From: an uncultured Candidatus Rokubacteria bacterium
Lineage (GTDB): Bacteria; Methylomirabilota; Methylomirabilia; Rokubacteriales; CSP1-6
Assembly: GCA_963762145.1 (NCBI GenBank)
Contig: CAVXJS010000019.1
Coordinates: forward strand, 1 to 64,000
Reading direction: 5' to 3'
Length of the DNA stretch: 64,000 nucleotides
Shown: positions 1 through 64,000 of the stretch, in pieces
Numbering within the stretch: the first letter of the stretch is position 1
How the letters are laid out: each line of letters starts with the position of its first letter
The notes under the pieces: model-generated
The model's input: only the letters and a program-made list of their open reading frames with translations
Told to the model about the DNA's origin: nothing
The model's database searches: none
Translations under genes and position numbers: made by a program

Positions 1-21
1 GGCCACCAACTTCTGAATCAA

Positions 22-78
22 GGTTTTCCGGGGTTTCTCGCGCAATTCCACGACGGCGCGAGAGAGCCCCGGAAAACC
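22..78. repeat. Long inverted repeat / hairpin
   Basis: GGTTTTCCGGGG (22-33) pairs with CCCCGGAAAACC (67-78); TCTCGCGC (36-43) pairs with GCGCGAGA (56-63). Confidence 0.85.
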
Positions 79-273
79 ACATAATGCCCCGCAATGACCC
101 CACCGAATGGAAATGAAATCGGAAATGGACTAGGCGGTGAATGAGATAGACCAGTGGGGTGAGCAGAACTGGGATTGGATTCTGCCCGCGAGTCTAGTCC
201 ACGCAGGCGGGCCGGGCCCGGGAGATCCGGGACCTGCTCGAGGCCGCGCTGAAAAAGCTAGGGGGAGAGCAGC

Positions 274-1298
274 ATGAATCGTCGCGCGTTCCTTAGCGCC
301 CTGAGCGGCAGCCTCCTCGCCGCGCCGCTCGCCGCCGAGGCGCAGCCGGCAGGGAGGCCAGCTCGCGTCGGTTTCCTCACCCCGAGTTCGAGATCAACCT
401 TAGAGTCGGGCGAGCGTCGCGTCAACCGCGAGGCTTTCACACGGGCGGTTGCGTGGGCTTGGCTGGACGGGGAAGGAAAGAACCTCGTCGTCGAAAGCCG
501 ATATGCCGAGTGGAGCCTATGATCGTCTTCAGGCCCTCGCTCTCGAACTGGTCAGTCTCCCCGGTCGACGTGCTCTTTGCCAACTCCGCTCCGCCGCGCT
601 GGGCTGCGAAGCGCGTGACGACGTCGAGTCCCAGTCGTGGTCGAGGACGCTCGGCGAGCCGATCAGCGCGGGCCTCGTCTTCGAGTCTCGCCCGACCCGA
701 GCGGAATCTCACGGGAATCTCAGGGCTCGGTGCCGAGCTAAGCGGGCAAGCGACTCGAGCTGCTCAAGGAACTTCTCCCGGGGCTGCGACGTGTGAGGGC
801 TCCTGGTGAACCCGGGGGAACGTGATGACTGCGCCCACGGGTGCGCGAGACGGAGAAGAGGCGGCCGCCATCTATCGGGCTCCGAATCGACGTCGTAGAG
901 GTCCGTAGTCCCGAGCAGCTTAGAGGAGCGCAATCGGCGGGGGTCGGTGGGCGACGGCGCCACGGGCAATGATTATCGTCCCGGACCCGATGTTGGCTCA
1001 GCCACGGCCGTCGCATCCAGTGCTCTTCTCCTTAAGCACCGGCTCCCGGCCGTGCACGTTCGAGACGGTGTGGCTTCCAAGCGGGCACCCTGATGCTTTT
1101 TGGCTCGAACACGCTGGACCACTACCGTCAGGCGGTGACGCTCGTCGACAAGATCCTCCGCAACGCTCGGGGTCAGCAGATCTCCCGGTCGAGCAGTCCA
1201 CCAAGTTCGAGTTGGCCATCAACCTCAAGACCGCGAAAGCCCTCGGCCTGACGATCCCGCCGTCGCTCCTTCATCGGGCGGATCAGGTGATCGAGTGA
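274..1298 (+). pseudogene. ABC_sub_bind-type substrate-binding protein, heavily frameshifted
   Basis: N-term [18 protein letters not shown] and C-term [39 protein letters not shown] lie in different frames. Confidence 0.85.
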
Positions 1299-2284
1299 TG
1301 GACCGGCGGGCGTTCATCGGCAGCTTGGCGGGTGGCCTCCTCGCCGCGCCGCTCGCCGCCGAGGCGCAGCCGGCGGGAAAGGTGCCTCGGATAGGTTTTC
1401 TCAGCGCGACGTCCCCTGCCGATAGACCGCACCTGCTCGACGCGTTCCGGCATAGGCTGCGGGAGCTCGGGTGGGTTGAGGGCCAGAATATTGTCATCGA
1501 CTATCGATATGCGGAGGATCGGGTCGACCGGCTGCCCGACTCGCGGCCGAGCTGGTCCGGCTCAAGGTGGACCTCATCATGTCTTTGGGGACCCAAGGAG
1601 TGACGGCAGCCAGGAACGCTACCAAGACGATCCCCATCGTCATGATTGCCGTTCGCGATCCTGTTGGCACCGGGCTCATGGCGAGTCTCGCGCGCCCGGG
1701 CGGGAACGTCACAGGGGTGTCCGGCTATGCCGGCCTGGAAATCGTCACCAGACAACTGGAGCTGCTCAAGGAGATCGTCCCCAAGATCCGCCGTGTGGCC
1801 ATCCTCTCGAACCCGACCAATGCGTACCACCAGCTCGCGATAAGAGAAGCGAACGTCGCGGCCCGGTCGTTGGGAGTGCAGCTTCAACTCCTGGAGGCTC
1901 GAGGTCCCGAACGAGTTCGACGGCGCATTCGCGGCGATGGCCAAAGAGCGCGTGGGAGCCCTCCTCGTAGTGTCAGATTCGATGTTCAACTCCCACCGAA
2001 CACGGCTCGCAGACCTCGCAGCCAGGAGCCGCCTGCCGGCAGCATACGGCATCAGGGAGAGTGTGGAGGCCGGGGGTCTCATGTCTTACGGGTCCAGCTT
2101 TCTCGAACTCTACCGGCGCAGCGCCGCGTACGTGGACAAGATCCTGAAGGGCGCAAAGCCCGCCGACCTGCCCGTGGAGCAGCCGACCGAATTCGAGCTG
2201 GTCATCAACCTCAAGACCGCCAAGGCGCTCGGCCTGACGATCCCGCCGTCGCTCCTGCAGCGGGCGGATCAGGTGATCGAGTGA
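1298..2284 (+). CDS. ABC_sub_bind-type substrate-binding protein (frameshifted; pieces 1295-1603, 1567-, 1937-2284)
   Basis: MDRRAFIG signal, [46 protein letters not shown]. Confidence 0.9.
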
Positions 2285-2339
2285 GCCGGCCGCGGAAGCC
2301 CGGACCAGCCATCCGCAAGGAGAAGAACCTCGTGATGCA

Positions 2340-2828
2340 GTGTCCCTTCCATTCGGCGCCGGGTTCGTAGTGTCTGTCTTCGGGCATCGGCGCGGGCGGA
2401 AGTGGACGAAGCTACTCGTGGCGTTCGTCGCGGGTTTGGTATGCGGAGCGCTCTGGATGCTCCTGGTCGACACCGCGGCCAACACGATACATCCTGACAC
2501 GATAAAGTGGTGGGCAGTGCTCCTGGTCGGGATGGTGACGGCGCTGATGGTGGCCGTTCTCCTGTCGGTGTCCGCGACCCCAACTGACGTGGCCGGGCTC
2601 TCGATGATCGTGGTTGGCTTTCACAGTCTGGCGTTGCCGCTGGCGGCTCTCACCTCGTTTCTGCTAGCGGGCGCAGCATGGTTGCCCGGTGCGAGTGCGG
2701 AGCGTCGCGCGGTAGGTCTCGGTATCGCCGGATTGCTCGTGGGGACCCTCTTGGTTCTTCTCGGGGACCGGCTCCTGAGAGTTCGCAGAATCAGACCTCG
2801 CAGAATGAGAGTTCACAGGCCCCATTGA
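2340..2828 (+). CDS. Hypothetical multi-pass membrane protein
   Basis: About 4 hydrophobic segments and a basic C-tail; start uncertain. Confidence 0.55.
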   Translation: MSLPFGAGFVVSVFGHRRGRKWTKLLVAFVAGLVCGALWMLLVDTAANTIHPDTIKWWAVLLVGMVTALMVAVLLSVSATPTDVAGLSMIVVGFHSLALPLAALTSFLLAGAAWLPGASAERRAVGLGIAGLLVGTLLVLLGDRLLRVRRIRPRRMRVHRPH

Positions 2829-2968
2829 GTTCAGAGCATGCCGACCCGCCCCGGCCTAGTGATCCGAGAATCGGTGCTCCTGCCGACGATCAGGCTGGAG
2901 AAGGAGACGTGACGCAGGAGTAAGACGTTCCGGGCCTAAACCCGTCGCATAAGGTATTGGAGTACGGA

Positions 2969-3190
2969 ATGAAAAAGAGCAAGAAAGCATCGGCCCGGGT
3001 CACCGCGCCGAATCAGGAAGCCGCCGCCGCCGCCGCAGCCTCCAAGATGGCCAGTCGCCGTAAAGCGGCCCGGTCGAGTGCCGTGGAGAACGTCGCCAAG
3101 CGGCAGTTCCAGAAGAGCCGAGCGACCGCGATCCAAGCCCATTCCCAGGCGCGCGGGCAACGACGCCAGGCGAAGCGGGACGCTCGGTAA
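2969..3190 (+). CDS. Small Lys/Arg/Ala-rich protein (73 aa)
   Basis: GGAG before ATG; MKKSKKASAR...RRQAKRDAR. Confidence 0.6.
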   Translation: MKKSKKASARVTAPNQEAAAAAAASKMASRRKAARSSAVENVAKRQFQKSRATAIQAHSQARGQRRQAKRDAR

Positions 3191-3247
3191 CGGAAAGACG
3201 CCCTCGGGGTGCGCTAACACTCACGGCGCGCAAGGAGAACCAGGACC

Positions 3248-3418
3248 ATGAGCAACGAACAGTTCATCCAGATCAGTGTCGCAACGATGCCGAGCCAGCC
3301 ACCGTATGCGCTGGTCTACGCCCTCGATGAGCAAGGGAATGTCTGGAAGCTGGTAGATGGCGGTGTCGGCGGCGCCGCCCAGAAATGGACCATGCTGCGT
3401 AACGAGCGCCAGAGCTAA
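3248..3418 (+). CDS. Small hypothetical protein (56 aa, not in ORF track)
   Basis: AAGGAG/AGGA upstream; MSNEQFIQISVATMPSQPPYALVYALDEQGNVWKLVDGG...RQS*. Confidence 0.6.
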   Translation: MSNEQFIQISVATMPSQPPYALVYALDEQGNVWKLVDGGVGGAAQKWTMLRNERQS

Positions 3419-3492
3419 AGCAAGACGCCCATCGGGACAGCATTCACCGTGCGCCGGCAGCGGGAGACGCGGGAGGAGTACTTGAAGTAATG

Positions 3493-3723
3493 TCAGCCGT
3501 CGTGGTCGTCCGGATTCCGCTCGATGCTCTCCGCGATCAGGCGCTCGTCGGACTCCTCGTGGACGACGACGGTGAGGCGCGAGCCGATCGGGAACTCGGC
3601 GACGGAGATGGTCGGCGGAATGATGATGCGGCAGTGCTCACCGAGGATGATCGCGCCCGCCTCGATGGCGTGCAACCGGCCGATGATCACCGAGTTCGGC
3701 ATGAGGCGGGCAGGATAACGCAT
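3493..3723 (-). CDS. Small beta-rich (possibly OB-fold) protein
   Basis: Alternating hydrophobic strands: VIIGRLHAIE..IGSRLTVVVHEE..LIAESIE. Confidence 0.5.
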   Translation of the reverse strand: MRYPARLMPNSVIIGRLHAIEAGAIILGEHCRIIIPPTISVAEFPIGSRLTVVVHEESDERLIAESIERNPDDHDG

Positions 3724-3805
3724 CGGGGAATCCAGCGGGACACCATCCGAGAGATCGGCCAGGCCTATAGGGGCAAGAGGCCAACGAGAAGAAAGGGGGC
3801 AAGTG

Positions 3806-3943
3806 ATGGCAACCTACATGGTGAACCTCACCGTGGAAACGCCCGAAGACGATATTGACGAGCCGGCCGTCGAGCAGGCCATTCGAGACATGGCAGGTGA
3901 GCAGAACTGGCAAGTGCTCAGCCTGTTGGTGGTGAACGCATGA
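3806..3943 (+). CDS. Small acidic protein (45 aa, not in ORF track)
   Basis: AAGGGGG upstream; MATYMVNLTVETPEDDIDEPAVEQAIRDMAGEQNWQVLSLLVVNA*. Confidence 0.5.
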   Translation: MATYMVNLTVETPEDDIDEPAVEQAIRDMAGEQNWQVLSLLVVNA

Positions 3944-4043
3944 CGCACGCCCGCAAGAGCACCGGCGGGATGAGAAGCGCGTCAAGGAGATCGAGTTGAG
4001 GTTGACCCAGGGCTTGTAGCCGCCTTTCCATCGCGCAACGAGG

Positions 4044-4331
4044 ATGGTAGACTCGCGCACCTTGTGCCCGCCAGCCGACGAGTTCCTCGACGTTCGGCAA
4101 GTGGTCCGTGAGGCTTTTGCAGCGGGCACGCTCTGGCGCTTGGACAACCCTATGGTGATTGCCGGTTACGGGAGCGGCTTGCCTTGTCGGTTGTGCGGTA
4201 ATCCGATTGTCAAGAGCGACGTGCAGTACGACCTAACCGGGCCGAAGGGCGGAGAAGTCCGTACGCACCTGCCGTGCTTCAATGCGTGGAACGACGAGAG
4301 TAAGGTGGGAGGAGCCGGCCTCAACCTTTGA
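4044..4331 (+). CDS. Small putative Zn-binding protein
   Basis: GSGLPCRLCG (CxxC) ... HLPCF (HxxC). Confidence 0.65.
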   Translation: MVDSRTLCPPADEFLDVRQVVREAFAAGTLWRLDNPMVIAGYGSGLPCRLCGNPIVKSDVQYDLTGPKGGEVRTHLPCFNAWNDESKVGGAGLNL

Positions 4332-4375
4332 GCGGTATTGACCGTTAGCAGCACTCTCAGTGGCGTCGTTCAGGA

Positions 4376-4675
4376 GTGCGGGAGAGAATGACGATGGCGA
4401 AGGCCGGTGGGATCGTGACGCTGACACTCACGCCCGATCAGTCCAGGCAGTTCGCGGCCATCCTCGGTGCGTCTGACACGAGGCTGCTCACGATGCCGGC
4501 GAATCGGGTGGAAGTTGTGGAGTATCGCGGTGGTGAGAGTGACGGACTGATCACACTCCATCTTCGCGTAACACGTCTCTCGGCGGCCAATCGCAAGCCG
4601 CCGACTTACCCGGCTACAGATTCCAAACGGAAGCCAACGAGGCGTAAGCGGACACGCCGAGCATCGCGACTGTAG
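4376..4675 (+). CDS. Hypothetical protein with basic C-tail
   Basis: ORF only; start uncertain. Confidence 0.45.
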   Translation: MRERMTMAKAGGIVTLTLTPDQSRQFAAILGASDTRLLTMPANRVEVVEYRGGESDGLITLHLRVTRLSAANRKPPTYPATDSKRKPTRRKRTRRASRL

Positions 4676-4748
4676 AATCCTCGTTCGACTGTTCTGGACG
4701 GACGGTGGCGGTTGATTCCGATCCTTGGGAAGGCGAGATAAGGAGAGG

Positions 4749-4934
4749 CTACGTCAACGGAAGCTGCTGGTGGTCTCCGAATCCCTCGGGTGCGTCAACG
4801 CGGACGTCGTGCTTCACGTCCAAGCGGGTTAGCTGGGGATGGAGGCTGGCGGCTGATTTCGCCGCCCAGTCGGACGAGCAGTCCCGCTCCCAACCGCAGG
4901 AACACGGCACACGCCAGGAAGGTTTGGGCGGCAT
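4749..4934 (-). CDS. Small CSCGW-motif protein (61 aa)
   Basis: GGGAG RBS; CxC...H...H possible metal ligands. Confidence 0.55.
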   Translation of the reverse strand: MPPKPSWRVPCSCGWERDCSSDWAAKSAASLHPQLTRLDVKHDVRVDAPEGFGDHQQLPLT

Positions 4935-5049
4935 AGGTCTCTCCCTCGGCCAGATCGTCTAGGCGGGACACGTTCGGCGCGGCGAGGCGGTTCAACGTAC
5001 GCCCACCCGTGGTCCGGTCAAGGACTTGCTGCCGAGGCGCGTGAGTTGT

Positions 5050-5123
5050 AACCCGAAGGGGCAGCCTCAAGAGGGCGGCTCAGCCCCTTCGGGCGTGGTG
5101 CCGGGCGCGGCCGTAGCACCCGG
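5050..5123. repeat. 74-bp structured intergenic repeat, copy 1
   Basis: 69/74 identical to 12067-12140; CCCGAAGGGG/CCCCTTCGGG 10-bp stem. Confidence 0.9.
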
Positions 5124-5239
5124 TAGAGGCAGCTTACTGCCGCTCGCGCGCTCGGGCTACGGCTTGCTACCCGCGCTCAGTGCCGTGTGTAGATGGTGGT
5201 CGTCTGGATGTCGGCATGCCGGAGATGTTCCGTACCGCG

Positions 5240-5986
5240 CTATTTCCTTCCTTCTTTTGGCAATTGAGCGCGTTGAAGCTCCTCGGCCAGGATGGGGATA
5301 CCGACATTGCTCGCCTGGAAACCCTGGGCGACGCAGATTTTGAAGACTTCCATGATCTCCTCTACCGTCGCGCCGAGCTTCAGGGCCGTCTGGATGTGCC
5401 GGCGTGTGCCGGGCGCGTACATATGAGTAATCGACGCATCCACGGCGATGCTCAGGAGTTCCGCCAGCTTTGGCGAAAATACGCCGCTGGAATAAACCGG
5501 GAGGCTCGCGGCAATGATTGCTTCCGTCCACGCCGGGGCAATCTCAAAGAACGCATCCCAGGCCGAATTCCATTGGCCCGCGGCTTTCATCTTGTCGCAG
5601 ACCGGCGTCGACGCCTCTTTTGGCGTCGGCTTCACACCGACCGCCTTCGCTTCTTCCAGCAGAATGGGTGCGCCCAGACTGCACGTATGGATCGACAGAA
5701 GAGACCCGATCTTCAGGATCATGAGAAGCTCTTCGCGGGTCGCGCCGGCGGCGAGTGCGCCGCGAATATGACGGCGGGTTCCCTCGGCGCTCAGATTCGT
5801 ACAAGCCGCATTCACCGCCACGCTGATCAGCTCGACGTCTTTGCGCGGCAGGACGCCGCTGGTCCACGGGTCGTTGGAGACCTTGAGGCAATCATCGATC
5901 CAGGACGGTTCCCATTCGCGAAACTTGGCGAGGGCAGGGTTGTCCCAGGGGCCGGTTGCCGTATCTGCGTTGTCTGGTGCTGGCAT
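5240..5986 (-). CDS. Carboxymuconolactone decarboxylase/AhpD-like protein, two CMD domains
   Basis: Duplicated ELxSxAVxA..T.L/M...GTRRHI..AL..GAT.EE motif; AGGAG RBS. Confidence 0.85.
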   Translation of the reverse strand: MPAPDNADTATGPWDNPALAKFREWEPSWIDDCLKVSNDPWTSGVLPRKDVELISVAVNAACTNLSAEGTRRHIRGALAAGATREELLMILKIGSLLSIHTCSLGAPILLEEAKAVGVKPTPKEASTPVCDKMKAAGQWNSAWDAFFEIAPAWTEAIIAASLPVYSSGVFSPKLAELLSIAVDASITHMYAPGTRRHIQTALKLGATVEEIMEVFKICVAQGFQASNVGIPILAEELQRAQLPKEGRK

Positions 5987-6232
5987 TCTTGTGTCTCCTG
6001 CAAGCCACCGCAACCAGGCTTCATTGCTGGCGGAGAATTGAGGGTCCCGTCCTCGACTCAGAGTGTAGGAAACATTAGCACCATCCGGTGGTGGTCGCTC
6101 GGCCCGACGCGCTCGAGGCTGCGTGTTGGGCAAAACGGAATGCTTCCGCGTGTTGAGATCGACTTGTCCTGAGGGCACCCCGGCCTCGGTCGGGTTTTGC
6201 ATCGGGAGGCCCGCCGGGCTAGAGTGCCCTCC

Positions 6233-7954
6233 ATGCGAACCGCGAGCGCCGCCGGTCCCGACCGGCCCCGGCAGGTGCTCCTGCTCTACGCCGAGTCACG
6301 GCTCGCGCCCGCGATCGTTGAAGCCGACGCGGCCTTCCGCTCCACGGTCTCGTTGGGCCTGGGCGCGCCGGTAGTCTTCTATACCGAGTTCCTCGATCTG
6401 CCGCCCACGCCAAGCGTGGTATTCGAGCACCGCCTGCGGGATCTGCTTCGGGACAAATACCAGGAGGTTCATCTCGACCTGATCGTGGCGATGGCGCCCA
6501 CGGCGCTTCGCTTCGCGCTCGACTACCGAGCCGAGCTGGCTCCCGGCACGCCGATCGTCTTCATGGCGGTGGTCGCACCCGGCGACCTCGAGTTGCCGAG
6601 GGACGTCACCGGCGTTCAGATGACCATCGACGCGATGGACACCCTCGGAGCCGCGTTGCGGCTGCAGCCCGCGACCCGACGCGTGGTCGTGGTCGGGGGC
6701 ACCTCCACGCTCGACAAGCGCCGGGTGGCTACGATCCGGGCGGCGTTTGCCGCCGCGCCGGCTCATCTCGAGTTCACGTATGTGACGGACCTGCCGCTGG
6801 ACGCCGTGGCCACGAACCTGGCCGCCCTGCCCGACGGGACCATCGTGTTGCTGAGCGCATTCACCCGCGACGGGGCCGGTCGACACCTCACGACGCCAGA
6901 GGCCCTGGAGCGATTGGTCGAGCGGTCGCGGGTGCCCATCTATGGGATGGGCGACACCCTCATGGGGCATGGGATCGTCGGCGGTCGTCTCATCGACTTC
7001 GAAATGCAGGGCGTGAGGGCCGGAGAGCTCGGGCTGCGGCTGCTCCGGGGCGAGAAGCTCGGACCCGCCGACATCGTGACCCGGAACACGAACACCTACG
7101 CGTTCGACTGGCGGCAACTCCAGCGCTGGGGGCTCAAGGAAGATCGGCTACCTCCGGGCAGCGTGATCCGCTTCCGGGAGCTGTCGGCGTGGGAGCGGTA
7201 CCGGTGGCCGAGCATCGCGGAGGCCGAGGCGAGCGCGCAGCGGGCCCAGCTCGCACACGTCCAGCGGGTGACGGCCGTGAGCGGGCTGGCGGCGACGCTG
7301 GCGCACGAGATCAACCAGCCGCTCGGCGCGATCATGAGCAACGCCGAGGCGGCGTGCCGACTCGTGGACCCGGCGGATCCGAAGCATGCTGAGCTGCTGG
7401 AGACGCTGGGCGATATCATCGATGACGCGCAGCGCGCGTCGGAGGTGATCCGGCGGCTGCGTGCGATGCTCCGGACGGGGGCGACCGAGCAGAAGCCGTG
7501 CGATGTCAACGGGCTCATCGGCGAGGTGCTCCGTTTGGTGGACGCGGACCTGGCGCGCTCCGGGATCTCGACGGAGCTGCGGCTGCGCGCGGGGCTGCCG
7601 CCGGTGCGCGGGGATGCCATCCAGCTCCAGCAGGTGATCCTGAATCTGGCGCTGAACGCGGAAGCCGCGATGGCCGACGGCGCGAGCGAGCGGCGGCGGC
7701 TGACCGTCGAGACGGCGGAGGGGTCGGCGGACACCGTGCAGGTGTGCATACGGGACACCGGTGTCGGCGTCGAGGAGGGCGATCTCGAGCGCATCTTCAC
7801 GCCCTTTGTCACCACCAAAGCGGAGGGTCTCGGCATGGGGCTGTCGATTTGCCGGTCGATCGTCGCGGCGCATGGCGGCACGATTCGAGCCGAGCGCAAT
7901 CCAGGCGGGGGCCTCTGTGTCTACGTCGTGCTTCCGAGCGGCCCCGGCCCATGA
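6233..7954 (+). CDS. Sensor histidine kinase (SBP-like sensor + HisKA + HATPase)
   Basis: LAHEINQPL H-box; QQVILNLALNA, DTGVG, F-box, GLGMGLSIC. Confidence 0.9.
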   Translation: MRTASAAGPDRPRQVLLLYAESRLAPAIVEADAAFRSTVSLGLGAPVVFYTEFLDLPPTPSVVFEHRLRDLLRDKYQEVHLDLIVAMAPTALRFALDYRAELAPGTPIVFMAVVAPGDLELPRDVTGVQMTIDAMDTLGAALRLQPATRRVVVVGGTSTLDKRRVATIRAAFAAAPAHLEFTYVTDLPLDAVATNLAALPDGTIVLLSAFTRDGAGRHLTTPEALERLVERSRVPIYGMGDTLMGHGIVGGRLIDFEMQGVRAGELGLRLLRGEKLGPADIVTRNTNTYAFDWRQLQRWGLKEDRLPPGSVIRFRELSAWERYRWPSIAEAEASAQRAQLAHVQRVTAVSGLAATLAHEINQPLGAIMSNAEAACRLVDPADPKHAELLETLGDIIDDAQRASEVIRRLRAMLRTGATEQKPCDVNGLIGEVLRLVDADLARSGISTELRLRAGLPPVRGDAIQLQQVILNLALNAEAAMADGASERRRLTVETAEGSADTVQVCIRDTGVGVEEGDLERIFTPFVTTKAEGLGMGLSICRSIVAAHGGTIRAERNPGGGLCVYVVLPSGPGP

Positions 7955-8113
7955 CCGAAAGCCGCGTGCCCCCCGCTGGGGGAGGGGAATATCGCGCGTC
8001 GTGCAGCCCTTGACGCGGACATTCCGCAGGCCCCACTCGGGGTTAGGGCTGGCGTTCCGCGTTCGACTCTCTCGACGTGGCCCAGTTCGCCTTCGACGAG
8101 ATTGAAGCCGCGC

Positions 8114-8997
8114 CTAATAATAGAGGATGGGCCCCGAAGGGAGGTAGAGCTCAGGTCGGCCGAACACCCGCGAGGCCATGAACAGCGTCGGGGCCCCGAT
8201 GTGGAAGCCGCAGCTGACCAGTGCCTCGAGCAGGGAAGCGACCCGGATCGTCACGCTCTCCCGGCCGCCCGCACCCGCCGCCGCGGTCGCTACCGCCCGG
8301 AGGAAGACGTCTCGTCGCGCCCTGCCGCTGGCCCGATCCGCTCCCCCGCCGGTAGGCGAAGGCGGCGACTTCGCCCGCGCGCTCGATCGCCACCGCTGCA
8401 CCGCCGTCGCCCCGCACGTGGGCCAGGTCGGCGGCGCGGTCATGGCCGAAGACCTCGGCGGTCAGCTTCTCTGCCGCGCCGGGATCACACGGCCGCTCCC
8501 GCTCCATCGGGTCGAGCCCGGCCCGCGCCTTGAGTCGCGTCACCGCAGCGGCATCCCCATCCAGGCGGTAGATGGGCCAGCGCGGGGCCATCCCGGCCAT
8601 CACGTAGCGGGCCTGGGCGCGCGGGTCGAGTGTCGCCAAGGTGCAGCGAATCTCGGTTCCGCGCGCCTCGCCGTAGGCCAGCGGCCCGCTCGAGCAGCGC
8701 CCGCCCTAGGCCCCGCCCTTGGTCGCCGGGAAGCACGAAGAACATGGACAGGTACCACACGCGGCCGCGGACCAGACCCGAGACCATGTCACGAATCTGC
8801 CCTTCCTGGACGGCGCAGAAGTAGCCGTCGGGGTCGCTGGCCAGCCCCGCTCGGGCATCGCTCGCCACTGGCCTGTCGGCCGGAGGTGTTGCCGGCCCAC
8901 CTCTGCGCACCATTCCGTCATGGCTCGAGGCGAGGTGCACCCGCCAGACTTCCTCGACCTCGTCCGGCTGGACCTTGCGGATGTGCGGCTCGCTCAT
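8114..8997 (-). CDS. GNAT-family acetyltransferase (frameshifted)
   Basis: FFVLPGDQGRGLGRALL acetyl-CoA motif; continues in 8151-8639 and 8114-8443 frames. Confidence 0.7.
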
Positions 8998-9035
8998 GGG
9001 CGCATCGTCACTTCAGGCTAGTGCGCGCCGGGCCG

Positions 9036-9566
9036 TCAGCGCCGTTCGGACTCTGGCTCCTCGCGCAGCCACTGGAGGAAGCGCCAGCGGTGGCCCTCGA
9101 GGTCGAGTGCCTCGTAGACGCGATAGTCCCGCAAGTGATCGTGCAACCGGCTCACGATCTCTGCACCCGAGGCGAGCGCGCGCTGGTGGTGCGCATCGAT
9201 GTCGTCGACGTGCACCGTGAGGTACTGGCTCGCGGTGCCAGCCCGCTTCGGACTGAACGCGCCATGGGCGCCTTGCGCGCCGAGCCCGATCATGCCGTCA
9301 CCGAACTCGACCATGGTGTAGTCGATCGCGCCGTCTGCGCGCACGCCCCGCGCGGCGGCAACCTCGCGGAACCCGAACGCACGCTCCAGGAACGAGAGCG
9401 CGGCCCCGACGTTCTCGTACGGAAGCCGTGGAACGATCGTTGGTCGTCGCATGGGCTGGACCTCCTGCCGGATTGCCGCCATGAGCGCAGCCTTTCCCCG
9501 GTCGAGCACCGCCGGCTCGAACGCGGCCTCGCGCCGCAGCTTCTTCGCCAGGTCGACCGGCTTCAT
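9036..9566 (-). CDS. VOC/glyoxalase-bleomycin resistance protein with N-terminal helical extension
   Basis: AALSFLERAFGF, VHVDDIDAHHQRA, DLEGHRW. Confidence 0.85.
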   Translation of the reverse strand: MKPVDLAKKLRREAAFEPAVLDRGKAALMAAIRQEVQPMRRPTIVPRLPYENVGAALSFLERAFGFREVAAARGVRADGAIDYTMVEFGDGMIGLGAQGAHGAFSPKRAGTASQYLTVHVDDIDAHHQRALASGAEIVSRLHDHLRDYRVYEALDLEGHRWRFLQWLREEPESERR

Positions 9567-10129
9567 CGTGATCTTTTCCTCCCTTTCCCGTTCGGCTCGA
9601 GCAGTTCGCGCAGACGCGCGCGGGCGCGGTTCAGCCGGGAGCGCACCGTGCCGATGGGCAGCTCGAGAGCCTCGGCCACGCTCTCGTACGGGAGCTCCTC
9701 CCAGACGAAAAGCAGGAGCGCCTCGCGCTCCGAGTCCGGCAGTGAGTCGATCGCGTTAGCCACGCGCGGGAACAGCACGCGCGCGTCGAAGGCCGCGGCG
9801 CTCGTGCGTCTGTCCGCGGGGTGGCCAGCCGCCGCCATCCGGGCGCTCGCGCGCAGCCGCCGGGCCTCGGCACGCCGGTGCTTCAGCAACAGGTTCGAGC
9901 CGATCCCGTACAGCCACGGGAGCGCGTTCGCGCGCGCCGCGTCAAACGTCTTGCGCCGCTCGAACGCGATCCGGAACAGCTCGCCGAGCAGTCCCTCCGC
10001 GGCTTCGGCGCCCACCCGGCGGCCAAGGAAGCGGAGCATTGTGGGGGCATGGCGATCGTAGACCAGACCAAAGGCCTCGGGCTCATCCAGTGAGCGGCGG
10101 ATCACTTCCGCGTCCGAGGGAAAGTCCAT
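9563..10129 (-). CDS. ECF sigma-70 factor
   Basis: Region 2 (AFGLVYDRH..WLYGIG) and region 4 (YESVAEALELPIGTVRSRLNRAR). Confidence 0.9.
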   Translation of the reverse strand: MDFPSDAEVIRRSLDEPEAFGLVYDRHAPTMLRFLGRRVGAEAAEGLLGELFRIAFERRKTFDAARANALPWLYGIGSNLLLKHRRAEARRLRASARMAAAGHPADRRTSAAAFDARVLFPRVANAIDSLPDSEREALLLFVWEELPYESVAEALELPIGTVRSRLNRARARLRELLEPNGKGRKRSR

Positions 10130-10356
10130 CGTCTTCCTTTTCCCGATCGCCGGGTCGGGTTCGCGGGGCAGCAAAACTATCTTTCGCCGCGGGAGGAGGG
10201 AAAAGCTGACCGCTTTGAGTCCAGCTGGGTTACCCTCAGACGTCTCGTCCACTTTCCTTCCTCGGCAGTGACGGGGCAGCCCGCCGGTGAAGGCTCTCTA
10301 CGTTCTTCATAGCTGGCCGGACTGACCGTGAACGCCCTCACAGCGGAGGTGCCCTG

Positions 10357-11419
10357 ATGAGCAAGGATGGCCGGTGCGTGTTGACCCTGGCGCTCGCGCT
10401 CCTCGTCGCGGCGCCGTCTCTAGGACAGGGGGAGACGCTCGGCGAGGCGTACGTCCGCGTCAGCACGTCGGTGGTCGTGATCCGGGCTCATGGGGAGGAG
10501 GTGGGCGACTTCGGCCCGGTCAAGTTCTCGGAGATCGGCTCGGGCGTCCTGATGTCGCCGGATGGGAAAGTGGCGACCGCCGCGCACGTGGTCCAAACGA
10601 TGGAGGACATCACGGTGGAGTTCCTCGGTGAGGAGCCGGTCCCCGCGCGCGTCATCGCCTCCGAGCAATGGGCCGACATTTCGATCCTTCAGGTCTCGGT
10701 GGTGCCCCGTGGCGCCACCGTGTCGAAGCTCGCCGACTCCGACCGGATCTCCATCGGCGATCCCGTCTTCATTGTGGGCGCGCCCTACGGGCTCAGCTAT
10801 TCGCTGAGCGACGGGATCATCAGCGCGCGGTGGCCCCCCGACACAGTCACCAAGGATTTCCCGCTGGCCGAGTTCTTCCAGACCACCGCCACGATCAATA
10901 CCGGCAACTCCGGCGGGCCGATGTTTCAATCGGGCGGGCGAGTTGATCGGGATCGTCAGCCATAACATCACGAAGTCGGGCGGGAGCGAAGGGCTCGGCT
11001 TCGTCGTCACCTCGAATACCGTGAGAAGCCTGCTGGTCGAGCGGAACCGCGGGTTTTTCGGGTTCGATGCCATTCTGGTGTCGGGGGCAATGGCCGAGGC
11101 CCTCAAGGTGCCGCAGGCGGGCGGGTTCCTCGTGAAGCAGGTGGTCAAGGATACGGTGGCCAGCCAGATCGGGCTCAGGGGGGGAGACCGCACTGCCCTC
11201 GTGGAAGGCCAGAAGATCGTCGTCGGAGGCGATATCTTGCTCGCGGTCCAGGGGATCCCCATGGCCAGCGGCGCCGACCGAGCCAAGGTCTTCAAGGGCC
11301 TTGAGTCGCTCCGAGTGGGCGACGAGCTGCGCTTCACCGTCCTCCGCGACGACAAGATCGTGGATCTCACGATGAAGTGGACCGGCTTCCCGACTCAATT
11401 CGTTCCGCCCGTGAAGTGA
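10357..11419 (+). CDS. HtrA/DegP-like S1C serine protease with PDZ (one frameshift ~10930)
   Basis: Signal peptide, TAAH, D, GNSGGP triad; PDZ-like C-term in second frame. Confidence 0.9.
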
Positions 11420-11498
11420 TCGGGAGATCCCCGGCCTGGAGAAGTTCCACGTCCACATCCTTGAGCGGCCCAAGGCGGAACCGACGTAATCGGCGCAC

Positions 11499-12014
11499 TC
11501 AACTCCGCGGCTGGATCGTGTCCTTAATCGCGTCGAGCAACCGGGGTGCGAGGTCGCGCTTGGTGATGAACGAGTCGGCGCCGTTCAGCAACGCAGAGCG
11601 CCTCGTCTCATCATCCGTCAGGTTGGTCAAGACCAGAACCCTAGTCTCGGGCCACTCCCTCTTGATCCGCCGTGTCGCTTCGAGTCCTCCAACGCCCGGC
11701 ATCATCACATCCATCACGACGAGATCTGGCTGAGCCTGGCGCACAAGGATGATCGCCGACTCGCCATCGTCTGCCTCCCCGACCAGAAGCACGCCCGGGT
11801 CTTGGCTGAGGATGAAGCCGACCAGGGAGCGGACCTCGACATCGTCATCGGCGACGACGACTCGAACGACTCTGCCCGCGTCTCTAGAAGGTGATGCGTT
11901 CGTGGGACTCACACGCCGTCTGACTGCACCACGGAAGACTGCGTCTGTCAACGGACCGAAGGCGACCAACCGCGCTCCTCGACGCGGTAGTCCCGCTGCT
12001 TCACTTTCAACCAC
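11499..12014 (-). CDS. Stand-alone response regulator receiver domain (true start likely downstream)
   Basis: VVVADDD, PDLVVMDVMMP, VLVLT, FITK. Confidence 0.8.
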   Translation of the reverse strand: MVESEAAGLPRRGARLVAFGPLTDAVFRGAVRRRVSPTNASPSRDAGRVVRVVVADDDVEVRSLVGFILSQDPGVLLVGEADDGESAIILVRQAQPDLVVMDVMMPGVGGLEATRRIKREWPETRVLVLTNLTDDETRRSALLNGADSFITKRDLAPRLLDAIKDTIQPRS

Positions 12015-12066
12015 GCCAGCGTGTGGACGCCCGCGTACGGCGACGAGAATCGGAGTGCAGGTTAGG

Positions 12067-12140
12067 AACCCGAAGGGGCAGCCTCAAGAGGGCGGCTCAT
12101 CCCCTTCGGGCGCGATGCCGAGCGTGGCCGTAGCACCCGG
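12067..12140. repeat. 74-bp structured intergenic repeat, copy 2
   Basis: 69/74 identical to 5050-5123. Confidence 0.9.
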
Positions 12141-12349
12141 GTGCCGCGTAGTGTACCTGCTGGGGCTTACCAGCGCCCTGCCAGTCGCACACTCCAAGAT
12201 TTGCTCGCCACCAACCACCCCCGCGCTCGCACCGCTGAGCCTCGGTAACGATACGTTCTAGCTCGACTGGAGAGTACTGCCGCGCCCCACGGCCACCCCC
12301 TCGTCGGAGTCATCCCAGGGCGAACGTCCCGAGATGCGGGCCCCGACGG

Positions 12350-12478
12350 TCAGGCCACGCGACCGGCTCTTACCGGAGGCGGAGGCGGTGGCGGTGGAGG
12401 TGGCTGCGGGGGCTCAGGCGGCGGAGGCGGCTGCGGGGGCTGCGGCGGCCTCGGCGGGTCGGGCTGAAGCCATTCCAT
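12350..12478 (-). CDS. Putative 42-aa polyproline peptide
   Basis: MEWLQPDPPRPPQPPQPPPPPEPPQPPPPPPPPPPVRAGRVA*; all four Pro codons used. Confidence 0.45.
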   Translation of the reverse strand: MEWLQPDPPRPPQPPQPPPPPEPPQPPPPPPPPPPVRAGRVA

Positions 12479-12942
12479 TGGGACAGTGTACCCACCACCA
12501 ACCGAGATGCCACCCCGCTTTTCGTGTACGACGGACCCGGGTGTTTCTTCCCGTTTTGTCGCCCAGTCGCGGCCGGGACCACACCAAGCGCTTCGTACAG
12601 GGGCCGTGGGTGGCCTTGTCGCCTCGCACCCAACTCTTTCCGGGAAATGTTTCCATGCGGCCTCCGCATTTTTCAGAGGAGGTCAGTACCTCAGGCGGTC
12701 GAGAGGGGCTCTGAGGTTCCTTTTCATCGGATGGCACGTCCCTTGCGGCTCCTCAAGTCAAGCCTCGTTCTGAGCCGGCACTGGGGGCGGGAGAGCTTGG
12801 CTGTCCCAGCTGAATTCCCGCCGGTAGGGCGGGGTCCGGAGGGCTCCTGCGACACTCTTAACCCTTCACCACGTGCCGAGCGAGGATTCGGCCCTTCCGT
12901 GCCTGAAGGGGCAGAGGACGCGATTGGAGGGACGGCGCGTAG

Positions 12943-13293
12943 ATGAATGAGCGCGTCTGGTTGGCGTGCGACTGTGGGGCCGACATGCCGCGCCTGCTGC
13001 TCGTCGCTGTGGCCGGTGTGGTCGTCATCCTAAGCGGCTGCTCCAAGACCTTGTGGATCATCCCACCGGGCGGTAGCGAGCAGCAGCTCTTGCGAGATTC
13101 CTACGCGTGCCGGCGGGATGCCGCCACGCCACCGGCGCCCCGCCCAGTGTTGCCGGCCTCCACTGGCTTCGTCCATCCAAGCCAAGGCTACACGATGGCT
13201 CCTCAGGGGCTCCCCACCGCGCCGGGAGATCAAGCACGGGAAGAGGGGCTCGTCGCTCGTTGCATGGAATCGAAAGGCTATCGCCGTCAATAG
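12943..13293 (+). CDS. Small lipoprotein
   Basis: Lipobox LSGC; YAC...CMESKGY Cys pair. Confidence 0.7.
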   Translation: MNERVWLACDCGADMPRLLLVAVAGVVVILSGCSKTLWIIPPGGSEQQLLRDSYACRRDAATPPAPRPVLPASTGFVHPSQGYTMAPQGLPTAPGDQAREEGLVARCMESKGYRRQ

Positions 13294-13339
13294 ACGCGGG
13301 CGAGGTGTTCGACCTTCGCCCGAAGGGGAGGAGACTCCC

Positions 13340-13942
13340 ATGCGGCTGATCTTGATTTTGTTGTTTGCTGCGTTCTCGATTGCCGTGGCTGTGATAGGGC
13401 TCAAGCCCGGCACCACCGCCTTGCGAAACCCCCCCGAGGAATTTATGGCCATGCCCTGGGGCGCCAGCGAGTCCGAAGTCCGCGCGACACTCGCGGACAC
13501 GGTGCAGGTCGCGGGTGCCCATTGGCCGAGACTCGGCGACTGCCATGACTACCCCGCCTCGGATCGTGGACTCTACGGCGACCGCTTTTGCGTCGGCGGC
13601 GCTGCCCTCGGCGGCACCAAGATCGAAACCACGTATTCCTTCCGTCGCGGTGGGTTGGCGTCGCTACGGATGATCTTCAGCTCCGATTCCTTTGATCGGA
13701 TCGAAAAAATCTTCATCGAGCAGTACGGACCGCCAGTGTCTGCCTTCAATGAGGAGGTCGAGCTATCAACCAAGATCAATCGCTTTCTCCTATGGGAAAG
13801 CGAACACATCAAGATCGTGCTACGGCGCTATTTGAACAGCAGCACCCGGGGCGCCGCGACCTACACGACGGCAGGCGAACAGGCCGAGGTGATCCGCCTC
13901 GTTCACGAATTGGCCCGGCGGGATGCCGGGAAACGCCCTTAG
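13340..13942 (+). CDS. Exported hypothetical protein
   Basis: GGAGGAG RBS; hydrophobic N-terminus; PWGAS motif. Confidence 0.7.
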   Translation: MRLILILLFAAFSIAVAVIGLKPGTTALRNPPEEFMAMPWGASESEVRATLADTVQVAGAHWPRLGDCHDYPASDRGLYGDRFCVGGAALGGTKIETTYSFRRGGLASLRMIFSSDSFDRIEKIFIEQYGPPVSAFNEEVELSTKINRFLLWESEHIKIVLRRYLNSSTRGAATYTTAGEQAEVIRLVHELARRDAGKRP

Positions 13943-14173
13943 CGCGGCTGCCGGTCCTCCGCTTGACACGCGCCTGATCTCCCCAGCTCATCTGCCACGC
14001 TAGCCTCTCCCGGCGGCAGGCTGTAGCGGCTTCGAAGAGGCGAATAATCGTCGACGCGCTGGCGCCGGCGCCCCGACGGGGCATAAGACCAAAGTCCCAT
14101 AGCACGGTGCCGTGGACACAGATAGCGTTTCGACGGAGCCCGAACCCAACATCACTTGAAGAGGAGGACAAAA

Positions 14174-14584
14174 ATGGGAATGCGGACGGCGAGAACAGTT
14201 CTTGGCTTTACGTTGATGTTCGTCGTGTTCGCGGCGGCGTACGTCTCGGCTCAACAGGCAGCTCCGGCAGATATCAAGAGCCTGGCCGGTAAGTGGTCCG
14301 GCTATGCTTCACCCACGAGGGGTTCCAACGTCCCCCTCGAGGTCACTGTCAAGCCGGACGGTACGTACGCGAGCAAGTGGGGCGGTCAAAACGGGACGGG
14401 CACCATCAAGATGGAGGGCGGCAAGCTCATGGCTGACGGCCACCTCTTGTATGGTACCGGGGCGACGACCGCCGGCACTGGACGAGCGGAGCTGACTCTC
14501 ACCAAGAAAGACGGGAAGCAGATGATATCGGGCGTTGGACGTGACAACGACGGGCCGTACAACTTCCAGCTGACGAAGCAGTAA
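14174..14584 (+). CDS. Secreted small beta protein (AGxWxG/PDGTY family)
   Basis: GAGGAGG RBS; signal peptide; DIKSLAGKWSG..VTVKPDGTY. Confidence 0.8.
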   Translation: MGMRTARTVLGFTLMFVVFAAAYVSAQQAAPADIKSLAGKWSGYASPTRGSNVPLEVTVKPDGTYASKWGGQNGTGTIKMEGGKLMADGHLLYGTGATTAGTGRAELTLTKKDGKQMISGVGRDNDGPYNFQLTKQ

Positions 14585-15033
14585 ATGACACCGCCGATGC
14601 CAGCGGGCCGCCGGCGGGCTGTGGCGGGCGCCCGAGCCGTCGCGATGATCGGGTTGGTAGTCGTCTCCGCTGTCTTCGCGGCGTGTGCGGGCGGCCCCGC
14701 TGGCCCTGGGTCGGTCATGGTCCCGGTGACCGAAGTAAAGAGCGTGGCCGGCCAGTGGGCCGGCACCCTGGCGAGAGATACGAACCCGCGGGAGGACTGG
14801 GTTCGGGTGACGATCGACCAGGATGGGACCTACGATTTCAGCAGCGCCCGCCAGATCGGAGTCTTGACCGGCAAGGGCAATTTGTCGGTGAAGGACGGCA
14901 AGCTCGTCGGCGAGAGTCCCCGGGGCACGAGCGTGTATACCCTCTACGATCGGGGGGGAAGCAGGTGCTCATCGTGGATGTCCGGCTGAACGACGGCGCC
15001 TCGTACTCGGCGGTGCTCGGCCGGGCCCCTTAG
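14585..15033 (+). CDS. Lipoprotein of the same beta family (frameshift in G-run ~14955)
   Basis: FAAC lipobox; EVKSVAGQWAG..VTIDQDGTY. Confidence 0.75.
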
Positions 15034-15150
15034 AGCCCCCGGCCGAGCAGCCGGAACGCGCGGTGGCACTGCCGAACGTGTCCGCCAGGAGGCGGCCGGG
15101 CGTCGCCTCCCCCTCGTACTCTAGATCCGACCATTCGCGCGGCGTGAATG

Positions 15151-16092
15151 TCATGGCCGCTGGCCGGCCCGCCGCGTCGCCACCATCTCGGCGACGCCCC
15201 CGGGCATGAACCGCATCGAGAGCACGAGGAGCGCTCCGAATACCGTGAGCACCAGATCGCGGGAAACCATGCCGGCGATGTCGGGCCAGAACTGAAGGAA
15301 GAGTCCTCCGACCACGGCGCCCCAGACCGATGTCATGCCGCCGAACACTGAGCCCACCAGCAAGAGGATCGAGAGCCAGTATGTGAAGCTCTCGGGCGCG
15401 ATGAAGTCGAGGAGCAGCGCCGCGAGTGCGCCAGCAACACCCGCGTACGCCGCCCCCACCGCGAAGGTCAGCGCGGTGCACTGGACGACGTCGATCCCGA
15501 GGGCCTGGGCGGCGATCGGATGGTCGCGCATGGCCCGGATGGCTCGGCCCGTGCGGCCGGCAACCAGGTTCCGCGCCATCCACAGCAACAGGGCGAGGAT
15601 GCCAAGGGTCACGAAGTACCACCACTGATCCTGGCTCACGGGCAGGCCGAGCGGCGCGCTGGGCCGATCCAGGTAGAGTCCCTGCACGCCGCCCGTCCAG
15701 GGGCTCAGATAGCTCGACTTGAGCGTCTGCGGCAGCGCCAGGGCCAGGGCGAACGTGGTCAGGGCGAGGTGGAAGCCGGCGAGCCGCGCCACTACACGCC
15801 CGAACAGGTACCCGGCGACCAGGCACACGAGCGCGGCGGCGAGGATTCCCGCGTAGGCGGACATGCTTCCATGGCGCATCATCACCGCCAGGGTGTACGC
15901 ACCCAGTCCGTAGAACGCGCCATGTCCAAGCGAGATCAGCCCCGCCTGGCCCGCGATCAGGTTGAGGCCGAGGATGGCGATCGCGTGCGTTGCGGCAAAG
16001 GCAAGCTGGTGAGTCCGGAAGCCCCACAACAGGAACGGGAGCGCGATCGCGCACACGGCGAGCAGTACGACGGCGAGGCGGCGAGGATTCAA
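15151..16092 (-). CDS. Branched-chain amino-acid ABC permease (LivM-like), orphan
   Basis: GLNLIAGQAGLISLGHGAFYGLGAY; GRAIRAMRD; probable TTG start. Confidence 0.85.
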   Translation of the reverse strand: MNPRRLAVVLLAVCAIALPFLLWGFRTHQLAFAATHAIAILGLNLIAGQAGLISLGHGAFYGLGAYTLAVMMRHGSMSAYAGILAAALVCLVAGYLFGRVVARLAGFHLALTTFALALALPQTLKSSYLSPWTGGVQGLYLDRPSAPLGLPVSQDQWWYFVTLGILALLLWMARNLVAGRTGRAIRAMRDHPIAAQALGIDVVQCTALTFAVGAAYAGVAGALAALLLDFIAPESFTYWLSILLLVGSVFGGMTSVWGAVVGGLFLQFWPDIAGMVSRDLVLTVFGALLVLSMRFMPGGVAEMVATRRAGQRP

Positions 16093-16136
16093 TGAATCAC
16101 CGCGCGCGGCCGCCCGACAATGCCGCTCGGCGTGCG

Positions 16137-17933
16137 CTACCAGGCCAGGGCGTAGGTCGGGCGGCGCGGATCCGCGCCGGCGGACAGCACGCCCGTCTCC
16201 GGATCCCGGCTCGTCACCACGGCGCCGACGCCGCACGCGCCGATCTCGGACACGGCGTGACCGAGCGCGCGCAGCTCTCCGCGGGTGCGCTCGGGAATCC
16301 CCGCCTCCACGTTGAGCTGACCGGGCCGGTACACGCGCGGCCAGAACGAGTTCACGAGCGTCTGCGTCGAGAAGCGCGGAGCCTCGACGGCCTGCTGGGG
16401 ATTCATCCCCCAGACGAGCAGGTTCAGCACGATCTGTAAATCTGCCTGCGCCTGGTCGTCGCCGCCTGGGCAGCCGACCGTCGTCACCGGCACGCCGTCT
16501 TTGGAGATCAGGTAGCTGATCAGCGTCGTGCGGGGGCGCTTGCCCGGCATCAGGGCGTTGGGATGACCGTCCTCCAGCACGAACATCTCGCTGCGCGTGC
16601 TGAGCGTGCAGCCCAGCTCCGGCACGAACGCGGACTTCCGGAACACGCCGCCGCTCGGCGTCAGGCAGATCATGGTGCCGTCGCGATCGATGGCCGCGAT
16701 GTGCGTCGTGCCATCGGCGGCCGGCGCCACGTCGCCCGCCGATGGGGAGGCCACGCCCGCGTGCGTGCGTGCGCCCACCACGACCGAGCCGGTGTGGAGC
16801 GGGTCGCCGGGCGCGGGCGCTTCGGGCATCGCCCGGTCCATGCGGATCAGGGCCGCCCGCTCGCGTGCGTACGCCGGCGCCAGCAGGTCCGCGAGCGGGA
16901 CGGGGGCGTCGCCGTAGTGGCGCTCGCGGTCGGCGAACGCGAGCTTCAGCACCTCGGTCACGACGTGAATGTAGCGCGAGGAGTTGTGGCCCATCCCGCG
17001 CAGGTCGAACGTTGCCAGCATGGCGAGGGCCTGCATGAGCACGGGCGCCTGGGTCCACGGACCCTGGCCGAGGATCTCGCGTCCGGCGAACGCGACCGAG
17101 ACCGGCGCTTCCAGTCGCGTGCGGTAGGCGGCCAGGTCGCCTGCGCGGAGCAGGCCGCCCACGCGCTCGGAGAAGCCGCCGATCGTCGCGGCGATGTCGC
17201 CGCGATAGAACCGCTCGCGCGCGGCGGCGATGCCCGCGACTCGATGCCCGCGGGCCGACGCGTCGGCCTCTACGAGTCGCTCCAGCGTCGCGGCGAGCGC
17301 CGGCTGCTGGAACAGCTCGCCGACCTCGGGCACGCGGCCGCCGGGATAGAAGACGTCGGTCCCGCCCGGCGGGTACAGGTCGAACTGCGTGCGGCTCTCG
17401 GGGATGGCCAGCATGCGGTGCATGTACTCGTACATCGGGAAGCCGCGGCGCGCGTAGTGGACGGCAGGCGCGAGCACCTCGGCGAGCGTCCGGGTGCCCC
17501 TGGTCTCGAGCAGCGTCAGGTAGGCGTCGACGGCGCCCGGCACGGTGAACGACAGGTGGGCGTCCGCGCCCGGGCCGGTCGGAATGCGATCGAGGCCCCG
17601 CCCGCGGAAGAAGGCCGTCGTCGCCAGCTTCGGCGCGACGCCCTGGCCACTGACCGCGACCGTCTCGCGCGCGCGGCCGTCGTACACGAGCGCCACGCAC
17701 TCGCCGCACAGCGTGTAGGACGCGGTCGGCTCCACGACGGCCGCGGCGAAGCCGGCCGCCACCGCCGCGTCGACGGCATTGCCGCCAGACAGGAGCATGC
17801 GCATGCCGGTGATGGACACCAGCGGGTGTCCGGTGACGACGACGCCCTGCGTCCCCGCGACCACGGGCCGTGTCGTCGCCCAGTCGGCCGCGTGATGCTC
17901 CATCTCGTGAACGCGTGGCAGCTGGTGGGTCAT
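16137..17933 (-). CDS. ggt: Gamma-glutamyltransferase family protein
   Basis: GGNAVDAAVA; catalytic TTH; PGKRPRTTL; GADPRR. Confidence 0.9.
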   Translation of the reverse strand: MTHQLPRVHEMEHHAADWATTRPVVAGTQGVVVTGHPLVSITGMRMLLSGGNAVDAAVAAGFAAAVVEPTASYTLCGECVALVYDGRARETVAVSGQGVAPKLATTAFFRGRGLDRIPTGPGADAHLSFTVPGAVDAYLTLLETRGTRTLAEVLAPAVHYARRGFPMYEYMHRMLAIPESRTQFDLYPPGGTDVFYPGGRVPEVGELFQQPALAATLERLVEADASARGHRVAGIAAARERFYRGDIAATIGGFSERVGGLLRAGDLAAYRTRLEAPVSVAFAGREILGQGPWTQAPVLMQALAMLATFDLRGMGHNSSRYIHVVTEVLKLAFADRERHYGDAPVPLADLLAPAYARERAALIRMDRAMPEAPAPGDPLHTGSVVVGARTHAGVASPSAGDVAPAADGTTHIAAIDRDGTMICLTPSGGVFRKSAFVPELGCTLSTRSEMFVLEDGHPNALMPGKRPRTTLISYLISKDGVPVTTVGCPGGDDQAQADLQIVLNLLVWGMNPQQAVEAPRFSTQTLVNSFWPRVYRPGQLNVEAGIPERTRGELRALGHAVSEIGACGVGAVVTSRDPETGVLSAGADPRRPTYALAW

Positions 17934-18152
17934 GGCGGGCCGTGCCTCCCGCGGCAATCCTGGCACAGCGACACGGGGCGCGTCAAAGCGCTGCGAGGAG
18001 CGAGAGCGGGAGGTCGTCGCCACCCTTGAGAATGTCGAGGTTGCATTCGCGGCCTGGTCCGCCGTACAACGGTCCCGACGTGCCCAGCGCAGCATTGCGT
18101 TGGCTGCGCGAGCGTAACCCCCTGTGTGTATCGCGAAGGCGGGAGGTCGGTC

Positions 18153-18845
18153 ATGACCGTGCGGCTGGAGTCGGTGACGTTCACGAGCGGAGACGGGGAG
18201 ACGCGCGTCCCGTCGTACCTGGCCACCCCGGACGGCGACGGGCCCCATCCGGTCGTGTTGATCCTCCGGGGCGTGGCTGGACCGGACGACGGGTACACGG
18301 AGATTGCCCGGCGCCTCGCCGAGTGGGGCTATGTGGCCCTGGTACACGGCTGGAAGGTTCGCGGGACCGACCCGACGGATGAGCCCGTGTATTCCGATCT
18401 GCGGGGAGCGATGTCCTTCCTGGGATCGGTCGGACAGGCCGATCTCAAGAGACTGGCCGTCTTCGGCTTCTGTCGGGGTGGGGTGCACGCGCTGATGGCG
18501 GCCCGAGCGCACGCGGAGATCCGCGTGATCGTCGTCTTCCACGGCTTCGCCTTCCGACCGGCGGGGGCTCAGCCGGGCGCCGAGCCCTACGATCTCGCCG
18601 AGGGCGTGAGCGTCCCCATGCTGGTCCTGCACGGTACGGAGGACGAGCGGGCGCCCATGGCGGACATGCGTCGGATGGAGGCGCGGATGCGGGCCCTCGG
18701 CAAGGTCTGCACCTTCGTGTTCTACGACGCGGCCCGCCACGGCTTTGCCGTGCGCACCCACCCTGGCTATGCTGAGGATGCGGCGAAGCAGAGCTTCGAC
18801 GAAGCCAAGCGCTTTTTGGCGAGATACTTGCCCGTTACTGGATGA
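18153..18845 (+). CDS. Dienelactone hydrolase family protein
   Basis: GFCRGG nucleophile, GTEDE, HGF. Confidence 0.9.
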   Translation: MTVRLESVTFTSGDGETRVPSYLATPDGDGPHPVVLILRGVAGPDDGYTEIARRLAEWGYVALVHGWKVRGTDPTDEPVYSDLRGAMSFLGSVGQADLKRLAVFGFCRGGVHALMAARAHAEIRVIVVFHGFAFRPAGAQPGAEPYDLAEGVSVPMLVLHGTEDERAPMADMRRMEARMRALGKVCTFVFYDAARHGFAVRTHPGYAEDAAKQSFDEAKRFLARYLPVTG

Positions 18846-18894
18846 GATTGACAGCGGCGCGGGCTGATGCACGCGTGAGAGGAGACGGGCACGA

Positions 18895-19353
18895 ATGGCG
18901 ACCGACCGACGACAGCAGATCCGGCTGAGCCCCGACGAGCAGGCCGCGTTCTTCCGGGAACGCAAGAAGGCCGCCCTGGCCACCATCGACAAGGACGGCT
19001 TCCCCCATGTCGTGGCCATGAACTACTTCGCGCGGGACGGCGCTTTCTACATGACCTCGTACGGGAAGGCGCAGAAGGTCGTCAACATCCGCCGGAATCC
19101 CAAGGTGGCGTTGATGATCGAGGCCGGCGACGAGTACGCCGAGCTGCGGGGCGTGATGATCCGGGGGCGCTGCGAGGTCCTCGAGGACGAAACCAGCGTC
19201 AGGGCGGCGTTCGAGGCGCGGGCGGGGGCGCAAGCGAGTGCGTCTCCGGTCCAGCCGGGAGCGGTGGCCAGCGCGTCGAAGCGCGTGGTGCTCAAGATCG
19301 TTCCGGAAAAGGTAGTCAGCTGGGACCACCGCAAGCTCGGCGGACGGTACTGA
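18895..19353 (+). CDS. Pyridoxamine 5'-phosphate oxidase-like (split-barrel flavin/F420) protein
   Basis: LATIDKDGFPHVV, QKVVNIRRNPKV, SWDHRKL. Confidence 0.85.
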   Translation: MATDRRQQIRLSPDEQAAFFRERKKAALATIDKDGFPHVVAMNYFARDGAFYMTSYGKAQKVVNIRRNPKVALMIEAGDEYAELRGVMIRGRCEVLEDETSVRAAFEARAGAQASASPVQPGAVASASKRVVLKIVPEKVVSWDHRKLGGRY

Positions 19354-19390
19354 CCGGCGGACGGAGGGAGAGCGAGGAGAACAGCCCAGT

Positions 19391-20104
19391 CTAGCGTTGC
19401 GAGGTCCCAAGCCCCCGGGGTGAACGGCTGGACGGGACCGGACGATACATCCGCAGCAAGGCTTCCCTCTCCCGTGACCAGTCGTGCGCACAATACCAAC
19501 CCTGTTCCCGGGCTGCCATCTTCACCGGCGAGGGCGTCACGGGGCGGAGGAGGACCCCCGACTCGTCCGGTCGTGTATACCTGATGGTGGACTGGACGCA
19601 ATCGGCGACCACCATCGATTCGGCCGGTTTCTCCCCGTACTTCATGGTCCACTCGAAAAAACGGTTCTCGAAAGGAGCGAGGCCGATCCGGCCGTCGCCC
19701 ACTACGTGAGACGAATGGGGCGAGATGAGCGTCACAGCACCTATTGGCGGGTTCACCCACGTTAGTGGTTCCGTCATTGATCTCCATCTCGACGTACTCG
19801 CAACCCTGGAGGGGCCGGGGCCACCACCACCGGTGTCTTCGATCCGTAGCGTCAGCTTTAGCATCTCGTTATGAAACTGGTAACGGGGAATGCTGGGTAG
19901 GGTGCCGACTCCAGCGAGGAATACGAGGCCAGCGACAAGAGCGGGCTCTGGGAATCTTGGGAATGTTTTCCTCAGGTCGCGGAACAGCAGGTAGACGAGT
20001 ATGGCGACCCCTAGCATTCCGTAGATCGTGTGGAAGAACAGCCAGTTCAGTAGCGAGAAGGTCGCATTGATCGAGTAGTCGAGGTTCACTAGGGCATTCT
20101 CCAA
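19391..20104 (-). CDS. Hypothetical membrane-anchored protein
   Basis: Two N-terminal hydrophobic segments; atypical codon usage. Confidence 0.5.
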   Translation of the reverse strand: MENALVNLDYSINATFSLLNWLFFHTIYGMLGVAILVYLLFRDLRKTFPRFPEPALVAGLVFLAGVGTLPSIPRYQFHNEMLKLTLRIEDTGGGGPGPSRVASTSRWRSMTEPLTWVNPPIGAVTLISPHSSHVVGDGRIGLAPFENRFFEWTMKYGEKPAESMVVADCVQSTIRYTRPDESGVLLRPVTPSPVKMAAREQGWYCAHDWSREREALLRMYRPVPSSRSPRGLGTSQR

Positions 20105-20254
20105 CCTTGTGCGTCTAGCGCGCCGGAGAAAGAAGCAAGTCCTGAGCCAGTGTGACGCCCTCGACGATCCAATGGTTTACCGTCAGACCGCCGCCCGTCA
20201 AACGTCGCTGACGGATCATCTTCGTCAGTCGGCGTGACGGTCGTCGGGCGTCCA

Positions 20255-21232
20255 TCACTCGATCACCTGATCCGCCCGCTGCAGGAGCGACGGCGGGATC
20301 GTCAGGCCGAGGGCCTTGGCGGTCTTGAGGTTGATGACCAGCTCGAACTTCGTCGGGCGCTCGACCGGCAGGTCTCCCGGCTGGGCGCCCTTGAAGATCC
20401 TCTCCGCGAAGCTCGCCGCGCGACGATAGTGGTCAGGATAGTTCACTCCGTAGATGATCAGTCCCCCGGCAAACTCGGCGGACGCATATACCGCCGGCAA
20501 CCGATGCCTTGCTGCAAGGTCAACGATGAGACGCTGGTTGGCCTGGGTGAGAGTGTCGAGCCCCACGACGGCCGCGTCGGCGCGCTGCCTCATCGCGCCA
20601 TCGAAGGCTGGCCCCAGGTCGTCCGGCTTTCGCACGTCGACAAGCTGCGCCTGGATACCGAGGGATTGCGCCGCCCTCTCGATTTCCTTCCATGCCGCCG
20701 GGATGGACGGGTTACTCATGTTCAAGATGGCCGCGATCCGAGATACTCTCGGAGCCAGCTCGCGGAGCAGCTCGACCCGTTTCGAATAGATTTCCGTGAC
20801 AATGGCGCTCACGCCCGTGATATTCCCACCCGGGCGGGCGAGGCTGGCGACGACGCCCTGCCCTACTGGATCGGCAAGCCCCGTGATGATCACCGGAATC
20901 GCTTGCGTAGCGTTCTTCGCCGCCAGGGCGGCTGGCGTTCCCCTCGTCACGATCAGGTCGACCTTCAGTCGAACCAGCTCAGTCGCTAGGTCAGGGAATC
21001 GGTCGTCTCGGCCCTCGGCCGAGCGGTACTCGATGACGAGGTTCTTCCCCTCGACGTACCCAGCATCCCGCAGGCCTCGCCGGAAGGCATCGAGGTTGGC
21101 CGCATTGATGGCCTGGGAGGTTCTCTCGAGCATACCGATCCGGTAGACCTTCGCCGCCGGCTGCGCGTCGACGGCGAGCGGCGCGGCGAGGAGACCGCCG
21201 GCGACTGTTCCTAGGAAGGTGCGCCGATCCAT
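20255..21232 (-). CDS. ABC_sub_bind-type substrate-binding protein
   Basis: MDRRTFL signal; LARPGGNITG; conserved C-term RADQVIE. Confidence 0.92.
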   Translation of the reverse strand: MDRRTFLGTVAGGLLAAPLAVDAQPAAKVYRIGMLERTSQAINAANLDAFRRGLRDAGYVEGKNLVIEYRSAEGRDDRFPDLATELVRLKVDLIVTRGTPAALAAKNATQAIPVIITGLADPVGQGVVASLARPGGNITGVSAIVTEIYSKRVELLRELAPRVSRIAAILNMSNPSIPAAWKEIERAAQSLGIQAQLVDVRKPDDLGPAFDGAMRQRADAAVVGLDTLTQANQRLIVDLAARHRLPAVYASAEFAGGLIIYGVNYPDHYRRAASFAERIFKGAQPGDLPVERPTKFELVINLKTAKALGLTIPPSLLQRADQVIE

Positions 21233-22215
21233 CACTCGATCACCTGATCCGCCCGCTGCAGGAGCGACGGCGGGATCGTAAGCCCAAGAGCCCGCGCGGT
21301 GCGCAAGCTGATGACCAGCTCGAACTTCGTGGGTTGCTCGACCGGCAGGTCGGCAGGCTTGGCGCCCTTGAGGATCTTGTCGACGAACGTCGCGGCCTGC
21401 CGGTACTGTTCCTCGGTACTGGTGCCGTATGCCATCAGGCCGTCGCCGCTGCGCACGAGCCGCGGGACCGGGAATATGGTCGGCAGATGGTTCTGCTCTG
21501 CAAACGTCATGATCCGCCCCATGTGCATGATCGTGGCGTGGGTCGGCCACACGGTGAGGCCATTCGCTCGGGCCCGCGTGATCTGCGCCAGGGCCGTGGC
21601 GACATCATTCGGCCTTCGCAGCTCGACGGAATGGAGCGCGATCCCCAGTGCCCGGGCCGCGACTTCTGAATGCTGGTAGAAGGCCCTGAAGCCCGGAAAG
21701 GCAGGGTCCCAGCCGACCGCCAACCGGGAGAGCTGGGGAACCGCCTCCTTGAGCAAGGCCACGAGCTTGCCGCCAAACTCCGGTGGCTGAATGGTCCTCC
21801 CGGTCACGTTCCCGCCTGGGCGCGCGAGGCTCGCCACGAGGCCGTTGGCGACTGGATCTGCAGAGGCCATCATGACCACGGGAATGGACCTGGTCGCCTG
21901 CTTGGCCGCGAGGACCTCCGCCATGAACGCGGTCAGGATGACCGCAACGTTGAGCCGAGCGAGATCGGCGGCCAGACCCGGCAGGCGTTCGGTATCTCCA
22001 TCGGCAATGCGCCATTCGATCGTGAGGTTCTGTCCCTCGACATAGCCCAGGTGAGCGAGCTGCTCGACCAGGAAGCGCGGCGCGGCTGCGGTTTCTCGCG
22101 AGTCGGCGTTGAGAACACCGATGCGGTACATGCGCGTCGGCTGCTGCGCCAGGGCGGCGAGCGGCACGGCGAGGAGGCCACCAGTCAAGGTGCTGAGTAA
22201 GGTGCGCCGATCCAT
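21232..22215 (-). CDS. ABC_sub_bind-type substrate-binding protein
   Basis: Same motifs; intact ORF. Confidence 0.92.
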   Translation of the reverse strand: MDRRTLLSTLTGGLLAVPLAALAQQPTRMYRIGVLNADSRETAAAPRFLVEQLAHLGYVEGQNLTIEWRIADGDTERLPGLAADLARLNVAVILTAFMAEVLAAKQATRSIPVVMMASADPVANGLVASLARPGGNVTGRTIQPPEFGGKLVALLKEAVPQLSRLAVGWDPAFPGFRAFYQHSEVAARALGIALHSVELRRPNDVATALAQITRARANGLTVWPTHATIMHMGRIMTFAEQNHLPTIFPVPRLVRSGDGLMAYGTSTEEQYRQAATFVDKILKGAKPADLPVEQPTKFELVISLRTARALGLTIPPSLLQRADQVIE

Positions 22216-23180
22216 CACTCGATCACCTGATCCGCCCGCTGCAGGAGCGAGGGCGGGACGGTCAGGCCGAGGGCCTTCGCGGTCTTGAGGTTGATGACGA
22301 GCTCGAATCTGGTGGGTTGCTCGACAGGGAGATCGCCCGGTCTGGCGCCCTTCAAGACCTTGTCCACGTAGATGGCGGCGCGCCGAAACAACGCCGGGAT
22401 GTAGGTGCCGTACGACATGAGGCCACCGGCTTCCACGATGATCCCGTTCGACCAGATCGCCGGAAGCCGGTTCCGGGCCGCCAGCTCGACGAACTGCGTC
22501 CGGTACGTCGTGAACAGGGGCGTGTCGATGTTGAGCAGGGCGCCCGCGCCACTTACGGCCTTGAAGGCGGCTTCGAAGTCTTCCGGAGCCCTCACCGCGG
22601 TCGGCTTGAGCTGTAGCCCCAGGGCCCGTGCGGCTTCCTCCATCTCTTTCCGCTGCACTGGATCGGTTGGATGCGCGGGATGCACGAGTACAGCGACCTG
22701 CTTGAGGCGCGGAACAAGCTCTCGGAGGAGCTCCAGCCGCTTGGTGACCGTCGTGCCGGCGTTGACCGTCACGCCGGTGATGTTGCCGCCGGGGCGTGCC
22801 AGGCTCTTGATGAGCCCGATCTCCACCGGATGGCTCAGGGTCGTGAAGACGATGGGGATGGACGTCGTCGCGTTTTTGGCGGCCATTCCCGCGGACGAGG
22901 CCGAAGCCACGATGACATCGACCCTCGACCGGACCAGGTCTTCGGCGAGCTGCGGCAGCTGGTCGAGCGGTCCGATCCGGAATTCGATGACCAGGTTCTG
23001 GCCCTCGACGTATCCCAGCTCGCGGAGACCTTCCCGGAACTCGTCGATCCAGAATTTCGGCGGCTCGCCAGCCCGGAGAAGTCCGATCCGGTAGACCTTC
23101 CCCACCGGCTGCCCGTCGGCGGCGAGCGGCGCGGCGAGGAGGCTGCCACTCAGGGCGCTCAGAAATGCTCGACGCGTCAT
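22215..23180 (-). CDS. ABC_sub_bind-type substrate-binding protein
   Basis: Same motifs; MTRRAFL start. Confidence 0.92.
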   Translation of the reverse strand: MTRRAFLSALSGSLLAAPLAADGQPVGKVYRIGLLRAGEPPKFWIDEFREGLRELGYVEGQNLVIEFRIGPLDQLPQLAEDLVRSRVDVIVASASSAGMAAKNATTSIPIVFTTLSHPVEIGLIKSLARPGGNITGVTVNAGTTVTKRLELLRELVPRLKQVAVLVHPAHPTDPVQRKEMEEAARALGLQLKPTAVRAPEDFEAAFKAVSGAGALLNIDTPLFTTYRTQFVELAARNRLPAIWSNGIIVEAGGLMSYGTYIPALFRRAAIYVDKVLKGARPGDLPVEQPTRFELVINLKTAKALGLTVPPSLLQRADQVIE

Positions 23181-23221
23181 AGATGACTCGCGTCTCGGCT
23201 GGGAGGATCTCGGCATGCAGA

Positions 23222-23659
23222 TCAATAGGCGAGCGTGCTGGTGAGGCGCAGGGCCTGCTCTAGGTTGTTGCGCACCTTATCCTGATCCTTGGGTTGGTCC
23301 TGCCGGTTGCTGTGGAGCACATCGCGGGCCACCTGCAGGAGCGCGAGCGCCTGCTCCGCTCTCTTTTTCTGCATCTCGAAGAGCGGGTCCTGGAACTTTG
23401 CGTTCGAGGCCTTGATGATCATGGTGGATAGGGCGGCGTCGAGCTCGGCGTAGGCGTTGTTGATCAGGCCCTCGGCCCTCTGGCGGTCGGTCAGGTTCTG
23501 CAGGGCCTGCCGCTGCAGTTCGGCGCTCTTCTGAATCTGTGCCTGGACGGGTACCGGGGTGCGCGGTGGCTGGGTAGACTGGGCGGCCGCGGAAGACAGG
23601 GTCATGAAGACCGCGACCGTGGTCAGGGCGAAAGCGATGGGATGACGGAACCGGGTCAC
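23222..23659 (-). CDS. Secreted alpha-helical hypothetical protein
   Basis: Signal peptide ending AAAQ; Q/A/L-rich helices. Confidence 0.7.
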   Translation of the reverse strand: MTRFRHPIAFALTTVAVFMTLSSAAAQSTQPPRTPVPVQAQIQKSAELQRQALQNLTDRQRAEGLINNAYAELDAALSTMIIKASNAKFQDPLFEMQKKRAEQALALLQVARDVLHSNRQDQPKDQDKVRNNLEQALRLTSTLAY

Positions 23660-23882
23660 CGCAGCACCTCACTTTCTGCTGAAAGGCGAGACTCAGGGGG
23701 CACTTTTCAGGACCTGGCGGAGCGGCCGCTCTTGCACACCGGACAGGGCGAGCGTAGCAGAGATGGCAGGGTCACCGTACGTACGCCTTCTGGGCGGGTT
23801 GGCCCCTGTCCGCTCGCCGTCTCGGAGGAGGTAGTCTACTTCGTCGGACGGAAGGACCGACCCTGGTCGACCGGGTAGGACC

Positions 23883-24350
23883 ATGGTCCCATGGACTCGG
23901 GACGCCGAGATGGAGGCGGCGATGACGCGGACGCGCACCCCGCGAACAGGACGACGACCAATGCCACTCGGAGATTCATCGCTCACCTCTCGCGTCAGGC
24001 CCGCACCTCGCTCGAGATCCGGCAAGGAGCCAGCCTCGTCGACGCCGATCACGGGCATCAGCGAGATCGAGGGCAGATGGCAGGGAACCATCACGCTCGG
24101 GTTCAATGGGCCGGAAGAGCTGTACTGGATCACGATTCACCCTGACGGGAGCTATGTCGCCCAGTGGGGCGCGAACTGGCAGTGGGGGAAGGTGATGGTG
24201 AGCGGCGGGGCCGCGACCTTCGACGTGACGGCTCCCGGCGCCGCGAGCGGCACGGTCAAGTACTACGCGGGACCCGGCAAGCGCACGCTCATGTTCAATT
24301 CCACGTTCGGCAACTGGTCGACATACGTCACTTCCGCGGGCCGGCTGTGA
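23883..24350 (+). CDS. Small beta protein of the GxWxG/PDGSY family (N-terminus uncertain)
   Basis: ISEIEGRWQG..ITIHPDGSY. Confidence 0.65.
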   Translation: MVPWTRDAEMEAAMTRTRTPRTGRRPMPLGDSSLTSRVRPAPRSRSGKEPASSTPITGISEIEGRWQGTITLGFNGPEELYWITIHPDGSYVAQWGANWQWGKVMVSGGAATFDVTAPGAASGTVKYYAGPGKRTLMFNSTFGNWSTYVTSAGRL

Positions 24351-24472
24351 TAGGAGACGTTCTCGCTACAAGGACCGTGAGGTCCGGCGACCGCAACGAC
24401 GATCGGTAGAGCCCGTGCGCGGCGGGGAAGACTCCGGCCCGCGCACGAGCGCAGGTCTGTATCCTCCGATCC

Positions 24473-25704
24473 ATGGATTCCCTCGTCGCCTCGGCCGCGC
24501 ACGCGCTGGCAGCCGGTGATCCTCTCGGTGCCCTCAAGCGCGTCGCGCTGCGCGACGACCCGCCGGCGCTCGCCCTGCGCGGCATCGCGATGGCCCAGCT
24601 CGGCGACTACGAGCCGGGCGCGCAAGCTCCTGCGGCGCGCCGCGCGCGGCTTCGGCGCCCGCGAGCGCCTCGCCCAGGCGCGCTGCCAGGTCGCCGAGGC
24701 CGAGGTCGCGCTCGCCGCGCGCGACCTGAGCCGGCCGGTGCGCGCGCTCGAAGCGGCCGCGCGCGCCGCTCGATGCGCTGGGCGATCACGCGAACGCGCT
24801 GTACGCCCGCCTCGTCGGCGCCCGCCGCCATCTCCTCGTCGGCGAGCTGGAGGCCGCCGAGCGAGACGCTGGCCGCGGTCGATGTGGCCGCTGGCGGCGT
24901 GCCGCCGCCGCTCGCGGCCCGCGCCGAGCTCACCCGCGCCGAGCTCGCGCTCCGCCGCGTCCGGGTCGCGGACGCCGCCGCCGCGCTCGGCCGCGCCCAC
25001 GCTGCCGCCGTCGCCGCCGGCATCCCGGCCTTGATCGCCGAGGTCGGCCGGGCCCGGCGTGCGCTGTCGGCGCCGTCGGCGCGCCTGATCCGCGGCGGGG
25101 TGGTTCGCCCGGTCCGCCTCGACGAGGTCGAGGCCCTGTTCGCGTCCGGCGACCTCATCGTCGACGCCTGCCGGCGCGCGGTTCGCGGCCCCGCTCGCTG
25201 CGTCCCGCTCGCCGGACGCCCCGTCCTGTTCGCGCTCGTCGGCGCGCTCGCCGAGGCCTGGCCGGCCGACGTGCCGCGCGATCGACTCATCGAGCGCGCC
25301 TTCGAGGCGCGCGCCGTCAACGAGTCGCACCGCGCCCGGCTGCGCGTCGAGCTCGGCCGCCTGCGCGCCGCCCTGCGCCCGCTCGCCCGCATCGAGGCGA
25401 CCCCGCGCGGCTTCGCGCTCGTCCCCGGTCGGCGGCCGCGGCCGTCGTCGTGCTGGCTCCGCCGATCGACGGTCCCGCCGGCGCTATCCTCGCCCTGCTG
25501 GAGGGCGGCGAGTCGTGGTCGACCTCGGCGCTCGCGCGTGCGCTCGGCTCGAGCCAGCGAACCGTCCAGCGCGCGCTGCGCCAGCTCGAGGAGGCGGCGG
25601 CGGTGCGCGCCGTCGGCCGCGGCCGATCCCGCCGCTGGCTCGCGCCGGCGCTCGGCGGATTCGCGACAACCTTGTTACTCCCGGGCGCGCTGCCGGTTGG
25701 GTAG
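24473..25704 (+). CDS. TPR-like / winged-helix / HTH transcriptional regulator (frameshifted)
   Basis: ALAAGDPLGALKRVALRDDP; RARLRVELGRLR; C-term HTH WSTSALARALGSSQRTVQRAL. Confidence 0.75.
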
Positions 25705-25713
25705 TCTGGGGTC

Positions 25714-26365
25714 ATGGCAACGACGCGAAAGCAAGACCAAGCAGGCGGAGATCCTCCGCGAGTACGGCCCCTATCCGGGGATGGACCAGGTCCACGGCGT
25801 GACGTTCGACGGTGCGCACGTCTGGTTCGCCCGCGGCGAGAGCATCGTCGCGCTCGATCCGGACGAGCGGCGAGCTGGTCCGCGAGCTCGCCGTCGCCGC
25901 GCGACGCCGGCACCGCCTTCGACGGCGAATACCTCTGGCAGCTCGCCGGCGACCGGATCCAGAAGATCGACCCGCGCTCGGGCCAGGTCGTCGCCACCAT
26001 CCCGGCGCCGGCCCACGGGCCGCGACTCGGGCCTGACCTGGGCCGAGGGGACGCTCTGGGTCGGCGAGTACCGCGCCCGCAAGATCCACCAGATCGACGC
26101 CGAGACCGGCGCCATCCTGCGCACGATCGAATCGGATCGTTTCGTGACCGGCGTCTCCTGGGTCAACGGCGAGCTCTGGCACGCCACCATGGAGGACGAG
26201 CGCAGCGAGCTTCGCCGCGTCGATCCGGAGACGGGCGAAGGTCCTCGAGCGCCTCGAGATGCCGGCCGGCGTCACCGTGTCAGCGGCCTCGAGGCCGACG
26301 GCGCCGGTGTCTTCTACTGCGGCGGCGGCACCAGCGGCAAGGTGCGCGCCGTGCGCAAGCCCTGA
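25714..26365 (+). CDS. Glutamine cyclotransferase-like beta-propeller (frameshifted)
   Basis: Blade repeats HGVTFDG..W, GTAFDG..LW, SGLTWAEG.LW, TGVSWVNG.LW, SGLEADG. Confidence 0.75.
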
Positions 26366-26386
26366 CGCGGGAGAAAGGAGGTCGCG

Positions 26387-26539
26387 ATGTGTCCAGTGTG
26401 CCTGGCCACGGTGGGGCTCTACGTCGCCGGCGGAGTGTCGGCCGGCGGGATCACGACCTATCTGGCCGCCAGATTGCTGCGCGGACGACGCGCTCAACAC
26501 GAATCGGTGACGACAACCGAGAGGAGGGACGAGCGATGA
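26387..26539 (+). CDS. 50-aa CxxC membrane microprotein (not in ORF track)
   Basis: AAGGAGG RBS; MCPVCLATVGLYVAGGVSAGGITTYLAARLL...; stop overlaps next ATG. Confidence 0.7.
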   Translation: MCPVCLATVGLYVAGGVSAGGITTYLAARLLRGRRAQHESVTTTERRDER

Positions 26540-27325
26540 CGAAGCACGTGACCGGGACACGTAAGGAGTGGCTCGCCGCGCGGCTCGAGCTGCTCCAGGC
26601 GGAGAAGGAGCTCACGCGGCGCAGCGACGAGGTGGCGCGGCGACGGCAGGAACTGCCATGGGTCCGGATCGACAAGGAGTATGGATTCGAGACCGACGAG
26701 GGGAGCGCCTCGCTGGCGGACCTCTTCCGGGGGCGCTCGCAGCTCCTCGTGTACCACTTCATGTTCGGGCCCGATTACAAGGCGGGCTGTCCGTCCTGCT
26801 CGGCGATCGCGGACGGGTTCAACGGGTTCGCCGTGCACCTGGCCAACCACGACGTCATGCTCTGGGCGGTGTCGCGGGCATCGCTCGCGAAGCTGCAGGC
26901 GTACAAGCGGCGGATGGGGTGGACGTTCCCGTGGGCATCCTCGTCCAGCAGCGACTTCAACCTCGACTTCACCGTCTCGTTCACCGAGGAGCAACAGCGC
27001 GAAGGGGCATCGAATACAACTACCGGCGCGAGCCGGCGTTGCAGCCGCGCCGCGCTGAGGGAGCCGAGATTCCCTCGCGCTCGACACCCGACGGGCCGAC
27101 CAGTTCGCGGCCATGTCCGGAACCGACGTGGCCACGTACACGCGCGAGAGGCCGGGCATGAGCGCATTCATGCTCGAGGACGGCGTCGTCTATCACACCT
27201 ATTCCACCTATGCGCGCGGAGTGGACGGCCTCTGGGGCATGTACCAGTGGCTCGACCGCGCTCCCAAGGGCCGCAACGAGACGGCCGTCTGGTGGCGGCG
27301 CCACGACGAGTACGCCAAGGGCTGA
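26536..27325 (+). CDS. DUF899 thioredoxin-like protein (frameshifted ~27000-27110)
   Basis: EKELTR, LPWV, YHFMFGP..GCPSCS, YHTYSTYARG, WWRRHDEY. Confidence 0.85.
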
Positions 27326-27355
27326 GCGGGGTCGGGGATCTGAGGGCGCCTGCGC

Positions 27356-28543
27356 CTAGGCCTCGGCGGCGCGGCGGCCGCTCGGCGCGAGGAGCAGGCG
27401 CCCCCCGACGACGAGGGCCAGGCCGCCCACCGCGGTGACGAAGATCCGTGCGTTCTCCTCGCCCAGGAGGCCGCTCGCGAACGGGCCGAAGAACATCGCG
27501 GCGTCGACGCCGACGCGGTACAGGCCCATCCGCCACGCCAGGTGCTCGGCGCGCGTGTGCTCGCGGATCACGCCGACCGGGAGCATCCAGCCCGCGAGGC
27601 CGAACCCGAAGCAGGCGCAGCCCGCCACGAACCAGGGGAACGACCCCAGCCCGATCGCCGCCGTGCCCAGACCGAGCACGACGATGACGAATCCGAGGAC
27701 GGGCGTCCGCCCCAGGCCGTCGGCGAGCCGCCCCACGGGCAGCAGGGCGACGATATCCACGACCTGGGCGAGCATGAGCAGGCCGGAGACGCCGCCCCGA
27801 TCCAGGCCGAACTCGCGCGTCCCCCTTAGCGGCAGGAGGAACTGACTGACGGCGGACCACGACAGGGCGAGGACGATACCCACCGTGAACATCGCCCACA
27901 GCGTGCCCGACATCCGATCCTCGCGGCCTGGATCCGCAGTCGGCGACACGTGCGTCTTCGGCGTTCTCGAGGCATCGGGGAAGCGCCGGCGGATGCTGGG
28001 GGCCGCGGCGAGGATCAGGAGCAGGGGGGACGAGGTGATGAGCAGCGAAAGACTCCAGCCCCAGTGGCCGGGCAGCAGCCCGACGAGCCCGAGCCCGCCC
28101 AGGACACCGATCATCGCGGAGAACTCGAAGATGTTCAGGCGCATGGAAGCCCCGGGTCCCCGGTCGTCGAGCAGCACCGCGATGAGCCCACTCACGGTGA
28201 AGAGGGTGTAGGCGGAGCCCAGGACCAGCCGTCCGAGCACCAGCACCCAGAACGACGGGGACGCCGCGAGCAAGACGGTGCCGGCGAGCATGAGCGCGGG
28301 CCCCGCGCAGAGGGTGGTGCCGAGGTAGCGGCCGGCCAGCCAGCCGGCGGGGATTGCGGTGGCCATGCGGGCGAAGCCCAGCGCTCCGGCGACGACGCCG
28401 AGCTGCCAGTCGGCCAGCGCGCCGGCGCGGCCGATCTCGGGCAGCAGTGGGCTGAAGGCGCCCATGGAGAAGCAGCTACAGAAGCTGATGAAGCAGAGCA
28501 GCGTCGTGCTGCTCAAGGCGAGAGCGGCCTGCTCATTCGCCAC
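27356..28543 (-). CDS. MFS transporter
   Basis: About 12 TM segments; motif A GRLADGLGR. Confidence 0.85.
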   Translation of the reverse strand: MANEQAALALSSTTLLCFISFCSCFSMGAFSPLLPEIGRAGALADWQLGVVAGALGFARMATAIPAGWLAGRYLGTTLCAGPALMLAGTVLLAASPSFWVLVLGRLVLGSAYTLFTVSGLIAVLLDDRGPGASMRLNIFEFSAMIGVLGGLGLVGLLPGHWGWSLSLLITSSPLLLILAAAPSIRRRFPDASRTPKTHVSPTADPGREDRMSGTLWAMFTVGIVLALSWSAVSQFLLPLRGTREFGLDRGGVSGLLMLAQVVDIVALLPVGRLADGLGRTPVLGFVIVVLGLGTAAIGLGSFPWFVAGCACFGFGLAGWMLPVGVIREHTRAEHLAWRMGLYRVGVDAAMFFGPFASGLLGEENARIFVTAVGGLALVVGGRLLLAPSGRRAAEA

Positions 28544-28658
28544 CGATCGTGCACCGGCGGCTGCCGGGCAGTCAAGACGTGTCCCGCGGACGCGCCTGGG
28601 GTCCCCGCGGCTTGACAACTCCGGCGGGCCCACCCAGTATCGCCGTGCACACGCCCCC

Positions 28659-29666
28659 ATGACCTCGCCATCACCGCGTTCCCGCGCCACCGACACCGCC
28701 GAGATCGGGCGCACCGGCCTGCGCGTCTCGCGGCTGGGGCTTGGCGGGGTGGCGCTCTCCGGGGCGCCGCCCGCCACTGACCCGGAGCGCCCCACGCCGG
28801 AGGACGAGGGCGTGGCGCTCATCCGCCGGAGCCTCGCGCTCGGGCTCAGCTATCTCGACACCGCTCCGATGTACGGGGTCGGGCAGAGCGAGGCGCGCTA
28901 CGGCCGGGCGCTGCGCGGGGTGCCGCGGGAAAGCTTCGTGCTGTCGACCAAGGTCGGGCGCGTGCTGCGGCCCGGCGCGCCCGGCGCGCAGCCAACGTGG
29001 GCGTTCGACTTCAGCGCGGCCGGCGCGCGCGCCTCGTTCGAGGCGTCGCTGGAGCGCCTGGGGCTCGAGCGGGTGGACATCCTCTTCGTGCACGATCCGG
29101 ACGACCACCACGCGCAGGCCGTGGCGGAGGCGTTCCCCGTGCTGATGGAGCTGCGCGCGGAGGGGCGGGTGAAAGCCATCGGCGCCGGGATGAACCAGTG
29201 GCAGATGGAGCTGGACTTCGCGCGGCGCGGCTTCTGTGACTGCTTCCTGCTCGCGGGGCGTTACACGCTGCTCGACCAGAGCGCGCTCCCGGAGTTCTTG
29301 CCCTACTGCCTGGAGCGCGGGATCTCGGTCGTCGCGGGCGGTCCCTACAACAGTGGGATTCTCGCGGTGGGGCCGCGCGAGGGCGCGACGTACAACTACC
29401 GGCCGGCCGACGCGGAGATGATGGACAAGGCCCGGCGCATCGCCGCGGTGTGCGCGCGCCACGGAGTGGACCTGCGCGCGGCCGCGCTCCAGTTCGTGCT
29501 CGCCCATCCGGCCATCGTCTCGGTGATCCCCGGCGCCCGCTCGATTGGCGAGGTCGAGGAGAACGTGGCCCTGATCGAGCGACCCATCCCGGCCGGGTTG
29601 TGGGCAGACCTCAAGGACGCCGGGCTCCTCGATCCCGCCGCGCCCACGCCCGGCTCCGCCCTCTAG
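28659..29666 (+). CDS. Aldo/keto reductase
   Basis: LDTAPMYG, LSTKVGR, SLERLG..VDILFVHDPD, VIPG. Confidence 0.92.
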   Translation: MTSPSPRSRATDTAEIGRTGLRVSRLGLGGVALSGAPPATDPERPTPEDEGVALIRRSLALGLSYLDTAPMYGVGQSEARYGRALRGVPRESFVLSTKVGRVLRPGAPGAQPTWAFDFSAAGARASFEASLERLGLERVDILFVHDPDDHHAQAVAEAFPVLMELRAEGRVKAIGAGMNQWQMELDFARRGFCDCFLLAGRYTLLDQSALPEFLPYCLERGISVVAGGPYNSGILAVGPREGATYNYRPADAEMMDKARRIAAVCARHGVDLRAAALQFVLAHPAIVSVIPGARSIGEVEENVALIERPIPAGLWADLKDAGLLDPAAPTPGSAL

Positions 29667-29816
29667 CCCTCTGTCGGACCTGGCGGGAAGAAAGAACGCC
29701 CCGTTCCGGTAAGAGCTACCCGGTCGTCGGGCCTTCGGTCACGCACTTCGCCTTCGTGCACGCCGTTTTCTGGCTCTCCAGTGACGGCACATGGATTGCT
29801 CAGAGGAGGCCCGACG

Positions 29817-30221
29817 ATGAGGATTCGACAGCTGGCGTTCGGCTTGATCGCAATGACGGTGGCCGCGTGTGCCCCCACGGTGCCGCCCAACCGCGTGGCG
29901 GTGAGCGACTTCCGGAACCTGGCCGGGACCTACTCCGGCACCATGAACGAGGCGAGCGAGCTCAACCGCTCGGTCCGGCTCGTGCTGCATCCCAATGGAT
30001 CCTTCGAGCTCGTCGTGGGCGACCCCAAGGGATTCCGGACGACCGGGCAGATGGCGCTGGTCTCGGACGGCTCCCTCACGTACCAGTACAACGAGATGAT
30101 GGGCCAGGGGCGGGTCGCCACGGGGCAGGGGTGGGTCCACGAGGGTGACGGACGGCGTGCGCTCGTCCTGACGCAGAGCGACGGGTCGACGAAGACGACG
30201 GTGTCCAAGCCGCTACCCTGA
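29817..30221 (+). CDS. Lipoprotein of the same small beta family
   Basis: GAGGAGG RBS; VAAC lipobox; DFRNLAGTYSG..VLHPNGSF. Confidence 0.8.
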   Translation: MRIRQLAFGLIAMTVAACAPTVPPNRVAVSDFRNLAGTYSGTMNEASELNRSVRLVLHPNGSFELVVGDPKGFRTTGQMALVSDGSLTYQYNEMMGQGRVATGQGWVHEGDGRRALVLTQSDGSTKTTVSKPLP

Positions 30222-30249
30222 CGCGGGCTCCCGCCGGCGGCTCCTCCTC

Positions 30250-33200
30250 TCACGCGCGACGGACGGCGACGTGAACACGCGCCGCCTCGAGGTCGACCTC
30301 TCGCACCATCCAGTCGCCGGGCGGGACCCCGCAGCGCAGCTCCACGGCGAGGGTCTCGCCACGGATGTAGGGCGAGTGCTCCTCGATCGCCTCCGCGACC
30401 TCGCCGTGAGCGTCGACCGCGACGCGGATGCGATCGTCGACATTGAGCCGGGCCTCCTTGCGCATCATCTGGATCTGGTGGACCAGATGGCGCGCCACGG
30501 CCTTCCGCCGGAGGTCCGGCGTCATCGTGGCGTCGAGCGCGACGATCACGTCCCGGTCCCCGGCGGCCGCGAAGCCCTCTCGGCCCTCCACCGTGAAGGT
30601 GAGATCCGCCCATCCGAGCCTGACCTCGACGTCCCCCACCGGAACGGTGAGGTGGCCGGCAGCGAGCAACGTGTCGCGGATGATGGATCCCGGGCGCTCC
30701 GCCAGGGCGGCGCGGAGGGCGGGCACCGCATTCGGCGGCAGCGCCGAGGTGTCGTCGATGTCGAGCTCCACTGAGATGGTGACGTGCCCGTCGAGGCTCG
30801 CCACGGTTTCGAGGCGCTCGACGTTCAGCTCATCGAGGATGTCCGGCTCGAAGGCCCGCACCGCGCGCTCCACGTCGGGGGGCGCCACCAGGAGAGCCCG
30901 GCCGAGGGGCTTCCGGACCTTGAGGCGGGCGGCGTTGCGGGCCGCCAGGCCGACCTTGAGCACCCGCCGGGCCGCCACGACGGCGGCTTCCAGGTCGGGC
31001 CGCGCACGGCCCGGATCGGGCGCCGGGAAGGGCAGGAGGTGGAGGCTGACGGGCGCCTCGGGCGACACCGCGCGCACCAGGTTCTGGTAGACGTGCTCGG
31101 TGATGAACGGCATGACCGGCGCGAGGAGCTGGCACACTCGCACCAGCACGTGGTGGAGGACCTGGAACGCGGCCTCCTTCTCGCGGTCGAGCACGCCCTT
31201 CCAGAACTCGCGGCGCCGGCGCCGCACGTACCAGTTCGACAGATCGTCGTGGACGAAGGCGTCCACGGCGGTGACCGCGCGGCGGATCTGATAGGTGTCG
31301 AAGGCCAGCCGCACCTCGGCGATGGTGGCCTGCAGCCGGCTCAGCAGCCACTGCTCGAGCGGGGCCACGTCCGGCGGGAGGCGGTCCGGGCCCGGCAGCG
31401 GCGGCCGGTCGAGGTTCGCGTAGGTGACGAAGAGGGTGTAGACGTTCCAGAACGTCAGGAACCGCCGCTTGACGTCGCGCGCCGCCTCGAGGCCGAAGCG
31501 GAGCGGCTCCGTGACGGCCTGGGACGCGAACATGTGGCGGATCACGTCGGGGCCCAGCGTCTCGAGGGTATCGTCGAGCCAGACCGCGTTGCCCCAGCTC
31601 TTGTGCATCTCGCGCCCGTCGGCGGCCAGCACCCGCTCGTGCGCCAGCACGGTCCGGTAGGGGCTCGCCCCCTCCATGGCGGTGGACATGAAGAGCAGCG
31701 CGTAGAACCACCCGCGGAGCTGGCCCACCGCCTCGACGATGAAGTCGGCCGGGAACCAGCGCTCCCACCGCTCGCGGTCCTCGAGATAGCCCAGCGTGGA
31801 GAACGGCACGATGCCCGCGTCGAGCCAGCAGTCGCCGACCTCGGGGATGCGTGGGACGGGCTGGGCGCAGGCGGGGCAGCGGATGACGATGCCGTCGAGC
31901 CACGGGCGGTGCAGCTCCGGCACCGCGTCCACTGCCTGCGGGTCCAGGGCCAGCTCCCGAAGCTCCTGCGCGCGAGCCGACCACGGTGAGGCGCCCGCAT
32001 GCGCACGGGTAGAAGGGCAGGGGCAGGCCCCAGTAGCGCTTGCGCGAGATGCACCAGTCGCCCATGTTGGCGAGCCAGTCGTCCATGCGCAGCTGCATGT
32101 GGGCCGGGAGCCAGGTGACGCGCTCGTTGGCGGCCCGGGCCAGCGGCCGGATCTCGGTGGCGCTGAGGAACCACTCGTCCGCGACGCGAAAGATCAGCTC
32201 GTGGCCACACCGCCAGCAGGTGGGATACCGATGGCGGTGCGAAGCCCGCGCGAAGAGCAGGCCACGCTCCTTCAGGAGGCCGGCGATCGGGGCGACGGCG
32301 TCGAGGACCGCGGTGCCCGAGAGGGAGCCGAAGCCTTCCAGGTAGCGGCCCTCGGGATCCACGGGCGCGACGACGGGGAGCCCGTGCCGGCGGCCGAGGT
32401 CGAAGTCCTCGAATCCGCAGCCCGGCGCGATGTGGACGAGCCCGGTGCCGTCCTCGGCCGACACCTCGTCCCAGGGGATCACGCGGTGCTCGATGCCCTG
32501 CTGGGCGGGTAGATCGTCGAACGGACCCGACGTATCGCAGCCCGACGAGCTCGGCGCCCTTGACGGTTCGTCGCGGCGCCCCGAGGGCCGGGTAGCGCCC
32601 GGCGCAGACCCGCGGCGACGTAGTAGACCGTGCCCGCCCGCTCGCATTCGACGTAGTCGAGGTCGGGGTGCACGGCCACCGCCACGTTGGCGGGCAGGGT
32701 CCACGGCGTCGTCGTCCACACGAGCAGCCGGTGGTCGGGCCGATCCCGGAGCGGGAGGGCGACGGTCACCGACTCGTGCGTGAGCTCGGCGTAGGCATCC
32801 AGCATCTCGTGCTGCGAGATCGAGGTGCCGCAGCGAGTGCACCACGGCATCGGACGGTGTCCCGCATAGAGCCAGCCCCGCTCGTGGCAGCGCTTCAGAA
32901 AGCTCCAGTTGTACTCGATGTTGGTGTCGGACATCGTGAAGTAGGAGCTGGGCCAGTCCATCCACTGGCCGAGCTTCTTCGACTGCTCGGTCTGGACCTG
33001 GGCGAAGTGCAAGACCCGCTCGCGGCAGGCGCGCGAGAAGCGCTCCAGGCCATAGGACTCGATCTCCCGCTTCGAGTTGAAGCCGAGCGTCTTCTCGACT
33101 TCGACCTCCACCCAGAGTCCCTGGCAGTCGAAGCCGTTCTGGAATCGCTGGTCGTAGCCGCAGAGCGCCCGGTAGCGCTGGACCACGTCCTTGAACGTGC

Positions 33201-33381
33201 GCCCCCACGCGTGGTGGATGCCCATCGGGTTGTTGGCGGTGATCGGGCCGTCGAGGAAGGAGAAGCGCCGCGCTCCGCGGTTCCTGGCCACGAGACGCGA
33301 GAAGACCTGCTCGCGCTCCCAGAGCTGCAGCGTGGCGGCCGCCACGGCGACGAAATCGAGCGGTCCCGGCGTGGAAAACAT
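30250..33381 (-). CDS. ileS: Isoleucyl-tRNA synthetase, type 2-like (frameshifts ~31960 and ~32520-32600)
   Basis: FLDGP..ANNPMGIHH, GFDCQGL, WTTTPWTLPAN, GTGLVHIAPG, DWCISRKRYWG, EMHKS, LSNWYVRR. Confidence 0.93.
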
Positions 33382-33433
33382 GCTCGCCTCCCCTTGTCTG
33401 GTGTAGAACGACCCGGGTCCCCGGCGAGCTGGG

Positions 33434-33467
33434 AAACAAAACGGCCGCCAGGAACCCTGACGGCCGT
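33434..33467 (-). terminator. Intrinsic terminator in the ileS 5' leader
   Basis: ACGGCCGUCAGG-GUU-CCUGGCGGCCGU followed by UUUGUUU, about 50 nt before the ileS ATG. Confidence 0.85.
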
Positions 33468-33495
33468 GAGATACGTGGACGCGATGTGCCGACCG

Positions 33496-33546
33496 TCAGC
33501 TCAGAAACTTCCCTCCGGTGATGCCTGAGCGACTAATTCGGCGCAT
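33496..33546 (-). promoter_or_regulatory. Putative attenuator leader peptide MRRISRSGITGGKFLS
   Basis: Ile codons AUU and AUC; stop codon lies within the antiterminator strand. Confidence 0.65.
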
Positions 33547-33686
33547 GGCCAGACAATAACACAGGCCGCCCATGGTGAGCAGGCTTGTGCTCAGCGCAAA
33601 GATAGCGCGGCGGCTAAGTTCGCGCGGGCTCACCGATTTATCCCGACTCGGGGGCTGGCACGATGCGTGCGGTATGCCCAGCCACC

Positions 33687-34025
33687 ATGCTCCCGAGCGA
33701 GGTGGGTGGGCGGGCGAGAGGAGGGCAGGCGGCGGAGCTGCGGCGCCATGCGCGCGAGACCGCCCGCTGGCCCATCGTCCTCGAGACGCGCGAAGGTCAC
33801 CTGCTGCCACTTCCCCTGATCAATCTGAGCCCGGGTGGCGCGAAGGTCCGCTTCACCGAACGCCTCATGGAAGGTGTGCGGGGACGGGTCTATTTTCTCC
33901 CGCCTCACTGGCATCCCCGCGTGGTCGAGGCGGTCGTCTGGCGGATCGATCAGGACGGCGTGGTGCTCCGATTCGATGATGTGAGCCCCGGGACGCCGCC
34001 GGCCGACCGGAGCCCCCGAGGATAG
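33687..34025 (+). CDS. PilZ domain protein
   Basis: RRHAR and NLSPGG c-di-GMP-binding motifs. Confidence 0.8.
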   Translation: MLPSEVGGRARGGQAAELRRHARETARWPIVLETREGHLLPLPLINLSPGGAKVRFTERLMEGVRGRVYFLPPHWHPRVVEAVVWRIDQDGVVLRFDDVSPGTPPADRSPRG

Positions 34026-34106
34026 CGCGAGAGGACGAGCATAACCGGCCGGAATAGTCTATCCTGCCCCCGCCGAGCCGGTGAGTCACTCAAAGGAGAG
34101 ATCGCC

Positions 34107-35636
34107 ATGCGCGTCGTCCTCGCCTTTCTCCTGTTCGTCCTCGTGTTCCCCTCCGCGGCGCTGGCCCAGTCGGGCGCCCAGATCACGATCAGCCAGCCCG
34201 CCGAAGCCACCACGATGGATCCGGGGCGCAGCACCCAGGTCCTCACCGTCAACTACTTCATCAACCTCTACGACACGCTGACCCGCTGGGACAACGCGCT
34301 GAAGCTCCAGCCGGGGCTCGCCACGTCGTGGAAGCAGGTCAACGACACCACCTGGGAGTTCACGCTCCGGCAGGGAGTCAAGTTCCACGACGGCACCCCG
34401 TTGACGGCCGAGGACGTCAAGGCCACGCTGGACCGCAACCTCGTCCCCGGCAAGACTGTGGTGAACCCCGGCTTCACCACGATCGAGTCCGTCTCGATCG
34501 TGAACCCGTCGACGATCCGCATCGTCACCCAGAAGCCCGATCCGCTCCTTCTCGTGCGGGTCGCCCAGATGGGGGCCCAGATCCTGCCCGCCCGGCTCAC
34601 CACGGACGACGGCGTCAAGGAGCTGGCCCGGCGGCCGGTGGGCACCGGCGCCTACCGGTTCGTCGAGTGGGTGAAGGACGAGCGGCTCGTCATGGAGGCC
34701 AACAAGGACTGGTGGGGCTGGGAGGGCAAGAAGCCCTCGATCGAGCGGGTGATCTGGAAGCCGATCCCCGACGACTTCCCCCGGCTGGTCGCGCTCGAGA
34801 AGGGCGACGTGGACATCATCACCAACGTTCCCCCCGACCGGTCCCAGGGCATTGCGGACGGCCGCAACACGCGCCTGCTGATGGTGCCGTCCACCCGGAT
34901 CGTCAACTTCGGGATGAACTCGACCCAGGCGCCGCTCAGCGACAAGCGCGTGCGCCAGGCGCTCCAGTACGCGGTGGACGTGAACGCCATCATCAAGAGC
35001 ATCTACGCGGGCCAGGGGAAGCCGATCGTCGGGAGCGTGGCGGACGTGGATTTTGGCCACAACCCCGCGGTCAAGCCCTACCCGTACGACCCGGCCAGGG
35101 CCAAGCAGCTCCTCGCCGAGGCGGGCTATGCGTCCGGCGTCGACGTCGCGCTCTACGCGGGCACCGGCACCATGGTCAACGACAAGGCGCTGCTCGAGGT
35201 GATCGCCAGCATGTGGTCCAAGGTGGGCATCCGCGGCCGGGTGGAGATGATGGAGATGGGAGCCCGCCAGCGGATGCTCAACGACCGCGCGGTCCCGCCC
35301 AACGGCATGCTGCTGGGCAATCCCCAGTCGACCCTGCTCGACGTCGACGGCTCGCTCTGGCGCATCTGGCATCCCAACGGCTTCAACGGCAAGTACTGGA
35401 CGGGGAGCCAGCCGGGCCAGCGCTTCCACGACCTCATGGAGGAAGCCCGCTACACGCTCGATCCCAAGAAGCGTAAGGCCCTCTACGCCGAGGCGATCGA
35501 GATCCGCAACGAGGAGAAGCCCTCGCTCGACCTCTTCCAGGAGATGGTCGTGTACGGCACGAGCAAGCGCGTGACCTTCAAGCCGCGCGCGGACTACCGG
35601 CTGATCGTCGCCGAGATGACGCTGGCGGGCCGCTAG
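34107..35636 (+). CDS. Peptide/nickel ABC substrate-binding protein (family 5), orphan
   Basis: LRQGVKFHDGTPLTAEDV; PVGTGAY; RVRQAL. Confidence 0.92.
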   Translation: MRVVLAFLLFVLVFPSAALAQSGAQITISQPAEATTMDPGRSTQVLTVNYFINLYDTLTRWDNALKLQPGLATSWKQVNDTTWEFTLRQGVKFHDGTPLTAEDVKATLDRNLVPGKTVVNPGFTTIESVSIVNPSTIRIVTQKPDPLLLVRVAQMGAQILPARLTTDDGVKELARRPVGTGAYRFVEWVKDERLVMEANKDWWGWEGKKPSIERVIWKPIPDDFPRLVALEKGDVDIITNVPPDRSQGIADGRNTRLLMVPSTRIVNFGMNSTQAPLSDKRVRQALQYAVDVNAIIKSIYAGQGKPIVGSVADVDFGHNPAVKPYPYDPARAKQLLAEAGYASGVDVALYAGTGTMVNDKALLEVIASMWSKVGIRGRVEMMEMGARQRMLNDRAVPPNGMLLGNPQSTLLDVDGSLWRIWHPNGFNGKYWTGSQPGQRFHDLMEEARYTLDPKKRKALYAEAIEIRNEEKPSLDLFQEMVVYGTSKRVTFKPRADYRLIVAEMTLAGR

Positions 35637-35658
35637 AAGCGTCCCGACGAGGCCGGTG

Positions 35659-36315
35659 TCACCGTGACACCAGTCCCTCCACCTTGGCGGCCAGATCGCG
35701 GTTCACGAGGCCCTGCAGCGTGACGCGCAGGTCCGGCCGCCGGTCCATGAACGTGCGCAGGCTCGGGAGCGACCAGCGCATGTAGCGCGCGGGCCCGGTG
35801 AAGGCCATGTCCACCGGCGAGGGCTCCCCGGTGAGGGCCAGCGCGGTACCGATGATCTGCCCCGGCCTCATCGTCCCGATGGCTTCGCCCCGCTTGCGCA
35901 CTTCCGCGCTCCCCGTGATCGGGATGCAGAGGTGCGACGCCGGCTCTCCTTCGGTCACGACCTTCTCGCCGGCTTCGGCGCTCCTCCACTCGCCCACGAG
36001 CGACAGCGACACGAACTCGCGCGGCCGGATCGAGCGAAACGCGAGGTCATAGAGCGTCTGTTCGTCCTCGGAGAGGACGACCGGTCGTCGCTCGAGATAG
36101 ATGCGCGCGATCTGATACAGATTCATCGAGGTGAAGACGAGCGCCCAGAGGACCGGTGGCCAGAGCACGGTCCCCTGGACGAGGAAGTAGGGGATGTTGG
36201 TGAGCGCGGCGGCAACGGCAAACCAGCGTAACCAGAGAATGTCGCGCACCGAATAGGACACCAGCAACAGGATGTTCGAGAAGTGCACCAGGTAATCTGC
36301 GGCTTGAATGTTCAT
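35659..36315 (-). CDS. Popeye-domain / cNMP-binding membrane protein
   Basis: SYSVRDILWLR, 3 TM segments, then cNMP-binding-like domain. Confidence 0.8.
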   Translation of the reverse strand: MNIQAADYLVHFSNILLLVSYSVRDILWLRWFAVAAALTNIPYFLVQGTVLWPPVLWALVFTSMNLYQIARIYLERRPVVLSEDEQTLYDLAFRSIRPREFVSLSLVGEWRSAEAGEKVVTEGEPASHLCIPITGSAEVRKRGEAIGTMRPGQIIGTALALTGEPSPVDMAFTGPARYMRWSLPSLRTFMDRRPDLRVTLQGLVNRDLAAKVEGLVSR

Positions 36316-36346
36316 CTCGAACCTCCGCGAGGCTCCCGAGGGCGGG

Positions 36347-37042
36347 TCACGCGCAGGGCCGGGACCCGGTGCTCTTCTCGAGCAAGCCGTCACGGATGAT
36401 CTGCGACCAGAGCTTCTGCGCGACGGCGTCGAGCGACACGGTTCTGTCCTGCCGGAAGACCGGCGCGGCGACCGTCAGCTCTCCGGTGGACTCCGAGAGG
36501 ATGTGTCCGGTCTGCGTGTCCCAGACCTGTAGCCACAGCCGCAGCGCCGAGATGCGGGTCTGGACGATCTTCAGGCCGCTGAACTCGAACTTGTCGAAGA
36601 GAGACTGGCTGAACTCGGCGAGCCCCGGTTGCAGCAGGTAGCGGGAGCCGAGCGCGGTGCCGATGCGCCGGAGCCGGTCGCGCTCCGGGATTCCGCCGCG
36701 GCCGTACCCGGCGAGGAGATCGGCGTACTCCACGGCCACCCCGCGGTCGGTGAGCCGATTCAGCACCTCCGGCATCGGAATGGTCCTGATGGGCGGCGAG
36801 CCTTGTGCGAGGGCGCTGGTGAGCGCGTACGATACGGTGGGGCTCAGGCCCTGGAGGTTGGCGGGGGCGGCGATGCCGAGGGTTGCGACCGGCTCGCACG
36901 CCAGCACCGCCAGGTCGACGGACGGTGGCCGCGGTGTGGACGTGATGTGGCCGTCCGACAGATAGAAGGGCGTGGTGCAGGCGGCCGCGAAGATGGCCGA
37001 GAGTACGATGCTGATCGCGACGACACGCCGGCTCGCTCTCAT
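36347..37042 (-). CDS. Lipoprotein, hypothetical
   Basis: AAAC lipobox; LQVWDTQTGHIL (CsgG/LpoB-like tail). Confidence 0.7.
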   Translation of the reverse strand: MRASRRVVAISIVLSAIFAAACTTPFYLSDGHITSTPRPPSVDLAVLACEPVATLGIAAPANLQGLSPTVSYALTSALAQGSPPIRTIPMPEVLNRLTDRGVAVEYADLLAGYGRGGIPERDRLRRIGTALGSRYLLQPGLAEFSQSLFDKFEFSGLKIVQTRISALRLWLQVWDTQTGHILSESTGELTVAAPVFRQDRTVSLDAVAQKLWSQIIRDGLLEKSTGSRPCA

Positions 37043-37110
37043 CCTGGCCCCGAGCCATGTTGCGCCCCGGAGGGGTCGCGGTCAAGGCGGAGCCGGTACG
37101 CCCGGCCGTC

Positions 37111-38385
37111 CTACACGAGCACCCCCGGGTAGCCGGACCGGCTGGCCGTGAAGCCGGGGAACAGCGGCGCCTCGGCGGGCACGCCCAGGTGGCGCTGGGC
37201 GACCTCGGCGAAGAGGAGGCGGAAGTCGGTCGTGACCGCGAGGTCGCGACCCTCGAAGAGCTGATCGGCCCGCAGCCCCGGCCAGCGCCCGAGCACCCGG
37301 CCGCCGCGAACGGGCCCGCCGAGGGCCAGCATGGCCGTCGCGTGACCGTGATCGGTGCCGCGGTTGCCGTTCTCCCGCACCTGCCGGCCGAACTCGGACA
37401 TGGTGAGGACCACCACATCCGCCATCCGATCCCCGAGATCGCGATCGAGCGCGGCGAGCCCCTGACCGAAATCGGCGAGGCGATTCGCCAGCGCGCCGCG
37501 CTCGTTGCCCTGGCCGACGTGCGTGTCCCAGCCGCCGGTGTCGGCGAAGGCAACCTCCACGCCCACGTCGGCACGGACGAGCTGGGCGATCTGCTTGAGG
37601 CTCTCGCCGAAGCGGCCGCGCGGATACTGGGCGCCGTTGGCCGGGGCAAGACTCTGCGGGCTGACCGTGCGCAGCATCTTCACGGCCTCGAAGGTCTCGC
37701 GGCCGGTCCCGTAGATGAGGTCGCGCACGCCCCGCTCGTACATGGATTCGAAGCCGCGGCGCGCGTCCACCGTCCCCGCCATGCCGGCCGATCCGGCCTT
37801 CACGTCGAAGTCGGCGATGCTGCCCATCGCGACCGCTCCCGCGTCCCCGCGGAGAATCCGCGGGAGCTGTGGCCCCATGGAGACGGCCCGGAGCGGCGAG
37901 GCGCTGCCACGCGGGATGGCCTGCACGCCGCGGGCGAGCCAGCCGTCGGCGGTGCTCTTCACGCCTGGCGTGCCGGACTCCATGTAGTCCTGCGCGTCGA
38001 AGTGGGAGCGGGTGGTGTCCGGCGACCCGCAGGCGTGCACCACCGCCAGGCGGCGCGCGTCCCAGAGGGGCTTGAGCGGCGACAGCGCGGGGTGCAAGCC
38101 GAAGAAGCCATCCAGCTCGACGGCGGTGCCGTCGCGCCCCGCGGCGGGCCGCTCGATGGCGGTGGTGGTGCGCGCGGCATAGTAGTCGGCATCGCCGTGC
38201 GGCACCACCATGCTGAGCCCGTCCACCGCGCCGCGCTGGAACACCGCGATCAGCACCTTGGGCCGGCTCGCCGGCGCCTGGGCGTGAGCGGCGCGAACGA
38301 GGAAGTGCGGGATGCCGGCGAGACCGACGCCGAAGAGCCCGAGCGCGCCCCCCTTCATGAACGCCCGTCGCGAGCAGGAATGCAT
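37111..38385 (-). CDS. DUF1501 protein (Tat-exported)
   Basis: SRRAFM; FQRGAVDGL; TRSHFDAQD; GGWDTH; SEFGR; GTDHG. Confidence 0.9.
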   Translation of the reverse strand: MHSCSRRAFMKGGALGLFGVGLAGIPHFLVRAAHAQAPASRPKVLIAVFQRGAVDGLSMVVPHGDADYYAARTTTAIERPAAGRDGTAVELDGFFGLHPALSPLKPLWDARRLAVVHACGSPDTTRSHFDAQDYMESGTPGVKSTADGWLARGVQAIPRGSASPLRAVSMGPQLPRILRGDAGAVAMGSIADFDVKAGSAGMAGTVDARRGFESMYERGVRDLIYGTGRETFEAVKMLRTVSPQSLAPANGAQYPRGRFGESLKQIAQLVRADVGVEVAFADTGGWDTHVGQGNERGALANRLADFGQGLAALDRDLGDRMADVVVLTMSEFGRQVRENGNRGTDHGHATAMLALGGPVRGGRVLGRWPGLRADQLFEGRDLAVTTDFRLLFAEVAQRHLGVPAEAPLFPGFTASRSGYPGVLV

Positions 38386-38386
38386 G

Positions 38387-40093
38387 CTACCTCCTCTGGA
38401 ATTCGGGTGAGCCCAGGACGAGCGCCGCGAGCTTCTCCACGTCCGTGTTGCGCGGCCCCCGGTCGTCGGCGGTGGCGCGCACGATCTCCGGGCTGTCGAG
38501 CTGCGCGCGGATCACCTCGCGAGTCCCGGGCGACACGTCGCCGTGCAGGACCACCGCGATGATGCGGTCGAGCACCGCGGCGGGCCGTGTGCGGTCGACC
38601 GGCCCGAGGGCCTGCGCCAGGTCCACGCGGACCCCGGGCAGCCGATTCTGGGAGAGCGCCAGGGCAAAGTTCATCCGGGCCAGCAGCGCGCCGGTGTTCA
38701 CCCAGGCCCCCGCCACGTCCGGGTAGCCCGTGGGGGGCTGAGCCTCGTAGAGCGGCTCGCCAAGCCTCGCCACCTGCCGGGCCAGGACGAGGCTGCCGCC
38801 CGTCGTCACGCGCCCCGGCCCGCCGGGGACAGCCGGCGCGTCGATCTGCCCGTCGAGCGTGCGCACGGCGCTGACCACGACCTCGAGCGGAGTCTTCGTC
38901 TTCGCCTGGTACGTGTCGGCGGCCATGAACTCCGGCGAGCTGAAGATCGCCACCAGGACCGCCCGGATGTCGCCATCGGTGTCGCGGAACACCTTCGCCA
39001 CGCGTTCCACGAGGGCCGGGGGCGGCTCGTCGGCCACGAACCGGCGCAGGAGCTTGGTGGACACGAAGCGGGCGGTGGAGGGGTGCCGGGTCAGGAGGGT
39101 GATCACCGTCATGCCGTCTTCCTTCCCGCCCCCCGCCGGGATCACCGTCCCGAGCACGCGCTTCTGGCCCCGGTCGTGCGCCCCGGGGCGGAACAGGAAG
39201 CCGCCGCCCTGCTGCGGCTGGTCGATGGACCAGCCGGTGAAGCAGCGGGCCACCTCGATCACGTCCTGCTGCGTGTAGCCGCCGTCGACGCCCAGCGTGT
39301 GCAGCTCCATCAGCTCGCGCGCGTAGTTCTCGTTGAGCCCGCGCCGGCCGCTCCCCGGAATCACCAGGTCCTGGCGGGTGCTCCGCCAGTTGTCGAGATA
39401 GAAGAGCATCGCGGGGTGCTGTGCGGTCGCCACCACGAGGTCGCGGAAGCGCCCGAGCGCGTGGGGCCGGATGGCCTCGCGCTCGTACGCGGGCGTCATC
39501 CAGCGCGTGGCCGCCTTCAGGATGTACACGTTGAAGTGGTTGAACCAGAAGTCGACCATCACTTCCTGGAGCTGACGCTCGGAGACGACGGCGCGCGTGA
39601 CCTTGGCGGACTGCAGCTGCGCCGCGATGGTGGAGATCCGCCGCTCCGGCGGGAAGGTCTCGCGGAGCTCCTGCGGGGTCATCTGGCCGGATTCGAACCG
39701 CTGCACGTCCTGGGGGCGCGGCGGGGGGAATTCCTGATAGAGCTGGGCCGCGCTCATGGCGACGACCGGGAAGGCTCCGAGCATCGCCTCCAGCGTCCCG
39801 TCCGCGATGCGCTCGGGCTCGAGCTGCCGCTCGATCCAGGTGTTGAGCCCCTGCCGCTTCACGCGCTCCACGTCGCCGGGCCGAGGCCCGTAGCCCAGGC
39901 GGTTGAGCACGTGGACGATCTGCTGCTTCTCCGGAAGGGGCGAGCGGGCGAGGGTGACGCGGTACCGGGGCGCGGGCTCGGGAGCGGCCGCGATGGTCGC
40001 CGGTGCGGAGCGTCCGCTCGAGCAGCCGGCCAGCAGCTCGAACGCGACGCAGATCAGCAGGGCGTGGGCACCGTGACGGCCAGATCGTCCCAT
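38387..40093 (-). CDS. DUF1800 protein
   Basis: FWFNHFNV; AMLFYLDN; NENYARELMELHTLG; SPEFQRR. Confidence 0.92.
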   Translation of the reverse strand: MGRSGRHGAHALLICVAFELLAGCSSGRSAPATIAAAPEPAPRYRVTLARSPLPEKQQIVHVLNRLGYGPRPGDVERVKRQGLNTWIERQLEPERIADGTLEAMLGAFPVVAMSAAQLYQEFPPPRPQDVQRFESGQMTPQELRETFPPERRISTIAAQLQSAKVTRAVVSERQLQEVMVDFWFNHFNVYILKAATRWMTPAYEREAIRPHALGRFRDLVVATAQHPAMLFYLDNWRSTRQDLVIPGSGRRGLNENYARELMELHTLGVDGGYTQQDVIEVARCFTGWSIDQPQQGGGFLFRPGAHDRGQKRVLGTVIPAGGGKEDGMTVITLLTRHPSTARFVSTKLLRRFVADEPPPALVERVAKVFRDTDGDIRAVLVAIFSSPEFMAADTYQAKTKTPLEVVVSAVRTLDGQIDAPAVPGGPGRVTTGGSLVLARQVARLGEPLYEAQPPTGYPDVAGAWVNTGALLARMNFALALSQNRLPGVRVDLAQALGPVDRTRPAAVLDRIIAVVLHGDVSPGTREVIRAQLDSPEIVRATADDRGPRNTDVEKLAALVLGSPEFQRR

Positions 40094-40203
40094 CGGCGGC
40101 TCCTTTGGGGGAATGTGACGCCCCTCCGTATCTTACTGTTTACACCTCCGTCTTTTTCGGGGGAATCCGGCCCCCCGGGCCGGCCGGGCGCGCCGCCCGG
40201 GGA

Positions 40204-40737
40204 CTAGCCGCCGTGCTGCCGGCGGATGTCCGCCAGGTGATGGAGCGCGTGGCCGGCCATGGCATAGGCGATCGCCCGGACGCTGCGGGTGGTCCAGTCC
40301 GACGGGGCGCGATATTGCCAGGCCGCGGCGTCCAGTCCGCGCAGGAACGCGATGAACGCGGCGCGCACCGCGATGAGCTCGGCCACGAGCTCATCGAGCG
40401 GGCGCGCGGAGAAGTTGGCGACTGCGGCGTACTTCTCGAACTCGACCGCCGTCCACATGACCGGGTCGGCGCGCGCGATGAGCAGCGCCCGGTACCCGAA
40501 GACGCGCTCGGTGTCGGCCATGTGGCCGACGATCTGGAGGACGTTCCACTCGCCCGGCGCCTCCCGCCGCCGCGCCTGCTCCGGCGTGAAGGCGTGGAGG
40601 AACACCGCGCTCTCGGCGATCTGGCGTGCGAGCGTCTCCACGATGTGCCCGTTGGGGACGAGCCGGATGTACTGAAAATAGTACGGCAGGCACTCGTCGG
40701 CGTCCGGACGTCCGGGGCCGCGGTCGGTAGGGGGCAT
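40204..40737 (-). CDS. DinB family protein
   Basis: W..LQIVGHMADTER; GHALHHL. Confidence 0.88.
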   Translation of the reverse strand: MPPTDRGPGRPDADECLPYYFQYIRLVPNGHIVETLARQIAESAVFLHAFTPEQARRREAPGEWNVLQIVGHMADTERVFGYRALLIARADPVMWTAVEFEKYAAVANFSARPLDELVAELIAVRAAFIAFLRGLDAAAWQYRAPSDWTTRSVRAIAYAMAGHALHHLADIRRQHGG

Positions 40738-40748
40738 CGTCGCCGAGG

Positions 40749-41132
40749 CTAGAACTGCGTCTCGATCAGGCCACCGCCCTCGCTCATCTCGCAGCGGCCG
40801 GTGCCGCCCTTGTCCGGCCCGACCCCCGGCTCGTTGAGGGTGAAGCGGCAGGTCATCACGCCGCCCCGATCGCCGGCGAGCGTGCTGGTCATGTGATGGT
40901 CGCGGGCATTCGGAATCAACACGTACTTGCCCTGGTAGCGCTCTCCGCTCGGCAAGACCGCCGAGAGCTTGCCGCTCCCGCCGAAGAGGCTCGACTCGTA
41001 GCTCAAGGTTACGGGCTCGGCCGGCTTCCCCGGCGCGGTGAACCGGCCGGGCATGGGCCCGGCCGCGCAGCCCACCAGCGCGCCCACCGCGACCGTCGCG
41101 AGGGTCGACCGCGCGCTCCTTCCCCGGAGCAT
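40749..41132 (-). CDS. Small lipoprotein
   Basis: LVGC lipobox; MTCRF..GTGRC Cys pair. Confidence 0.7.
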   Translation of the reverse strand: MLRGRSARSTLATVAVGALVGCAAGPMPGRFTAPGKPAEPVTLSYESSLFGGSGKLSAVLPSGERYQGKYVLIPNARDHHMTSTLAGDRGGVMTCRFTLNEPGVGPDKGGTGRCEMSEGGGLIETQF

Positions 41133-41136
41133 GCGC

Positions 41137-42042
41137 CTAGCGGTTCGTGGCGGACGGCTCGTAGGCGCCGGCCCGCTCGTCGCGATGGGTCGGGGCGAGC
41201 TCGGTCGCCGGGTCGCCCGCGACGCGCGTGTGACGCATGACCCGCGCCTCGGAGTAGTCGTACGGCCGGGCCCGATGCAGGACGCAGCGATTGTCCCAGA
41301 TGACCACGTCGCCCGGCTGCCAGCGATGCGCGTACGTTCGCGGCGGGCGGCAGGCGAAGTCGACGAGATCGGACAGAAGCCGCTCCGACTCCGCCTCGTC
41401 GAGGCCCGGGATGGCGTGGGCATGGCGGCCGATGTACAGGGCGGGGCGGCCCGTGACGGGGTGGATCTTCACCAGCGGACGCAGCGGCGCGCCCTTCGTG
41501 TGGAACCCGTAGCCGGCCCCCGGCTGGACCACGTGACCGATCTTGGCCTGGGAGTGATAGAGGGAGTGGTGCGCCGAGAGTCCCGCGATGCGCTGGCGCG
41601 TGGCCTCGTCCAGCGCGTCGTAGGCGGCCCGCATGTCGGCCCACTCGGTCTCGCCCGCGGCGGACGGCACCACCTGGGCCGAGAGCACCGACGCCTTGGC
41701 CGACAGGGGCATGTACGAGCTGTCGGTATGCCAGCCCTCGTTGCCGCGCAACGACTTGAAGCGGTGCTCGTCGGCTCGCATGATCGTTCCGTCGGGCTTC
41801 TGGTTGCTGATGGCCACCGCCCGCTGCTCCGGATCGGGGGCCAGGAGCTCGATGTCGCCGAAGCGATTCGCGAAGGCCACCTGTTCCGCTTCCGTCAGGT
41901 GCTGCCCCGGGAAGACCAGCACCGCATGGTCGTGGAACGCCCGCTCCACCGTCTTCCAGGTCGAGGCGTCCATCCGGGCGAGCTCGAGGTCGGTGACTAC
42001 GGCCCCCAGCGTGGCGGCAAGCGGCGTGACGGTCGGCTCCAT
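41137..42042 (-). CDS. TauD/TfdA family 2OG-Fe(II) dioxygenase
   Basis: WHTDSSY; HRWQPGDVVIWDNRCVLHR. Confidence 0.92.
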   Translation of the reverse strand: MEPTVTPLAATLGAVVTDLELARMDASTWKTVERAFHDHAVLVFPGQHLTEAEQVAFANRFGDIELLAPDPEQRAVAISNQKPDGTIMRADEHRFKSLRGNEGWHTDSSYMPLSAKASVLSAQVVPSAAGETEWADMRAAYDALDEATRQRIAGLSAHHSLYHSQAKIGHVVQPGAGYGFHTKGAPLRPLVKIHPVTGRPALYIGRHAHAIPGLDEAESERLLSDLVDFACRPPRTYAHRWQPGDVVIWDNRCVLHRARPYDYSEARVMRHTRVAGDPATELAPTHRDERAGAYEPSATNR

Positions 42043-42088
42043 GGGATTCCTCCTGGTCTGGCAGGATGCGTCCGGGGACAGCCCGGAG

Positions 42089-45000
42089 TCAAGCACGCGG
42101 GCGTCCGGCGAGCGCGGATTCGGCCCGCCCGAGCCAGAAGCGCATGTCCAGCTCCTTGAAGAGTCCCGCCGCCGGCTCGAGCTGCTCGCGGGCCGCGGCG
42201 GGCTCACCCGCGCCGTGCAGGGCTTCGCCCAGCGCGAGACGGCAGCGGCCGAGGAGCGGCCGAACCGCGAGGGCGCGGGCGATGCCGACGGCCTCCTCGA
42301 GGGCCGCCCGCGCCGGGCCGCCCGCCCCCTCGGCGGACCGGATCTGTCCCAGGACGCGCAGCGCCTCGGCCACGAGCCAGCGCTGATGCTGGGCACGGGC
42401 CATGCCGAGCCCGCGCTCGACATGGGCGAGCGCCTCCGCCGGGCGTCCGGCCAGCGCGCACGCCTCGGCGAGCATGGTCAGGTTCCAGGCGTGAGTCGGG
42501 CGAAGACTCAGCGCGGCCGACTGCGCTGCCGCTTCCGCGAGGAGGGTCACGCCCTCCTCGGCGCGGCCGGACAGGGCATAGGCCTGGCCGAGATCGCTCG
42601 CGACGAGCAGGAAGAGCGGCCCGAAGCTGGCGCGGCGGCAGATCTCCACGCTCCGGCCGAGCCACGAGATCGCGAGCGGGAAGTTGCCCTGGACGAGGTG
42701 CGGCCGGCCGGCGCCCGCATAGGCCACGGCCAGGGAGAGCTCGTGCTGCGCCGCCTCGGCGAGCCGCTCCGCTTCCTGCGCGTGGGTGGACGCCTCCGTG
42801 AAGTCCCCGAGATACGCCAGGGACCACGCCATGAAGGCGTGCGCGGTCGCCGAGCGAAGCGCGGCCCCGCCGGTGGGCTTGCTCTCGGCGCCGGCGACGT
42901 TGCGGGCGAACGCGTCGATGGCCTGGCGGAACTCGCCGAGGCTCAGGTAGGCCTGGCCGAGGCGCAGCGTCGCGATGGCCGCCAGGGTGCGGTCGCCCAG
43001 TGTCCCGGCGATGGCCAGCGCGCGCTGGGCGGAGTCGACCGCCCGATCGGGCTGGCCGGACCACCAGTAGCCCTGGGTCATGTACGCCGCGATCCGGCCG
43101 AGCCTCCGCTGGTCGCCGAGCGCTCCCGCCACGAGCTCCGCCTCGTGGAGCGTCTCGAGCATGCGGACCACCTCGCCGTGCGGCGTCAGCGCATTGTGCA
43201 GGTCCAGCCGGAGGTCCACCTCCTGCTCGTCCCGCTCCTTGCCGGGGGGCAGGTGCCGGAGCGCGTCCAGCGCCTGCTCGGAGCACGCGACGGCTTCCCG
43301 GTAGGCGCTGTGGGCGGCGGCCTTGGCGCCGGCCTTGCGAAAGAGGACCACCGCCTTCTCCCACAGGCCGCCCTGGAGCGCGTGATGAGCCAGCCGGTCC
43401 ACCTGCTCGGCGAGCCGCCCGGTCCCCAGCTGCTCGATGACCGACACCAGGCGCGCGTGGAGCCCGCGGCGCTGGCCGTGCAGCAGCGCGCCGTAGGCGA
43501 CCTCGTGGGTGAGGGCGTGCTTGAACGTGTACTCGAGGTCGGGGAAGAGGCTCGTCTCGTACAGGAACTCGGCGGCCTGCAGGTTGGCCAGCGCCCCGCG
43601 CAGCGGTTCCTCCGGGACGTCCTCGAGCGCCTGGAGGAGGGCGAAGGGCACGTCCTTGCCGATGACCGAGGCCGACTGGAGCAGGCGCTTCTCGCGGTCG
43701 GGCAGGCGATCGAGGCGCGCGGCGAGAATGGACTGCACCGTCGCCGGCATCTGGATGCCCGCCAGCGGCCGCGCCGCGCGGTACTGCCCCCGTTCGCCCG
43801 CCAGCGCGCCGGTCTCGACCAGCGTCCGCACGCTCTCCTCCAGGAAGAAGGGATTGCCGTCCGTGCGCTCGATCAGGAGGCGCTGGAGCGGAGCCAGATC
43901 GGGCTCGACTCCGAGCAGCGCCCGCAGCAGCTCGTCCGCGCTCTCGCGCGCGAGCGTGTGGAGGACCAGACGTGTGTAGTAGGTCTTGCCGCCCCAGCCG
44001 TCCTGGTACTCCGGCCGGAAGTTGGCCAGCAGGACGATCCGCGCGCGTGGCATGCGCTCGACGAGGCCGTCGAGCAGCGCTTGCGTCTCACGGTCCACCC
44101 ACTGGAGATCCTCGAGGACCAGGAGCAGCGGCTGGCGCTGGCTCTCGCGCAGCAGGAGCGCGCGGACCGCGTCGAGCGTGCGCTGGCGGCGCAGCGCGGG
44201 ATCGAGCCCCTGCCACCGCGCGTCGTCGGCAGAGACGTCGAGCAGGGCCAGCAAAGCGGGGAGGTCCGGCTCGAGTGCCGGATCGAGCGTGCGCAGCCCG
44301 TCCTGAACCTTGGCGTGAATCTCGCGCGCGCCGTCGCGCGCCTCGAGCTGGAAATAGCCCTTGAGCAGGTCCGTGATCGGCAGGTACGGCGTGGCCTTGC
44401 CGTAGGATACCGACCGGCCTTCGAGGACGAGCCACTGGGGCCGTGACACGGTCTGCATGAGCTCGTGGAAGAGCCGCGACTTGCCGACCCCGGGCTCGCC
44501 CACCACGGCCACGACCTGGCCCCGGCCCGCCTCCGCCCGCTCGAGCGTTTCGTGGAGCCGGTCGAGCTCGGCGGCGCGCCCCACGAAGCGGGAGAGCCCC
44601 CGCCGCGTCGAGGCCTGCAGCCGCGAGCGCACCATTCCGACCCCGGTGACCTCGAAGACCTCGATGGGAGCCTCCATGCCCTTGACCGGCAGGGAGCCGA
44701 GCGACCGCGTCTCGACGTAGCCCTCGGCGAAGCGGAGAGTCTCGGCGGTGGTCAGCACCGCGCCGGGCGTGGCCATCTGCTCCATCCGCGCGGCCAGGTG
44801 CGTGGTTTGGCCGACCGCGGTGTAGCTCATGCGCAGATCGTTGCCGACGGAGCGCACCACGACCTCGCCGGAGTTGAGTCCGACGCGGATCTGGATCGGG
44901 ATGCCCTCGGTCCGGCGCACGTCTTCGGCGTGACGCTTGACCGACTCCTGCATGCGAATCGCCGCGTAGCAGGCCCGCACCGCGTGATCCTCGTGGGCGA

Positions 45001-45442
45001 GCGGGGCGCCGAAGAGCGCCATGATCCCGTCGCCCATGACCTGATTGACCGTGCCCTCGTAATGATGAACCGCCTCGATCATGCGCTCGAGGACGGGGTC
45101 GAGAATCTTGCGCGCCTCTTCGGGATCGCGGTCCGCCAGGAGCTCCAGCGAGCTCTGGAGATCGGCGAAGAGGACGGTCACCTGCTTGCGCTCGCCCTCG
45201 AGGGCGCTCTTCGAGGTGAGGATGCGCTCGGCGAGGTGCCGGGGCGTGTACGCCTCGGGCGAGGCGAAGCGCGCCCGGCCGGCGGCATTCGCGTCCACCG
45301 GCCGACCGCACTGCCCGCAGAAGCGGACGCCCTCGGCGAGCTCGACGCCGCACGAGCCGCACGAGAGCGTGAGCCGCGCGCCGCACTCGGTGCAGAAACG
45401 CCTCGAGGCGGGCGTGTCGTGCTGGCAGCGCGGACAGTGCAT
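42089..45442 (-). CDS. Double zinc ribbon - class III adenylate/guanylate cyclase - AAA ATPase - TPR protein
   Basis: 4 CxxC; VTVLFADL, GDGIMALFG; GEPGVGKS; TPR-like helices. Confidence 0.92.
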   Translation of the reverse strand: MHCPRCQHDTPASRRFCTECGARLTLSCGSCGVELAEGVRFCGQCGRPVDANAAGRARFASPEAYTPRHLAERILTSKSALEGERKQVTVLFADLQSSLELLADRDPEEARKILDPVLERMIEAVHHYEGTVNQVMGDGIMALFGAPLAHEDHAVRACYAAIRMQESVKRHAEDVRRTEGIPIQIRVGLNSGEVVVRSVGNDLRMSYTAVGQTTHLAARMEQMATPGAVLTTAETLRFAEGYVETRSLGSLPVKGMEAPIEVFEVTGVGMVRSRLQASTRRGLSRFVGRAAELDRLHETLERAEAGRGQVVAVVGEPGVGKSRLFHELMQTVSRPQWLVLEGRSVSYGKATPYLPITDLLKGYFQLEARDGAREIHAKVQDGLRTLDPALEPDLPALLALLDVSADDARWQGLDPALRRQRTLDAVRALLLRESQRQPLLLVLEDLQWVDRETQALLDGLVERMPRARIVLLANFRPEYQDGWGGKTYYTRLVLHTLARESADELLRALLGVEPDLAPLQRLLIERTDGNPFFLEESVRTLVETGALAGERGQYRAARPLAGIQMPATVQSILAARLDRLPDREKRLLQSASVIGKDVPFALLQALEDVPEEPLRGALANLQAAEFLYETSLFPDLEYTFKHALTHEVAYGALLHGQRRGLHARLVSVIEQLGTGRLAEQVDRLAHHALQGGLWEKAVVLFRKAGAKAAAHSAYREAVACSEQALDALRHLPPGKERDEQEVDLRLDLHNALTPHGEVVRMLETLHEAELVAGALGDQRRLGRIAAYMTQGYWWSGQPDRAVDSAQRALAIAGTLGDRTLAAIATLRLGQAYLSLGEFRQAIDAFARNVAGAESKPTGGAALRSATAHAFMAWSLAYLGDFTEASTHAQEAERLAEAAQHELSLAVAYAGAGRPHLVQGNFPLAISWLGRSVEICRRASFGPLFLLVASDLGQAYALSGRAEEGVTLLAEAAAQSAALSLRPTHAWNLTMLAEACALAGRPAEALAHVERGLGMARAQHQRWLVAEALRVLGQIRSAEGAGGPARAALEEAVGIARALAVRPLLGRCRLALGEALHGAGEPAAAREQLEPAAGLFKELDMRFWLGRAESALAGRPRA

Positions 45443-45553
45443 GGCGCAATCCCTCGGCGCGCGCCGTGAAGAGGGCGGGTCGCGCCCACGAGAGTAGCCC
45501 GCGCGGGTCCGAGGGGTCAACACTCCGCGCCCTTCTGCTATACTTCCGTCGCT

Positions 45554-46717
45554 GTGAACCGACGCAACCTCCTGTTCGAGCTGCTTCCCAGGACGCGGTA
45601 CGGGGAGCTGACCGTCGTGACGCCGGAGGGAACGTCTCGCCGCTTCGCCGGCGATCGGGAAGGCGAGCGGGCGACCTTCATCCTGAAGGACTGGCGGGCC
45701 ATCGACGCGATCCTGAGGCGCGGGGACATCGGCCTCGGCGAGTCGTACATGGCGAACCTCTGGGAGACCCCCGATCTCAAGAGCTTCCTGACCTTCTGCC
45801 AGCGCAACCGGGACGAGTTCGCCCGGCTGACGCGCTTCGACCTGGTGAACACGCTGCTCTCGCGGGTCGCGCGGTTCACCAGCACCAACTCCTTTACCGG
45901 GAGCCGGAAGAACATCGCGGCCAGCTACGACTATCCCGCCGGGCTCTACCAGTCCTACACGGACCGCATGATGACGTACTCGAGCGGCTGGTGGGACGGC
46001 CAGGAGATGTCGCTCGACGACGCCCAGGTCAACAAGTACGACCGGATCCTGAGTCGGCTCGGGCCGCCGCCGCAGCATATTCTGGAGATGGGGTGCGGCT
46101 GGGGCTACTTCCTCAAGCTCGCCGCCTCGCGCGGCTACCGGATCACCGGCTGCACGGTGTCGCAGCGCCAGTACGAGTATGCGCGGGACCTGAACGAGAA
46201 GGAGATCGCGGCCGGGCAGGTGATCCTCCTGCTGGAGGACTACCGGAACATGCCCGGCGAGTACGACGCGGTCATGTCCACCGGCTTCTTCGAGCACGTG
46301 GGATCGCAGTACTGGGTCGAGCATTTCCGCAAGGTGAAGCAGTACCTGAAGCCGGGCGGCGTGGCGATGACCCAGACCATGCTGTGCAACCGATTCGACC
46401 CCAGGAACGGCAGGGCCTTGAACTTCTTCTCCAAGTACATCTTCCCGGGGGGCGAGTTCCCGTCGGTGGGGACGTTCATCGTCGCGGCCGAGGAGGCCGG
46501 CCTGCGGTGCGAGGAGCAGCTCGCGTTCGGCCAGGACTATGCCCGGACCATGGAGGAGTGCTGGACGCGCTTCCACCGGAACCTGGCCGACGTGCGGAGG
46601 CTCGGCTACGACCAGGAGTTCATCCGCAAATGGGAGTTCTTCCTCGCGGGCTGGTACGCCATGTTCAAGTCCGGTCACTACAACGTCATGCAGGCCAAGC
46701 TGGTGCACTACCCATGA
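45554..46717 (+). CDS. Cyclopropane fatty acyl phospholipid synthase-like SAM methyltransferase
   Basis: GLGESYM; MTYSSG; ILEMGCGWG; FEHVG; KYIFPGG. Confidence 0.85.
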   Translation: MNRRNLLFELLPRTRYGELTVVTPEGTSRRFAGDREGERATFILKDWRAIDAILRRGDIGLGESYMANLWETPDLKSFLTFCQRNRDEFARLTRFDLVNTLLSRVARFTSTNSFTGSRKNIAASYDYPAGLYQSYTDRMMTYSSGWWDGQEMSLDDAQVNKYDRILSRLGPPPQHILEMGCGWGYFLKLAASRGYRITGCTVSQRQYEYARDLNEKEIAAGQVILLLEDYRNMPGEYDAVMSTGFFEHVGSQYWVEHFRKVKQYLKPGGVAMTQTMLCNRFDPRNGRALNFFSKYIFPGGEFPSVGTFIVAAEEAGLRCEEQLAFGQDYARTMEECWTRFHRNLADVRRLGYDQEFIRKWEFFLAGWYAMFKSGHYNVMQAKLVHYP

Positions 46718-46727
46718 GGAGATCCGA

Positions 46728-48329
46728 GTGAACCGGTGGCGATCGACGACGACCGCGCTTCTCCTCGTGGCGGGCCTGACGGGTCCGCCCTTCCCGCTGC
46801 TCGCGCAGACCCCCAAGCCCGGCGGCGTGCTCACCGTGATGCAGCGGGAAGAGCTGCCGCAGGGCCTGTCGATCCTCGAGACCTCGACGATCGCGACGGT
46901 GTGGCCCGCCTCGCCGTGCTTCAACAACCTGGTCTACTTCGATCCGGCCAAGCCCATGGAGACGCCCGACACCATCGTGGGCGAGCTGGCCGAGAAGTGG
47001 TCCTGGCAGGACGGCTACCGGAACCTGGTCTTCTTCCTGCGACGGGACGTGAAGTGGCACGACGGCCGGCCCTTCACCGCGCGCGACGTGAAGTTCACGT
47101 TCGACGTGGTGCGCGAGGCTCCCGACGCGCCGGCGAAGCTGCGTCTCAACCCGCGGAAGGACTGGTACGCCAACGTCGAGGCCATCGAGGCGGCGGATGC
47201 CTACACGGTCGTCTTCCGGCTCAAGCGGCCCCAGCCCTCCATCCTGATGATGCTGGCCTCGGGGCAATCGCCGGTCTATCCGGCCCACGTGCCGATCGCC
47301 GAGCAGCGCAACCGCTGCGTGGGCACCGGGCCGTTCAAGTTCAAGGAGTGGCGTCGGGGCGAGTTCGTGGAGTTCGTGAAGAATCCGGACTACTTCGTCA
47401 AGGGCCGCCCGTATCTGGACGGCCTCAAGTACGTGATCATCAGCGAGCGCGGGACCCGGACCGCCGCGCTCCAGACCGGCCGGCTCGACACCTCGGCGCC
47501 GGGCGAGATCACCAAGAACATCGCCGATCAGCTGAAAGCCGCGGTGCCCGGGATGGTGATCACCCGGGTCGGGTCGCTCACCTCGCCGAACCTGCTCGTC
47601 AACCACGCGCGGGCGCCCTTCAACGACGCGCGGGTCCGGCGCGCGGTGGACCTCGCCGTCGATCGCGACGGCTACATCAAGGGCGTGCTGCAGGGCGCCG
47701 GGGTGTCCGGGGCGCCGCTGGTGCCGCGGCCCTTCGGCTCGTGGGGCCTCAACGAGGGCGAGATCGTGGGCATCCTGGGACGCCCGGAGGGCCGCAAGGC
47801 CGCCGCGCGGAAGCTCCTCGACGAGGCCGGCTACGGCCCCGCGACCCCGCTCCGCTTCGAGGCGCACACGCGCGGCATCGCCACCTACGTGGACCTGGCC
47901 TCCTACGTGGTCAGCGAGCTGAAGCTGGTGGGGGTGGACATCACGGTCAAGCAGCTCGACAGCGTGCAGTGGTACGGGGTCACCACCCGCAAGGAGTTCC
48001 AGCTCGGCATCAACATCTCGGGCTACGGGGTGGACGATCCCGACGCGATCCTGTTCGAGAACTACACGTGCACCGCGCTGCGGAACTACACCAGCTACTG
48101 CGACGAGGGCGTGTCGCGCCTGATCGACCAGCAGTCGCAGGAGCTGGACCCGAAGAAGCGGCTGGCCCTCGTTCACGAGATCCAGCGGAAGCTCACCGAG
48201 GCGGGCGCCCGTCCGACGGTGTCCTGGGGCATCGATCACTTCACCCACTGGCCCCACGTGAAGGGCCTGGTGCCGCATCACTCGCTCTACAGCTTCGGCC
48301 GGATGCAGAACGTCTGGCTGGATCGCTAG
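46728..48329 (+). CDS. Peptide ABC substrate-binding protein (family 5), orphan
   Basis: LRRDVKWHDG; GTGPFKF; PFNDARVRRA. Confidence 0.9.
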   Translation: MNRWRSTTTALLLVAGLTGPPFPLLAQTPKPGGVLTVMQREELPQGLSILETSTIATVWPASPCFNNLVYFDPAKPMETPDTIVGELAEKWSWQDGYRNLVFFLRRDVKWHDGRPFTARDVKFTFDVVREAPDAPAKLRLNPRKDWYANVEAIEAADAYTVVFRLKRPQPSILMMLASGQSPVYPAHVPIAEQRNRCVGTGPFKFKEWRRGEFVEFVKNPDYFVKGRPYLDGLKYVIISERGTRTAALQTGRLDTSAPGEITKNIADQLKAAVPGMVITRVGSLTSPNLLVNHARAPFNDARVRRAVDLAVDRDGYIKGVLQGAGVSGAPLVPRPFGSWGLNEGEIVGILGRPEGRKAAARKLLDEAGYGPATPLRFEAHTRGIATYVDLASYVVSELKLVGVDITVKQLDSVQWYGVTTRKEFQLGINISGYGVDDPDAILFENYTCTALRNYTSYCDEGVSRLIDQQSQELDPKKRLALVHEIQRKLTEAGARPTVSWGIDHFTHWPHVKGLVPHHSLYSFGRMQNVWLDR

Positions 48330-48335
48330 CGCGAC

Positions 48336-49682
48336 TCAGCCCTCGATCAGCTCCACCCGGAACAGCGCGCCCGGATCCTCGACCGCGACCAGGTGGTGGA
48401 TCGTGAACTCGTAGGCCTCACCCGCGCGCAGGTCGGAGGGCGAGAAGGGGAACGCGAGGTTGCCCGCGATCGCCTGGCGGCCGGGATAGGTCACGTGCAA
48501 GGCCACCGAGCGCGCCAGGGCCAGGACGGCGGCGGAGGTCTCGGGGTCGTCGGCGATCACCTCGATGATGAGGCCGATCTCGTGGGGCCGCCCGTGGCGC
48601 ACCGGCTCGAGCGGGCCCATGACGCCGTCGCGGCCGTAGACGTGGAACATGAGCCGATAGCCGTCGGGGTAGGTGTCGGCGACGCGCGTGCGCACGTTGG
48701 CGAGGTAGGCGTCGAGGTTGGCGATGAGCTGGGGCTCGCGTACGCCCGCGATGGACAGCGTGCGGAAGCCGACGCGCGTGACGCCTTCGAGCTTGAGCGT
48801 CGGGGTGGCGGCGGGGACGAAGCGCGTGCCGGACACCCGCACCGCGCGATCCCCGGAAGGCTCGAAGCGCGTGGCCTTGAGGTCGATGTGCCCGTGGGGC
48901 AGGTGGAGCTCGTAGGGATTGGCCCGCTCGTAGAGCGAGTGCGCGGCCACCGAGGCCACCGTGCAGACCTTGTCCGGGTTCGGCGGCTCGACCGTGAAGG
49001 CGTCGTCCTCGATGACGCCGAGCAGGCTGTCCGAGCCGTGCCGCGGATAGGCGGCGGCCCCGCCGCATTCGAGGATCTTGCCCATGTGCAGCGCCAGGCC
49101 CGGGTCGAAGCCGGCCCGGATGGGAAAGGCCGCGATGACCGCGGCGTCGCACGCGCGCCCGGCGATGACCACCTCCGCGCCGGCGTCGAGGGCGGCCAGG
49201 AACGGCTCCACGCCCATCTGGGCCACGATGCGCGCGGCCCCATCCACGTCGGCGGCGGTCAGCGCGCGGTCGTGGTCGAGCGGGCGCACCCGGCCGCCCG
49301 CGACCTGCGTCCGCAGCCAGCCGCGATCCACCTCGGCGTCGATCACCGCGGTGCGGAAGCGGTAGCCCCGCTCGCGGCAGAGCTCGCGGTAGAGATCGAG
49401 CGTCCACTCCAGGTGCGGGCGGCCGCCACCCCCGCCCGCGGAGCCGATCAGCACCGGGATGCGCCGGTCGCGCGCGGCGTCGAGGATCATGGTGAGATCG
49501 CGCTTGGCCGCGCGGCGGTTGACGAACGGCACGCCCGCGCCCAGGTAGTAGGGACCGGGATCGGTCGAGCCGGCGTCGAGCGCGAGGACCGCCGGGTCGC
49601 GGGCGAGGCCGCGCTCCATGGAGCGGGCGGGTATGCCGTAGCCGAGCATGCCGAGCGGTGCCAGGACGGTCATCGGCTGCAT
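48336..49682 (-). CDS. AtuA/DUF1446-like (acyclic terpene utilisation family) protein
   Basis: DAGSTDPGPYYLG; AQMG; GRACD; HMGKILECG; AAHSLYE. Confidence 0.8.
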   Translation of the reverse strand: MQPMTVLAPLGMLGYGIPARSMERGLARDPAVLALDAGSTDPGPYYLGAGVPFVNRRAAKRDLTMILDAARDRRIPVLIGSAGGGGGRPHLEWTLDLYRELCRERGYRFRTAVIDAEVDRGWLRTQVAGGRVRPLDHDRALTAADVDGAARIVAQMGVEPFLAALDAGAEVVIAGRACDAAVIAAFPIRAGFDPGLALHMGKILECGGAAAYPRHGSDSLLGVIEDDAFTVEPPNPDKVCTVASVAAHSLYERANPYELHLPHGHIDLKATRFEPSGDRAVRVSGTRFVPAATPTLKLEGVTRVGFRTLSIAGVREPQLIANLDAYLANVRTRVADTYPDGYRLMFHVYGRDGVMGPLEPVRHGRPHEIGLIIEVIADDPETSAAVLALARSVALHVTYPGRQAIAGNLAFPFSPSDLRAGEAYEFTIHHLVAVEDPGALFRVELIEG

Positions 49683-49693
49683 GGAGAGCTCCC

Positions 49694-50020
49694 TCAGACG
49701 GGATCCGGCCACGGGATCGCGTGGCCGGCGAGCGGGACGTGCTGCTGCGCTCCGTACACGTCGGTCTCCCCGACCGCGCCGGAGGGCCACGGGCGGCGCA
49801 GCGTGATCTTCACCGCGAACGCCGGCTCGAACTCGATGATGTCGACGACGTCGTCGGGCGAGATGCCGTAGAGGCCGGCCACCGTGGCGCGGTCGAGCGG
49901 CTGCCCGGCCACGAACCGGCGGTAGGTCGCCTCGTCCGGGAAGACGATGTCGAGGGTGAGGAGGAACGGCCCCGCATTCTTGCTCGTCACGAACGTGGCG
50001 ATCTCGCCGATGGTCTTCAT
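49694..50020 (-). CDS. DUF4387-like small protein
   Basis: SKNAGPFLLTLDI ... DVYGAQQH. Confidence 0.8.
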   Translation of the reverse strand: MKTIGEIATFVTSKNAGPFLLTLDIVFPDEATYRRFVAGQPLDRATVAGLYGISPDDVVDIIEFEPAFAVKITLRRPWPSGAVGETDVYGAQQHVPLAGHAIPWPDPV

Positions 50021-50073
50021 CGCGAGGCCATCGCACCACTCCGGCCCTGCGCTGTCAAGAGACGGGCGGCGCC

Positions 50074-51492
50074 TCAGTCCGGAAGCGGCGGGCGCCGCGC
50101 GTGCCACTCGGTGGCGCGCTCGTAGGCGCGGGCCGCGCGGAGCAGCGTCGCCTCGGCGAGACGCCGGGCGATGAGCTGCAGGCCGATCGGCAGCCCGCCG
50201 GTCGTGAATCCGCAGGGCAGGGAGAGCGCGGGCACGCCGGCCAGGCTCGCGGGCGTGGTGTAGGAGCGCCGGTTGAAGAAACGCCGCCCCGCCTCGGCGC
50301 GCGAGGTGATCGGGGCCTGGGCGCTGGCGATCGGCGGGGCCGGCGTGGGCCCGGTGGGCGCCAGCAGCACGTCGAAGCGCGTCAGCGCGCCCTCGACCTG
50401 CGCGCGGATCGCCCCGCGGGCCCGCGCGGCCTGCTGGCCGAGCGTGGCGGGCAGCAGCGCCGCGGTGACGAGCCGTCGGCGCGTGCCGGGATCGTACTCG
50501 TCGCCCCGGGTGGCCAGGGTGCGGTGATGCCAGGCCGCCGCCTCGCCGTCCGCCAGCGCCATGAAGACCGCGCCGGCCAGGGGCAGCAGCGGCAGGGCGA
50601 CGTCCTCCACCCGTGCGCCGAGGCGACGGAGCGTCTCGGCGGCCTCGCGGACCGCGGCGCGGACGGCGGCGTCGGTGTCCGGACTGTCGACGAGCTGGGT
50701 GACGACGCCGATCGAGAGGCCGGCGACGCCCCGCTCGAGCTCTCCCCGCGGGTCGGAGGGCGCGGCCTGCGCCCACCGGTCGTGGCCGTCGGGGCCCGCG
50801 ATGATCGAGAGGAGCAGCGCCGCGTCCTCCACCGAGCGGGTCAACGGGCCCGGCGCGTCCATCGACCACGCCACCGGCACGCAGCCCGAGCGCGGGACCA
50901 GGCCCCAGGTGGGCCGGAGCCCGACGGCGCCGCACCACGAGGCCGGGCTTCGCACGGAGCCGCCGGTGTCCTCGCCGAGGGTAGCCGCGGCGAGCGCGGC
51001 CGCGGCCGCGATGCCGGAGCCGGAGGAGGACCCGCCCGTCTCGCGCGTCTGATCCCATGGGTTGCGCGGCTGGCCGAAGGGGTGGGTGAGCGTGCCGCCC
51101 AGCGCGAACTCGGTGAGGTTCAGCTTGCCGAGCAGGATCCCGCCCGCCGCGCGGAGGCGCGCCACCACCGTCGCGTCCTCGATCGGCACGCGGTCGGCGT
51201 GAAGCCGCGAGCCCGAGGTGGTGCGCACGCCCGCGGTGTCGAACTGGTCCTTCACCGCGAACGGCACCCCGTGGAGCGGCCCGAGCGCCGCGCCGCGGGC
51301 GAGCGCCTGTTCCGCGGCCCGGGCCTCCGCGAGCGCACTCTCCCGACAGACCGTGACGTACGCGTGGAGGGTGGCATCCCAGCGGTCGATGCGCGCGAGG
51401 TAGGCCTGCACCACCTCCACCGGCGAGACCGAGCGCGCGCGGATGAGCCCGGCCAGCTCGGCCGCGGTCCGATAGGCGAGATCCGTGGTCAT
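50074..51492 (-). CDS. Amidase signature family enzyme (GatA/AtzE-like)
   Basis: VKD; GGSSSGS; EDTGGSVRSPA. Confidence 0.92.
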   Translation of the reverse strand: MTTDLAYRTAAELAGLIRARSVSPVEVVQAYLARIDRWDATLHAYVTVCRESALAEARAAEQALARGAALGPLHGVPFAVKDQFDTAGVRTTSGSRLHADRVPIEDATVVARLRAAGGILLGKLNLTEFALGGTLTHPFGQPRNPWDQTRETGGSSSGSGIAAAAALAAATLGEDTGGSVRSPASWCGAVGLRPTWGLVPRSGCVPVAWSMDAPGPLTRSVEDAALLLSIIAGPDGHDRWAQAAPSDPRGELERGVAGLSIGVVTQLVDSPDTDAAVRAAVREAAETLRRLGARVEDVALPLLPLAGAVFMALADGEAAAWHHRTLATRGDEYDPGTRRRLVTAALLPATLGQQAARARGAIRAQVEGALTRFDVLLAPTGPTPAPPIASAQAPITSRAEAGRRFFNRRSYTTPASLAGVPALSLPCGFTTGGLPIGLQLIARRLAEATLLRAARAYERATEWHARRPPLPD

Positions 51493-51683
51493 CCGCGGTG
51501 CGGGAGATCGGGCGGCGCGATGGGGGCCGGCTCGGCGCCGGCGAGGTCGAGCGCGGCGAGGCCGCCGAGCACCTCCACGAACGCGTTCAGGCGGTGCGTC
51601 ACCTCGGCCAGGTCGGGGCCGTCGAGCGGCAGGCCGGCGGCGGCGGCGAGCGCGCGGACCTGGTCGGGAGTGAGCTCGATCAT
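51489..51683 (-). CDS. GatC/AtzG-like small amidase partner
   Basis: 64 aa, LTPDQVRALAAAAGL...LDLAGAEP; overlaps the amidase start. Confidence 0.7.
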   Translation of the reverse strand: MIELTPDQVRALAAAAGLPLDGPDLAEVTHRLNAFVEVLGGLAALDLAGAEPAPIAPPDLPHRG

Positions 51684-51772
51684 GCGGGCCGATCCTACCG
51701 GCCGGCGGCGGTGGGGACAACCTCGTTCACGCGCGCCCGGCTGGGGGGCGCTGCTCGCCACGCCGGCGCGCG

Positions 51773-53485
51773 CTAGGCGGGCCCGAGATCCTCCGCGGCG
51801 TCGGCCAGCAGCCGCTCGAATGACGGCGGGAGGTCGATCGGGCGGCCGACCACGCCCGGGCTGTAGCCCTGCAGCCAGTAGCTGTTGGTCGGGTGACCGC
51901 CGCCCGCCACCACGATCACGAAGTTGTCGGGGCTCGCGGTGATCGGCCACGGATCGAGCGCGAGGCTCTCGCGGGCCACCTTGCTGGTGTCGATCTCGAT
52001 CCACGCCGCACCGCCCGCGCGGCGGAGCGCCTCGGCGGGGATGCGGGAGTGCTCCCAGAGGAACTGGCGCATCGAGGCCTTGGTCCAGCCGAGGCCGGCC
52101 ATGGTCTGCGCGACCACGCCCGGGATCATCAGGATACCCGGGGTGCCGTGCTCGTAGCCGGCGAGCCCGGCCATGTTGGGCACGCGCATGAAGTCGGCCA
52201 TGCGGTGCATGCCCTGGAGCGCGTCCTCCTCGGGCGTCTCCTTCTTGGCGCCGCGCCGGCGGATGTTCGTGGCCCCGTTGGCGAAGGCGAGGGAGATCGA
52301 GCTCTCGCCCGGCGCGAAGCCGTGGCGCTCGGTGCCGTGGGGCGCCCATCCCGGGGGCAGGTTGGCCTCGTCCTCCGCGAAGACCACGTTCGTGTAGCGC
52401 AGGCCGCCGTAGTTGGCCATGGTGCCGATGCCGGGCAGGGCGCCGCCGAGGTTCTGCTGCAGCAGGCGCAGCGCGCGGCCGATGCTCGCGCCCGCCGGCC
52501 GCTGCGGATCCGGGCCGAGGCAGCCGAAGCCGGCGTTCAGCCGGATCCGAGCGCCGATCGGCCCGTTGACGATCACCACCGGAAACGCGCTGCCCGACGC
52601 GGCCTGCAGCGCCTCGCTTCCCGACTCGGGATCGAGGAAGGCCTCCACCGCCGCCACGAGGACCGGGAGGTACTCGGGCCGCCCGCCCGCCATCGCCAGC
52701 GCGATGGCGCACGACTCGACCGTGGTCACGCCGCCCCGCGGGGGAAAGGCGCCGAGCTTCCGCCCGCGCGGATGCGCGGCGCCGGCGAGGATCCAGTCCA
52801 CGCGCGCCCGCGTCGGGGGCCAGAGCGGCAGGCCGTCGCCCCAGCGGTTGGCGAGCATCAGGTGGTTGGCGCGGGCGAGCGCGTCCTCGACGCTCGCGCC
52901 CTCCACGGAGATCATGGGCGCCTCGCCCGCGGCGTCGCGGTCGAGAGCCGAGCGCCAGCGCGTCAGCCCGTCGTAGAACTCCTGCTTGCGCGCCTCCACC
53001 GGGGTGATGTCGCTGCCCGGCAGGAACATCTCGATGGGGAAGGTGACCATCGCCGCGTCCGGGGCCAGCCCGAGGCCGGCCACCGCATTCGTCATCACGC
53101 CGACGAAATCGGCCCGGGTGAGCGTGACCGTCGGGATCCCCTGGGCTTCGAGCCTGGCGGCCGACCGGCCGCACGCCGTGGCGCAGGTCCCTCAGGCGGC
53201 GTTGCCGATGATGACGGCGTCGACCCCGCTCGCCTTGACGAGCGCCGCCGTCTCCTCCGAGCCGATCACCGCGTTGCCTTGGGGGAAGGCGTCGATCGGC
53301 AGGACCTCGATGCCGGGGAAGTCCGCTTCGAGCAGCGCCTTGAGCAGCGGCAGCATGCGGTAGGCCTGCCACTGCTCGTTGCTGACGAAACCGATCCGCT
53401 TGCCGGCGAGCGCGTCGATGCGCGGGGCGTGGGGCTGCTTCACCTCGATGGCGCCGGAGGGGTCGTGGAACTCGAGGGTGATCAT
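51773..53485 (-). CDS. UGSC-family selenoprotein (Sec at UGA 53192-53194, U-G-T-C) fused to a DGLP..PPT domain
   Basis: ORFs 53192-53485 and 51773-53098 are in frame and separated only by TGA; readthrough gives GNAA-U-GTCATACGRSAARLEAQGIPTV. Confidence 0.85.
53157..53172 (-). promoter_or_regulatory. Bacterial SECIS-like hairpin
   Basis: GCGGCC-GGUC-GGCCGC, separated from the UGA by 19 nt. Confidence 0.75.
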
Positions 53486-53556
53486 TCCGGAGCCGAGTAT
53501 AGCCCAAGGGCCGCGCTTGACCCGGCTCTCTCGCGTGTGTTAGGTCCGAGGGCACC

Positions 53557-54588
53557 ATGACCATCACGATCTTCGGCGCTGGCGCGATCGGAGGCACCAC
53601 CGGGGCCGCCCTGGCCCAGGCGGGGCACGACGTGCTCCTGGTGGACAGCAACGCGGAGCACGTCGCGGCCATCAATGCCCAGGGCCTCACGGTGGAGCGC
53701 GAGGGCAAGACCACCACGACGCGGGTCCCCGCGGTCCTGGCCCGGGATCTCGGTGACGGCCTGGATCTCGTGATGCTGGCCGTGAAGAGCCATCACACGG
53801 AGGACGCGCTCGGTGTGCTGGTTCCGAAGCTGGCGGCGGGGAGCACCGTGGTGTCGCTGCAGAACGGGCTCAGCGAGGAGCAGATCGCCCGCGCGGTGGG
53901 CCCGGCGCGCACCGTCGGCTGCCTGGTGAACTGGGCCGCGGACTGGGTGGCCCCGGGGCGCATCCTCCACGGAGGCCACGGGGCCTTCGTGCTGGGCGAG
54001 CTCGACGGCCGGATCACCTCTCGCGTGAAGGATCTGGCCGCGCTGCTGAGCGCGGTGGAGCAGACGCCGGTCACGGACAACATCTGGGGCTACAAGTGGG
54101 GCAAGCTCATCTACGGGGCGCTCCTCTTCGGCACCGCGGTGGTGGACGCCCACGTGTACGAGGTCGTGGAGCGGAGCCACGGCGTGCAGCAGGCGCTGGT
54201 GGGGATCGTGGGCGAGGGGCTCGCGGTGGCCGACAAGGCGGGGGTACGCGTCGAGCCCTTCGACGAGTTCGATCCGGCCTGGTACCGCGCCGCGCTGGCC
54301 GGGGACACGAGCGCGCGGACGCGCGCGATGACCGCCATCGCCGCGCACTACCGCGCCCACACCAAGACCAAGACCGGCATCTGGCGCGATCTCGCGGTGC
54401 GCAAGCGCAAGACCGAGGTGGACGGCCAGCTCGGCATGCTCGCGCGCAAGGGCGAGGGCCTCGGCGTGGCCATGCCGCTGACCCGACGGCTCGGCGAGCT
54501 GATCCGCGATCTGGAGGACGGCCGCCGGCAGATGGACTGGGCCAACCTCGATCCGCTCGTCGCCCTCGCGGGCGGGGCGCGCGCGTGA
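53557..54588 (+). CDS. Ketopantoate reductase family (ApbA/PanE-like) oxidoreductase
   Basis: GAGAIGG; AVKS; SLQNG; KTEVD. Confidence 0.85.
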   Translation: MTITIFGAGAIGGTTGAALAQAGHDVLLVDSNAEHVAAINAQGLTVEREGKTTTTRVPAVLARDLGDGLDLVMLAVKSHHTEDALGVLVPKLAAGSTVVSLQNGLSEEQIARAVGPARTVGCLVNWAADWVAPGRILHGGHGAFVLGELDGRITSRVKDLAALLSAVEQTPVTDNIWGYKWGKLIYGALLFGTAVVDAHVYEVVERSHGVQQALVGIVGEGLAVADKAGVRVEPFDEFDPAWYRAALAGDTSARTRAMTAIAAHYRAHTKTKTGIWRDLAVRKRKTEVDGQLGMLARKGEGLGVAMPLTRRLGELIRDLEDGRRQMDWANLDPLVALAGGARA

Positions 54589-56348
54589 GGCGCCCGCACT
54601 GGGGCTGGCAGGACCCGCTGGAGGCCGCGCTCCTGCCCGCGGTCTCAGCCGACTCGCTGATGACCCACGCCCGCGCCATCGCCACCTGGGAGCGCGAGTC
54701 GGGCAGCCCGGGCGAGGCGCGCGCCTTCGACTACATCGAAGCCTGCCTCAAGCGCTATGGCCTCGAGGTGGAGCGCCGCGAGATCGAGGCCTACATCTCG
54801 CTGCCGCTGGAGTCACGCGTGCTCCTGCCCGACGGCACCGTGATCGGGGCGCTGACCCATTCGTTCTCCGCCTCCACCGGGCCAGAAGGTCTCGAGGCGG
54901 AGCTGGTGGACGGCGGCGACGGCACCGTGGAGACGCTGACGCGGGTCGGCGCGCGGGGCAAGCTCGCCCTGGTGGACAACTTCGCCACCCCGGCGAAGGC
55001 GTGGGCCGCGCAGGAGGCGGGTACCCTGGGCCAGCTCTTCACGAACCTGGACCATCTGCACAACATGATCGTCACCACGATCTGGGGCACGCCCAGCCCG
55101 GAGACCGCGTGGCGGATCCCGAAGCTGCCGTGCTCCTCCATCAAGAAGGTGGACGCGGAGAATCTGCGCGCGCGGCTCCAGGCCGGCCCGCTCCGCGTGC
55201 GGCTCGTGACACGCGTGCGCACCGAGTGGATGCCGATCCCGCATCTCACCGGCCACCTCGCTGGGGCCGAGGAGGCCTTCACGCTCTTCTCCGGCCACGT
55301 GGACGCCTGGCATCACGGCGCGATGGACAACGGCAGCGCCAACGCCACCATGCTCGAGGTGGCGCGACTGCTGGGCGGCCATCGCGGCCGGCTGCGCCGG
55401 GGGCTGCGGCTGGCCTTCTGGTCCGGCCACTCGCACGGGCGCTACGCGGGCTCGGCCTGGTACGCCGATCACGCCTGGCGCGAGCTCGAGCGCGACGGCG
55501 TGCTCCACCTCAACGTGGATTCGACCGGCGCGAAGGGCGCGACCGACTTCACCGTCTTCCACGCCACCGAGGACGCGGCGGACTTCGCGGAGGCGGTGGT
55601 GGCCGACGTGACCGGCCAGCGGGGGCGGGCCCGGCACTTCTCGCGCGCGGGGGACCAGTCCTTCTGGGGCATCGGGCTGCCCAGCGCGTTCATGTCCATG
55701 TCGCAGCTGCCGCCCCAGGACACGGAGTTCGGCCGGACCACCGAGCGGCTCTTCGGCACCTCCGGCTTCCCCTGGTGGTGGCACACCCTCGAGGACACCA
55801 TCGACAAGCTCGACGGCGCCGTCCTGGCCCACGACACGAAGGTCTTCGTGGCTTCCGCGCTGCGCCTCTGCAATGCGCCGGTGCTGCCGCTGGGACCGGC
55901 CCGCGCCGCGCGAGCGGTGGCGGACGCCGCCGCGGAGCTGCACGCGGGGGCGAGCGGCCGATTCGATCTCTCGCCGCTGGTCGCAGCCGCCCGCGGGCTG
56001 GCCGCCTCCCTCGACGCGGCGGCTCCCGGGCTCGCGCGCCTGGCCGCCACCGACGGGGCCGAGACCGCGGCGGTCAACCGGCTCCTCATGCGCCTGTCGC
56101 GCGCGCTGGTGCCGCTGCTCTTCACCGGCGGCGACCGCTTCACCCATGACCTGGCCGTCGGCGTCCCGCCGCTCGCGGGGCTGCAGCGCGCCCGGGAGCT
56201 GCCCGGCATGGACGCCGCCGCCGACCTCGCCAAGTTCTCGCTCGCCGCGCTGGGGCGCGAGCGCAACCGTGCGCATCACGCGCTCGACGTGGCCTCCGAT
56301 CTCGCCGCCGAGCTCGGCACCCGCGTCCCACAAGGAGAGATTCGATGA
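54585..56348 (+). CDS. M28 family metallopeptidase with PA domain
   Basis: GHVDAW, GAMDNGSA, WSGHSHGRY, WHTLEDT. Confidence 0.85.
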   Translation: MRRPHWGWQDPLEAALLPAVSADSLMTHARAIATWERESGSPGEARAFDYIEACLKRYGLEVERREIEAYISLPLESRVLLPDGTVIGALTHSFSASTGPEGLEAELVDGGDGTVETLTRVGARGKLALVDNFATPAKAWAAQEAGTLGQLFTNLDHLHNMIVTTIWGTPSPETAWRIPKLPCSSIKKVDAENLRARLQAGPLRVRLVTRVRTEWMPIPHLTGHLAGAEEAFTLFSGHVDAWHHGAMDNGSANATMLEVARLLGGHRGRLRRGLRLAFWSGHSHGRYAGSAWYADHAWRELERDGVLHLNVDSTGAKGATDFTVFHATEDAADFAEAVVADVTGQRGRARHFSRAGDQSFWGIGLPSAFMSMSQLPPQDTEFGRTTERLFGTSGFPWWWHTLEDTIDKLDGAVLAHDTKVFVASALRLCNAPVLPLGPARAARAVADAAAELHAGASGRFDLSPLVAAARGLAASLDAAAPGLARLAATDGAETAAVNRLLMRLSRALVPLLFTGGDRFTHDLAVGVPPLAGLQRARELPGMDAAADLAKFSLAALGRERNRAHHALDVASDLAAELGTRVPQGEIR

Positions 56349-57938
56349 CGCGATTCCGGAACGCGTGGCTCGTCCTCATCGCCGTCGCGGTCGCCGCGGG
56401 CCTCCTGGCCGCCGCCGGCCCGGCCGAGGCCCAGAAGCGGGGCGGCACGCTCACCATCGTGCGCCCCACCGATCCCGTCTCGCTGGAGCCGAACCTCGAG
56501 ACCACCGCGCCCGGCGCGTGGGTGTACTTCAACATGCTCGAGGGGCTGCTGACCCTCGACACCAAGATGCAGGTCCAGCCCTCGCTGGCCACCTCCTACG
56601 AGGTGATGTCGCCCACGCGGGTGCGCTTCAAGCTGCGCCCCAACGTGAAGTTCCACGACGGCACGCCGCTGAACGCGGCCGCGGTGAAGTTCACCTTCGA
56701 CCGCGCGCTGAAGGGCACGCCGCCCGCGCGCTGGGCCAGCCTCGCCGGGTCGCTCGAGGGCGCCGAGGTGGTGGACAACCTCACGGTGGACATCGTCACC
56801 CGGGAGCCGTACGGCCCGGTGCTGCGCACGCTCGCGATGTACTGCATGGGCATCGTGTCGCCGACGGCGGTGGGCAAGCTGGGCGCGGACTTCAGCCGGG
56901 CGCCCGGTGGGCACGGGGCCGTTCAAGTTCGTCGAGTGGAAGACCAACACCCACGTCATCATCGAGCGCTTCCCGGACTACTGGGGCGACAAGGCGCTGC
57001 TCGACCGCGTGATCTTCAAGGTCGTGCCCGAGGAGGGCGCCCGGATGATCGCGCTCCAGACCGGGGACGCGGACATGGTGCTGTTCCCCTCGCCGGCGCA
57101 GCTCCCGCGCTCCGGAAGGACGCGAAGTTCACCGTGCACGAGAGCACCGGGGTCCGGGTGGTCTTCGCGGGCTTCCACGCGGGCATGCCGCCGCTGGACG
57201 ACGTGCGCGTGCGCCAGGCCCTGCTCCACGCGGTGGACCGGAAGGCCATCGTGGAGAACATCATGGAGGGCTCGGCGGGGCCCGCGATGGGCGTGCTCGC
57301 GCCCGGCGTGTTCGGCTACAAGGACATGCAGCTCGACAAGCTCTACCCGTTCGATCGCGCGAAGGCCAAGGCGCTGCTGGCCCAGGCGGGCTGGACACCG
57401 GGAGCCGACGGCATCCTGCAGAAGGGCGGCCAGCGGCTGTCGCTCTCCTGGCTCGCCGCGCGCGGCCGCTACCCCAAGGACGGCGAGATCACCGAGGCCA
57501 TCCAGGCGATGTTCAAGGAGGTCGGGGTCGAGGCCAAGGTGCAGGTGCTCGAGTGGGCGGCGGTGTTCCACGCAGGTCCGCGGCAACCCGCTCAACCACC
57601 ACATGTTCACGCTGGGCTGGGTCACCTCCAACGCCGACGCGGACTACTCCCTCTACGCGCTCTTCCACAGCAAGCAGGTGCCGCCCGCCGGCTGGAACAC
57701 CTCGCGCTACGCGAACCCCAGGGTGGACACCCTCGTGGAGCAGGCGCGCCGCAGCCTGAACCAGTCGGAGCGCGAGAAGCTCTACTTCGAGGTGCAGGAC
57801 ATCCTGGCCAAGGAGATGGTGTGGATCCCGGTGTACACGACCAAGGAGATCATCGTCACCCGGGCCAGCGTGAAGGGCTTCACCATTCACCCGGTCGAGT
57901 ACAACCTCTGGCTGGGGAAGGCCTGGCTCGACAAGTAG
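56345..57938 (+). CDS. Peptide ABC substrate-binding protein (frameshifted)
   Basis: LRPNVKFHDG; GTGPFKF; pieces alternate between frames. Confidence 0.88.
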
Positions 57939-57949
57939 CCCCGTCCGCG

Positions 57950-58876
57950 ATGCTGACGTTCCTCGTCCGGCGCCTGATGCTGGCGGTGCCGGTGCTGCTG
58001 GGCGTCGTCTTCGTCGTCATGCTCACCGTCGAGCTGATTCCGGGCGACGCGGTGGCGCTGATGCTGGGCGAGCACGCCACGCCGGAGGCGGTGGCCAAGC
58101 TCCGCGACTACCTCGGGCTCGACAAGCCGATGGTCGTCCGCTACGTGGAGTACGTCGGGCGCGTGGCGCGGGGCGACCTCGGGCGCTCCATCCAGCAGAA
58201 CCGCCCGGTGGTCGACGAGCTGGGCGACGTCTGGCCGGCCACCCTCGAGCTGACGGTGGCGGCGCTGGTGCATCGCCGCCGTGGTGGGCGTGCTCGCCGG
58301 CCTCGTCTCCGCGGTGTGGCCGAACTCGTGTGTTCGACACGCTGGCCCGCATCGGCTCGCTGTTCGGGCTCTCCATGCCCGTGTTCTGGACGGGCCTCGT
58401 CCTCATCGTGGTGTTCGCGTTCTGGCTGTCGTGGTTCCCGGTGGGCGGGCACCGGCGGCCTCTCGCACCTGGTGCTGCCCGCGGTGACGCTGGCGCTGCC
58501 CTCGGTGGCCATGGTCGCGCGCATGACGCGCTCGAGCGTGCTGGACGTGCTGCGCGAGGACTACGTGCGCACCGCGCGGGCCAAGGGCGTGGCCGAGCGG
58601 CTCGTGGTGTCCAAGCACGCGCTCCGCAACGCGGCCATCCCCATCCTGACCCTGCTGGGGCTGCAGGCCGGGCAGCTCATGGGCGGCGCGGTGCTGACCG
58701 AGACGGTGTTCGCGTGGCCGGGGCTCGGGCGGCTCATCGTCAAGGCCATCTTCGCGCGCGACTACGTGCTGGTGCAGGGGGCGGTGCTGGTCTTCGCGGT
58801 GGCCTTCGTCGTCATCAACCTCGCGGTGGATCTGGCCTACGGCGCGCTCGATCCGCGCGTGTCGCGGCAGGGCTAG
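57950..58876 (+). CDS. Peptide ABC permease DppB/OppB-like (frameshifted)
   Basis: PGD; EDYVRTARAKG; ETVFAWPGLG. Confidence 0.88.
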   Translation: MLTFLVRRLMLAVPVLLGVVFVVMLTVELIPGDAVALMLGEHATPEAVAKLRDYLGLDKPMVVRYVEYVGRVARGDLGRSIQQNRPVVDELGDVWPATLELTVAALVHRRRGGRARRPRLRGVAELVCSTRWPASARCSGSPCPCSGRASSSSWCSRSGCRGSRWAGTGGLSHLVLPAVTLALPSVAMVARMTRSSVLDVLREDYVRTARAKGVAERLVVSKHALRNAAIPILTLLGLQAGQLMGGAVLTETVFAWPGLGRLIVKAIFARDYVLVQGAVLVFAVAFVVINLAVDLAYGALDPRVSRQG

Positions 58877-58878
58877 CG

Positions 58879-59775
58879 ATGGCCATCTCCGCGGTGGGAG
58901 CGCTCGAGGGCCCGGCGGTGGCGGTGGTCGAGACGGGGCGGCTGAGCGCCTGGGGCCAGTTCCGGCGCAATCGCCTCGCGGTGGCCGGGCTGGCCATCGT
59001 GGCCCTGCTCCTCGTCGCGGCCCTGGGCGCGCCGTGGCTCTCGCCCTTCGATCCCGCCAAGCAGAGCCTGATCGAGAAGCGCGCGAAGCCGGGCGGGAAG
59101 TTCCTCCTCGGCGCGGACGAGTTCGGCCGCGACATCCTCTCGCGCGTGATCTACGGCAGTCGCGTCGCGCTGATGGTGAGCGTGCTCTCGGTGGCGGTGG
59201 CCCTCTCGCTCGGGCTCACGCTCGGCTGCCTGGCCGGATTCCTCGGCGGCTGGACCGACGCGCTCGTGATGCGCGCGACGGAGGTCCTGCTGGCCTTCCC
59301 CTATCTGCTGCTCGCGATCGCCGTGGTGTCCGCGCTCGGGCCCGGGGTGGTCAACACCACGCTCGCGGTGGGCATCTGGGGCGCGCCCACCGTGATCCGC
59401 GTGGTGCGCGGCGCGGTGCTGGTCGCGCGCGAGACCGAGTACGTGAGCGCGGCGCGGGCGCTGGGCGCCACCGCGCTGCAGGTGCTGACGCGCCACGTGC
59501 TGCGCAACATGCTGCCCACCGTGATCGTGTACTCCACGCTCTTCATGGCCAACGCCATCCTGGTGGAGGCCGCGCTGTCCTTCCTGGGGCTGGGCGTGCA
59601 GCCGCCCACACCCTCGTGGGGGCTCATGGTCTCCACCGGCCGCGATCTCCTCCTGGTGGCCCCGCACGTGGCGACGATTCCGGGGCTGGCCATCCTGGTC
59701 GCGGTGCTGGGGTTCAATCTCCTGGGCGATGGGCTGCGCGACGCGCTCGACCCGCGCCTGCGGGGCCGGATCTGA
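58879..59775 (+). CDS. Peptide ABC permease DppC/OppC-like
   Basis: LGADEFGRDILSR; EYVSAARALG; LGDGLRDALDPR. Confidence 0.92.
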   Translation: MAISAVGALEGPAVAVVETGRLSAWGQFRRNRLAVAGLAIVALLLVAALGAPWLSPFDPAKQSLIEKRAKPGGKFLLGADEFGRDILSRVIYGSRVALMVSVLSVAVALSLGLTLGCLAGFLGGWTDALVMRATEVLLAFPYLLLAIAVVSALGPGVVNTTLAVGIWGAPTVIRVVRGAVLVARETEYVSAARALGATALQVLTRHVLRNMLPTVIVYSTLFMANAILVEAALSFLGLGVQPPTPSWGLMVSTGRDLLLVAPHVATIPGLAILVAVLGFNLLGDGLRDALDPRLRGRI

Positions 59776-60552
59776 TGCGCCTCGCGGGGCGGACCGCCAT
59801 CGTCACCGGGGCGGCCAACGGCATCGGCCGCGCCATCTGCGTGGGCCTGGCGGCCGAGGGCGCCGCGGTCTGGGCCTGCGACGTGCTCGGCCCCGAGCTC
59901 GAGGAGACCCGCCGGTCGCTGGAGGCCGCGGGTCCGGCGGCGGCCCGCGCCGGGATCGTCGACGTGCGGAGCCCGGACGCGGTCGGGGACTTCGTGGCGC
60001 GGGCGGAAGGAGAAACCGGTCGGATAGACGTGCTCGTCAACACGCGCGGGCGGCGTGGCCGGCCAGGTCAACAAGCCCGTCGAGGAGGTGTCGGACGCCG
60101 AGTGGCGCGTGATCTTCGCGATCAACCTGGACGGCGCCTTCCACTTCACCCGCGCGGTGGCCCCCGCCATGAAGCGCGCCGGGCGCGGCGCGATCGTGAA
60201 CATCTCCTCCGGAGCCGGCCGCTCCTACAGCCTCACCGGCATCCAGGCCTACGCCAGCGCCAAGGCCGGGCTCATCGGCTTCACGCGCCAGACCGCCCGC
60301 GAGCTCGGCGCGCACGGCATCCGCGTCAACTGCGTGGCCCCGGGCTTCGTGCGCTCCAATCCCGCCTCCGAGCGGCAGTGGCACGCGATGGGCGAGGCCG
60401 GCCAGCAGCGGCTGGTGGACTCCATCGCCCTGCGCCGCATCGGCACGCCCGAGGACATCGCCCGCGCCGTGCTCTTCTTCTGCGGCGACGACTCGGCCTA
60501 CGTCACCGGCCAAACCATCAGCGTCGACGGCGGGATGTGGATGCTCGGCTGA
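59775..60552 (+). CDS. SDR oxidoreductase (frameshift ~60045)
   Basis: TGAANGIG; YASAK; VNCVAPG. Confidence 0.88.
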
Positions 60553-60561
60553 GGGCAGCCT

Positions 60562-61053
60562 TTAGCGGTTGCGGCGGATGCGCCGGACGCTGACCACCGC
60601 GAACGCGGCCAGGAAGATCCACACCAGCACCGCACCGATCCCGAAGACGGCGCGCCCGACGGTCTCGTCGCCGGGGCCTCGGCCGACGCCGGGGAGGGTC
60701 ACGGTGAAGGCGCGGGGACCGGGCCCGAACGCGATCCAGGAGCCGACCGCGCCGAGCCCGCCGATGATCCCGACCCCGAGCAGGGTCTGGGTGATGCGCA
60801 CCCACCGCGGCGTGCCGGCCGGCAGGTCGCCGTCGGGTCCGGCGCCGCCCGCCACCGCGTAGCCCACGATCAGGGCGGCGCCGAGGAGCACGAACATGGA
60901 GCCGGCGCAGGCGACCACCCAGCGGGGCGCCTCGAGCGAGGCGTCGCCGCCCGGGATCATGCCCACGGCCAGGAGCACGATGAAGACGCCCATCCCGCTG
61001 ACGACGAGGCCGAGGGCCACCGCGGCCCGGGGCGAGAGGGGCGTCGCGCTCAC
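60562..61053 (-). CDS. 4-TM hypothetical membrane protein
   Basis: Four hydrophobic segments; GTG overlaps the upstream stop. Confidence 0.7.
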   Translation of the reverse strand: MSATPLSPRAAVALGLVVSGMGVFIVLLAVGMIPGGDASLEAPRWVVACAGSMFVLLGAALIVGYAVAGGAGPDGDLPAGTPRWVRITQTLLGVGIIGGLGAVGSWIAFGPGPRAFTVTLPGVGRGPGDETVGRAVFGIGAVLVWIFLAAFAVVSVRRIRRNR

Positions 61054-62036
61054 CGGGTCCGGGCGGCGGTGAATCCGGTCTTGGCGTACTTCACGTCGCG
61101 GTAGTCGCCCGAGAGCACCGGGGCGTGGCGAGGGGCGCCCTGCGAGGGCAGGCACTCGATGAGCGCGTCGTAGTTCGGGTGATTGAAGAAGGCGATGGAC
61201 AGGCGCGCGCCGCCCGCCGCCCCCGTCGCGGGCGGGTTCACCACACGGTGCAGGTTCGAGAGCCACCGGTCGTTGGTCCAGCGCATCAGCAGGTCGCCGA
61301 TGTTCACCACGAAGGTGGTGGGGGAGGTCGGCACGTCCACCCAGCGATCGTCGCGCGTGCGCACCTGCAGGCCGCCGGGCACGTCCTCGCCGCTCAGGAT
61401 CGTGAACCCGCCGTAGTCGGTATGGGCGCTGGCGCGAAGCTGGCCGGGCTCGGGGGGCACGGCCTGGGCCGGGTAGTAGTTGAGCCGCATGGTGCCGATC
61501 GAGCGGTCCACCTTGTCGTCGAAGAAGTCCTCCGCCACGTCGAGGGCGAGGGCGGCCAGCCGCATGAGCGTGACGATGAGCCCGCTCATGGCCCGGTAGT
61601 ACGTGGTGGCCGCGCGCTCGAAGCCCGCCGGCGCGGCCGGCCAGAGGTTCGGCTCGAAGTGCCGACGGCCCAGGGGACCCGTGTAGTACGGGTCGGAGGA
61701 GACGTCCACCGGACCCACGTGGAAGAACTCCTTCAGGTCGGGCGCCGCTGCGGTGTCGTTGGCGGACGCCAGCGTCTCGCCGGCCACCGGATGATAGCCG
61801 CGGTTGGTGCCCGCGACGGGATGCCGGGCCGCGAGCTTGGCCGCGAGGGGCAGCGCGAAGAACGCGTGGGCGCGCCCACGCAGGTCGTCCACCAGGGCGT
61901 CGGGGATCCCGTGGCCGGTGATGGCGAAGAAGCCGATCTCGCGGCAGGCCGCGTCGATCGCGCGGGCGATCGCCAGACGGTCGGCCTGACCCCCGTGGTG
62001 GGCCGGCCCCAGGTCGATGACCGGGACGGAGGCCAT
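61050..62036 (-). CDS. Isopenicillin N synthase-like 2OG-Fe(II) oxygenase
   Basis: HTDYG; NIGD; HRV; RLS. Confidence 0.92.
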   Translation of the reverse strand: MASVPVIDLGPAHHGGQADRLAIARAIDAACREIGFFAITGHGIPDALVDDLRGRAHAFFALPLAAKLAARHPVAGTNRGYHPVAGETLASANDTAAAPDLKEFFHVGPVDVSSDPYYTGPLGRRHFEPNLWPAAPAGFERAATTYYRAMSGLIVTLMRLAALALDVAEDFFDDKVDRSIGTMRLNYYPAQAVPPEPGQLRASAHTDYGGFTILSGEDVPGGLQVRTRDDRWVDVPTSPTTFVVNIGDLLMRWTNDRWLSNLHRVVNPPATGAAGGARLSIAFFNHPNYDALIECLPSQGAPRHAPVLSGDYRDVKYAKTGFTAARTR

Positions 62037-62039
62037 CGC

Positions 62040-62799
62040 CTAGAGCGTCGAGAACACCGAGCCGCCGTCCACCACGAGCGTCTGGCCGCTCATGAAGGCG
62101 CTGTCGTCGGAGGCCAGGAAGACCACGGTGCCTTCCACGTCGTCGGGGAAGGCGTCGCGCTTGAGCGACCGCGCCTGCATGATCGCGGCCTCCTGGAAGG
62201 CGGTGATGTCGGGGTTGGCCTGCACGGTGTCGCTCAGGATGAGCCCCGGCGCCACCGCGTTGACCGTGATCCGGTCCGGCCCGAGCTCGCGGGCGAGCGC
62301 GCGGGTCATCGCCACCACCGCGCCCTTCGACGTCACGTAGTGCATGAGTAGCGCGGTGCCCTTGGCCACGATGGCCGAGGCCACGTTGACGATGCGTCCG
62401 CCGCCCTGCGCGCGCATCGACGGGGACCACCGCGCGGGCGCAGTGCCACACGCCCTTGACGTTCACCGCCATCACGCGGTCCCACTCCGCCTCCGGGATC
62501 GCGTCGAAGGGCTGCGGCTTGAGCGTGGCGAAGACCGCCGCGTTGTTGACGAGCACGTCGACCCGGCCGAAGCGGGCCAGCGTCGCGTCCACCATGGCGG
62601 AGACGGAGCCCGCGTCGCTCACGTCGGTGCGCACCCCGAGCGCGCGCCCCGCCGCGTCGAGCTTGTCCACCGCGGCGGCCGGATCGGCGAGGTCGGCCAC
62701 CACGACGCGCGCGCCCTCGGCGAGAAAGCGCCGCGCGTAGGCGAAGCCGATGCCCGCGGCGCCGCCCGTGATCACCGCCACCTTGCCGTGAAGCCGCAT
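62040..62799 (-). CDS. SDR oxidoreductase (frameshift ~62420)
   Basis: TGGAAGIG; NNAA; YVTSK. Confidence 0.88.
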
Positions 62800-62984
62800 C
62801 GTGGCGCGAGCATAGACGACGCTCCCGGAGCGGTCAAGGCGACGCGGGGCTAGTCCTCCAGGAGCACGCAGTGGCGCGGCTCGGCGATGAGGAAGACCGT
62901 CTCGCCCTCGGCCACCGGGTCCGTCGCGACCTCGGGCGCGCCTTCGTGGCCACCCAGTCCCGCCAGCTCGCGCCGAGCCGTCCG

Positions 62985-63203
62985 ATGCTGCTCAAGCACG
63001 GCAAGTACCAGGCGGCGGTCGAGCTGTTCCAGCGGGAGGTGGCCGCGCGGCCCGACGACGCGGGCGCGCACAACAACCTGGGCGCGGGGCTGCTGCTGCG
63101 GGGCGACGTGGCGGCCGCCATCGAGGAGTTCGAGCGGGCGCTGCGCCTCAACCCGGGCCACGAGCAGGCGCGCCGGAACCTGGCCAAGGCGCGGGAACGG
63201 TGA
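62985..63203 (+). CDS. Short TPR protein or fragment
   Basis: AHNNLG..AIEEFERALRLNP..ARRNL. Confidence 0.65.
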   Translation: MLLKHGKYQAAVELFQREVAARPDDAGAHNNLGAGLLLRGDVAAAIEEFERALRLNPGHEQARRNLAKARER

Positions 63204-63898
63204 AGACGCTCTCGATCGTGATCCCGGTGTTCAACGAGGCCCGGACCATCGCCCGGTGCTGGACCGGGTGCGCGCGGCCTCCACGCCCGGGTTCGAGAAG
63301 GAGCTGGTGGTGGTGGACGACGGCTCCACCGATGGCACCCGCGCCTATCTCGCCGGGGTCCGGGAGCCGGGCACGCACTGCATCTTCCACGAGCGGAACC
63401 AGGGCAAGGGCGCCGCCCTCCGCACCGGGTTCGCCCACGCCTCGGGCGACGTGGTGATGGTGCAGGACGCCGACCTCGAGTACGATCCCGCCGACTATCC
63501 GCTGCTGCTCCGGCCGATCCTGGACGGCAAGGCCGACGTGGTCCTGAGGCTCGCGCTTCCTCGCCGGCCAGGCCCACCGGGTGCTCTACTTCTGGCACTC
63601 GATGGGCAACCGCGTGCTCACGCTGTGCTCCAACGGGTGCACGAATCTCAACCTCACCGACATGGAGAGCGGCTACAAGCTCTTCACCCGCGAGGTGCTG
63701 CGGCAGGTGACCATCCGGGAGGACCGCTTCGGCTTCGAGCCGGAGATCGTGGCCAAGGTGGACCGGCTCCGATGCCGCGTCTACGAGGTCGGGGTGTCCT
63801 ACGCGGGGCGCACCTACGAGGACGGCAAGAAGGTCACCTGGCGCGACGGCGCGCGCGCTGTGGTGCATCGTCAAGTACTCCTGGCTCACGCGCGATTG
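63200..63898 (+). CDS. GT2 glycosyltransferase (DPM1-like), frameshifted
   Basis: SIVIPVFNE; VDDGSTDGT; NQGKG; QDADLEYDP; FGFEPEI. Confidence 0.85.
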
Positions 63899-64000
63899 AC
63901 CGGCGGCTCCCGCCGCCGAATCCCGCCGCTTGACGGGGTTTCCCCGCCGGGGCAGTATCCCCCAACGACACGGAGGTCGCGGGGCCTGGCCAAGGGGGCC

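Follow-up and report, generated by a model that had tools for sequence, protein, structure and literature searches.

A predicted leaderless isoleucine attenuator ahead of an auxiliary isoleucyl-tRNA synthetase gene in Rokubacteria

The window analysed here is a stretch of 64,000 nucleotides from an uncultured Rokubacteria genome. On its - strand it carries ileS2, a gene for a type-2 isoleucyl-tRNA synthetase (IleRS), preceded by a compact leader that comprises a promoter-like element, a short ORF and two alternative, mutually exclusive hairpin structures (Table 1). All leader elements described in the initial annotation were recovered at these - strand positions. The upstream neighbour is a divergent PilZ-domain gene, and the predicted terminator is therefore not part of an upstream gene. 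Genes for an MFS transporter, an aldo/keto reductase, a SBP_bac_5 protein and a cNMP-binding protein, as well as for DUF1501, DUF1800 and DinB-family proteins, were also found around ileS2, and no biosynthetic cluster for an IleRS inhibitor was detected among these neighbouring genes.

Table 1. Elements of the ileS2 leader and flanking genes in the window
Feature	Position	Strand	Remarks
Extended -10 (TG-n-TATTGT)	33561-33553	-	TGTTATTGT
-10 hexamer	33558-33553	-	TATTGT
Spacer between -10 and leader ATG		-	6 nt, CTGGCC; without Shine-Dalgarno
Leader ATG	33546-33544	-	
Leader ORF	33496..33546	-	16 codons + UGA, putatively leaderless; peptide MRRISRSGITGGKFLS
Rare codon pair CGA-AUU (Arg3-Ile4)	33535..33540	-	proposed main sensing codon
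Ile4 codon	33537-33535	-	ATT
Ile9 codon	33522-33520	-	second Ile; ATC/AUC in the window
Leader stop	33498-33496	-	TGA
Segment 1	33524..33533	-	within leader ORF; partner of segment 2 when ribosome-free
Segment 2	33490..33499	-	antiterminator 5' half, holds leader stop codon; DNA CTGACGGTCG, RNA CUGACGGUCG
Segment 3	33456..33467	-	terminator 5' arm = antiterminator 3' half
Partner of segment 2 within terminator 5' arm	33466-33457	-	CGGCCGTCAG
Segment 4	33441..33452	-	terminator 3' arm
Predicted terminator	33467-33441	-	ACGGCCGTCAGG / GTT / CCTGGCGGCCGT; 12 pairs, 9 G-C
U-rich tract after terminator stem	33433..33440	-	UUUUGUUU (DNA 3' of stem: TTTTGTTT)
ileS2 Shine-Dalgarno	33387..33395	-	AAGGGGAGG; conserved in orthologs
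ileS2	30250..33381	-	ATG at 33381; type-2 IleRS, GIHH signature
PilZ-domain gene	33663-34025	+	divergent neighbour

The ileS2 product of the window displays the Pfam domains tRNA-synt_1, Anticodon_1 and DUF5915, the intact 1042-aa ortholog of genome G008 scores 704.6 bits with TIGR00392 (ileS, cut-off 621.4), and a GIHH or GVHH signature is present in 13/13 Rokubacteria orthologs. Assignment to the type-2 IleRSs with a GXHH signature was based on these features (TIGR00392 in G008, DUF5915 in the window, the motif in all 13 orthologs); the 75 nearest homologs from other phyla all carry GXHH as well. A canonical-length ileS1 lies elsewhere in the same genome. The enzyme encoded in the window is not intact, its gene being split over three frames by 1-nt insertions near 32605, 32525 and 31969, and the frame is broken in 4 of the 13 orthologs. 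The three frameshifts are an addition to the earlier account of the locus. A generally high indel rate is unlikely, since 128 coding-like ORFs of at least 800 aa were counted in this genome; a local assembly error may be behind the insertions.

Orthologs of ileS2 were found in 13 of 251 Methylomirabilota (Rokubacteria) genomes, and each of them is preceded by the leader (13/13). As these orthologs were collected by protein, their retrieval was independent of the CGA-AUU motif discussed below. The 600 nt upstream of the 13 loci represent 11 unrelated contexts. About 40 more copies of the leader were obtained from soil metagenomes, bringing the set to 53 leaders: a pattern search returned 80 loci, among which 47 were full-leader matches and 2 were leaders truncated at the end of a contig. 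The other 31 were regarded as chance matches and removed for want of the full set of leader features. The association with ileS2 is exclusive, the gene being located downstream of all 30 metagenome leaders with at least 250 nt of downstream sequence (among the others, 6 were too short and 4 were dropped by a filter). A covariance model of the leader (R1), run against 151 genomes of the family, produced a single full-length match per genome, always at ileS2 (G000 and nine others), and one additional weak, partial match of 35 nt (E = 0.002). Among the genomes searched, the leader sequence family is confined to Rokubacteria, and the motif is absent upstream of the 75 nearest ileS2 homologs from other phyla (75/75). 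Small ORFs rich in Ile do occur at 18 of these 75 loci, AT-rich genomes accounting for most of them; the Chloroflexia loci inspected had no conserved one.

Conservation between genomes starts at the -10 element. A TAnnnT hexamer is located 5-7 nt upstream of the leader start codon in 53/53 leaders, the distance being 6 nt in 46 of them, and it is extended by TG in 52. The hexamer itself occurs as 16 sequence variants, in all of which T1, A2 and T6 are kept. The start codon is ATG in 52 leaders and GTG in one, and a Shine-Dalgarno-like 4-mer precedes it in only 3 of the 53, the remaining 50 having none. This is the arrangement of leaderless mRNAs (-10 located about 6-8 nt before the start codon, no Shine-Dalgarno sequence), the transcription start site being predicted at, or adjoining, the A of the leader ATG, 6 nt past the extended -10. 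At the genome scale, TAnnnT hexamers are most frequent 6-10 nt upstream of candidate start codons (103, 110, 73, 78 and 58 sites against a background of about 25), so that leaderless starts are in use in this genome.

The leader ORF has 16 codons in 44 of the 53 leaders and 14 in 8 others, and is broken in one. Position 4 is occupied by Ile, preceded by CGA, in all 13 orthologs, and the codon used is the rare AUU, always after CGA; in this genome, ATT accounts for 2.9% of Ile codons and CGA for 3.8% of Arg codons. A second Ile is found at codon 9 in 38/53 leaders, in most of them encoded by the very rare AUA. At least two Ile residues lie within codons 4-10 in 40 of the 53 leaders, and 13 have a single one, so that only one Ile codon is universal. 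Overall, Ile represents 13.6% of leader residues versus 4.46% genome-wide, and 96 of the 112 leader Ile codons are ATT or ATA, which together make up 3.5% of genomic Ile codons. The initial annotation had regarded the presence of only two Ile codons as a weakness; this low number is indeed typical of the leader family, but it is offset by the rarity of the codons chosen. In 52 of the 53 leaders the stop codon is found at the 5' edge of segment 2. It begins 1 nt downstream of the segment's first position in 45 leaders and 4 nt ahead of this position in 7. Where a 1-nt deletion has shifted the frame, a second TGA, located 5 nt upstream in the other frame, is used. Ile4 lies 36-38 nt and Ile9 21-23 nt ahead of segment 2. 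Given the usual footprint of a ribosome, one that terminates at the stop would cover segment 2, and one that stalls at the Ile codons would cover segment 1 only. Chance alone could well leave 14-16 codons open, and the conserved UGAGCUGA closes two of the three frames.

The best conserved portion of the leader peptide is its N-terminus, M-x-R-I-(S/R)-P-S, as might be expected from an arrest peptide that senses a drug, like those of the erm and cat leaders; the nascent sequence would then stall the ribosome when a ribosome-targeting compound is present, independently of Ile-tRNA charging. We consider this explanation very improbable. At codon 4 the nascent chain has just three residues, too few for an arrest that depends on the tunnel. 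The conservation of codons 5-8 is confounded with RNA pairing, as these codons overlap segment 1, and the rare Ile codons would be left unexplained. Many members read R-I-R, in line with the +X+ arrest motif (PMC12583479), but the controlled gene encodes an Ile-tRNA synthetase, which makes the sensing of Ile-tRNA a simpler link.

The gene ileS is a textbook case of a synthetase gene under T-box control. No match to the T-box or any other Rfam family was obtained in region 33000-34400 at E values up to 10, and no T-box was found at the gathering score over the whole window. With the same threshold, the T-box model detected one of 19 related ileS2 loci from other phyla, a Bacillota locus. The initial annotation had mentioned T-box control of ileS as typical of Firmicutes and Actinobacteria; the organism belongs to neither group, being a Rokubacterium. 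The T-box results weigh against an RNA-only switch, in which the hairpins would be set by a ligand, by a tRNA in the manner of a T-box or by an RNA-binding protein specific for the invariant unpaired CGAAUUAG, the ORF being incidental. The invariance of CGAAUUAG at the nucleotide level extends to two synonymous sites, which suits RNA recognition and codon choice equally; AUU followed by a purine is reminiscent of a T-box specifier, and the openness of a 14-16-codon frame is weak evidence of translation. However, if the -10 element is real, only 9 nt precede AUU and a Stem I is impossible. Both the stretch that separates segments 1 and 2 and the 2:3 loop are variable, without the conserved core that is characteristic of an aptamer, and a switch of this kind would leave unexplained both the fixed distance between -10 and start codon (53/53) and the position of the stop at segment 2 (52/53, frame-compensated cases included). 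It is therefore considered improbable.

The two alternative helices of the leader share segment 3. When the 79 nt upstream were shuffled with their dinucleotides preserved, a duplex as stable as 2:3 (10 bp, -19.8 kcal/mol) or better arose in 2 of 5000 trials. The whole 114-nt leader has a folding energy of -50.8 kcal/mol (z = -3.9), none of 200 shuffles being as stable. Over 52 sequences, 97.5% of the cells are paired in the 2:3 helix and 99.7% in the 3:4 helix. Segment 1, which lies within the ORF, can pair with segment 2 and would in this way complete the classical 1:2 / 2:3 / 3:4 layout. The 1:2 duplex is better than 95% of shuffles in 34/53 leaders and at chance level in about 10; it is also at chance level in the window's own leader, which was matched by 56/500 and 543/5000 shuffles; for 1:2 and 3:4 together, the observed percentage of paired cells was reached by 12 of 500 shuffles. 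As segments 2-4 are almost invariant, true covariation is sparse, and this invariance was partly imposed by the pattern used for the metagenome search. A compensatory change from A-U to G-C was seen in the 3:4 helix of two sequences, and no pair of the 2:3 helix changed on both sides. Three changes fall into shared segments and each time both alternative helices are kept: A121G leaves a U.G pair in 2:3 and is compensated to G-C in 3:4, U73C makes a C-G pair in 2:3 and is compensated to G-C in 1:2, and C74U gives wobble pairs in both alternatives. The U tract is interrupted; relatives mostly have UUUCGUUU, and a few display a weaker stem-proximal tract. A pairing between CGAA of the invariant octamer and UUCG of the U tract, proposed by RNAalifold on 9 leaders, was rejected because the U-tract partner varies (UUUUG, GUCGUG, GUUGAG, GUGAUG) and CGAA never does.

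A constitutive element could be imagined at this place, either a leaky terminator or an RNA-stability hairpin in a long 5' untranslated region, with a 2:3 complementarity and an ORF of no regulatory value. Since segments 2-4 hardly vary, covariation cannot prove the alternative helix, which leaves some room for this explanation. On the other hand, a simple terminator would allow compensated drift, and the complementarity between segments 2 and 3 is far above chance (2/5000 shuffles) and survives the only changes observed. Three interlocked invariant segments, together with fixed start and stop placements, are what a switch predicts, and a merely constitutive hairpin appears very improbable.

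The predicted fold of the window's nascent RNA (-20.5 kcal/mol) has segment 2 paired at 7 of its 10 nt, and the nascent RNAs of all 53 leaders likewise fold with segment 2 mostly paired, at 6-10 of its 10 nt. When 25 nt were masked and the RNA was made up to segment 3, the 2:3 helix formed, with a mean of 9.2 of 10 nt. Folding of the full-length RNA thermodynamically favours the terminator even under the ribosome mask, so that the switch would have to be kinetic.

Taken together, an ORF with cognate codons, a predicted intrinsic terminator and an antiterminator that shares a strand with it make it likely that the leader is a ribosome-mediated leader-peptide transcription attenuator, with a leaderless ORF, that senses Ile-tRNA and controls the auxiliary ileS2. 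The initial annotation had already proposed Ile attenuation by a ribosome that translates a probably leaderless ORF, and the proposal gains support from four features kept in 13/13 loci (-10 at 5-7 nt, start codon, Ile4, stop at the 5' edge of the antiterminator), from changes in shared segments that fit both helices and from the lack of a T-box. Its expectation that relatives would show conserved Ile codons and compensatory pairs held for the codons (Ile4 in 13/13 orthologs, Ile9 in 38/53 leaders) and less so for the pairs, with one compensation in 3:4 and no double change in 2:3.

According to this attenuator model, transcription would start at the A of the leader AUG and a 70S ribosome would load on the leaderless 16-codon ORF. 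When Ile-tRNA is ample, the ribosome would reach the UGA within segment 2 and cover this segment; segments 3 and 4 would then pair, and the 12-bp terminator with its U tract would halt RNA polymerase some 50 nt short of ileS2. If charged tRNA-Ile runs low, owing to isoleucine starvation or to inhibition of the housekeeping IleRS1, the ribosome would stall at Ile4 (AUU after the slow CGA) or at Ile9. A ribosome stalled there would cover segment 1 and leave segment 2 free to pair with the emerging segment 3, so that the terminator would be blocked and ileS2 transcribed. If no ribosome is present, helices 1:2 and 3:4 would form and lead to termination.

For Streptomyces trpRS1/trpS, the attenuated gene is reportedly an auxiliary, inhibitor-resistant paralog. 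Classical attenuators have been described at pheST, trpS and leuS (PMC1262725). As in E. coli pheM-pheST and in Streptomyces trpS and leuS, as described in that source, the Rokubacteria leader combines a short ORF containing cognate codons with mutually exclusive antiterminator and terminator structures ahead of an aminoacyl-tRNA synthetase gene (PMC1262725). It differs from them by its target, ileS, by its putatively leaderless ORF and by its host, an uncultured candidate phylum, and also by having one universal and one frequent sensing codon instead of a codon run. In the literature searched, the individual peptides listed for Deinococcus deserti left aside, no attenuator of this type was found for ileS. 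Leaderless leader peptides for tRNA synthetase genes are reported from D. deserti, in a source that lists 14 leader peptides (PMC4007540), and leaderless leader peptides or short ORFs from Corynebacterium glutamicum and, with poly-Cys short ORFs, from mycobacteria (10.1101/834739). As to differences from these cases, the present sequence family was confined to Rokubacteria in the genomes searched.

With regard to the response, the proposed attenuator resembles the T-boxes of ileS in that expression would increase as uncharged tRNA-Ile accumulates, but its sensor would be a translating ribosome and not a tRNA-binding RNA. Translational ileS T-boxes are documented in Actinobacteria (PMC1262725), and ileS2 of Priestia megaterium is described as T-box controlled, with an induction by mupirocin of about 70-fold (10.1101/2022.02.09.479832). 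The Rokubacteria genome may share with P. megaterium the combination of a constitutive ileS1 and an inducible, resistant ileS2. If the model is correct, the uncharged tRNA-Ile signal has been wired to ileS by a second, unrelated mechanism. This comparative finding would extend a known principle and not reveal a new one; in an uncultured soil phylum whose gene regulation has hardly been described, a candidate leaderless regulatory ORF provides a concrete and testable case.

GXHH-type IleRS2 has been linked to mupirocin hyper-resistance (Brkic et al. 2023, PMC10485003). The Rokubacteria enzymes correspond to the type-2 IleRS presented there, in which positions 1 and 3 of the class I signature are swapped (PMC10485003). 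Unlike the characterised GXHH IleRS2, they are predicted to be resistant from the motif, and their gene is accessory, patchy (13/251) and broken in 4/13 orthologs. Based on the GXHH motif, the unit is probably a self-contained inducible back-up against IleRS inhibitors, the enzyme frame being broken in this genome; the idea of an inducible resistance switch, already present in the initial annotation, draws on that motif and on published work on other enzymes.

It is possible, though doubtful, that a minimal sensor sensitised at a single codon, its own promoter and the GXHH ileS2 form a mobile inducible-defence cassette of about 3.4 kb. At the very start of the message, the slow Arg codon CGA in the P site and the wobble-read Ile codon AUU in the A site would make one Ile codon suffice, with the very rare AUA at codon 9 as a back-up in most members; one or two rare sensing codons may then be enough for an attenuator design. 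The cassette would move between Rokubacteria genomes, as its 11 upstream contexts in 13 genomes could reflect, and serve against natural IleRS inhibitors. An apparently mobile unit made of a sensor and a resistant target would bear on the way soil bacteria face such compounds.

Public RNA runs (four compared), consulted as Logan contigs, showed neither RNA starts nor RNA ends and mostly contained conserved IleRS coding sequence from other organisms. One Logan contig, belonging to a run that may be either RNA or DNA, spans positions 33306-33505 of the window.

Upstream of ileS2, a type-2 IleRS gene, a leader comprising a promoter, a small ORF and alternative helices was recognized on the minus strand. 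The initial annotation had proposed a ribosome-dependent Ile attenuator based on a probably leaderless 16-aa peptide; its coordinates were all correct on re-reading of this strand, and comparison with relatives, through conserved features and exclusivity to ileS2, argued in favor of such a putative attenuator. Four segments were distinguished: segment 1 (within the ORF, overlapping codons 5-8), segment 2 (5' half of the antiterminator), and segments 3 and 4 (5' and 3' arms of the terminator), from which helices 1:2, 2:3 (antiterminator) and 3:4 (terminator) can be drawn.

Coordinates of the ileS2 leader and neighboring features in the window
Feature	Position	Strand	Remarks
Extended -10, TG-T-TATTGT	33561-33553	-	sequence reading
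Leader ATG	33546	-	six bases 3' of the extended -10
Leader ORF, MRRISRSGITGGKFLS	TGA 33498-33496	-	16 codons; stop TGA
Segment 2, CTGACGGTCG	33499-33490	-	contains the leader stop
Variable stretch		-	22 nt, between segment 2 and hairpin
Hairpin ACGGCCGTCAGG-GTT-CCTGGCGGCCGT, then TTTTGTTT	33467-33441	-	12 bp
Strong SD and ileS ATG	ATG 33381	-	45 nt beyond hairpin/TTTTGTTT
ileS2	30250-33381	-	frame split by single-base insertions at three sites, near 32605, 32525 and 31969
Small PilZ-domain gene	33663-34025	+	Pfam E = 1.5e-07; divergent from the ileS2 leader

The hairpin was ruled out as terminator of a preceding gene, the upstream neighbor being the divergent PilZ-domain gene, which starts about 100 nt from the leader -10 and is followed by an SBP_bac_5 gene. 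The spacer between terminator and ileS2 SD ranged from 56 to 94 nt across orthologs, which had GGAACCCGGGTC and ACACCAGAC in common (window 33396-33432, minus strand).

A protein search among 251 Methylomirabilota genomes retrieved an ileS2 ortholog in 13, all from one family, and the leader preceded every one of them. The 600 nt upstream of the leader represented 11 unrelated contexts among these 13 genomes; conservation therefore starts at the promoter and the unit moved as a block. Metagenome contigs scanned with a DNA pattern yielded 80 loci (47 full-leader matches, 31 chance matches and 2 leaders truncated at the end of a contig), and the genome and metagenome sets together provided 53 distinct leaders. 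All 30 metagenome leaders with enough 3' sequence were followed by ileS2, six others being too short and four skipped by the filter. A covariance model (R1), derived from 52 of the 53 leaders and applied to 151 family genomes, returned one full-length match per genome in that of the window and nine others, always at ileS2, plus one weak partial match of 35 nt. The comparison thus directly shows the sequence features of the leader, how well they are conserved and their restriction to ileS2. At the nearest ileS2 homologs of Chloroflexota, Actinomycetota and other phyla, the leader was missing (0/75 matches), and a T-box occurred at only 1 of 19 scanned ileS2 loci of other phyla (a Bacillota genome).

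The ORF comprised 16 codons in 44 of the 53 leaders and 14 in eight, with the peptide consensus M-x-R-I-(S/R)-P-S-A-I. Both Ile codons pointed out by the initial annotation recurred in relatives. Ile4 was AUU, directly preceded by CGA, in 13/13 orthologs, a set unbiased by the leader pattern; among metagenome leaders CGA-AUU was fixed by the search pattern, and its constancy there was imposed. Ile9 was found in 38/53 leaders, mostly as AUA, and 40/53 had two or more Ile in the stretch of codons 4-10. As AUC, AUU and AUA account for 96.5%, 2.9% and 0.6% of Ile codons in the window's genome, and CGA for 3.8% of Arg codons, the leader sensing positions are occupied by the rarest available codons. 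A predicted tRNA-Ile(UAU), adjoining a tRNA-Ile(GAU) in the same genome (320462-320628, aragorn), would read the very rare AUA favored at position 9; a 95-nt 'tRNA-Arg(UCG)' aragorn prediction that could read CGA looked doubtful. In 52/53 leaders the stop fell on the 5' edge of segment 2. Where the ORF had lost 1 nt (four independent deletions), it ended at a second conserved UGA, located 5 nt upstream in the other frame; no member of the 53 used the third frame, in which reading would continue through the terminator. An RNA-only switch recognizing the invariant CGAAUUAG would leave unexplained both the fixed geometry of start and stop codons and the absence of a conserved aptamer core, and is unlikely. 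An arrest-peptide sensor is very unlikely, as a ribosome at codon 4 would hold a nascent chain of only three residues.

The leader of the window folded at -50.8 kcal/mol (z = -3.9), none of 200 shuffles folding as well. The pairing of segment 2 with the terminator 5' arm, already noticed in the window, was borne out: when the 79 nt upstream were dinucleotide-shuffled, 2 of 5000 sequences reached its energy of -19.8 kcal/mol, and 97.5% of its cells were paired in fixed-register counts on a 52-sequence alignment. A plain constitutive hairpin leaves this complementarity unexplained and is very unlikely. The same counts gave 99.7% of paired cells for helix 3:4 and 84.8% for helix 1:2. Compensatory changes proved sparse (one A-U to G-C compensation in 3:4, double changes at two pairs in 1:2, none in 2:3), because segments 2, 3 and 4 are almost invariant. 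This near-invariance says little alone and is predicted by interlocked alternative helices; the three changes observed in shared segments each still fitted both of their helices. In nascent-RNA folds of all 53 leaders, segment 2 had 6-10 of its 10 nt paired, at a mean energy of -19.9 kcal/mol. When the first 25 nt were masked to mimic a ribosome held at codon 4 and the RNA extended to segment 3, helix 2:3 formed with a mean of 9.2 of 10 nt. The 1:2 duplex beat 95% of shuffles in 34/53 leaders and was at chance level in about 10, as was that of the window taken alone; it was treated as a frequent reinforcement, not an essential part. Full-length folds favored the terminator even under the 25-nt mask, so that kinetics must decide the switch, as they do in classical attenuators.

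A TAnnnT hexamer was located 5-7 nt upstream of the start codon in 53/53 leaders (6 nt in 46), with a TG extension in 52; sixteen hexamer variants were encountered, T1, A2 and T6 being kept in all. An SD-like 4-mer was missing before the start codon in 50/53. These features lay outside the pattern used for the metagenome search. Over the whole genome of the window, TAnnnT hexamers were enriched 6-10 nt upstream of candidate start codons, with an excess of about 300 sites over background, which points to frequent leaderless mRNAs in this Rokubacterium. Its second ileS (ileS1, contig C9), present in nearly all relatives, encodes 952 aa, 34% identical to ileS2, and is assumed to serve as the housekeeping gene. 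A TG-extended TAGCTT stands 9 nt upstream of its ATG (locus L127, 3469-3500, minus strand), without SD; neither a T-box nor another Rfam family was found at this locus, and ileS1 seems leaderless or nearly so. The genome-wide peak and this start together make leaderless initiation plausible in the organism.

The working of the leader, from the start of transcription and translation to termination and response, is inferred to be as follows. A ribosome at the stop would cover segment 2, and the terminator would form. A ribosome awaiting Ile-tRNA at codon 4 or 9 would cover segment 1 and leave segment 2 free to capture segment 3, and polymerase would read into ileS2. The trigger would be isoleucine shortage or IleRS1 inhibition; with a GXHH enzyme downstream, the latter would make the unit an inducible back-up.

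The T-box is the known control of ileS, and in the full texts covered by a literature search no ileS leader peptide was described. Among synthetase genes, pheST is known to be controlled by leader-peptide attenuation, and the same has been reported for Streptomyces trpS and leuS (PMC1262725). The leaderless leader peptides described for synthetase genes of Deinococcus deserti (PMC4007540) may include an ileS case. The ileS2 leader would represent a further case of an already known regulator type, the controlled gene being broken in the window's genome; its interest lies in the target, the compact leaderless design, the lineage and the link to a resistance-type enzyme. The ileS2 of Priestia megaterium, reported to be under T-box and CodY control with about 70-fold induction by mupirocin (10.1101/2022.02.09.479832), is analogous in logic to the inducible unit proposed here.

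Pfam domains tRNA-synt_1, Anticodon_1 and DUF5915 were identified in the window's ileS2. The intact ortholog of genome G008 (1042 aa) matched the NCBIfam ileS equivalog at 704.6 bits (cut-off 621.4) and outscored the other IleRS of that genome with the MupA and MupB models. The class I signature was GIHH in the window, GIHH or GVHH in 13/13 orthologs, and GXHH in 75/75 nearest homologs from other phyla; this swapped motif has been linked to millimolar mupirocin Ki in other IleRS2 enzymes (Brkic et al., PMC10485003). Relative to G008, the frame path of the window's gene was 1 -> 2 -> 3 -> 1. As its genome contains 128 coding-like ORFs of at least 800 aa, errors are unlikely to pervade the assembly. 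The window's gene has probably become a pseudogene recently, a local assembly error being a possible alternative source of the frame breaks. Three of the other 12 carrier genomes also had a broken frame (G151:C1, G185:C3 and G172:C2, loci L123-L125), six orthologs were intact (G008, G020, G017, G004, G009, G182), and three extended off contig ends, in frame. The leader was intact in all genomes with a broken ileS2, which fits an accessory gene under intermittent selection.

Loci L010 and L011 (G033, G035), from another family of the order, carry one more IleRS2-like paralog, which shares about 40% identity with the enzyme of the window; its signatures, AIHH or GVHH, indicate that more than one GXHH-type ileS lineage circulates in the order. 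At 18 of 20 ileS1 loci of the order (G000:C9 L127, about 3290-3310, minus strand; L012-L030), H-(M/V/L)-G-T stood in place of the expected HXGH signature, and two residues before it there was an additional His. HXGH occurred at the remaining two, and is reported for all 158 IleRS1 sampled by Brkic et al. (PMC10485003).

Follow-up and report, generated by a model that had tools for sequence, protein, structure and literature searches.

A predicted UGSC selenoprotein fused to a large unnamed domain in a Candidatus Rokubacteria genome

Introduction

The window, which is the whole stretch of 64,000 nucleotides of Candidatus Rokubacteria DNA analysed here, shows on its minus strand two open reading frames of 97 and 441 aa that lie in the same frame and are set apart by a TGA codon. 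The preliminary description of this DNA read both as one hidden selenoprotein gene. The locus raises the question of whether this TGA is a stop or a selenocysteine (Sec) codon and, if it encodes Sec, to which family the protein belongs and what its two parts could do together.

The family concerned is said to have been introduced as the "UGSC-containing protein" in the work of Zhang and Gladyshev of 2007/2008, and from 2007 on it has reportedly counted as a selenoprotein family without known function. The 2007 paper reportedly lists Hyphomonas neptunium among the carriers of UGSC. UGSC is placed among the families whose biological functions are largely uncharacterised in the available text of a 2026 review (PMC13188914), which agrees with the preliminary description, where UGSC-type selenoproteins were given no established function. 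Reference 66 of the same review concerns a Methylomirabilota genome with 63 selenoproteins. According to the available text of PMC2398784, UGSC is one of the commonest selenoproteins of environmental bacteria, with 255 sequences in the GOS data, where 255 Sec forms stand against 21 Cys forms, and a thioredoxin-like redox role was guessed for it in 2008.

Results

Reading frame and parts of the locus

The frame opens at ATG 53485 and runs through 97 codons to TGA 53194-53192, which is its only interruption before the stop TAG 51775-51773. Between this TGA and GTG 53098, the first codon of the 441-aa ORF, there are 31 in-frame sense codons (53191-53099) with a GC3 of 0.94. When the TGA is read as U, the product has 570 aa and shows U98 within ...GNAA-U-GTC-ATACG.... 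Coordinates, 31-codon bridge, 570-aa fused frame and AA-U-GTC had all been given in the preliminary description, and all hold in the ORF and translation check. The parts of the locus are the following:

51773..53485, minus strand: whole coding sequence of the predicted 570-residue selenoprotein, ATG 53485 to stop TAG 51775-51773; co-linear with 575-aa Cys homologues (65% identity, 100% coverage)
53192..53194, minus strand: in-frame TGA, predicted selenocysteine U98; sole stop in the frame, Cys in 12/12 full-length homologues, kept at 24/24 orthologue loci
53183..53185, minus strand: TGC encoding C101, probable resolving cysteine of U-x-x-C; invariant in the 11-row UGSC-domain alignment
53156..53174, minus strand: candidate SECIS core; pair G53174-C53156, bulged U53173, 6-bp stem of 53172-53167 with 53162-53157, loop GGUC 53166-53163
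53033..53467, minus strand: UGSC domain, residues 7-151, predicted flavodoxin-like alpha/beta fold, carries the predicted Sec; PF24696 at 75.7 bits with a cut-off of 25
51776..53032, minus strand: domain X, residues about 152-570, the unnamed partner; motifs WGDGLPxxPPT, IVNGP, IGRAxRL and FAExE
53192..53485, minus strand: 97-aa N-terminal piece of the table-11 ORF listing, ending at the predicted Sec codon
51773..53098, minus strand: 441-aa piece of the table-11 ORF listing, from internal GTG 53098; recorded form of 104/120 best database relatives

The codon at 53192-53194 shows no other letter in the contigs of public runs, so neither the TGC nor the TGG that would have spoken against the Sec reading is found there, and it is bridged by three records (X5 record 14, X1 record 3 and X15 record 10). 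X15 record 10 is an RNA-library contig of 192 nt which spans the TGA with 10 differences; it comes from a relative and is no proof of transcription for the 570-aa gene.

Decoding of the TGA codon

The locus is very probably one gene in which UGA is decoded as selenocysteine, as comparison with homologues and the gene content of the genome indicate. The match of the Pfam model PF24696 extends over the TGA, covering residues 7-151 with 75.7 bits (gathering threshold 25), and a six-frame search of the genome with the same model finds C19:53033-53467 with 71.5 bits and one TGA inside. The 12 aligned full-length homologues of 575 aa all have Cys at the U98 position (GNAA-C-GSC) and run through it without terminating. 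In the UGSC-domain alignment of 11 rows, seven of which are copies of the same genome, C98 (equivalent to U98), G99 and C101 are invariant. A search of 151 genomes of the order found the gene matched in 28; of these matches, 22 cover the full length and contain exactly one TGA apiece. The same TGA codon is present at all 24 orthologue loci that hold the N-terminus, and TAA or TAG never takes its place. The orthologue motif is U-G-S-C in 19 of the 24 and U-G-T-C in the remaining five, the latter being the form found here. The four genes of the Sec machinery, which the preliminary description expected, were found above their cut-offs: selA (577 bits, C9:753857-755209), selB (363 bits, C9:751777-753660), the tRNA-Sec gene selC (69.3 bits, C9:756633-756726, with ARAGORN in agreement and anticodon TCA) and selD (341 bits, C11:419505-420437), which itself contains a TGA. 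UGA 53194-53192 would be decoded by this SelA/SelB/tRNA-Sec/SelD system of the bacterium's own, directed by the small hairpin located 19 nt downstream of it.

If the TGA were an ordinary stop, there would be two genes, one encoding 97 aa and the other encoding 441 aa from GTG 53098. The table-11 ORF listing gives exactly these two pieces, of the 120 best relatives in databases 104 have been entered as a downstream piece of 425-457 aa, and TGA is the ordinary terminator of 7 of the 17 coding-like ORFs in the window. However, the UGSC model crosses the TGA, the 31 intervening codons are conserved at the protein level with their GC3 of 0.94, the Cys homologues are continuous, the 24 orthologue loci keep TGA to the exclusion of TAA and TAG, and the genome encodes the Sec machinery, all of which makes two genes very improbable. 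Readthrough of UGA by a near-cognate Trp or Cys tRNA, or by local recoding without SelB, is more improbable still: no Rfam SECIS family was matched and the inserted residue is read from the sequence only, but the homologues that lack UGA have Cys at this position, the U/C-x-x-C motif is that of a family catalogued as selenoprotein (PMC2398784, PMC13188914, in the text available of each), the hairpin fits the bacterial SECIS model and is constrained only in UGA forms, and the four Sec genes are present. The single selenoprotein gene described in advance, with its UGA read as Sec, is consequently retained in what follows.

Hairpin downstream of the TGA

The perfect 6-bp hairpin with a GGUC loop described earlier is present (GCGGCC/GGUC/GGCCGC at 53172-53157), starting 19 nt after the UGA. 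The published model of bacterial SECIS elements, with its constraints as quoted in PMC13188914, shows a loop of 3-9 nt, a stem of 4-16 bp, a G in the first two loop positions, a distance of 16-37 nt between UGA and loop and a minimum free energy of -7.5 kcal/mol or lower. The hairpin agrees with this model in four constraints out of four (loop of 4 nt, stem of 6 bp, GG start, 25 nt, -12.5 kcal/mol). On its own it is only weakly above chance, and near chance in DNA as GC-rich as this. The surrounding 76-nt stretch folds no better than shuffled sequences (z 0.22; 114/200 shuffles as good), the 19-nt core of -12.5 kcal/mol has a z of -2.22 with 6/200 shuffles as good, and a perfect 6-bp hairpin is found 8-30 nt downstream of 52 of the 657 TGA triplets on the minus strand. 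A scan of 52900-53400 against Rfam at E<=10 gave eight rows at chance level and no SECIS family.

It is comparison that lifts the hairpin above chance, because the TGA is kept in 24/24 orthologues, the stem is invariant and carries a compensatory pair, and the third codon positions are frozen. Across the 24 orthologues, 99.4% of the cells of the stem pair. For the outer pair (columns 27-45), 14 orthologues have G-C and 10 have A-U; both columns are synonymous third positions, and the covariation score is reached by 0/500 shuffles, although few events among related genomes may lie behind this single compensatory pair. In the Sec forms, third-position entropy is 0.23 bits in the hairpin codons versus 0.72 in the rest; in the 11 Cys forms it is 1.16 versus 0.92 bits, and no hairpin is shared among these 11. 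The loop is GGGC in 20 orthologues, GGUC in three and GUGC in one. The likeness of the loop to that of E. coli fdhF, which the preliminary description pointed out, is consequently present in this sequence but is not conserved, since only 3/24 orthologues show it.

Family and fold of the Sec-bearing domain

The equivalog model NF041046 of NCBIfam gives 47 and 50.5 bits, below its cut-off of 125, and therefore this protein belongs to a divergent UGSC branch and is not the equivalog; among the 11 aligned rows, the best one reaches an E of 2.2e-41 with the same model. The 570-aa protein is a divergent member of an already named family and not a new kind of protein or system. A predicted model of the UGSC domain of a Cys orthologue (pLDDT 86.6) shows the strand-helix order b-a-b-a-b-a-b-a-b. 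The best matches in a fold search are flavodoxin-like or Rossmann-like lobes, which include periplasmic binding proteins (Z 9.7), receiver domains and the DHQS N-domain (E 1.8e-4); only generic alpha/beta lobes and no thioredoxin-fold entry are among the matches listed. The UGSC profile finds nothing meaningful among PDB sequences, the best being 40 residues of SdhA with an E of 0.024. The model suggests that the UGSC part has a flavodoxin-like alpha/beta fold, in which U98 and C101 would lie where a strand gives way to a helix.

Domain X and its pairing with UGSC

The C-terminal 420 residues, named X here, match no family of Pfam or NCBIfam, and have relatives in 3467 cluster representatives at E<=0.001. 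Acids, Arg and Asn make up the nearly invariant residues of X, with no conserved cysteine among them. The AlphaFold model of X has a pLDDT of 93.2. Against solved structures, the best Foldseek match of X is class I fumarate hydratase (E 1.8e-3, TM 0.23), the best VIA-align match has a Z of 5.2 over 93 residues, and the best PDB sequence found by the X profile has an E of 0.48; X shows no clear match among solved structures, which is not proof of a new fold. A relationship of X with GRDB-family proteins was considered and rejected, hhalign giving it 0.6%.

The genome contains eight UGSC and eight X loci that are paired one to one, four of them fused and four as adjacent genes. In four published proteobacterial genomes UGSC is fused or adjacent to X in 26/26 cases, and with the unpublished genome G182 added in 34/35, the exception being at a contig end. 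Besides the eight UGSC-X paralogues of this genome, there are 18 in one Rhodospirillaceae genome and 2-12 per sampled genome of the family. In the protein Atlas, PF24696 is found on 16-41% of the members in three of the four nearest X clusters listed. Other entries for X often open with the part of UGSC that follows the UGA (13/18), and this start after the UGA, together with the 104/120 best relatives deposited as the downstream piece, bears out the earlier statement that standard callers split the gene. A thioredoxin fusion was seen in 0/18 X proteins that have N-terminal extensions. Two fused homologues, P0210 (CGASS) and P0216 (IGGSL), show no C-x-x-C; since this motif is lost in some fused homologues, X may work without the redox pair.

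Contact between the two domains

For docking, the Cys orthologue P0076 was cut at 150/151, so that the test works on the halves of a natural fusion and on an alignment made for this analysis, two points that qualify it. The docking score is 0.86 and the best of three controls is 0.00; the mark used lets 116 of 157 solved complexes pass, against 2 of 215 mismatched pairs. Between runs at least 84% of contacts agree, and the pLDDT of the partner is at least 87. No solved relative of UGSC or X was found, which makes it unlikely that the predictor reproduced a complex already solved. In the docking model, residues 95 and 97, neighbours of Sec, are turned towards the best-conserved X motifs (P223-T225, 249-253 and 341-348), and positions 98 and 101 themselves are not among the named touching residues. 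The model makes it fairly likely that both domains function as a unit and that Sec lies where they meet. The observed and modelled parts considered together, namely a two-domain selenoprotein, Sec decoding, packed domains and Sec neighbours facing X, form a picture held with good confidence.

Gene neighbourhood

Downstream of the gene there are, in this contig, an AtzE-like amidase gene, a 64-aa ORF, and genes encoding DUF4387 and AtuA. This amidase cluster is kept at 0/21 same-family loci (1.5-kb flanks), and 0/22 proteobacterial loci show shared neighbours, except for one TauD-like gene. Since no neighbours are conserved, gene context gives no substrate. Neighbours at other loci are mixed and include TctC, branched-chain-type ABC, TRAP, MFS and SBP_bac_5 transporters, CoA-transferase III, M20 peptidases and LysR/IclR regulators.

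Discussion

Possible chemistry

Five NCBIfam models of selenoprotein B match residues 71-124 with E of 0.001-0.005; TIGR01918, TIGR01917 and TIGR04483 reach 15.8-17.9 bits, far below their cut-offs of 65-800, and PF07355 does not match the UGSC domain. When hhalign compares the UGSC alignment with 20 GRDB-family selenoproteins of the phylum, Sec falls on Sec and the probability is 93.3% over 83 columns (E 2.7e-7); with a single sequence the value is 29.6%, and X, set against the same 20 as a control, has 0.6%. These profile comparisons suggest that UGSC is remotely related, over about 83 columns, to the selenoprotein B subunits GrdB and PrdB. A separate GRDB-family selenoprotein is encoded in the same genome (C8:71662-72807). 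GrdB and PrdB work with a second, substrate-specific polypeptide, and their Sec acts on the substrate.

By analogy, X would bind a small imported organic substrate that would then react with the selenol of U98; in the most likely case the selenol would be the nucleophile that attacks the substrate for reductive cleavage, following GrdB/PrdB. A selenenylsulfide would next arise between C101 and U98 and be reduced again by a thiol system of the cell. Such GrdB-like reductive chemistry is put forward tentatively. It is only slightly less likely that UGSC serves as no more than an electron relay, that is, a built-in thioredoxin-like disulfide/selenenylsulfide carrier which re-reduces or regulates X, with X doing non-redox work at D217, T225, N307, R337, E371 and E373. 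The thioredoxin-like role guessed in 2008 (PMC2398784, available text) is in line with a relay, as are the fused homologues without C-x-x-C, in which X may be catalytic alone, and the nearly invariant positions of X, where acids, Arg and Asn stand and Cys is missing. However, a relay would find no conserved cysteine in X to reduce, and the preference for Sec, 255 versus 21 Cys in the GOS data (PMC2398784, same text), suits a catalytic nucleophile. The detectable kinship of UGSC, moreover, is with GrdB/PrdB.

Extending the proposal of selenol chemistry on a substrate to the other pairs, UGSC plus X could possibly represent a large class of selenium-dependent enzymes in two parts, so far undescribed, with GrdB/PrdB-like selenol chemistry, diversified into many substrate-specific paralogues that are often encoded next to transporters taking up small organic acids and amino-acid-like compounds, an idea that is speculative and, as it stands, rather unlikely. 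If it were true, aerobic soil and water bacteria would possess an entire family of selenium-dependent reductases acting on substrates that have never been looked for, and the 570-residue fusion would be a ready-made single-chain representative of the UGSC-X class.

Significance of the locus

The locus is a worked example of systematic mis-annotation, in which gene callers split UGSC-X and the downstream piece is deposited as "hypothetical protein". It adds a divergent UGSC branch with a candidate SECIS of its own, and shows UGSC with a fixed partner: in every case that could be checked this is one large unnamed domain with a confident predicted structure and no solved relative found. The probable distant kinship of the Sec-bearing part with selenoprotein B of the glycine and proline reductases is a chemical lead, and the natural Cys-form fusions of Alphaproteobacteria could be expressed without selenium machinery, which makes the function testable.

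Comparison with known systems

The fdhF element of E. coli has a bulged U below the upper stem, and the candidate hairpin shares this feature. With the bacterial SECIS consensus (legend of Fig. 2 in PMC13188914) it shares a small hairpin inside the coding sequence, a 4-nt loop opening with G-G/U and a distance of 25 nt from the UGA. It differs from the consensus and from fdhF in an upper stem of 6 bp made only of G-C pairs and in a GGUC loop present in only 3/24 orthologues. The seven typical UGSC copies of the same genome differ from it in their SECIS, whose 9-bp stem begins 10 nt downstream of the UGA and carries a G-U loop.

The protein shares with the UGSC family the U/C-G-S/T-C motif after a beta strand, in a family that mostly has Sec over Cys. 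It differs from it in three respects: the motif here is UGTC, the usual C-terminal PHPIxG helix segment is absent, and the N-terminal UGSC part is fused to X, whereas the usual form stands alone with about 170-180 aa. The literature of 2008 already speaks of a "UGSC/Unknown_1 fusion" (Figure S1A, PMC2398784), which has in common with the present protein a UGSC selenoprotein joined to a conserved domain of unknown function. The available text of that paper gives the fusion and not a constant pairing of two families, and Unknown_1 may or may not be X.

In contrast to GrdB/PrdB, no relationship of X to GRDB-family proteins is seen, and the hosts are soil and water bacteria instead of amino-acid-fermenting clostridia. 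With selenoprotein B as a whole (GrdB, GrdF, GrdH and PrdB; PF07355, TIGR01918), the protein shares a U-x-x-C after a strand, then both a helix with lE..GIPT at its end and a P..H/G..G segment.

A single selenoprotein gene split by gene callers

The minus-strand gene shows a single in-frame TGA and is listed as two ORFs under table 11, and the preliminary description had claimed that both pieces form one fused selenocysteine (Sec) protein. The region contains the following features:

51773..53485, minus: whole selenoprotein coding sequence, with ATG at 53485, TGA at 53194-53192 as sole interruption, and stop TAG at 51775-51773
51773..53485, minus: two table-11 ORFs, of 97 aa and 441 aa, the latter starting at GTG 53098 (ORF listing)
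53172-53157, minus: candidate SECIS hairpin, GCGGCC / loop GGUC / GGCCGC, beginning 19 nt past the UGA

All the coordinates that had been read from the sequence for the TGA and the hairpin are correct. The 97-aa and 441-aa pieces are separated by 31 in-frame codons with a GC3 of 0.94, and translation of the TGA as Sec (U) gives 570 residues, with U98 within GNAA-U-GTC-ATACG. The match to the UGSC family (PF24696) covers residues 7-151 and crosses the TGA with 75.7 bits (cut-off 25). Seven of the 17 coding-like ORFs in the window end in TGA, so this triplet is otherwise a stop here. Among the best 120 database relatives, 104 are proteins of 425-457 aa whose coverage of the query is limited to its downstream 74-80%, and the remaining 16 are proteins of 575-577 aa with 100% coverage and a UGSC domain. 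The closest named relative among these 120 is P0052, from a Methylomirabilota genome (89% identity). Twelve of the 16 full-length relatives were aligned, and all of them show Cys at position 98 (GNAA-C-GSC). The UGSC match across the TGA, the continuous Cys homologues and the two-piece listing bear out the claim of one fused protein. Reads with TGC or TGG had been named as counter-evidence, and contigs from public soil runs (DNA from three studies, plus an RNA library) carry no other letter at 53192-53194; the same contigs show a Thr/Ser change at 53188 and nearby synonymous changes. The observation is genuine and the selenoprotein inference is right.

Orthologues and selenocysteine machinery

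Matches at E<=1e-60 were found in 28 of 151 genomes of the same order: 27 of the 126 from the same family and none of the 24 from other families. Each of the 22 full-length orthologue matches contains exactly one TGA, and in all 24 loci that include the N-terminal part (a set without six loci lacking this part, L064-L069, and one piece with no assigned locus) the TGA lies at the identical codon. The motif is UGSC in 19 of these loci and UGTC in five.

The genome carrying the window (6.26 Mb, 25 contigs, 88% complete) had been predicted to encode selABCD, and all four components were located above family cut-offs. The selA and selB genes adjoin on contig 9, with the tRNA-Sec gene 1.4 kb away, which ARAGORN calls as SeC with anticodon TCA; selD was also found, itself with a TGA. 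There are two selD genes, C11:419505-420437 and C14:136744-137655, one with an in-frame TGA and the other without; the TGA-containing selD is probably itself a selenoprotein.

The candidate SECIS hairpin

The published bacterial SECIS model has a loop of 3-9 nt, a stem of 4-16 bp, G in the two leading loop positions, a UGA-to-loop distance of 16-37 nt and an MFE <= -7.5 kcal/mol (PMC13188914, Fig. 2 legend). The hairpin agrees with these four constraints, with a 4-nt loop on 6 bp, GG, 25 nt from UGA to loop and -12.5 kcal/mol. The 19-nt core shows a z of -2.22, with 6 of 200 shuffles equally good, and the 76-nt stretch has no folding advantage over shuffled sequence (z 0.22). A perfect 6-bp hairpin starts 8-30 nt downstream of 52 of the 657 TGA triplets on the minus strand of the window, and no Rfam family matches this one. 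Taken by itself, the hairpin does not carry strong weight as evidence, and the case stands on comparison.

The six stem pairs are invariant in the 24 orthologues, except for one mismatch in one sequence, and pairing reaches 99.4% of cells versus 15-78% with slid partners. Beyond a bulged U lies a seventh pair, G-C in 14 orthologues and A-U in 10, with both sides at synonymous third positions; this covariation was attained by none of 500 shuffles, and it represents few events rather than ten because the genomes are related and the A-U state is mostly found in one genus. The Cys forms serve as the better control: 11 alphaproteobacterial Cys-form genes show no common hairpin, and their third-position entropy is 1.16 bits in the eight hairpin codons versus 0.92 elsewhere, while that of the Sec forms is 0.23 versus 0.72. 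Sec forms from Burkholderiales-type genomes (L085, L088, L090, L092, and L086 of the unpublished genome G182) keep a hairpin in this position, its loop being 6 nt long. As for the proposal of a SECIS with a GGUC loop, the conserved stem and the published model favour the SECIS, but the loop is not conserved: GGUC is found in three of the 24 orthologues, GGGC in 20 and GUGC in one.

The seven typical UGSC copies in the same genome (listed as L072, L073, L074, L075, L076 and L077) show a different SECIS, with a 9-bp stem from 10 nt past the UGA, a 3-nt loop containing G-U and compensatory changes among copies. From these sequences, SelB of this genome seems to serve two hairpin types inside one protein family.

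Pairing of UGSC with domain X

The C-terminal domain of about 420 residues (X) occurs together with UGSC. The genome carrying the window contains eight UGSC loci, with one TGA each, and eight X loci, matched one to one: four units are fused (the window gene, C11:389018, C7:194740 and a C14 copy broken over several frames) and four are gene pairs with X first and UGSC second, either overlapping or separated by 3-13 nt. The C14 copy (370101-371656) has X in four pieces and UGSC in two, in several reading frames, which may reflect a pseudogene or a misassembly. Five proteobacterial genomes were reached via the orthologues with Cys and with Sec; of their 35 UGSC hits, 34 have an X hit fused to them or next to them, and the remaining one lies at the end of a contig (26 of 26 without the unpublished G182). 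One Rhodospirillaceae genome (G180, which holds L089) carries an unusually large expansion of a single selenoprotein family: each of its 18 UGSC hits has a TGA and is either fused to X or next to it.

In a sample of 61 genomes of the phylum, a tally that takes in the unpublished G056 and G032, UGSC is present in 45, including 32 of 32 genomes of the window's family, with 2-12 copies each; all 150 among the matches listed have one TGA, and there are 71 further matches. The split gene call is systematic, since of 18 database X proteins extended at the N-terminus, 13 start with the post-UGA part of UGSC; none of the 18 carries a thioredoxin fusion. Among the four nearest X clusters that the protein Atlas shows, three have PF24696 on 16-41% of their members.

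Structure and predicted contact of the two domains

X matches no Pfam or NCBIfam family, here or in 16 scanned relatives, in which UGSC is the sole family above cut-off; 3467 cluster representatives match X at E<=0.001. Its model is confident (pLDDT 93.2, pTM 0.92), and no clear relative was found by Foldseek (best E 1.8e-3, TM 0.23), by all-against-all structure comparison (best Z 5.2) or by a sequence profile against the PDB. The nearly invariant residues are D217, G218, P220, P223, T225, N307-G308-P309, G336-R337, E371, E373 and W380, none of them a cysteine.

By its sequence the N-terminal domain is a divergent UGSC domain, which misses the NCBIfam equivalog cut-off (47-50 bits versus 125) though it passes that of Pfam. 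In the model of this domain from a natural Cys orthologue (pLDDT 86.6), strand-helix units repeat, and residue 98 falls between the strand at 90-96 and the helix at 99-114. Structure searches match this model to generic lobes of flavodoxin-like or Rossmann-like type, the best matches being periplasmic binding protein lobes (Z 9.7) and the dehydroquinate synthase N-domain (Foldseek E 1.8e-4). Among the fused homologues, P0210 and P0216 have lost the redox motif CGSC, reading CGASS and IGGSL, respectively, at this position; X may not need the Sec/Cys pair to function in these proteins. Proteobacterial orthologues (L078-L099 set) have a C-terminal G-C-G-x-x-x-C-x-[ILV] tail, present in Cys forms and in the Sec forms L090 and L086 (the latter of the unpublished G182) and absent in all 22 orthologues of the window's family; this tail may be a mobile redox arm.

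For complex prediction, the natural Cys orthologue P0076 was cut at residues 150/151 and a custom alignment was supplied. The UGSC/X complex scores 0.86, with 0.00 for the best of three controls; of 157 solved complexes, 116 attain this mark, as do 2 of 215 mismatched pairs. These counts hold only roughly here, as the custom alignment was used and the halves come from one natural chain. Contact agreement between runs is at least 84% and partner pLDDT at least 87, and memory of a known complex is unlikely because no solved relative was found for either half. The predicted interface contains UGSC residues 95 and 97, flanking the Sec/Cys position, and, on X, residues 223-226, 248-253, 261-265 and 341-348, a set overlapping its most conserved motifs. 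Neither residue 98 nor residue 101 is among the touching residues named.

Gene neighbourhood

Directly downstream (48336-51683, minus) are a 64-aa ORF without a family match, an AtzE-family-like amidase scoring below the equivalog cut-offs, a DUF4387 protein and an AtuA-family protein. None of 21 loci from the same family keeps this block, nor does any of 22 proteobacterial loci; it looks like a local insertion, since the locus of the closest relative (L044) has a methyltransferase gene instead. A divergently transcribed ketopantoate-reductase-family gene (53557-54588, plus), 72 nt from the selenoprotein start codon, is kept in L044 and did not appear in the other loci, for which flanks of 1.5 kb were covered. 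Elsewhere, the genes close to UGSC-X units encode various types of transporter, CoA-transferase III and regulators, and the gene context yields no substrate.

Comparison with known selenoproteins

In the relevant passage of a 2007 report, a UGSC-containing protein is named as a selenoprotein of unknown function (PMC1976440). An account of GOS data describes UGSC as a major family with 255 Sec and 21 Cys sequences, guesses a thioredoxin-like fold and mentions some cases fused to a conserved domain, 'Unknown_1' (PMC2398784). The family is still given without function in passages of 2022 and 2026 reviews (PMC9312934, PMC13188914), and the titles and extracts of selenium literature naming UGSC include no functional study and no title on it.

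Five NCBIfam selenoprotein B models (GrdH, GrdF, GrdB, PrdB and an umbrella model), related to one another, match residues 71-124 far below cut-off (E 0.001-0.005). The genome also encodes a separate GRDB-family (PF07355, 32 bits) selenoprotein, C8:71662-72807 (L100/L101), with U-P-F-C and one TGA; its one-TGA relatives occur in 41 of the 61 sampled phylum genomes (including the unpublished G056). An hhalign comparison of the UGSC alignment with a GRDB-family alignment of 20 proteins from the window's phylum gives 93.3% (E 2.7e-7, 83 columns) with Sec on Sec, versus 0.6% for X as control; the Sec-bearing half of UGSC is therefore probably a distant relative of selenoprotein B subunits, as judged from these profiles. 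After the Sec, both share an lE..GIPT strand and a P..H/G..G segment. In selenoprotein B enzymes the selenol attacks the substrate while a second subunit holds it, and the adduct is then resolved by a Cys close by. If UGSC works in an analogous way, X would be the part that holds the substrate. The gene is a new divergent member of the known UGSC family and not a new kind of system.
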